Shown: in pieces, positions 1-26,834 of the stretch | How the letters are laid out: the number at the start of each line of letters is the position of its first letter | Numbering within the stretch: the stretch's first letter is position 1 | Assembly: GCA_000442015.1 (NCBI GenBank) | Contig: KE560949.1 | Span: 62,001 to 88,834, forward strand | Direction: 5' to 3' | Origin: Rozella allomycis CSF55 | Lineage: Eukaryota | Length of the DNA: 26,834 nucleotides | Program-made: the position numbers and the translations under genes | Notes under the pieces: model-generated | The model's database searches: none | Seen by the model: only the letters and a program-made list of their open reading frames with translations | What the model was told of the DNA's origin: nothing

Positions 1-4
1 ATAG

Positions 5-3000
5 AGTCAAAACTGTTCCTATACCGTCGCTGACATTTAACGTACCAAAAATTTCTTCATTCTACATTTCGTTGCCAGTCGATTTATCGCCTCTTCAGAA
101 ATATTTATTAGAAGAATTTTTTGAAAAATCATCCAGCGTTGAAAGTTTTGTTTCTCTTTCATTTGAAATTTTGTTTAATAGATTACTATCAAATGTAGAT
201 TCAATGTTATTCCTAGGTGAGCCTAAACTAATGTCAGTGTTTAATAAAGCACTAATGAATGATGAGACTATAGATACAACGTTGCATTGTCTTTCTCTAT
301 TGATTAGAAGAATTGAAAAGGATGTTGCGTTGAATGAGGTTGAAGTAAAGGATTTGGATAAAGCGTTGCATTATTTTTCGCATAATATATTTCATCAATT
401 GATGCCTTTGACTAGAATAAATAGATTTATGTTTCGAATCTTGTTGATTGTTGAAAGGTTAATTCCATGGCTTAGCTTTTATGTGAAATCGACGGAAATG
501 CATGAAGATTATCTGCAAGGGATTATGGATGTGTATATAAATGTGTTGGATTATTTAACGGAAGAAAATAAACAGTTGATGGTGTTGGTGAATTGCTCCA
601 ATGTAATAAAGAGGCTTGCAACGGTTGGAGGTTTTGACTGTTGTAATGTTTTAAAGAGATTGATGAAATATGAATTGGTCATGAAAATAACAAGAAAGAG
701 AATGAGATTGAATTTAATTAAAGAAGATAATCAAGAAATGCTTTGTTTGATGGATTTTCAGGATTTAATGTCGCCAGTTGAAGAAGATAGGAAGGAAGCT
801 GTTAGAAGACTAGTAAAGACTGAGAGTGTTATGAATAATTCATGGAATGTTTTGATAGAAGATGTTTACGTTGAACCAATAAAGATTAATGGTGTTGATA
901 AAGTTAATAATCTGAAGAGTTATTTGGAATCATTAGAGTCATTTGATGAAAGATCTTTAGGGTCTATTTGTGTTTATTTATCTAATAATAATAAAGATTG
1001 TGAGGGAAATGAATTGTTGGTTGAAATATTTAATCAGAATGTTGAAACAATTCTATCGTCTTCTATTTCTGAAATTTCGTTAATTTTGGAATGTTTGATT
1101 TATCTTTTTCCATTAATAAATGTAAATAAAGTAATGACCAAATTAAAATGCTTATTATTCCATAGTGATTTGATGATTAGAAATAGGATGGTTAAACTTG
1201 TAAAGAGAACAATTGAAGGATTGAAGATTGATGTTGATGGAGAGTTTTATGAGTTTAAGAATTATTTGATGAATGAGCAAGTGTATTTTGATAGAATAAT
1301 GACTAGTAAAAGTCATTTAGAGTGTCATGAAGCAATAAATGAGTATAAGAGTGTGTTGTATGTGATTGATCCTAATGGAGGGTTGATGAATAGAAACATT
1401 GTAAAGATTTTGGATAAATTTTTTAATGTGATTCCTGTGAGTGTTAATGATTTTAAATTGTTGCGACATATTTGTTGGTTTTTGATTAATCAAATTGAAC
1501 TAAAAAAGATTGAAGCAGAGTTTATTGAAATAACAAAAGTGTTGAATGTTGTTGAAGAATTGATTAGAGACAAGAAGCAGCCGATGGTTTATGTTGAAGA
1601 TTTGAGTGTTGAATGGAAATTAACGTTGGATGATCTTTCTGAACTTTTGTTTAAAATAAAGAGAAATAAAAAGAGTTCAAATGATTTTAAGAGAATTAAA
1701 AAGTTTATTGAATTTAGTTTGAATGATGATTTTACATTGTTTCATTTGAACATGTGGGGATTGCTAATAAATTCAAATTTTGATGATGTTTCATTTTTAA
1801 ATGATTATTTAATAAAATCAAATGACAATTTAACAAGGCCAATCCCAAAAAGAATAATTTTTGCTTTTTGTTGCCTATTTAGGTTTGACCAGGGTATTCC
1901 AATTGAATTAATTTCTTCTTTTCTTTGGATTGAAAAAGTTAATATTTTAGCATGGAATATTCTAACTAGATTATTAAAGTTTGAATTGAAGAATATATTT
2001 GAGAATATTCCAGATATTATAGATTCAAGTTTGAAATGTTTTCTTGATTCATTGAATCCAATCAATTTGAGGATTTCAAGTTTGAATTTTATTTTAAAAC
2101 TTGCTTCATTTTTAACTGATGAAGAAAAGATTGAATTGGTTAAAGTTTTTGAAAAATTTAATCTTTTTGTTTATGCTAAAGAGATTAATAATATTTCCTT
2201 GTTGAAGCCAATTGCGTGTTTATTTCATTGTTATCCATGTAATGAACATTTAAATTCTTTAATAAATCATTTCATTGATTCTACTGATAGCTCAATAGAT
2301 TCATCGTTTGATCAACTTGTAGCTTCACTTTGCTGTTCAAGTAATCCAGATTATTTTAAATTGCAACCTTTAATTCAAAAAACATTATTTATTCCTTTAA
2401 TAATAAAATTATATGAAAATGATCAATTAAATTTAATTCAAACGTTGGACACTTCATCTTTATATTCTCAACCAATTTCATTACAATTTCTACATTTAAT
2501 CAAACTAGAAATTAAATCAAACAATTTCAATAATTTAAATTTAATGAAAAATTTATTTAAAAATTTAATTAATGAATTTTCTTCTTTTGATGAACAATTC
2601 AAACAATCAATCCTTGAATGCATTTCCTTGTTAAGAGATCATCTATTACAAGATTTATTAAATTCAAATTTTCTAGATTATATTTCTGATTTAATTATTC
2701 ATTCTAAAAATATTGATTTAAACTTTTATTTAAATTTCATCATTTCAATAACTTACAATCAAATTTCAATCAAACTGAAATTAGGAAAATTACAAAATAA
2801 ATTGATTGAATTAATAAAAGTTTCAAATAATGAATTGGCGTTCAAAACTCTTTTAAATTTAATCAAAAATTGTTCAGAAAATAAAAAGAATTTAATAAAT
2901 TCAAATTTCGTTGATTTTTGTTTAAATCAATTGGAATCCAAATCTACTCTAGTTGAATACCTTATTGACATGTTCTCTTCACTCTCTTTGGATCAAGATT

Positions 3001-3577
3001 GTCTCATTTGTTTATTAAAAACTAATTTGTTCAATATTTGTTATTCATTTCTTAAAAATGCTACTAAATCTCAAAGAGACGCCTCGCTTCAATTGAAAAA
3101 GAAAAAGGCTAAATACTTTCTTGAATATATAGCGCTAGTGGCTAGATTCAAAGAAACTACAAATCTATTCATTAAAAATCACGGTAATTTTATTTCATTT
3201 TTATTAATAGATTTTGTTTCAATCATTTTTGATGTTTTACATTTTTGTTCATTAAGAGAAATTCAAATCATTTCTTGTAAGATTCTTGTCACTTTGGCTT
3301 CCTTTAAAGAATTAAAATCTCATTTCATTTCTCTTGGTAATTCAATCATCAAGTATCAATATTAGAACATTTCATACCAATTGTTGAAAGCTTATTAAAT
3401 ACTCAAGACACTCAACTAGTTCATTTAACGACCAGTATGATTTGGCTTCTTTTATTTAATAATCAAAAAGTGAAATCATTTCTGAAAAATCATAATTTTG
3501 GTGATAAATTGAATTCAATTTCAACCGCGAATAATCAACAAACCATTTCTCCAATTCAAAAGTTATTAACAATTTAA
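5..3577 (+). CDS. RTTN: Rotatin-like ARM/HEAT-repeat protein, 5' partial
   Basis: The frame is open from the window start (atag at 1-4 looks like an acceptor). It has a long Leu-rich helical exon, an in-frame 27-nt intron near 3184 and a 29-nt intron near 3337. The last exon encodes MIWLLLFNNQKVK, resembling the rotatin C-terminal LWALIYNYQKAK motif. Stop TAA 3575-3577 overlaps AATAAA. Confidence 0.6.
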
Positions 3578-3607
3578 ATAAAGAAATTAAATTCATTCAA
3601 AGTTTAT

Positions 3608-4901
3608 TTAAATCTTTTCATATTCAAGTTTACTTTCAAGTTTCTTTGAATCTGCAACCTTTCTCACTGCCTTCATGAAATCATCTTGAACGACATAATC
3701 ACGTTCATCACGGATAGCAAACATCCCTTTAACTTTCATTCAATAATTATTCTTACCTGCTTCAGTACACACATTTCTCAAATCAGCTCCATTAAACCCT
3801 TCAGACAATTTCACAATCGCTTCATAATCAATCTCTCCATTTTTAGCCATTGGAGATGAATGAATCTTCAAAATATCAACTCTTCCCTGTTCATTAGGCA
3901 AAGGTATCTCAATCTTTCTATCCAATCTACCAGGTCTAAGAAGCGCCGGATCCAAAGTGTCAGGTCTATTCGTCGCCATGATCATCTTCACTTGTCCAAG
4001 AACATCAAATCCATCCATTTGGTTCAAAAGTTCCATCAACGTTCTTTGGATCTCTCTATCAGACGAATTTCCATCTGAAAATCTTCTCCCTCCAATCGCA
4101 TCAATCTCATCCATAAAAATAATACACGGCTGGTTCTCACGTGCATAACCTTTCATAAAGTTTATTTTAGCTTACCAAACATCTCTCTAATCATTCTAGC
4201 ACTCTCGCCAATATACTTGTCTACAATAGCAGATGACACAACTTTAAGAAAATTCGTCTCCAATGTACTGGCCACTGCTCTAGCCAGCAATGTCTTTCCT
4301 GTTCCCGGTGGTCCATACAACAAAACACCCTTGGGTGGTTTGATCCCAACTCTCAAAAACAGTTCAGGATTAATCAACGGAAGCTCAATCACCTCCCGAA
4401 TCTCTCTAATCTGGTCTTGCAATCCTCCAACATTGGAAAACGTAACGTTTCCTGGATCTTCCATCGACATGTTATAAACCGCAGGATCAACCTCGCGTGG
4501 CAACATTCTCATTATAGTCAAAGTAGTAACATCAAGCGACACCCGAGTTCCATGCACAAGCTTACTCTTGTCCAATCGGTTTCTACACCCAACAATATAT
4601 CTAGGCCCACTCGTCGTCTTTACAATAACTATCTATCAAACTTCACACCCTTACATTTGTCATCATCCAGCTGCTTCATAACTTCTCCGATAATCTGTCC
4701 AACAGATTGAAGAGCCTTCATATCCTCTTCAGTCTTTTCATAATTCTTTTGCAGGTCGCGAAGCCCCAAACGCACTATTTAACTTATAATGTCGCTTTTA
4801 CATTCCTTTAATTTTGCTTCAATTTCACGATGCTCAAGAAGCTTCTTTCGATAGCTCGTAAGCGCTTGGCTGCGTCGATCGTCCATTACAATCGATGACA
4901 T
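3608..4901 (-). CDS. RPT4: 26S proteasome regulatory AAA-ATPase subunit Rpt4 (PSMC6)
   Basis: Splicing introns 4775-4801, 4629-4654, 4150-4175 and 3727-3756 (all GT-AG) gives [28 protein letters not shown]...[12 protein letters not shown]...GPPGTGKT...[11 protein letters not shown]...[10 protein letters not shown]...[12 protein letters not shown]. Confidence 0.97.
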
Positions 4902-4959
4902 TCACCAGGGTCTCTACTAAACACCCAAAAACATCTTAAATAATTCTAAAATCTCTTTA

Positions 4960-6032
4960 TTATATTCTCAAGGAAGAATATGTCTTCATTTGCGATATAT
5001 TGCTGCCTGATGTATTTGGCTTGTATGGCAGGTTTCTCATACTGGAAATCTGATTGGGGAGCGTAGTTTCAGCGACGTATGATGGAAGTGGTGACGGAAT
5101 AGTTGGCGTAGGCACTGGATTCGGACTCAGTTGCTTTTTGGAGAGTTCGATGATCACTACAACGGCTTTTCCCGCGTCTTCACTAGTATCACATTGCTGA
5201 AAGTGTACCTGAATTCTCTTTTCGTGCGTCTATCCCGAATTGCACAATGTCGCCCGTTTTCACCTTGTATGGTCGACTCTCCGTACCAGACTCGCTCAAC
5301 CGCACACCATTCTGGAACGTGCCGCACTGACTGCCAAGATCTTTGATGAACACCTAGTACACACTTGATCGTATATTACATTGTCTCCGTCGGCCCATAT
5401 TTCGGCATGGTTTCTTGAAATCACTTTACTGCCGAAAATAATGGTCCTGTCGGGATAATTGGGGTCATGCATGCGACCGATTCTCACAGGCTGGATCAGC
5501 GCTCTTTCCTCTAGTTTTTCAGTATCGCCTTGTATTTTCAGGATTAATACGGGTATCACACCCGCCATGTCTTTTCTTGGGATCATCAGAGACATTGATA
5601 CATCAGCTGGCATGAATACAGGTAATATTGCATACCGGAGATTGCATCAATCCATTCACGGGAAGATGAAATAGATCTTGTCATAAATATCCATGTCCTC
5701 AAGCCTTCTTTATGCAGCTTCCATCCATATGAAAAATCTCTGTCATTTCTAATATCTGATGCGTGCAATGTTGAAACATCATACAATGCGACATTTATAG
5801 CGTTTCTTGGCTCTTTGTCCTAGAACATATATCAATGCAACTTACTTTTTCCGATGAATAATAATACATAATCTTATTCAGTTTGTCGTATGCTACAAAT
5901 CTAAGAACCCACCTTTTGCCATTTCGGCAAAGTTTTTCTAAATAGTCGCAAATAAATGTCGGATTTATCTAATGAATAGGTTTTGTACGTATCTACCTGG
6001 CATTCAAGAGCCGTGGGTATTTTAAAAGACAT
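4960..6032 (-). CDS. PH domain + FHA domain protein
   Basis: Five GT-AG introns. N-terminal PH-like region (YLEKLCRNGKRWVLRFVAY...MYYYSSEKDKEPRNAINV...REWIDAI), then FHA (VRIGR...SKVISRNHAEIW...VFIKDLGSQCGTFQNG...GDIVQFG), then a Pro/Ser-rich tail. Confidence 0.85.
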
Positions 6033-6096
6033 TACTTTGTCACAATACCAAGGTTACCGAATAACACTACAAAAAATGTTTATTTTAAAGCGTAAT

Positions 6097-7238
6097 CTAT
6101 GCATATAAATTATAGTAATAAGGTATTGTCAATGCAAGACTTAGAGCTATCAGTGACAAATACGTGATGGTTTTAAACTCAGTCTTGGATTTTCTATTGG
6201 TATTCTTCATATTCTCAATTTTTAATTTTATTTTTGGGAGACTTCGAATATCATACAATGACTCCCAGTTCTTGGCATACGCCATGACAGGAGAGTTTCT
6301 TAAATTTAAATGTGCATTAGAGTTTACCTGTCTAAACGATAGCGAAAACGATGAAATGAAACTTCTTTATACAAATTGCAGGCATCTATAATTGCGGATT
6401 CAAAATCAATTGAGTTGATGTTCTGGGTGCAAATCATATGAATGGTGCTATAATCTTTGTCATCGGCATTTAAAATCTGTTTTTCTGATTGTTTAATAAC
6501 CTTTCAATTAAAACGAAATACCTTACAGCTGCGCAGAGGTATAGGATCATTATAGGATTGGACAAGAGGAGAAAGTCATAAATACGGCAAACTGTTTTAA
6601 ATGAGGACACATCATGAGCGAACCATGTAATTATCCAACTGATTGCAAAATGCGGGAGTGAGTCTGACCTAATATTTATGCTACATGTTCCGTACTCTTT
6701 TAATAGGCTGTGAATCTTGGGCGAGCTTTTGTGTAAAAGTCGCATTAGAATCTCGATCCATACATTCACGTTATGAAAATCTTTAGACATAAATTGTCTC
6801 AGGTAAAAATTGGAAAGATTATCTAAAAACGATATTGTGTATTCTATAGGCACTACAAGTAGCACTGTACAAGCAATGTCATGATATCCCTTGATAACAA
6901 TAAAGAATGTAGAATACCTGATAATAATTTAAATGTGGATTATTAATGAGAACATAAAGTATGATATAGAGCAGTTTTCTTCTGAGTGTCAAACGTATTT
7001 TGTGATCCTCAAATATGTGTAGAGATCTGTCAACATCCAATTTAACTTGATAATAAAGTGGGTAATGAGAGAAAATTTCTGGGTCAAATGTATCCTCTAT
7101 TCTTTCTCCGCTTGAAAATAGAACTTTGGGCCAAATCTTTGGCCTGTACTTTTCAGGAAATCCATTTCTACGCCTAGAATATTCTTTAAGTTTTTTGTAA
7201 TCAAATGATTTTATAGCTTCAATGATGGCTTCTTTCAT
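6097..7238 (-). CDS. TBC-domain RabGAP, TBC1D20/Gyp8-like, with C-terminal membrane anchor
   Basis: Motifs RPKIW, QVKLDVDRS, YYQ|GYHDI (across an intron), FAISWIITWFAH, RIYDFLL. Hydrophobic C-terminal tail. Four GT-AG introns of 26-29 nt. Confidence 0.9.
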
Positions 7239-7317
7239 GGTTTATGAAATTTCCCTGAACAATATCATTTTCCTCAGAATGAGCTTATATATATTTACCA
7301 ATTCTATTTATAACACA

Positions 7318-7417
7318 GCTCCCGTAGCTCAGTTGGTTAGAGCGTGATGCTTATATGGTTCCACCATGTCGAACTCAAGATACGTTGAGGCCACCGGTTC
7401 GAGCCCGGTCGGGAGCA
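7318..7417 (+). tRNA. tRNA-Ile (anticodon TAT) with 26-nt intron at 7356-7381
   Basis: Acceptor stem GCTCCCG/CGGGAGC plus discriminator A. D-arm GCTC-AGTTGGTTA-GAGC. Anticodon loop CT-TAT-A|intron|A. T-arm ACCGG-TTCGAGC-CCGGT. T-rich run downstream. Confidence 0.9.
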
Positions 7418-7676
7418 TTCTTTTCTCAATTTTGCTAATTGCATTTTTCCAAATCACTAACAATAATGCTATTCAATGGCATTCAATTTTCAAAAACGAT
7501 TGTAGAGGCTATAATGTNTTTTGTACTAGATCAGTACGATGAAAGTTACAACAGAGACTTCATTGACCCTATTTGTGGTAAATATCAACCTCCCTCGTAC
7601 GGATCTACCTCTTTTTCGGTTAAGTAGACCATTTTGCATTGGGGAAATAGAAACGCATGTATTTAAATGCACTTAG
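7366..7676 (+). CDS. Possible small spliced protein of unknown function (start and frame uncertain)
   Basis: A typical 28-nt GT-AG intron candidate at 7502-7529 and a + strand AATAAA at 7708-7713. Two open spliced readings: ATG 7366 to TAG 7627 (77 aa) or ATG 7466 to TAG 7676 (about 60 aa). Confidence 0.3.
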
Positions 7677-7740
7677 ATGTATCAAATTACGTAAAGAAAA
7701 TTAACAAAATAAAGATTTTATTGATATCAATTAGAACCAT

Positions 7741-10700
7741 TTAATATATTGAGTAGGATAGTTCATTTTCTTGAGTCTCTATAAAGCATAATGCCTCCTT
7801 ACAGTTGCAATCGTTGACTTTCATTTTTTGTATCACCGTTTCTAACCTTTTAATTAAATTGAAATGTGCAGATTTTCTTGTTCCCATTGAATTTTGATAG
7901 CCATATATTGCTATTCTTACAAACAAAAATAAATTCTATTACACAGTGAAAATGTTCTTTTGAACATTAAATTGTATATTTTTCTTTTGTTTTATTACAC
8001 TATATGCATATTCTATAGATTCAAATAACGCCTTAAAAATGAAGTCTGTATTACAATCTTTATAGACTCGCTTGTTTAATTCCTTAAGGTACAAGTGGAG
8101 TTTTAAACCACACAAGTAAAAATTGAGGTATAAATTTAGGAGCATAATGTTTAAGCTATTCAATTCAGGATCAAAATATAGGGGATGTAGCTTAGACTTT
8201 AGAAACCAATTGTTTTTTGATAAAATATTTTACTGTTTCAATTTGGTTTTAAGTTTTTCTCCAAAATGGTTTCCACATTCGACCGTAAGTGTATCTGCAA
8301 TGTTGAAGCCAACAAATTTAGAATAATCACAAATTACTTCTAAGTTCCTGCAATTTATCTGTAACCCACACCAAGGAAAACCTTTAATAGAATTTGAAAT
8401 AATTTCATACATTCATTTTCAATCACGGAGCACTTCAATTCTGATGATTTATAGTTAACGTAGGTTTTCATTTCCTGGATAAAGCAATTGTATCCAGGAA
8501 AACCTTTTTCTAATCTTTGAACAAATTTATCAACAATATCTTTATCTAGGGAAACGCATATAAAGTCATCAACGTATCGCATGACGAGGCAATTTTTATT
8601 GGCTATAAAATAACTTAAATGCTCTCTGTCCATTGAACCATAGAATAAAGAACACATTAAAGTTGACAAAATGGATCCTTGAGGAACACCGCACTTTTGT
8701 TCATAATAATCTTTGCCAATCTATTAACACATATTGAATTTGTTACCTTTACTAAATTATGTTTCAAATGATTTTCCAAAAGATTCAACAGGGATTCTTT
8801 ATCTTCAATAGGATGTGCAACTTGATCAACAATAATAGCGTTTGATAATTCATTAAACTCCTTGTTAACGAATGCATCGAAAACAGATTTGCAAGCAATA
8901 TCGTCAGCCTCTCTGAAGAATTTGCGTTTGATTTTATCAAAAGATTTACAAACCATAAAATATCTTCTGATCAAATAATAGTCATCATTCAATAATCTAC
9001 TGATGATAGGCAGCAATTTATCGCAGGGAATCGAGTCAAAGCAAGCTCGTACATCTAACTTGGCCATATAAAAACGTTTAAACGTCACAGATTGACAATT
9101 ATTATCATGAAATTTTCTTACTTTGGATCAATCTTACATGAATGAGCAAAGGCTTTCAATCTATCATGTATATCAGACAAACCTAGCACCGAAACTCCAA
9201 GAGACTCTTGTTTCTGAACATTATAAAACATAGTTAATCTTACTTTTTCTTTTAGCAACACACAAAATAGATTTTGAAGCATTGAATTAATCGACATTCC
9301 ATGCGGATTTAATGGATGTTTGTTTGCTATTTCCTTGCAAAGAATTGGCTATTATATGTATACCAAGGGTATTGCGTTCTTCCTTTTAAGATTAACTATT
9401 GGGCGCATCCCGTTTTCTTTAGGTAACAATCTCATAAATGAAAAACCAAGCGTCCTGTTGGCCATGGTGGTCAACGCTTGTTTCTAATCATTTAAAATAT
9501 GAATAGTTACTGTTCGTACAGGCTGATAAAGATCGTTTATGATATTTTCTAACACAGGATTCGACAAGGCAATCCAGACATCGTGTCGAAAATAGAATAT
9601 TCTATGTCGATATGACGTTGTTTCAGTGACATAGAAATGTCCCTTTCATACACGCTTAAATAATTTACTCTGATTAGTGGAATAATAAAGCCATTAAAGA
9701 TCCATTTGAGTAGATTGTGAACAAGTTTTGTGGCACAAGATATTTCTGTCTTTGAGTATTTTGATTTCTCACTAAAGAGCCATTTAAATTCTTTTATTTT
9801 TATCCCTTGCATTATTTCATGCATATCAATAGTCTCCCGTCTTCGTAATGAGACAAAAGTAGAAATCTTTTTGAATAAAACTTTCTTATTGTGTTCTCCT
9901 GTTAATTCAGATGGAATAATCTTCTGATAAACACATATTAAAAATCGAACGACCTTGTTTTCCAATAAATACACATTGTACTTTTTCATAAGGGGTATGT
10001 TCGTTGTTTATTATTGGACAGTATTCATTGAGTAATGGATATGTGTTAGTTTTAGAGGCCTTTATTAGGATTTTTTTAAAGTATTCTGTGCCCTTTTTCA
10101 TCATATTGTTTAGTTTTTTGCACATGAAAACTTGGTTGAGCATAAAATCGATTTCATCGTAATTTGAACAATTAAAAATGTCTATTCAGGCAGCTTGAAT
10201 TATATTACGAGTTTGAGGAAACCCAAAAAGTGGGACATTTTTGTTCAAGAAGGCTGGCCTGGCATAGTAAATCCTGGATCTCTCGATATCTGAATTAGCT
10301 TGATTTTCTTTTTTCGCCTCAACTGGCGGCCCTGTAATTTGGATATAAGCATCTTTCTCTGAGATCTTTCGAAATAGAAATGACTTTGTCAATAATGTAA
10401 TGTAGGGTTCCTCCCCGTATTGTTGGACAAAATTATGCCAAAAAGGTAAAAGCATCATATTTACCAGAGTGTTCGGATTTGTATTTTCTAAAAGCATTTC
10501 AAAGTTCAATGAAGAGCTCTTATCATGACCAGACGATGTGATAATACCTTTTTGAATCCAAGTGTTATTAAATTCTTAGTTCCCTTATTTATTTCTTCCA
10601 GAATACAATTCACAAGCAAATCTTTAAGGGGTATCTTTGATGATTTTATATTCATGTGTGTCAAATTGCCGTACTCTTCTTTTCGTATCACAATCTTGAA

Positions 10701-10796
10701 CTCTTTTGCAAATTCATTATTTGAATATAAGTTGAAAACTTGGGTAAAATCTATAATAACAAACTCTGTTGAATTAAATATAGCTTCCAAAATCAT
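7741..10796 (-). CDS. TERT: Telomerase reverse transcriptase
   Basis: Twelve predicted introns. Motifs in order: GQ (NLITLGF), CP (YPLLNEYCP), T (FYVTETTSYRHRIFYFRHDVW), 1/2 (MRLLPKENGMRPIVN), A (KLDVRACFDSIP), B' (GVPQGSILST), C (MRYVDDFI), E (FPWCGL), CTE (KLHPLYFDPELNS). Two junctions need non-canonical solutions (see findings). Confidence 0.95.
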
Positions 10797-10811
10797 TTAT
10801 AGTTTGCCTTT

Positions 10812-10819
10812 GAAATTTC
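10812..10819. promoter_or_regulatory. Palindromic GAAATTTC element in the 28-bp TERT/CPR divergent spacer
   Basis: The same 8-mer lies 4-7 nt upstream of ATGs at 7246-7253, 13013-13020 and 17026-17033. Confidence 0.6.
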
Positions 10820-10824
10820 CGACC

Positions 10825-12942
10825 ATGTTTGCCGTTTTCGACGTTTGGGATTTTTTAATCCTGTTAGCATTAGCTATTGGATCTTTCTTGTATTTTAAAG
10901 GAAAAGACTTTACATTTTTTTCTAAAACGCGTGAAGTTGAAAAGGACACAACGCCAGTTCAGCAGGTTTCGGCATATATCAATACAAGAAACTTTGTTGA
11001 AAAAATGATTTTAAATAATAAGCATGTTATTATTTTCTATGGATCTCAAACTGGAACAGCTGAAGATTATGCAAATGGCTTGGCCAAGGAACTACAAGAA
11101 TATGGATTGGAGTCGATTGCTGCTGATCTCGATGATTATGATATGGATAATTTGAATAGTCTACCGAGTGATAGATTTGTCATTTTTCTTCTGGCTACCT
11201 ACGGCGAAGGCGAGCCCACTGACAATGCCGCTGCTTTCTATTCTGGGTTAATGGAAAGCAATGAAAATTTGGAAAATGTTCATTTTGCCTTGTTTGGTCT
11301 AGGAAATACAACATATGAACATTATAACAAAGTTGGAAATGACGTTTTTGACAAACTAGTTAAATTGAACGCCGCTCCATTAATTGAGAAAGGCTTAGGC
11401 GATGCTGATAAATCGTAATCTTTATACTGAATTGTTTTATTAGAATGGAGGAAGACTTTTTAACTTGGAAGGAAACCCTGATTCCGGAGCTGTGCATATT
11501 TTTCAAAATCCCGCCAATTAAAAAGAACAGAAAGTAAATTTATGTTTTTAAGATCCTAAAGAGAGTGTATTTACAAATTAATAGAACTCGATTTTACAGA
11601 CATAAAACCCAAAACTAGATGGGGTAGCAAAAAGTAAAAGGTTTTAAAATGCTTAATTAGCCCAAACGTTTATGATGCGAATAATCCATATTATACCAAA
11701 ATTGTTGGCTACAAAAATTTGACGCCCTATGCTGATAGAGTTTGCATGAAAATTGACCTCCAAATCGAAAAAGATTTGGCATACCAAACTGGAGATCATT
11801 TAGGTGTATTACCTGAGAACGATCCCGATAAAGTTCTATTGTTAGCCACCTTGTTAGGAATTTGTGAAAAACTGGATGAAATGTTCAATTTAATTCCAGT
11901 GGACCCTTCATCTAAAAAGTCTATTTTTCCTTGCCCAACTACTCATAGAATCGCATTAACAAATTTCATTGATATTTTAGCCATTCCAAAAACAAGCACC
12001 GTTGCATTATTGGCAGATTACGCGGAAAATGAAGGTGAAAAAGACCATTTATTAAGTTTGATTGGTACAACAAACAAGGAGAGATATTACGATTACATTA
12101 TCAACCCTTGTAGAACAATCATCAATATTTTACAAGAACATTCTTCGATCAAAATACCAGTGAATGTTCTATATGAATCATTACCGAAACTTCAAGTTAG
12201 ATATTATTCAATATCTTCGTCGTCTTTAGTAAAATAGTTTTAATCAAAGTAAAGATTTCACCTGAGACTGTATCAATTACAGCTGTGCGGCTCGAATACA
12301 AAACCACGTTAGGGGCAATTAGAAAGGGAATTGCAACACACTTTCTTTTCAATAAATCGCAAGAATTAAACTCGGGAATTCCAGTCTTTATTAGAAAATC
12401 AAACTTTAGATTACCAAAGAATCCTCAATTACCTGTGATTATGATAGGGCCTGGAACTGGAATAGCTCCATTCTTTGCGTTTATTCAAGAACGAGCATTT
12501 AAGAAGAGTAACGGTAACTAAAAGCATATCTCTCTATTAGGACAACCAATTGGACCAACAGTTCTTTATTTTGGTTGTAGAAACGAATCAAGAGATTTCA
12601 TGTATAAAGACGAATTGACTACATACGTAGAATCAGGGTTACTTACTCTGCACACAGCGTTCTCCAGAGACCAAGTACTTTGTTTTCATTATGCTTATTT
12701 AGGAAAAGAAAATATATGTCCAAAATAGGTTGCTCGAAAATGGCCAAGAGATGTATGAATTGGTCAATAACAAAAACGCGGTGATATATGTTTGCGGAGA
12801 TGCCAAGAATATGGCGAGAGAAGTGAACAAGGCTTGGTGTGATATTTTTGAAAAGCACGGTTCAATGTCACAACAACAAGCTGTTGACAAAGTTAAACAA
12901 TTACGCTCTAAAGGTCGATATTTAGAGGATATTTGGAGTTGA
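10825..12942 (+). CDS. NCP1: NADPH-cytochrome P450 reductase
   Basis: N-terminal membrane anchor. FMN motifs YGSQTGTAE, ATYGEGEPTDNA, FGLGNTTYEHYN. FAD/NADPH motifs RYYSISSS, MIGPGTGIAPF, YFGCR, YVCGDAKNMA. Ends DIWS*. Six GT-AG introns. Confidence 0.96.
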
Positions 12943-13026
12943 ATAATAAAATAGATTATTGTCAAATGTTCATTTATCAATTTTAAGTTATTGTAGTCGG
13001 ATTGCGAAAGACGAAATTTCTGGTTT

Positions 13027-14515
<1,489 letters not shown>

Positions 14516-14594
14516 TCATTAAATATAAATCTAATAAACCTTTTATACATTTAGTGTTGAAATTGTTCACGCCCAAATCCCAGCCACCAAAAAA

Positions 14595-15785
14595 ATGAAT
14601 TATCTAACGCCTTTTCAGAAAGGCCTACTGGCATTATTCCTTGTTGTATTCTTAGAAAGCGCTTCAGACTTTCTTATTCAAGTAATTTTCAGGCCTATAT
14701 TTTATGCTTAGCACTTTCAACGCGAAGCTGTAAAGATTGAGCATACCAATCGATCATTCATGTCTACATATTTCGCCATGTTCGTTTTACAATTTTATTT
14801 ACCTATGTTTTACTTTGGGTAAGCTATTTTGACTATTCGTGACACAGAAAATCAGTTAAGCAATGCTATGGTCAAAAACCTGAGTGTGTCGTTTCTTCAA
14901 CTAAAACAAACTCTGTATATTCTGACAAAGAAAAAGAAAAATCTCTTCGAACTGAGGAAACTGAAAGTTGTAAGAATAGTGACCATGGTCCGTATACATT
15001 TAACAAGGTAAAAGAATGTGATTTGAAAAATGTAGACATTCAAAATATCTATTTTATTTGGCTTTCTGTACTTTATTGAAATGTATTTTGATACATTCTC
15101 GCTGTGCTCTATATCTGTCGCATCTAGCTCAATCCTCAGCAACATGTCATCTATCTTTACTCTAATCCTGTCCATCCCTTTGAAAATTGAAAGGGCTACG
15201 TTTTTTAAAGTGATTGCCGCGATAATTACAATTGCTAGTGCAGGATTACTGTGCCTTGATACTGAAAGCAATCACCCAATGGGAATTATATTTGCGTTAC
15301 TTTGTGCATTTGCTTTTAGTTGTTATTCAGTTCTTTTGAGAAAATTGGCACCCCAAGAAGACAGATTAAATACTGTATTGTTATTTGGCTTGGTTGGTGT
15401 GATTAATTTGCTTACCCTGTGGCCATTTATGTTTATTTTACATTACATGGGAGTTGAAACACTGGAAATACCCCCTAAATCTGTTATGATTGAATTAATT
15501 CTGACTCATGTCATTTGTACATTTCCTCAAGTCTATTTCTTGATCTATGCCCAGAAACGAACGTCACCTGTAGTAGTCTCGATTGGCATGGGAATGAGTA
15601 TTCCTTTATCCATTGTTGGAAACATATTGATTAATAATGAATTTCCTACACCCATGATGTTAATATCTGGTATATGCGCATTAGTTGGCTTTGTGTTTGT
15701 TAATTTGGCTGAATTTAAACCAAAGTGGGATGAAATAATCCAGTCCCGGATTACGTCTTTTTTCCACAAGAATTTTTGCCGGTAG
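14595..15785 (+). CDS. Drug/metabolite transporter superfamily (EamA / SLC35F-like) membrane protein
   Basis: ATG 14595 and three GT-AG introns join to ORF 15081-15785. Many TM helices. Motifs SVASSSILSNMSSIFTL, GIIFALLCAFAFSCYSVLL, LFGLVGVINLLTLWP, TSPVVVSIGMGMSIPLS. Confidence 0.85.
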
Positions 15786-15866
15786 CGTTCCTTCAAGCCT
15801 GGAATATGCTGATGCAAATAAACTTAATATTTTAGTATTTGAAAATAAGAGAAGCACCGATTTTAT

Positions 15867-16788
15867 TTAAAACAATTTATCTAGAGCCTTCTTAGACACT
15901 TCGACACCAAAGAAACAAGCAGCATTGGCAGGGAACGCTCTGATCATGGCTGGACCTAATCCTCTAAATAGGGCGCCTGGGCCTTCATTTTTGACAAGCT
16001 TAGAAAACACATCAACTGCTCCTGTGTACATGCCCTCTGGTGCTGACTGTAATCTTGATTTAACAACATCTGCAGGTATTGCTACCGCCCAGTTAGCTAT
16101 TCCGGCTGCACCTCCTGCAAACAAAACTGCCATCGAATTCAATTGGTCAGGAGTGGATCCAGCTGGAGTTAATAATTTTTTTGTTATTTCATACGCGCCA
16201 AAATAGGCGACTGATCCTGGAATATCTCTTGCTAAAGTTGCACCAGTTCCCCTAAAGATTGATCTCATACCACCCTCCTTGTATAATTTAGCTGCAGCAT
16301 CGATAGGCCCAGAATATAGCTTTTCCTTTCCTGCACCTTGTGTCTGCAAAAGCACTTTAATTCTTTCCGATGGCGCCATTAGGGCAGTAGCAGGAATTGC
16401 GGAAAATCCACCCGCAAATAGAATTTGAGACATCGCTAATGGCTCATCTGGTCCACTTCTCCATAAAGTTTTGGCGATGGATTTGCCAAGATCATATCCC
16501 CAAAAGCATATTGCAAATATCGGTGTGACCTATGTCATATTATTGAGCATTAGTTACTCCAACAAGAGGGGTGGCCATTCCTCTGTATAATCCTTTTATG
16601 CCTTCTTTTGCAAATATAGTTTTAACCGCATTGAACAAACCTGTGTATTCTTTAGATGTTTGGAGACGAACTTTGATCAAATCAAATGGATGACCAACAA
16701 AAACAAGACACATGCCTCCAAATCCGCCAGATAAGAAACTTTTGATACTTTGATATTTGTTGACCTTGGCTGATTCAGTGTCCGACAT
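15867..16788 (-). CDS. CRC1: Mitochondrial carnitine/acylcarnitine carrier (SLC25A20-like)
   Basis: Three carrier signatures ([33 protein letters not shown]), plus [16 protein letters not shown] and [10 protein letters not shown]. One 28-nt intron. Confidence 0.9.
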
Positions 16789-17037
16789 TGCTTACCAGGG
16801 TATTTCCATGTGAAATATTTAAAATATGTCTCATGTGAACGTGTAGGATATCTCTTTCAGTTTAGTTATAAATTCAAACTCGTTTTACACTTAATTTACA
16901 CCTTAATCAATATTATATTTTCTGTCAAGCAAATTCGCAATTTATTTCTACGAGTCTATTTACTAGTATTATTTGGCGCGTCAGCAATTAATTTCTCCCT
17001 AAATGATGGTGAGATATGAGAAATCGAAATTTCTAAA

Positions 17038-19312
17038 ATGCCTGTCCATCATTTAGATTTTTTTCTTGCCGAAATAAGAGTTATACATAATGATAAACTC
17101 TCTTCTATTGAAGGAATAAGACTTGGAATTGATGCTCAATATTGGTTACGTCGTATAGTTGGAAGAGAAGCGTACCATACGATGATGGGAGGTGCTCCCT
17201 GGGACTTTAGAGCACACATAGAAAAAGAAATTAATATTCTAAAGTAAATTTTTAGTCTATAATTGTTAAAGAAAATTAAAAATCACGCCAGTTTTTGTAT
17301 TTCCGGGGTTGTCGTTGTGTGTTAAAGGGAGCAAGCCAAAATTTCCTAATGACAAGGAGCGAATGGAAAAACGGGAGGCTGCTTGGAATCTTTATGAGAA
17401 CGGAGAAGTTGATAAAGCATTGAATCTATTTTCGTCGACATCCAGTATCTATAATTTTCATGAATAATATAGATGGCCAAAGTAATGAAATGATGATGCA
17501 ACACTTGATGCTTATTTTAAGAGAATTGAATGTTGAATTTATGAGAGCTCCATATTCGTCGTTGGCTCAATTGGCATACTTTGCTTCCAGTGAAATCAAT
17601 TACGTACATTTAGTTTTCGCTCCTTCTGATATTCTACTGTATCAAGTAGAGAGAGTGATAATTGCTCTTGATTGCGACAAAGATGTTTGCAATTGGGTTG
17701 ACAAGGAGCAATTGTTGCATGAAATCCAGTTAGACGAAGATCAATTTTTAGATTTTTGTTTATTGGCTGGATATGAAGACTGCCCAACCTTTCCTCCTTT
17801 TGCTGAGACCCCTGGATCTTTCAATATAAAGTCCGTATTTGAGATTTTCAAGCAATATGGCTCTGGATCATATATTATTTCTAGTTATTACGATCACCCT
17901 AAAGTCAAGGAGATTAACTATGGAGATATATTCGCGAGATCTAAATGTTACGTAAAACATCATTTAATCATGGATGAAAATGCAAGTGTGCAGCCCCTCG
18001 ACATGGACACATCTCCTTCGTAAAAATGAATTTTATTGATTATAGCGACTTACATGAAATAATAGGAAGTCAATTACCACAAGTTGTTTATTTTCTTTTG
18101 TCTCTTGGCTATCTTTCTCCTCATACGATCAATGGTCTTTTAAGTGGAAACTTTATGGAATATCGACCCTTGTGTGGTGGGAATACCAAGGAATACAAAA
18201 ATTTCTTGAGAGATCACATAGCTACTTACACTCAAACTTTGAATTATTTGACCCATACTTTGCACGGGTACTTTAGAAATTCTAAAGTGGTAAGAGGTAC
18301 CTTAAATCACTATTAGAATGTTTCATATTGGTTTGATTATGAACACAAGCTAAAGGTCCCATTGGAGCACAACTTTAGCCCCTCGCTTTACGAGTCTCTA
18401 AATTGGATTGTTCCACATGACTTTCGACATTTCATTCATCAACTTAACGTAAATAATTTTCTATTTATTAATAAGCAAAACAAGACTGATTTATTTGCTT
18501 GTTTAAGGTTCCTTCGCATATCCCCTGAAAGTGGGTATAGAACCAGGGGTTTGTTGTCGAATTCGCCATTAACAACGAAAGATGAAGTTTTGGCATCAAT
18601 TTTTTGGAGATTTTTGGAGTTGAGAAATTTTATTGACACTGAACACATCTTGACATTTAACGGTACTGCATTGTCTACCTTGGAAACCTTACATCAAGAA
18701 GAAATACTATTAGCTGTTGAACTGATGAAGTCCAAGTTACTTCATGGTAGACCGTTTTCCAATGAAATCTTAGAATTGGAATCTAAAGAAGATGTCTACA
18801 TTCGCTTGATATCCAGAGCTTGTTGTTTACTTCATCCAATTTCCAAGTTGGACTCCCAGTGGAATGGTAAAGTTGATAGGTACTTGTTGCCTTTTGTTTC
18901 ATGCATCAATTCTTTGAAAAGCTCTTTTAGAGGTTTAATGGATGCAATACTAGTTAGTCTTGCCTATCACGACCACTTAGAACTTACTCCTACTCAATTT
19001 CATGATATTTTAACCTCTATGCCATTTTCAATTCAATCTTCCTCGGCTCTTGGCTGTCTTTGCTCACGTTTCCTTCAATTATACAAACTCGAGTCTGGAC
19101 CAAAAATATTCAAAACTCTTTCATCAGAGTACACTGGTTGGGGTAACGTTGCAATGGACCTTAAAGTCTGTATGGAATTCTTTGATCAAGTAACTGCCGT
19201 TGTTAAATTTATTTATCAAAACTTTCGCGGGATTCCCGAGGCTGTCTATAATGAATTCTCTGAAGCCAATGATTGGCTTCAAGGACCAAAAAAATTACTT
19301 TTAAATATATAA
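17038..19312 (+). CDS. MKT1: Mkt1-like XPG/PIN-fold post-transcriptional regulator
   Basis: RLGIDAQYWL, ITPVFVFPG, VEFMRAPYSSLAQLAYF, FLDFCLLAG, PSDLHEIIGSQLP, IFWRFLELRNFI, LISRACC. About five GT-AG introns. Confidence 0.85.
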
Positions 19313-19460
19313 AGCGCTATTTTGTTCCTTTTTATTTTAAATTTGTTCCTGTTCTAGTATTTGTTGATTGGGCGGCTTAGTTACGGGAATCGCCCGACAT
19401 TGTTTAGTCGCATTGTAAAATTAAACCTTGATTGTAATCACTAGTCATTATAATAAAACA

Positions 19461-20631
19461 ATGGGTATTTGTGCTAGCAAAGAAGATCAAGAGAACAAAC
19501 GCAAAAATGAAGAGATTGAGAATCAATTAAAAAATGAACAATTAAAAGCCAGCAAGGAAGTAAAGATGCTTTTATTGGGTAAGATGGTCTTGATTGATTA
19601 ATATAGGTGCTGGTGAATCCGGCAAGAGTACTATTCTTAAACAGATGAAATACATTTATGATGGTGGTTACAATGAAGACGAGAAAGATTCTTTCAAAGA
19701 AATTATCTTCTCTAACACAGTTCAGTCCATGAGAGTTATCCTGGAGGCTATGGATCGATTATCAATTCCACTAGGAGATTCAGGCAACCAAAAGTTTAAG
19801 GATGTCCTTTTTGCTCTTCCAAGTCAAATCGAGAGTGAAAGTTTTCCAAAAGACGCCGCTGAAGCCATTAAGGCTTTATGGGCGGATACTGGAGTACAGG
19901 AAGCCTTCCGTCGCTCCTCTGAGTATCAATTGAATGACTCTGCCAAATAGTAACCGTAATTTTTTTACTTAAGCAGCTACTTTGAGTCTATAGATCGTAT
20001 TTCAGATCCTACGTACAAACCAACAGACCAGGATGTTCTTCGTTCTCGTGTCAAGACCACAGGTATCACAGAAAGCACTTTTACAATTGGTGATTTAACA
20101 TACAAGTATATTTATTGGGTGTTATTTTTAGGTTATTTGATGTTGGTGGTCAAAGGTCTGAACGAAAGAAATGGATTCATTGTTTTGAAAACGTTACTGC
20201 TATTGTTTTCTTAGTGGCCATTTCTGAATATGACCAGAAGTTGGTCGAAGATGAGTCTGTCAATCGAATGAATGAGGCCTTGACGTTGTTTGACTCTATT
20301 TGTAATAGCAGATGGTTCGTCAAAACCTCCATCATCTTGTTTTTAAATAAGATTGATAGATTCAAAGATAAAATACTTGTTTCTCCCATCGAAGCTACAT
20401 TTCCAGAATATACCGGTAAAATTATACCAGTGGCTACAAATAGGTGGTACTGACTTTGATTCAGCGTGCAAGTTCTTTTCAGACAAGTTTACATCTTTGA
20501 ATCAATCAGAAACAAAGCAGATTTACGTCCACTTTACTTGTGCTACTGATACTAACCAAATTAAGTTTGTTATGGCTGCGGTTAATGATATTATCATTCA
20601 AGCTAATCTACGTGACTGTGGTCTCCTTTAA
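19461..20631 (+). CDS. Heterotrimeric G protein alpha subunit, Gi-like (fungal group I)
   Basis: MGIC myristoylation/palmitoylation start, [45 protein letters not shown], ending DCGLL*. Four GT-AG introns. Confidence 0.96.
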
Positions 20632-20725
20632 AACGTCAATAAATCAGCTTCTTTTCTTTGACAAGATATCATTTACCTTTTTCGAATACCTAAAAGTTGT
20701 AGACATACATTTTTTGATCTCGGCT

Positions 20726-20738
20726 GTTGCCTAGATAC
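20726..20738. promoter_or_regulatory. X-box-like motif GTTGCCTAGATAC
   Basis: Perfect GTTGCC half-site plus degenerate second half, 10 nt upstream of ATG 20749. Confidence 0.4.
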
Positions 20739-20748
20739 TTTCAAAGGA

Positions 20749-22672
20749 ATGCATGCCATCGAATCCAACTTCAGCAGTACAAATAATGTCGACGCAAACA
20801 GCAACGAAGATGTTAAGCAAAGTGATATTAATCCGTTAAACTCGTTATTGCGCAAAGATATTTTAGATACGTTTTGGACATACAAAGAAAAGACAAAATC
20901 AATTCTTTTTGATAACCCAATGGAGGTTTCTGAATACTTTCCAATGATGAAATACATGACTGGCGCTACCAAAAGGGAAAATCTTATTGTCGAAAAAACC
21001 TTGGACGATCTCGATCATTTGCCGGCTATTCAAAATAATCATTTTATTACCAGCAAGGTCAAAAACTCTACAGAAACGCCCTTGTTGAATTTATATAATA
21101 ACTACAGGCGAGAAGATATAAATAAGTTAAGAGTTAACCGAAAGTCTGAGAAAACACACGCAATGCCCTTGGAAAACAATAAGTTTCAACAAGAAGTCAA
21201 TCAAGTTCAACCCAAGAATTGGTCCGAACTACACAATATGATGGGTAATTGTATTTAGGGCGTAAGAAAGATCAGGCAAAAGCTTTCAAATTCGATAAGA
21301 CAACAGATATTGAGTTTGATGGAGTTGTGGAAAATACAAGGAGGAAGGATAACCGGAGTAATAAAAGAAAAGAGGAAATTGATATAACTATGAATATAAC
21401 CAACCAAAAGTACGACAATGAAATAAGCAAAGTATTGATGAAGCAAAAAAAGGTTATGACAATGACGGAAGAAATTAGATCCCTCATAAAGGATTTGCAA
21501 TCCAACGAAAGCATGAAATTTGCTTTTTATGAGGGGATTGGTAGAATATTATTTGCAATTAGTAGTTAAGAACATCGAAAGAAACTGCAGATGGCTAAAG
21601 AGAAGTACAATTTTGTTTCATCAAATAAATCGATAAGAAATGACAAATTGGAAAAAATAAAGGAATCAGTAACAATATTAGTATTATATTTTTGGCAATT
21701 CTGCATGAAGAAAAATTAGACAAAATATTGAAGACTAAAAGAATTATAGAAGCTGATAGGCTAGAAAAAATCCTTAAATCATTGAAAAAGAAAGGAACCA
21801 AAGTAATGCGTTATAAATATCGGCTATATAGCTTTACATAGTTCAAATGAAGGATACAGAAAACGACATCTTCAACAAACGACAGAAATGGTCTTGTCTA
21901 ATTAAGCTATTTGCAAGACTACAGGAATTAAAGAATAATCAAAAGGTATATCTATATATTTTCTTGCATCGAAGGCCAATCAAGTTGAACTCAAAGAGAG
22001 GCAAACTCAAAAATGGGCTATTGATATGATCCAATCATTTTATCTCAAACATCATAAAGAAATAGGAGAGAAAAGATATCAAGTATCTCTAGCCGCTCTA
22101 AAAAAGTATAATTTATCATGCGATGAATATAGGGTTCTACCGCCTTACGTCCACTGTTGGGTAAAAAACCGTCAAGACCAGGCCTCTTCCATCATTCAAA
22201 AATTCGTTCGTGACAATGTTGATATGGCTTCAATTATGAGACTGTCAAAAACATTTTTGTTATCAGGTAATCAAACTATACGCAACTTTATTTAAAGTCC
22301 TCAAAATTCAAAAAGTTTACCGCGATTATTCAGAGTTTATTAACGCACAAGTTATTCTAATTGCTTATCAATTTGAAAAGTACAAAAAGCAAAAGATTAT
22401 TGACTCTTTAAAGAAGCCTACTCAAGAAGAAATTAACACTATAAAAAATTTGACTACTTTTAATGGTGTGATTTTCACTGATGATATTGAAAAAACTGAT
22501 AAAAAATTGGACCAGATTGAGTTATTTTTAAGAAAAAGAAGGCATAAACATCTTCAATCTCCTAACAAAACTGGAAAACGACACAAAGTACTAACCACTT
22601 CATTTGTAATAACATTAGATACTTTTACTCAAATCCGAGCTTGAAGAGCTAGAAAAACGGATATTGGATTGA
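20749..22672 (+). CDS. Coiled-coil protein with IQ-like motifs, unknown function
   Basis: The ORF fragments join through about nine 26-33 nt introns (one GT-TG) to TGA 22670-22672, followed by AATAAA. IQ-like segments IDMIQSFY, SIIQKFVR, LKIQKVYR. Confidence 0.7.
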
Positions 22673-22791
22673 AGAATGCGCTTATTAAATAAAACATCTA
22701 AAAAAAATTTTCTACTTATTCATTATTATGCAATATGAAAAACAAGACTATTAAAGATGACGAGAACAAACAATTTATTTCATTATATATA

Positions 22792-25700
22792 TTAGTTTTT
22801 CATTCGATAGGCTTGTACCTGAGGCATTGGAGGAGGAGGCGGTGGAGGTATTCCACTTGTCACATTCTGATTGCCACCTGTTCGAGGTTGTGGTCCTTGT
22901 TGTCTTGCCACAGACGCAGCGACGTAATTTTTCTGTACTTGGATGTTGTCTTTAAAATAAACAAAAAATGAATACCTTGAGTTTCCTGGCTTTCAAATCT
23001 TTCAATCGGTCCTATGATAAAGGCAGAATAAAATTACTTGTGGGTGGTCTTCTGTTTTGTTGAGTTTGTGGTAAGGCCTGCTGGGTCGCTTTTTTATAAA
23101 GAAATTATTTAATTTACGTATTTCATCATATTCGTTGTTCAAGTTCGTATTTCTATACATTTGTGAAGGTGGGGGAGGTGGGGGTACGGCCATTTTTATT
23201 GGAGAAGGTTTGTTAGGAATCGATTCCAATTCATAACTATTTGCGTAAGCTGATGGAGCCATAGGACGAAATTGCTCCGCGTTCCGGTTATTCGAAAACT
23301 GAGGTCCAGACGTTATACTATTATTGCTATTATTGAATTTTTCTGGAGGCGGAGGAGGCGGAATTGGATTATATGCTTGTTTTTTAGAATTTAAGCGTGC
23401 CTGCTCTATGTTCTCGCTAATTGAGGACTGGGAGATTTGTCCGGTGGTGTTATGGAATGATGGAGGAGGAGGAGGAGGAATTGGATTAAGAGTTTGTTGT
23501 TTAGAATTTGGACGCAGCTGCTCCGCGTTTCGGGTACCGGAAAACTGAGATTCCACATCCAGAGGAACATTATTATGGAAAGTTGGTGGTGGAGGTGGAA
23601 TTGCATTATTTTTTTGTTGTTTAGAAATCGGAAGAAACTTCTCCGTGTCTCGACTATTAGAAATTTGAGATCCCAGAGGTGCATTATTATGGAATGATGG
23701 TGGTGGTGGAGGCGGAGGAATTTGGTTATTAGGTTGTTGTTTAGAATTTGGAAGCTTCTGCTCTGTGATCCGGCCATTAGAAAACTGAGATTCTAGACTC
23801 ACATTATTATTATTGAATTTTGATGAGGGTGGAGGAGGGTTTTGAGTTTGGACTTTGGAGTTTATACGAGATTGCTCAGAGGTCCTGTCATTCGAAGACT
23901 GAGCTACTTGATTTGCAAACTTCCCACTATTACTGAATGCTGGAGGAGGCGGAGGAATTTGGTTATTAGCCTGTTTTTGTTGCCTATTGTTTGGATATGA
24001 ATATTCGTAGCCTTCGTCTTGTGCATTATCAATAGAATCAGAAATGTTTTGAAAATTAGCTACTCTTGGAGGCGATGAAATTTCATGGTTTTGTAGCCCC
24101 TGTCTCATATTTAGGTTAGTTCGGCTGTTATTGGTAATGGGACCTTCTGATGATATATATTGTTGTTGGGACTGTATTTTTGGAGGTATATTTTGCGGCT
24201 GTCGGGCATTCAGGCTCATACCGTACGATTCTGGAGGACTGTTATTTTGAATTCGTGACTGAGGTTGTCTCGTATTCTTTTCCATTTTCTTTATGTTCTC
24301 ATTTTCAATAGGCGAGTCTTCTTCATCTTCATTAACGTTATTGTTGCGATTTTGAGACGTTGAACGGATTGTATTAGTGCCATAACCTTTTCCGGGAGGC
24401 GGTGGAATAGTCTTTGGGACGTTATGACTGTTCATAGACTGCTTGGGATTAACGGCACTCACATTCTCAGTATAAGGTGAATGCCCTACTTCCGCCATTG
24501 CAGCATTGGTTTTCTTCAGTTTCGCCTTTCTAAGTTGATCAGCAAGTGTTCCTGTTTCTGGTGGCTCGGGGTAATCTTTTATCTTTTTAAAAAGGTTTTA
24601 CCTGCAGCATCTGTCGATTGGATGGTTGGCGATGTTTTAGCGGCAACCAATGGCTTAGTTTGGGCCAGTGGTGGTGCAGTAGCAGCTGTTAAATTTTGCT
24701 TCTTTAGTTTGGCATTTTTTAACTTTTCGGCTAAACTTGATGATACGGGACTGAATTCTTCGTCATTAGGATTCGTATCTAGTTTGTTATTTTGCGTTAT
24801 AGCGCTGGTAGTACTCCACTGGTTGTTTTTGTCAACTTCATGATCCTTCTGTGACTGTGTAGATATCTTATTTAATTTTGCTTTTTTTAATTTTTCTGCC
24901 AAGGAGGAAGTTTTTTCAATCTCGTCGGTCTCATTCTCATTCTTTGATGTTGGACTATAATTGTATGAGACTTGTTCTTTGTAATTATGATTAATCGATT
25001 CATTTTCCGCTTCTATATTTTGGTCATAATCAAAATTCTGGTTATTCATCATTCCTTGATAATCTACAATAGAAGACTTAAGATGAAGCGTACTTTTATG
25101 GTACTCAGTGTCAAATGATTGAATATTTTGTGTTTCTATATAAGCAGACGAAAATTCGTTTTCGACATAAGAATTATTGTTTGAATAAGAGTTAATTATC
25201 GTGCTAGGAGAATAAACACTTCCTTGATTATAACCGGCATGATTTTGCTCTTGGTACTCTAAGAAAATCGAGTAACCATCTTTACGATTGTTATTATTTC
25301 TGATAGGATTAGCCATTTCAGTTTCTATATTTTAGATTCAATTTTAACCATACTCGCAGACATCGGTTTTCTTATTGTGTTCATGTTTTGGATTGGTGGA
25401 GGAGGGGCGTTTCTACTAATAGGAGTAGATATGCTATTTGAAGTGCTGTGTTGAAAAACATCATCAGTATTAGAGGTAAATGAACTTGAGTCAAGATCAG
25501 TTGTATTCCTTTTGTTATCAACGTTGGCATTTATATATTTATCTAAATATAACGTTTTTCAAATTGGTACAATTGCTATTTCCCAGTGGCATATTATTAG
25601 AGGGTGTTTGACTCTTGTTACTTTGGCCTCTTTTTGGAGCTATTTGAATAAAAAAAGTATTAGATACGATTATTTTGCAAATAATCTAACCTTATCTGTA

Positions 25701-26258
25701 TGGCCCGCATGTCTTCTTCAATTTTACGTAATGCCAGAGATGACGTTGGCATTCCAAGTTCTTCATTGTTCTCCACAGTCTTCTGGTACCATTTACGAGC
25801 TGCTTCTAACTCTTTTCTCGCTTTTTGAAGATTATAATCATAAAGATTAACACTTGCTATTTCCATTTGTTGCATCCATTCAAAATTTTTTGTCTGCGAA
25901 CCAGAATCAAGAAAGAATTGAGATCCTTCTACCGCTCTAAACATTATAACATTTCTTTTTTCTTTGTAAAAATACGACATCACAATGCTCTCTTCTATGG
26001 AAATTGTTATTTCTGGCTTTTCAAAGTTTTCACACTTTTATCATCCATAAATTGTGTTACTTTTTCTTTAGACTGATATAATTGAAGATACATTCCTTTA
26101 AGGACGCCAAAAAATGGGACCCAATGTCTATTTTTTGCTCTGGTTCCACCAGCTTCTTGATCAGTCTTCACATTGAGAGGTCCTCTACAATATTCAATTG
26201 ATATTGCCGGCATTTGATCCGGTATTACATCAGCCCCTTTCTCGTCGACTTTGCTCAT
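22792..26258 (-). CDS. PH domain, triple WH2-like, polyproline-repeat protein (putative actin regulator)
   Basis: Eight GT-AG introns. N-terminal PH-like region (RHWVPFFGVLKGMYLQLY...FEWMQQM), three SLAEKLKxAKLxK-type motifs, many IPPPPPP tracts. Confidence 0.75.
23270..23990 (-). repeat. Degenerate coding tandem repeat, about six units of about 120 nt (about 40 aa)
   Basis: Recurring unit SKQQxxNxIPPPPPPxFxNNxxxxSQFSxxRxxEQ. The DNA repeats ggaggcggaggaatt(t)gg...tgtttagaattt...gaaaactgag on the + strand. Confidence 0.85.
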
Positions 26259-26262
26259 TGTC

Positions 26263-26276
26263 GCTGCCTTGGCAAC
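26263..26276. promoter_or_regulatory. X-box (RFX site)-like palindrome GCTGCCTTGGCAAC
   Basis: Matches GYTRCC-NN-GGCAAC and lies 4 nt upstream of the minus-strand ATG at 26258. Confidence 0.5.
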
Positions 26277-26345
26277 CTACCTGGTTGATGATCGCAAATG
26301 TTAACAACTAAACCTAAACCGTAGGATAATCTTTTGATTTTAAAA

Positions 26346-26789
26346 ATGAATTCTCTTTCGCTTCCAAGAAAGAAAGTTGACAGATTAAGAAAGAAAACGG
26401 CGTTAAGGATCAAGAATGAAATTCGTAAAAAGTCCCCAGAAACTTTGGACGATGAGGACATCCAGAGACTCGCATCTGAACTAAATGAAAGCTTCGAGAA
26501 GGTTAAAAAGTTTGTTAAACGACATAAACCTGAAAAAGAAAAGGTCAATTATGACACAAACAAGGACTTTATAATTCCACAAATTGCTGAAGAAAACAAT
26601 GATTTCCCCCAAAATACGTCATCAGAAGTTAGAAATATATCACTTTCGGATTTATTGTACAACAATAAATCAAATTCTCTAGAAGAAGACCAAACCTCGT
26701 CAGTTTCAGACGAAGACGATTTGGTATCAATCAATGACGAGGATTTGGAAAAATTTCTATTAAATGAATACTTGTTTCATCAAGACTAA
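26346..26789 (+). CDS. Hypothetical protein, basic N-terminus and acidic C-terminus
   Basis: Open frame with stop TAA overlapping AATAAA. Start uncertain (an upstream ATG near 26298 would need an atypical 48-nt intron). Confidence 0.55.
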   Translation: MNSLSLPRKKVDRLRKKTALRIKNEIRKKSPETLDDEDIQRLASELNESFEKVKKFVKRHKPEKEKVNYDTNKDFIIPQIAEENNDFPQNTSSEVRNISLSDLLYNNKSNSLEEDQTSSVSDEDDLVSINDEDLEKFLLNEYLFHQD

Positions 26790-26834
26790 ATAAATAACCT
26801 TTCAAATTCCTACTTTACTTTGAAACTTACCAAG

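Follow-up and report, generated by a model that had tools for sequence, protein, structure and literature searches.

Three tiny intron-like segments in a 26,834-nucleotide stretch of Rozella allomycis nuclear DNA (contig KE560949.1, positions 62,001 to 88,834; hereafter the window) are probably real GU...UUG introns which, as read from the DNA, would make up ca. 5% of the splice junctions found here. Two of these segments, J1 and J2, lie in the TERT gene, and the remaining one, J3, in an orphan gene of coiled-coil/IQ-like character (gene 3; Table 1). Few signals of eukaryotic genes are as invariant as the AG at the 3' splice site, and since UG acceptors are very rare elsewhere the prior odds are against such a reading. 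Judged on frame, homology and composition J2 is the strongest of the three cases, with J1 and J3 backed less firmly.

Tiny introns of the window and the GT...TTG segments

The window uses the standard genetic code and is dense in tiny introns. The assignment of TAA and TAG to glutamine, as in the ciliate code, was rejected; neither TAA nor TAG occurs in frame within the confident TERT exons, and TAA TAG closes the gene. There is a single N in the window, at position 7518, which marks the sequence as draft.

Curation gave 59 canonical introns, all of them GT-AG and all between 24 and 31 nt in length, with a mode of 26 nt. So narrow a range suggests that the spliceosome is physically constrained in intron length. 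Together with J1, J2 and J3 the junctions total 62, and not about 70 as given in the initial annotation; the GT...TG share is 3/62 (~5%, in one window and by reading frame). The donor is GTA in 58 of the 59 canonical introns and GTT in the other, and 39 of the 58 tabulated introns open with GTAAA, GTAAG, GTAAT or GTAAC. At position -3 of the acceptor the same 58 have T (31), A (24) or C (3), while the 59th intron ends TAG. The intron interior has a T content of 0.414 and a G content of 0.127. Mean GC is 0.27 in the canonical introns, 0.37 in exons and 0.15–0.19 in J1, J2 and J3. A Gibbs-type search of the 59 introns for a branch motif returned a weak TT-N-A pattern at scattered positions, and found no motif that is positionally fixed.

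Table 1. Positions in the window of the two genes, the GT...TTG segments and the competing GT-AG excisions
Feature	Positions	Strand	Length (nt)	Sequence	Ends	Remarks
TERT gene	7939..10796	-				9 canonical and 2 GT...TG introns; CDS 2553 nt, 850 codons, single terminal stop
Last TERT exon	7942..8205	-				C-terminal extension; Pfam PF21399 TERT_C
J2	8207-8233	-	27	GTAAAATATTTTATCAAAAAACAATTG	GTAAAA...AATTG	candidate intron in TERT, phase 2
J1	9096-9121	-	26	GTAAGAAAATTTCATGATAATAATTG	GTAAGA...AATTG	candidate intron in TERT
J1 rival	9121..9137	-	17	GTAAGATTGATCCAAAG	GT-AG	also restores the frame
Gene 3	20749..22672	+				holds J3; 8 exons, 573 codons, single terminal stop
J3	21669-21694	+	26	GTAACAATATTAGTATTATATTTTTG	GTAACA...TTTTTG	candidate intron in orphan coiled-coil/IQ-like gene
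J3 rival, same donor	21669..21733	+	65		GT-AG	deletes 13 codons of exon 4
J3 rival	21681-21733	+	53		GT-AG	deletes 13 codons of exon 4

Exons were chained by a script that admitted only GTA...AG introns of 22–36 nt. The resulting models of the two genes break exactly at J1, J2 and J3; one further break, in VPS4, is accounted for by its GTT donor. A permissive chaining with introns of 15–60 nt, which gave many spurious introns, was set aside.

The three GT...TTG segments are present in sequence and coordinates exactly as first described. At each of them every stop-free, frame-restoring excision of 10–70 nt was enumerated. No GT-AG excision of 24–31 nt restoring the frame was obtained at J1, J2 or J3, which bears out the earlier statement that a frame-restoring AG at normal distance is missing, and among the GT-started cuts of this length the claimed one is at each junction the sole cut ending in G. 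The initial annotation was overstated in that it passed over GT-AG alternatives outside this range: those at J1 measure 17, 62 and 62 nt, those at J3 53, 65 and 65 nt. At J2 no GT-AG, GC-AG or AT-AC excision of 10–70 nt works. Downstream of the cut the next AG follows after 10 nt (total length 37 nt) at J2, after 16 nt (42 nt) at J3 and only beyond 30 nt (>50 nt) at J1. Moving the cut by one base (TA...GG) leaves the mRNA unchanged at J2 and J3, but not at J1. By a hand estimate based on the composition of intron interiors, TTG at a given trinucleotide has a chance of ca. 0.022, and its occurrence at all three junctions, allowing no more than three lengths at each, ca. 3e-4.

In terms of intron class, the segments have the donor and the length (26, 27 and 26 nt) of the canonical U2-type GT-AG introns of this organism and TTG in place of the 3' AG, and their removal leaves each gene with one uninterrupted frame, of 850 codons in TERT and 573 in gene 3. 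U12-type introns are recognised by AT-AC ends or by a longer conserved donor such as ATATCC. The donors here (GTAAGA, GTAAAA and GTAACA) are not of this type, and the AT-AC excisions among those enumerated lack an ATATCC-type donor and would delete coding sequence.

Evidence at the individual junctions

The last TERT exon, which lies downstream of J2, matches the TERT_C family (E 2.2e-08; 34.9 bits, cut-off 27). An in-frame TAA is located directly after the donor G of J2. When J2 is read through, residues 1–100 of the resulting translation align with human TERT (7qxa_A, 7trd_A, 7bg9_A), and the sole gap in this alignment, of exactly 9 residues, falls opposite the 27 nt of J2. The composition of the segment is intron-like (GC 0.15; +2.4 bits). 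In DNA run X2 there is a 28-nt version of J2 with one extra base in the A run at 8213-8218, at full contig depth; since this base is harmless only if J2 is removed, the longer version supports removal. From frame and alignment, exactly 27 nt must be removed at J2. The annotated public TERT model is without motif A and without the C-terminal domain, and the public models of both genes stop at, or jump over, the GT...TG sites. At least two genes of this stretch have public models that are cut short or wrongly spliced, as gene predictors demand an AG.

J1 links the frame of the upstream exons to the frame bearing RT motif A, and is likewise intron-like (GC 0.19; +2.2 bits). Its 17-nt GT-AG rival is 7 nt below the shortest of the 59 canonical introns and compositionally neutral (GC 0.35; -0.2 bits). 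The codon scores of the J1 and J2 segments, which are short, are all ca. +2 bits and do not discriminate. Against TERT structures the piece upstream of J1 gave no TERT match, and the piece downstream aligns only from motif A on. A protein search with the exon adjoining J1 returned the annotated model as the only hit among longer proteins and none of similar length, and a search of metagenome contigs with a TERT exon found no relative.

Contigs from two other studies (DNA runs X1 and X2) cover J1, J2 and J3, with a word depth of ca. 240–530 for the bins holding the three sites, and carry differences from the window elsewhere in the vicinity. Fifteen TERT allele differences are listed, 6 of them in 221 intronic nt and 9 in 1782 exonic nt. 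Two are inside J1, and two canonical TERT introns also contain two each; by hand estimate those in J1 carry a weak likelihood ratio of ca. 1 to 3.5. Eight of the nine exonic differences are at third positions and six are synonymous, from which it follows that TERT is under purifying selection and hence no pseudogene. None of the listed differences alters the TTG of J1 or of J2; the TERT contigs have one further difference in X1 and four further in X2 beyond these. The J3 contigs of X1 and X2 show no indel, with two and four differences, respectively, of unlisted position. These results agree with the initial annotation that independent sequencing errors are unlikely. The exons flanking the segments are coding, and the TTG form is present in other DNA sets.

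The junctions are outside the cover of run X6, and no RNA run is among the listed sequencing runs containing this stretch. Metatranscriptome X8 yielded only foreign fragments of <95% identity on conserved domains, and no cover of the species itself. A G-alpha exon of the window matched 80 loci (62–71% identity); among the three of these 80 that were inspected no close relative was found, two (L001 and L003) being intronless and one (L002) having ordinary exon spacing.

The annotation of gene 3, P0002, sets in only at an internal Met. Informative homologs were not found, the sole other match, P0003, being a repeat protein. The composition of J3 is intron-like (GC 0.15; +4.1 bits). Past its donor the continuing frame spans 16 codons and scores -2.9 bits; exon 4, after J3, scores +9.1 bits over 36 codons. 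The latter corresponds to +0.253 bits per codon, as against 0.248 +/- 0.128 for in-frame control chunks (n=107), -0.73 for out-of-frame and -1.09 to +0.02 for intergenic controls (n=4). Since exon 4 is without an ATG it must be joined to an upstream exon. The 13 codons lost under the 53- and 65-nt rivals score +3.9 bits in frame. When 13 codons were drawn from a noncoding-like model, 32% of the draws had no stop, and +3.9 bits was attained by 6.6% of the latter.

Proposed splicing at UUG and its alternatives

We rather favour the view that J1, J2 and J3 are ordinary U2-type tiny introns with UUG in place of (U/A)AG at the 3' site. They share the GUAA donor and the length of 26–27 nt with the other introns. 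With no AG at a distance of 24–31 nt, the G situated where AG normally sits would be used in the second catalytic step, U being tolerated at position -2, and the limit of reach or length in an intron of 24–31 nt would leave no other candidate. We infer the cut after UUG, its efficiency, and the length or reach constraint as its reason. The initial annotation had proposed that the 3' site is chosen mainly by distance from the donor. The range of 24–31 nt fits such a length window, but in intron 5178-5208 an AG at 26 nt is apparently passed over in favour of another at 31 nt (as judged by reading frame only), and the proposal stays hypothetical.

The existence of frame-restoring, stop-free GT-AG excisions at 9121-9137, 21669-21733 and 21681-21733 would permit a mixed picture: GT-AG introns of 17 nt at J1 and of 53 or 65 nt at J3 would leave J2, an exceptional TERT intron, as the only odd case, and there would be no recurrent UG class. 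AG is otherwise invariant (59/59 introns), and homology fixes neither J1 nor J3. We nevertheless regard this as unlikely, all 59 canonical introns being 24–31 nt long, and chance alone gives such GT-AG alternatives: beside the canonical introns, unused ones of 10–23 nt occur in 18 of the 46 testable cases and of 32–70 nt in 39 of the 46. Moreover the 26 nt of J1 resemble an intron where the 17 nt do not (+2.2 vs -0.2 bits), the 13 codons that the longer J3 introns would delete look coding, and the GTAA start and TTG end which J1 and J3 share at 26 nt, like J2, would go unexplained.

It is less probable again that nothing is removed at UG and that the sequences reflect either recoding, with stop read-through at J2 and -1 frameshifts at J1 and J3, or truncated or non-functional products. 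The public gene models, which stop at or jump over these sites, are in keeping with this, and there is a parallel in the TERT genes of some Euplotes ciliates, which need a programmed frameshift. Three different events would be required, however, and the common GTAA...TTG of 26–27 nt would have no explanation. The features of programmed recoding are not those observed: under read-through the 28-nt J2 of X2 would shift the TERT_C frame relative to the 27-nt version, the 9 residues have no counterpart in human TERT, and codon usage in the frame past the J3 donor is noncoding-like. Non-functional alleles are at odds with the purifying selection seen in the exonic TERT differences. An assembly or sequencing error, the true bases being TAG, is very improbable. 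The N at 7518 does indicate a draft, but the contigs of X1 and X2 cover all three sites, a TTG change at J1 or J2 is not among the differences listed, and it is implausible that A-to-T errors arose independently three times at one and the same position of the intron.

Relation to known introns and consequences for Rozella

To our knowledge, GT-TG junctions have been described solely as rare events, in most cases alternative ones. In the 2007 survey of Szafranski et al. they reportedly were, for the most part, alternative sites lying near an AG in long introns. The mammalian type is said to be a minor site beside a competing AG; J1, J2 and J3 have no frame-restoring AG at 24–31 nt. U2-dependent GT-TG introns of mammals are described in GNAS and TSPYL2 (PMC4176328, which cites that survey). 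These and J1–J3 are alike in having a U2-like GT donor and TG replacing the 3' AG. They differ in that the mammalian ones are rare, whereas the window has 3/62, in introns of 26–27 nt (by reading frame only), and in that the UG cut at J2 is the only option giving the conserved protein. In the Ganoderma lingzhi annotation 22 of 92,108 junctions are GT-TG (~0.02%, our sum from Table 1; PMC11590231). In that fungus the GT-TG junctions have RNA support; the candidate ones of Rozella would reach ~5%, a rate taken from one window and by reading frame.

Very short introns of very narrow length range are shared by Rozella with Paramecium and Nyctotherus (~25 bp; PMC5014332), nucleomorphs (PMC6009652) and myxozoans (PMC13644364). 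Rozella differs from them in being a fungus-related parasite with the standard code. In the papers searched we found, for Rozella, no report of intron size, tiny introns or UG acceptors.

A broader proposition, which we advance tentatively, is that the R. allomycis spliceosome may be relaxed at position -2 and, when ligating exons across its 24–31-nt introns, take a G in reach after A or U, about one in 20 introns being constitutively GU...UUG. As two of the three cases are in TERT, something particular to that gene could be responsible instead. If the relaxed reading is true, the current gene models of the genome would carry systematic errors at such sites, and gene-content comparisons using the R. 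allomycis proteome may inherit these annotation errors. Dependence of ~5% of introns on UG would constitute a natural experiment on site recognition in the second step of splicing, and would be relevant to the question whether geometry takes over from sequence recognition when introns are shortened to the extreme. The sister group of Rozella, the Microsporidia, has heavily reduced splicing, and UG acceptors in Rozella would touch on how that reduction began.

Gene content and canonical introns

The window holds about 13 genes in 26.8 kb, close together and on both strands, including those for a proteasome ATPase, a TBC-domain protein, telomerase reverse transcriptase (TERT), a cytochrome-P450-reductase-like protein, VPS4, a mitochondrial carrier, a G-alpha subunit and a proline-rich PH-domain protein. 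Since the exon adjoining J1 (one of three putative GT...TTG introns, J1 to J3) is 99% identical to the Rozella allomycis protein named telomerase RNA-binding-domain protein at NCBI, the window is nuclear DNA of this rozellid parasite. The standard code applies; the ciliate code was tried and ruled out: TAA and TAG are absent in frame from the confident TERT exons, and TAA TAG closes the gene. The Rfam tRNA match (52 bits) stretches over 100 nt for a model of 71 positions and therefore probably includes about 29 nt of intron; ARAGORN, run on the whole window, gave no tRNA. The spacer that separates this tRNA from the TERT 3' end contains one N.

Gene models were built by chaining open frames across candidate introns, with conserved proteins (e.g. 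VPS4) used as a check where possible. The 59 canonical introns so curated are all GT-AG, and 58 have a GTA donor; the sole GTT donor belongs to the VPS4 intron, the placement of which is fixed by conserved protein sequence on either side. Lengths are 24 nt (2 introns), 26 nt (17), 27 nt (8), 28 nt (13), 29 nt (11), 30 nt (4) and 31 nt (4). Of the 58 introns tabulated for position -3, 31 have T there, 24 A and three C; the 59th ends in TAG. The GC content is 24% in intron interiors and averages 27% in whole introns, against 37% in exons. A motif search of all 59 found no branch-site motif at a fixed position. One canonical-looking TERT intron is in frame, stop-free and invisible to ORF logic alone, and further stop-free introns of 3n length, non-AG ones included, could be hidden in the window.

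Coordinates of the features discussed (window positions)
Feature	Position	Strand	Length (nt)
Canonical intron with AGs at 26 and 31 nt	5178-5208	-	31
tRNA match	7318-7417	+	100
Single N	7518		1
TERT gene	7939-10796	-	
TERT_C exon	7942-8205		
J2 (TERT)	8207-8233	-	27
J1 (TERT)	9096-9121	-	26
GT-AG segment beside J1	9121-9137		17
In-frame, stop-free TERT intron	9214-9243	-	30
VPS4 intron with GTT donor	14002-14028	+	27
Gene 3 (orphan, coiled-coil/IQ-like)	20749-22672		
J3 (gene 3)	21669-21694	+	26
Exon after J3	21695-21802		
P0002 (public gene 3 model)	21847-22672	+	
Extra canonical intron in gene 3	22588-22618		31

Three junctions without a frame-restoring AG at normal intron length

When introns are restricted to GTA...AG of 22-36 nt, the models of TERT and gene 3 break exactly at J1, J2 and J3, and the three segments stand in the window precisely as the initial annotation had written them. 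Every stop-free, frame-restoring excision of 10-70 nt was enumerated at each junction. The earlier statement that no frame-restoring AG lies at a normal distance was borne out: GT-AG cuts of 24-31 nt are absent at all three, and the proposed cut is in each case the sole G-ending option among GT-started cuts of this length. AG occurs within J1 only at positions 4-5, within J3 once (positions 12-13) and within J2 not at all; common to the three are the donor, the length and the lack of an AG in the 24-31-nt window. With the three cuts TERT has 850 codons and gene 3 has 573, each with one terminal stop.

J2 is the strong case among the three. An in-frame TAA directly follows the donor G, and the exon behind it matches Pfam TERT_C (E 2.2e-08; 34.9 bits, cut-off 27), the match in the read-through translation starting right after the segment. 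This translation aligns with the solved human TERT chains 7qxa_A, 7trd_A and 7bg9_A from motif E to within the C-terminal extension; the only gap in query residues 1-100 faces the 27 nt of J2 and is exactly nine residues long. Contigs of X2, one of two DNA runs from other studies, have the A run within J2 longer by one base at full contig depth, while those of the other run, X1, do not; such variation between 27 and 28 nt does no harm only if the segment is entirely absent from the mRNA. No GT-AG option exists at J2 anywhere in 10-70 nt. The next AGs, at 37 and 43 nt, are both out of frame, and the 37-nt cut leads to a stop inside about a dozen codons, ahead of TERT_C.

The public TERT model P0001 (665 aa), which aligns with residues 1-762 of our 850-residue model, is mis-spliced. 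It leaps from just before J1 well into the next exon and thereby skips motif A. Its end is the TAA of J2, and the C-terminal extension is therefore absent. It also cuts out a 99-nt in-frame piece near 10.4 kb and has a different intron near 9.35 kb.

Alternative cuts, sequencing error and haplotypes

At J1 the upstream TERT exons are in another frame than the exon of RT motif A, which aligns with human TERT from the motif-A residues on. Either the 26-nt GT...TG cut or a 17-nt GT-AG cut repairs the frame, and neither codon scores nor homology decides between them. The shorter segment has canonical ends, but it is 7 nt under the minimum of the 59 introns whereas 26 nt is the modal length; its composition (GC 0.35, -0.2 bits) is less intron-like than that of J1 (GC 0.19, +2.2 bits), and J1 shares its TTG end with J2 and J3. 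Allele data help only a little: the 15 differences listed between the window and X1/X2 at 7900-9941 comprise six in 221 nt of intron (two each in two canonical introns and the 26-nt segment) and nine in 1782 nt of exon, one further difference falls in the 17-nt segment, and the net likelihood ratio, estimated by hand, is only about 1 to 3.5. Two further GT-AG options at J1, both of 62 nt, would remove upstream TERT exon sequence. Those at J3 (one of 53 nt and two of 65 nt) would remove the first 13 codons of the following exon. Their score is +3.9 bits, which was reached by 6.6% of the stop-free trials of a noncoding-like model, themselves 32% of all trials. Past the J3 donor the frame runs to a stop at 21717 with codon usage like that of noncoding sequence (-2.9 bits over 16 codons). 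The exon after J3 scores +0.253 bits per codon, compared with 0.248 +/- 0.128 for in-frame reference chunks of 36 codons (n=107), -0.73 out of frame and -1.09 to +0.02 in four intergenic controls; lacking an ATG, it must be joined to an exon upstream. As a control, the enumeration was repeated beside canonical introns, of which 46 of the 59 could be tested (unique frame within 48 nt each side); unused GT-AG alternatives of 10-23 nt turned up at 18 and of 32-70 nt at 39. Because such alternatives are so frequent, those at J1 and J3 are at chance level; they are possible cuts, yet no evidence against a 3' splice site after UUG.

Homology searches found no informative homologue of gene 3 and its public model, P0002, begins at an internal Met, so homology gives no confirmation of J3. 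P0002 (244 aa, on a 3059-bp contig) leaves out about 330 upstream codons with good codon usage; it exposed the extra canonical intron, absent from our first models.

Contigs of X1 and X2 span all three junctions, with a word depth of about 240-530 in the bins holding the sites, and show differences from the window close to them. Sequencing error, which the initial annotation had thought a poor explanation, is opposed by the differences listed, none of which is at the TTG of J1 or J2 and none an indel at J3. This check of the TTG bases against the window is good but not complete, as 135 rows of differences lie beyond the listing: by our count the TERT contigs have one (X1) and four (X2) differences besides those listed, and the two and four in the J3 contigs carry no position. 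Eight of the nine listed exonic TERT differences affect third codon positions, and six leave the amino acid unchanged, which indicates purifying selection. In TERT the divergence of X1 and X2 from the window is about 0.8%, against at most 0.1% in the long contigs from 11777 to 19694. At several places in 7900-11800 two contig forms occur side by side, one example being an 18-nt deletion that part of the depth shows at 10950; together with the TERT-region differences these suggest diverged haplotypes or strains.

UUG as a probable 3' splice site

On the sequence evidence, the best-supported reading is that J1, J2 and J3 would be ordinary U2-type tiny introns with a UUG 3' site. UG splicing is probable at J2; that it occurs at all three junctions together has roughly an even chance. 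Known GT-TG junctions include mammalian ones (GNAS, TSPYL2 and a 2007 survey cited in PMC4176328) and 22 of 92,108 in a Ganoderma annotation (sum of Table 1, PMC11590231). The putative ones in the Rozella window are of the same rare type but apparently required, in 26-nt introns, and recurrent, at 3 of 62 junctions rather than of the about 70 first counted. Tiny introns with narrow length windows are described from Paramecium, Nyctotherus, nucleomorphs and myxozoans; our search of abstracts and article passages turned up nothing on the size of introns or on UG acceptors in Rozella.

Exon ligation would take a G in reach, with U at -2 tolerated. The earlier proposal that the 3' site is chosen mainly by distance from the donor fits the narrow length range, but the 5178-5208 intron, judged by reading-frame continuity only, apparently passes over the AG at 26 nt and uses the one at 31 nt, which would speak against distance from the donor alone and points to a rule relative to the branch site. 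Leaky UG sites could keep TERT low.

Follow-up and report, generated by a model that had tools for sequence, protein, structure and literature searches.

Two probable GT-TG introns would reconcile the broken reading frames of telomerase reverse transcriptase in Rozella allomycis

In the genome assembly of Rozella allomycis, the gene for telomerase reverse transcriptase (TERT) is interrupted between motif 3 and motif A, and the question raised by this locus is how the two parts of the catalytic domain come to be joined. We analyzed the gene within a 26,834-nt stretch of the assembly (GCA_000442015.1, KE560949.1:62001-88834; hereafter "the window", with positions counted from its first nucleotide), which is AT-rich (GC about 0.33) and densely packed with genes. 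TERT lies on the minus strand (~10796-7741) and is scattered over many short ORFs, single pieces of which matched the Pfam domains Telomerase_RBD (7.6e-28), RVT_1 (1e-09) and TERT_C (1.6e-08) above cut-offs; for the TEN domain there was a weak match only (E 0.033). Its RNA-binding domain, RT motifs and C-terminal extension (Pfam, motif strings) together identify the gene as a telomerase reverse transcriptase.

On the minus strand, the reading frame of motif 3 (...SCKIDPK) closes at AAG TAA (9123-9118), the TAA being part of a GTAAGA donor. Motif A (FYMAKLDV, 9073-9050), with its catalytic Asp codon at 9055-9053, is shifted by -1 against motif 3 and can be read in that frame only (ORF 8657..9127, this frame opening after a TGA at 9130-9128). 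A preliminary description of this DNA had reported such a break and held that no canonical solution bridges it, and our reading of the frames upholds both statements. The three repairs that it proposed are all present, and their junction peptides could be reproduced: a 26-nt GT..TG segment (9121-9096; GTAAGA donor, TG acceptor, last five bases AATTG) giving KIDPNQSVTFK, a 17-nt GT..AG segment (9137-9121) giving AHSLRKFHDNN, and a -1 ribosomal slip giving DPKVRKFHD. To these we add a fourth frame-keeping repair, a 32-nt GT..TG segment (9137-9106) that uses the upstream donor. The three-way choice of the preliminary description thus named the right candidates, which are however not equal, the 26-nt GT-TG intron fitting best. 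We propose that 9121-9096 would be an ordinary-sized 26-nt U2-type spliceosomal intron with a GTAAGA donor and TG in place of AG, that its splicing would connect the exons of motif 3 and motif A via a split Asn codon, and that a second intron of the same type (27 nt, 8233-8207), with an identical AATTG terminus, would occur further along the gene. On this evidence from sequence, TERT probably holds two U2-type GT-TG introns, and its break most likely needs no exotic decoding.

The plausibility of such introns depends on what introns in this genome look like, and we curated 46 of them by coordinates in this one 26.8-kb window, from conserved neighbors (proteasome ATPase, Vps4, G-alpha, cytochrome P450 reductase (CPR) and mitochondrial carrier) and from a scan for ORF-joining GT..AG segments. 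The set was chosen as GT-AG and 22-34 nt long, and the absence of TG endings in 46/46 introns is therefore circular. Their lengths fall within 24-31 nt (one of 24 nt, 13 of 26, eight of 27, ten of 28, nine of 29, three of 30 and two of 31; mode 26), none of the 46 being shorter than 24 nt, and nowhere in the window does a junction call for an intron below 22 nt. Mean GC is 0.25. The donor consensus is G (46/46), T (46/46), A (45/46), A (34/46), preceded by A in 19 introns and by T in four, and position -3 of the intron is A or T in 44/46. Four canonical introns end in AATAG, from which AATTG differs by one base. A YTRAY branch motif occurs in 12/46 introns only and is too degenerate to discriminate. 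To our knowledge, the 24-31 nt range is among the narrowest and shortest for a fungus-related genome. In one fungal compilation that includes R. allomycis, median intron lengths go down to 29 bp (PMC8042348), and a density of 2.5 introns per kb has been given for R. allomycis (PMC8476143). Outside the 2013 genome paper of Rozella, our literature search returned no statement on Rozella intron lengths, on non-canonical splice sites or TG acceptors, or on TERT. Within the window, two in-frame short GT..AG alternatives were seen, of 15 nt (9349-9363, in TERT) and 17 nt (13439-13455, in Vps4), at places where the introns were modelled as 30 and 29 nt; judged from their sequence, these short forms may be used.

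A second break emerged from a scan for orphan donors, in which GTA donors where a long frame closes were tested for removals of 24-31 nt that reopen a long frame, and the resulting list was read by eye, setting aside rows on the non-coding strand and rows beside canonical introns. Only three donors without an AG solution at 24-31 nt were left (9137, 9121 and 8233), all of them in TERT, and two of these, 9121 and 8233, each have a TG solution of 26 or 27 nt that ends in AATTG. The frame broken at 8233 ends in CAG TAA (in-frame TAA 8232-8230), the stop again lying inside the donor (GTAAAA), ahead of the C-terminal extension. The only typical-sized removal is the 27-nt GT..TG segment (8233-8207, GC 0.15), and the next AGs, at donor distances of 37 and 43 nt, do not keep the frame; the nearer one, a canonical AG 10 nt past the TG acceptor at 8207, would give a frame-shifted 37-nt excision (8233-8197) as an unproductive alternative.

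To place both junctions in the protein family, we used the motif-A ORF as query, which retrieved 379 proteins at E <= 0.001 in a full HMMER search (in most of the 150 homologues listed, alignments start at residues 15-19 of the ORF piece). We then aligned 45 of them (800-1400 aa, the first 45 by id from the 150 listed, Rozella model excluded) with Rozella models that had been spliced according to the coordinates. With the 27 nt at 8233-8207 removed, 40/45 of these full-length homologues align without a gap over the 37-column TLTVE-LNS block, and the region within +/-12 residues is gap-free in 35/43 metagenomic TERT loci that span the junction (tblastn; 80 loci searched). Given this fit to homologues and the lack of an in-frame AG, and as far as a comparison of sequences can tell, an acceptor other than AG is required at the 8233 junction. 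Spacing was a weaker guide at 9121-9096, where motif 3 and motif A would be linked by 22 (26-nt intron), 25 (17-nt intron) or 31 residues (frameshift), against a median of 19 in the homologues (range 14-30, n=45); linkers of at least 25 residues occur in 5/45 and of at least 31 in 0/45.

The metagenomic material offered less at the first junction. No relative turned up when metagenomes were scanned with the motif-A ORF piece, and the 80 TERT loci came from a second, alignment-based query. The only AT-rich relative among them, represented by two loci of the same organism (L017 and L008), is intron-free between motifs 3 and A and so does not arbitrate at the Rozella junction. Its sequence does, however, contain a stretch (L017 2181-2205) that matches the window at 9097-9120, i.e., the interior of the 26-nt segment, on the sense strand at 22/24 nt. 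In L017 this stretch is coding (RKFHENN) and lies upstream of motif 3, a different place in the gene from the Rozella junction. Across the whole window, no other stretch matches L017 at 20/21 bases or more; an equal local alignment score was reached by 2/374 other 71-nt windows, and a chance origin is therefore possible. If the match is real, the 26-nt stretch could be, or could once have been, coding, and we count it as evidence against a 26-nt GT-TG intron.

We next consider sequencing data beyond the assembly. TERT is partly present in 6/15 of the sequencing runs listed, none of them as RNA, which has no bearing on expression (a metatranscriptome run, X8, held a 40-nt piece only, <90% alike). 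Four runs were compared, and contigs from two DNA studies cross the junction at a depth of about 250. One of these (X1, 7900-9839) differs from the window by 17 substitutions and one gap, an extra A at 8212/8213, and the other (X2, 7900-9941) by 16 substitutions and no gap; 16/17 and 15/16 of the substitutions were itemized, respectively. Overall, ~1% of sites differ between run contigs and window, and the other alleles at neighboring sites indicate that the contigs represent another haplotype or strain and are no copies of the assembly. Within 9096-9137, neither contig has an indel, and the substitutions (plus-strand 9104 A>G, 9105 T>C and 9133 C>A) leave the frame unrestored and make no AG. 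The preliminary description had named a single-base indel or substitution of this kind as what would overturn its reading, and none is among the changes itemized for either study. Among the changes listed, both TG acceptors are unchanged in both haplotypes, with alternative alleles at 9104/9105/9133 and 8212 carried by the contigs. The extra A of X1 falls inside 8233-8207, where it would be harmless if the segment is an intron and frame-breaking if it is read through.

The same comparison bears on whether the gene is functional. Between window and run contigs, 40 differences were listed (27 further ones exist), of which 10 are intronic (in 332 intron bases), 17 synonymous and 13 non-synonymous; for the RT half (7900-9839), the differences listed comprise eight intronic, six synonymous and three non-synonymous ones. 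Haplotype variants concentrate in the canonical TERT introns. Judged from these sequences, TERT is under purifying selection, and this together with the intact motifs means that the cell must have a way to resolve the breaks.

How, then, would the first break be resolved? The donors at 9121 (GTAAGA) and 8233 (GTAAAA) both match the host U2-type consensus; U12-type introns, whose donors have a TATCCTT-type consensus, were rejected, as neither donor shows it (judged by eye). The lengths of 26 and 27 nt lie inside the host range, the former being its mode. We find that the 26-nt GT-TG intron is the best fit, given host intron length, composition, the base before the donor and the second GT-TG intron in the same gene. 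Its main competitor is a splicing of the canonical 17-nt GT-AG intron (9137-9121), which would be ultra-short, like those known from Stentor, and which we regard as unlikely. That a canonical GT-AG pair is present at the same junction does count against the 26-nt GT-TG intron: the 17-nt segment has a donor that reads GTAAGA in the window and GTAATA in the alternative haplotype, a YTRAY-like branch motif (TTGAT, 7 nt before its end) and a 25-residue linker inside the homologue range, and a further in-frame GT-AG alternative below 20 nt is possible at 9363-9349. However, 17 nt lies 7 nt below the host minimum, as the preliminary description had rightly sensed in calling it far shorter than other introns here, with no curated intron and no other junction in the window needing such a length. 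The segment is moreover exon-like in composition (GC 0.35) where the 26-nt segment is intron-like (GC 0.19), a net difference of 3.5 bits in favor of the 26-nt model, its donor is preceded by T, as in 4/46 introns only, and not by A, as at 9121, and it would leave the break at 8233 to be explained by a second mechanism. The haplotype variants, two in the 26-nt and one in the 17-nt segment, give a rough likelihood ratio of ~1.5 and are roughly neutral between these two models. From sequence features, we infer that the 26-nt option would be taken over the 17-nt one at the 9137-9096 junction and that both TG acceptors would be used by the spliceosome.

Another splice choice, or a TERT that is simply non-functional, is less likely still. 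The 32-nt GT..TG segment (9137-9106) preserves the frame, yet it exceeds the longest curated intron (31 nt) and holds a second perfect donor. A public TERT protein uses a 158-nt skip (9120-8963), but this "intron" is five times the longest one seen here and deletes motif A with the first catalytic Asp, and we rejected it. A defective gene sits poorly with synonymous and intronic changes making up 27 of the 40 differences listed and with other motifs that are intact.

A programmed -1 ribosomal frameshift, in which the TAA would occupy the A site and the Lys tRNA slip from AAG to AAA into the motif-A frame, appears very improbable. The A_AAG sequence would permit P-site re-pairing, the stop codon could pause the ribosome, and the L017 coding match reaches ATTGAT upstream, i.e., it crosses the shift site. 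Frameshifting in telomerase genes also has precedents, the yeast EST3 and Euplotes TERT genes both depending on a +1 shift, and they share with the Rozella gene a telomerase component with two frames to be joined. The preliminary description had drawn this analogy, which our results do not favor: the Rozella shift would be -1, its break lies inside a splice donor, and no frameshift signals were found. More precisely, GAT CCA AAG TAA contains no X XXY YYZ heptamer and allows a single-tRNA A_AAG slip only, and the 97 nt downstream fold with an MFE of -18.1 kcal/mol (z -1.37), which 16/200 shuffles equal (pseudoknots excluded). The 31-residue linker exceeds that of every one of the 45 homologues, and the other haplotype turns the putative Asp codon into Gly through two adjacent substitutions. 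Finally, the stop is located inside a consensus donor here as at 8233, where the break is in-frame, so that a frameshift is inapplicable. As for an assembly or sequencing error at the junction, its probability is close to nil, since contigs of two studies, carrying other alleles nearby and hence no mere copies of the window, cross the site at a depth of about 250 without any indel or any listed change that affects frame or acceptor.

Taking the two GT-TG introns as the preferred reading, we remodelled the TERT coding region (7741..10796, minus strand, stop TAA 7743-7741) as 13 exons and 12 introns, for a protein of 907 aa. The ten canonical introns are located at 10547-10519, 10208-10182, 9981-9954, 9668-9643, 9510-9484, 9363-9334, 9243-9214 (30 nt, within motif 3), 8746-8721, 8410-8382 and 7942-7916. 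Motifs T, 1, 2, A, B', C and E are intact in this spliced model, and with the two GT-TG and ten canonical introns removed, the locus can, as predicted from its sequence, encode a complete TERT with every motif present.

This model departs considerably from the deposited one. The public protein (P0001, 665 aa, annotated as a Rozella allomycis telomerase RBD protein) was the only one at E <= 0.001 among 1275 candidates in a word-based search with the motif-A ORF, and is 97% identical over the covered part. Its annotation ran into the same difficulty: mapped back onto the window for comparison of exons, it jumps from 9121 to 8962, thereby deleting motif A and the catalytic Asp, drops part of motif 2 (9396-9349) as well as 99 nt of open frame in the N-terminal domain (10464-10366), misjoins motif E (8423-8341), and ends at the in-frame TAA 8232-8230, so that the C-terminal extension (detected by Pfam in the next ORF) is missed. 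Measured against homology, it has at least five modelling errors, and the public gene model is wrong. Our reconstruction would thus correct a deposited 665-aa TERT that has neither the first catalytic Asp nor the C-terminal extension. It also illustrates how gene finders that require AG go wrong where nearly all introns of a genome measure 24-31 nt.

Introns of this type have been described before: U2-type GT-TG introns are documented in the human genes GNAS and TSPYL2 (PMC4176328). The human introns resemble the Rozella candidates in having a normal U2-type donor, TG for AG and otherwise ordinary intron features. The Rozella candidates differ in being 26-27 nt long, in belonging to a fungus-related parasite, and in occurring twice in one gene. 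In addition, the human cases are mostly alternative sites beside an AG, whereas the Rozella TG sites, whose usage is deduced from sequence, would be constitutive in appearance, since the only productive form needs them. A survey of TG acceptors reportedly appeared in 2007. Among tiny-intron genomes, very narrow length ranges are familiar, with introns of 15-16 nt in Stentor, about 25 nt in Paramecium, 18-21 nt in the Bigelowiella nucleomorph and 23 nt and up in Encephalitozoon. Rozella shares such a narrow range (24-31 nt, n=46), but its range stops short of 17 nt. For fungi, an analysis of 130 genome annotations discusses minor non-canonical splice sites, and GT-TG and GT-CG are absent from the part of its main text available to us (PMC7072748). 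The Rozella pair would thus represent GT-TG introns of an already known type in a tiny-intron genome, the unusual features being that there are two in TERT and that both are apparently obligatory.

One may ask what two such introns would mean for telomerase. The preliminary description had supposed that an inefficient junction ahead of the first catalytic Asp could limit active TERT, an idea that is speculative but gains interest from a second weak acceptor in the gene. Retention of either intron would place an in-frame TAA at its donor (9121, 8233), a built-in unproductive outcome, and at the second intron the AG 10 nt beyond 8207 would compete, with a 37-nt excision and frameshift as a further unproductive outcome. 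It is tempting to speculate, as a possibility that we hold to be rather doubtful, that the Rozella spliceosome chooses acceptors mainly by how far they lie from the donor and accepts TG, such that the two weak sites would let splicing efficiency set telomerase dosage. A bolder variant is that GT-TG introns may be common genome-wide in the Rozella lineage and systematically mis-annotated. Two TG acceptors in one low-abundance gene would offer a concrete case for splicing-limited expression. The microsporidian relatives of Rozella have reduced spliceosomes, and the candidates described here would be a reason for a survey of non-canonical acceptors in Rozella and these relatives.

Several further observations concern the ends of the gene. 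In the 5' region of TERT (10222-10495 and 10569-10710), two contig forms occur in both DNA studies: one is identical or near-identical to the window (0 and 1 differences), and the other, which differs at 24 of 274 nt and at 8 of 142 nt, corresponds to a second allele that is locally very divergent, contig depths being about 90-95 vs. 153. The apparent TERT start codon (10796, minus strand) lies head to head with the one of cytochrome P450 reductase (plus strand, about 10825; hand-counted), with a gap of only ~28 nt. On the other side of the gene, Rfam gave a 100-nt tRNA match of 52 bits at 7318-7417 on the plus strand, near a single N at 7518; this match was missed by ARAGORN and presumably corresponds to an intron-containing tRNA gene.
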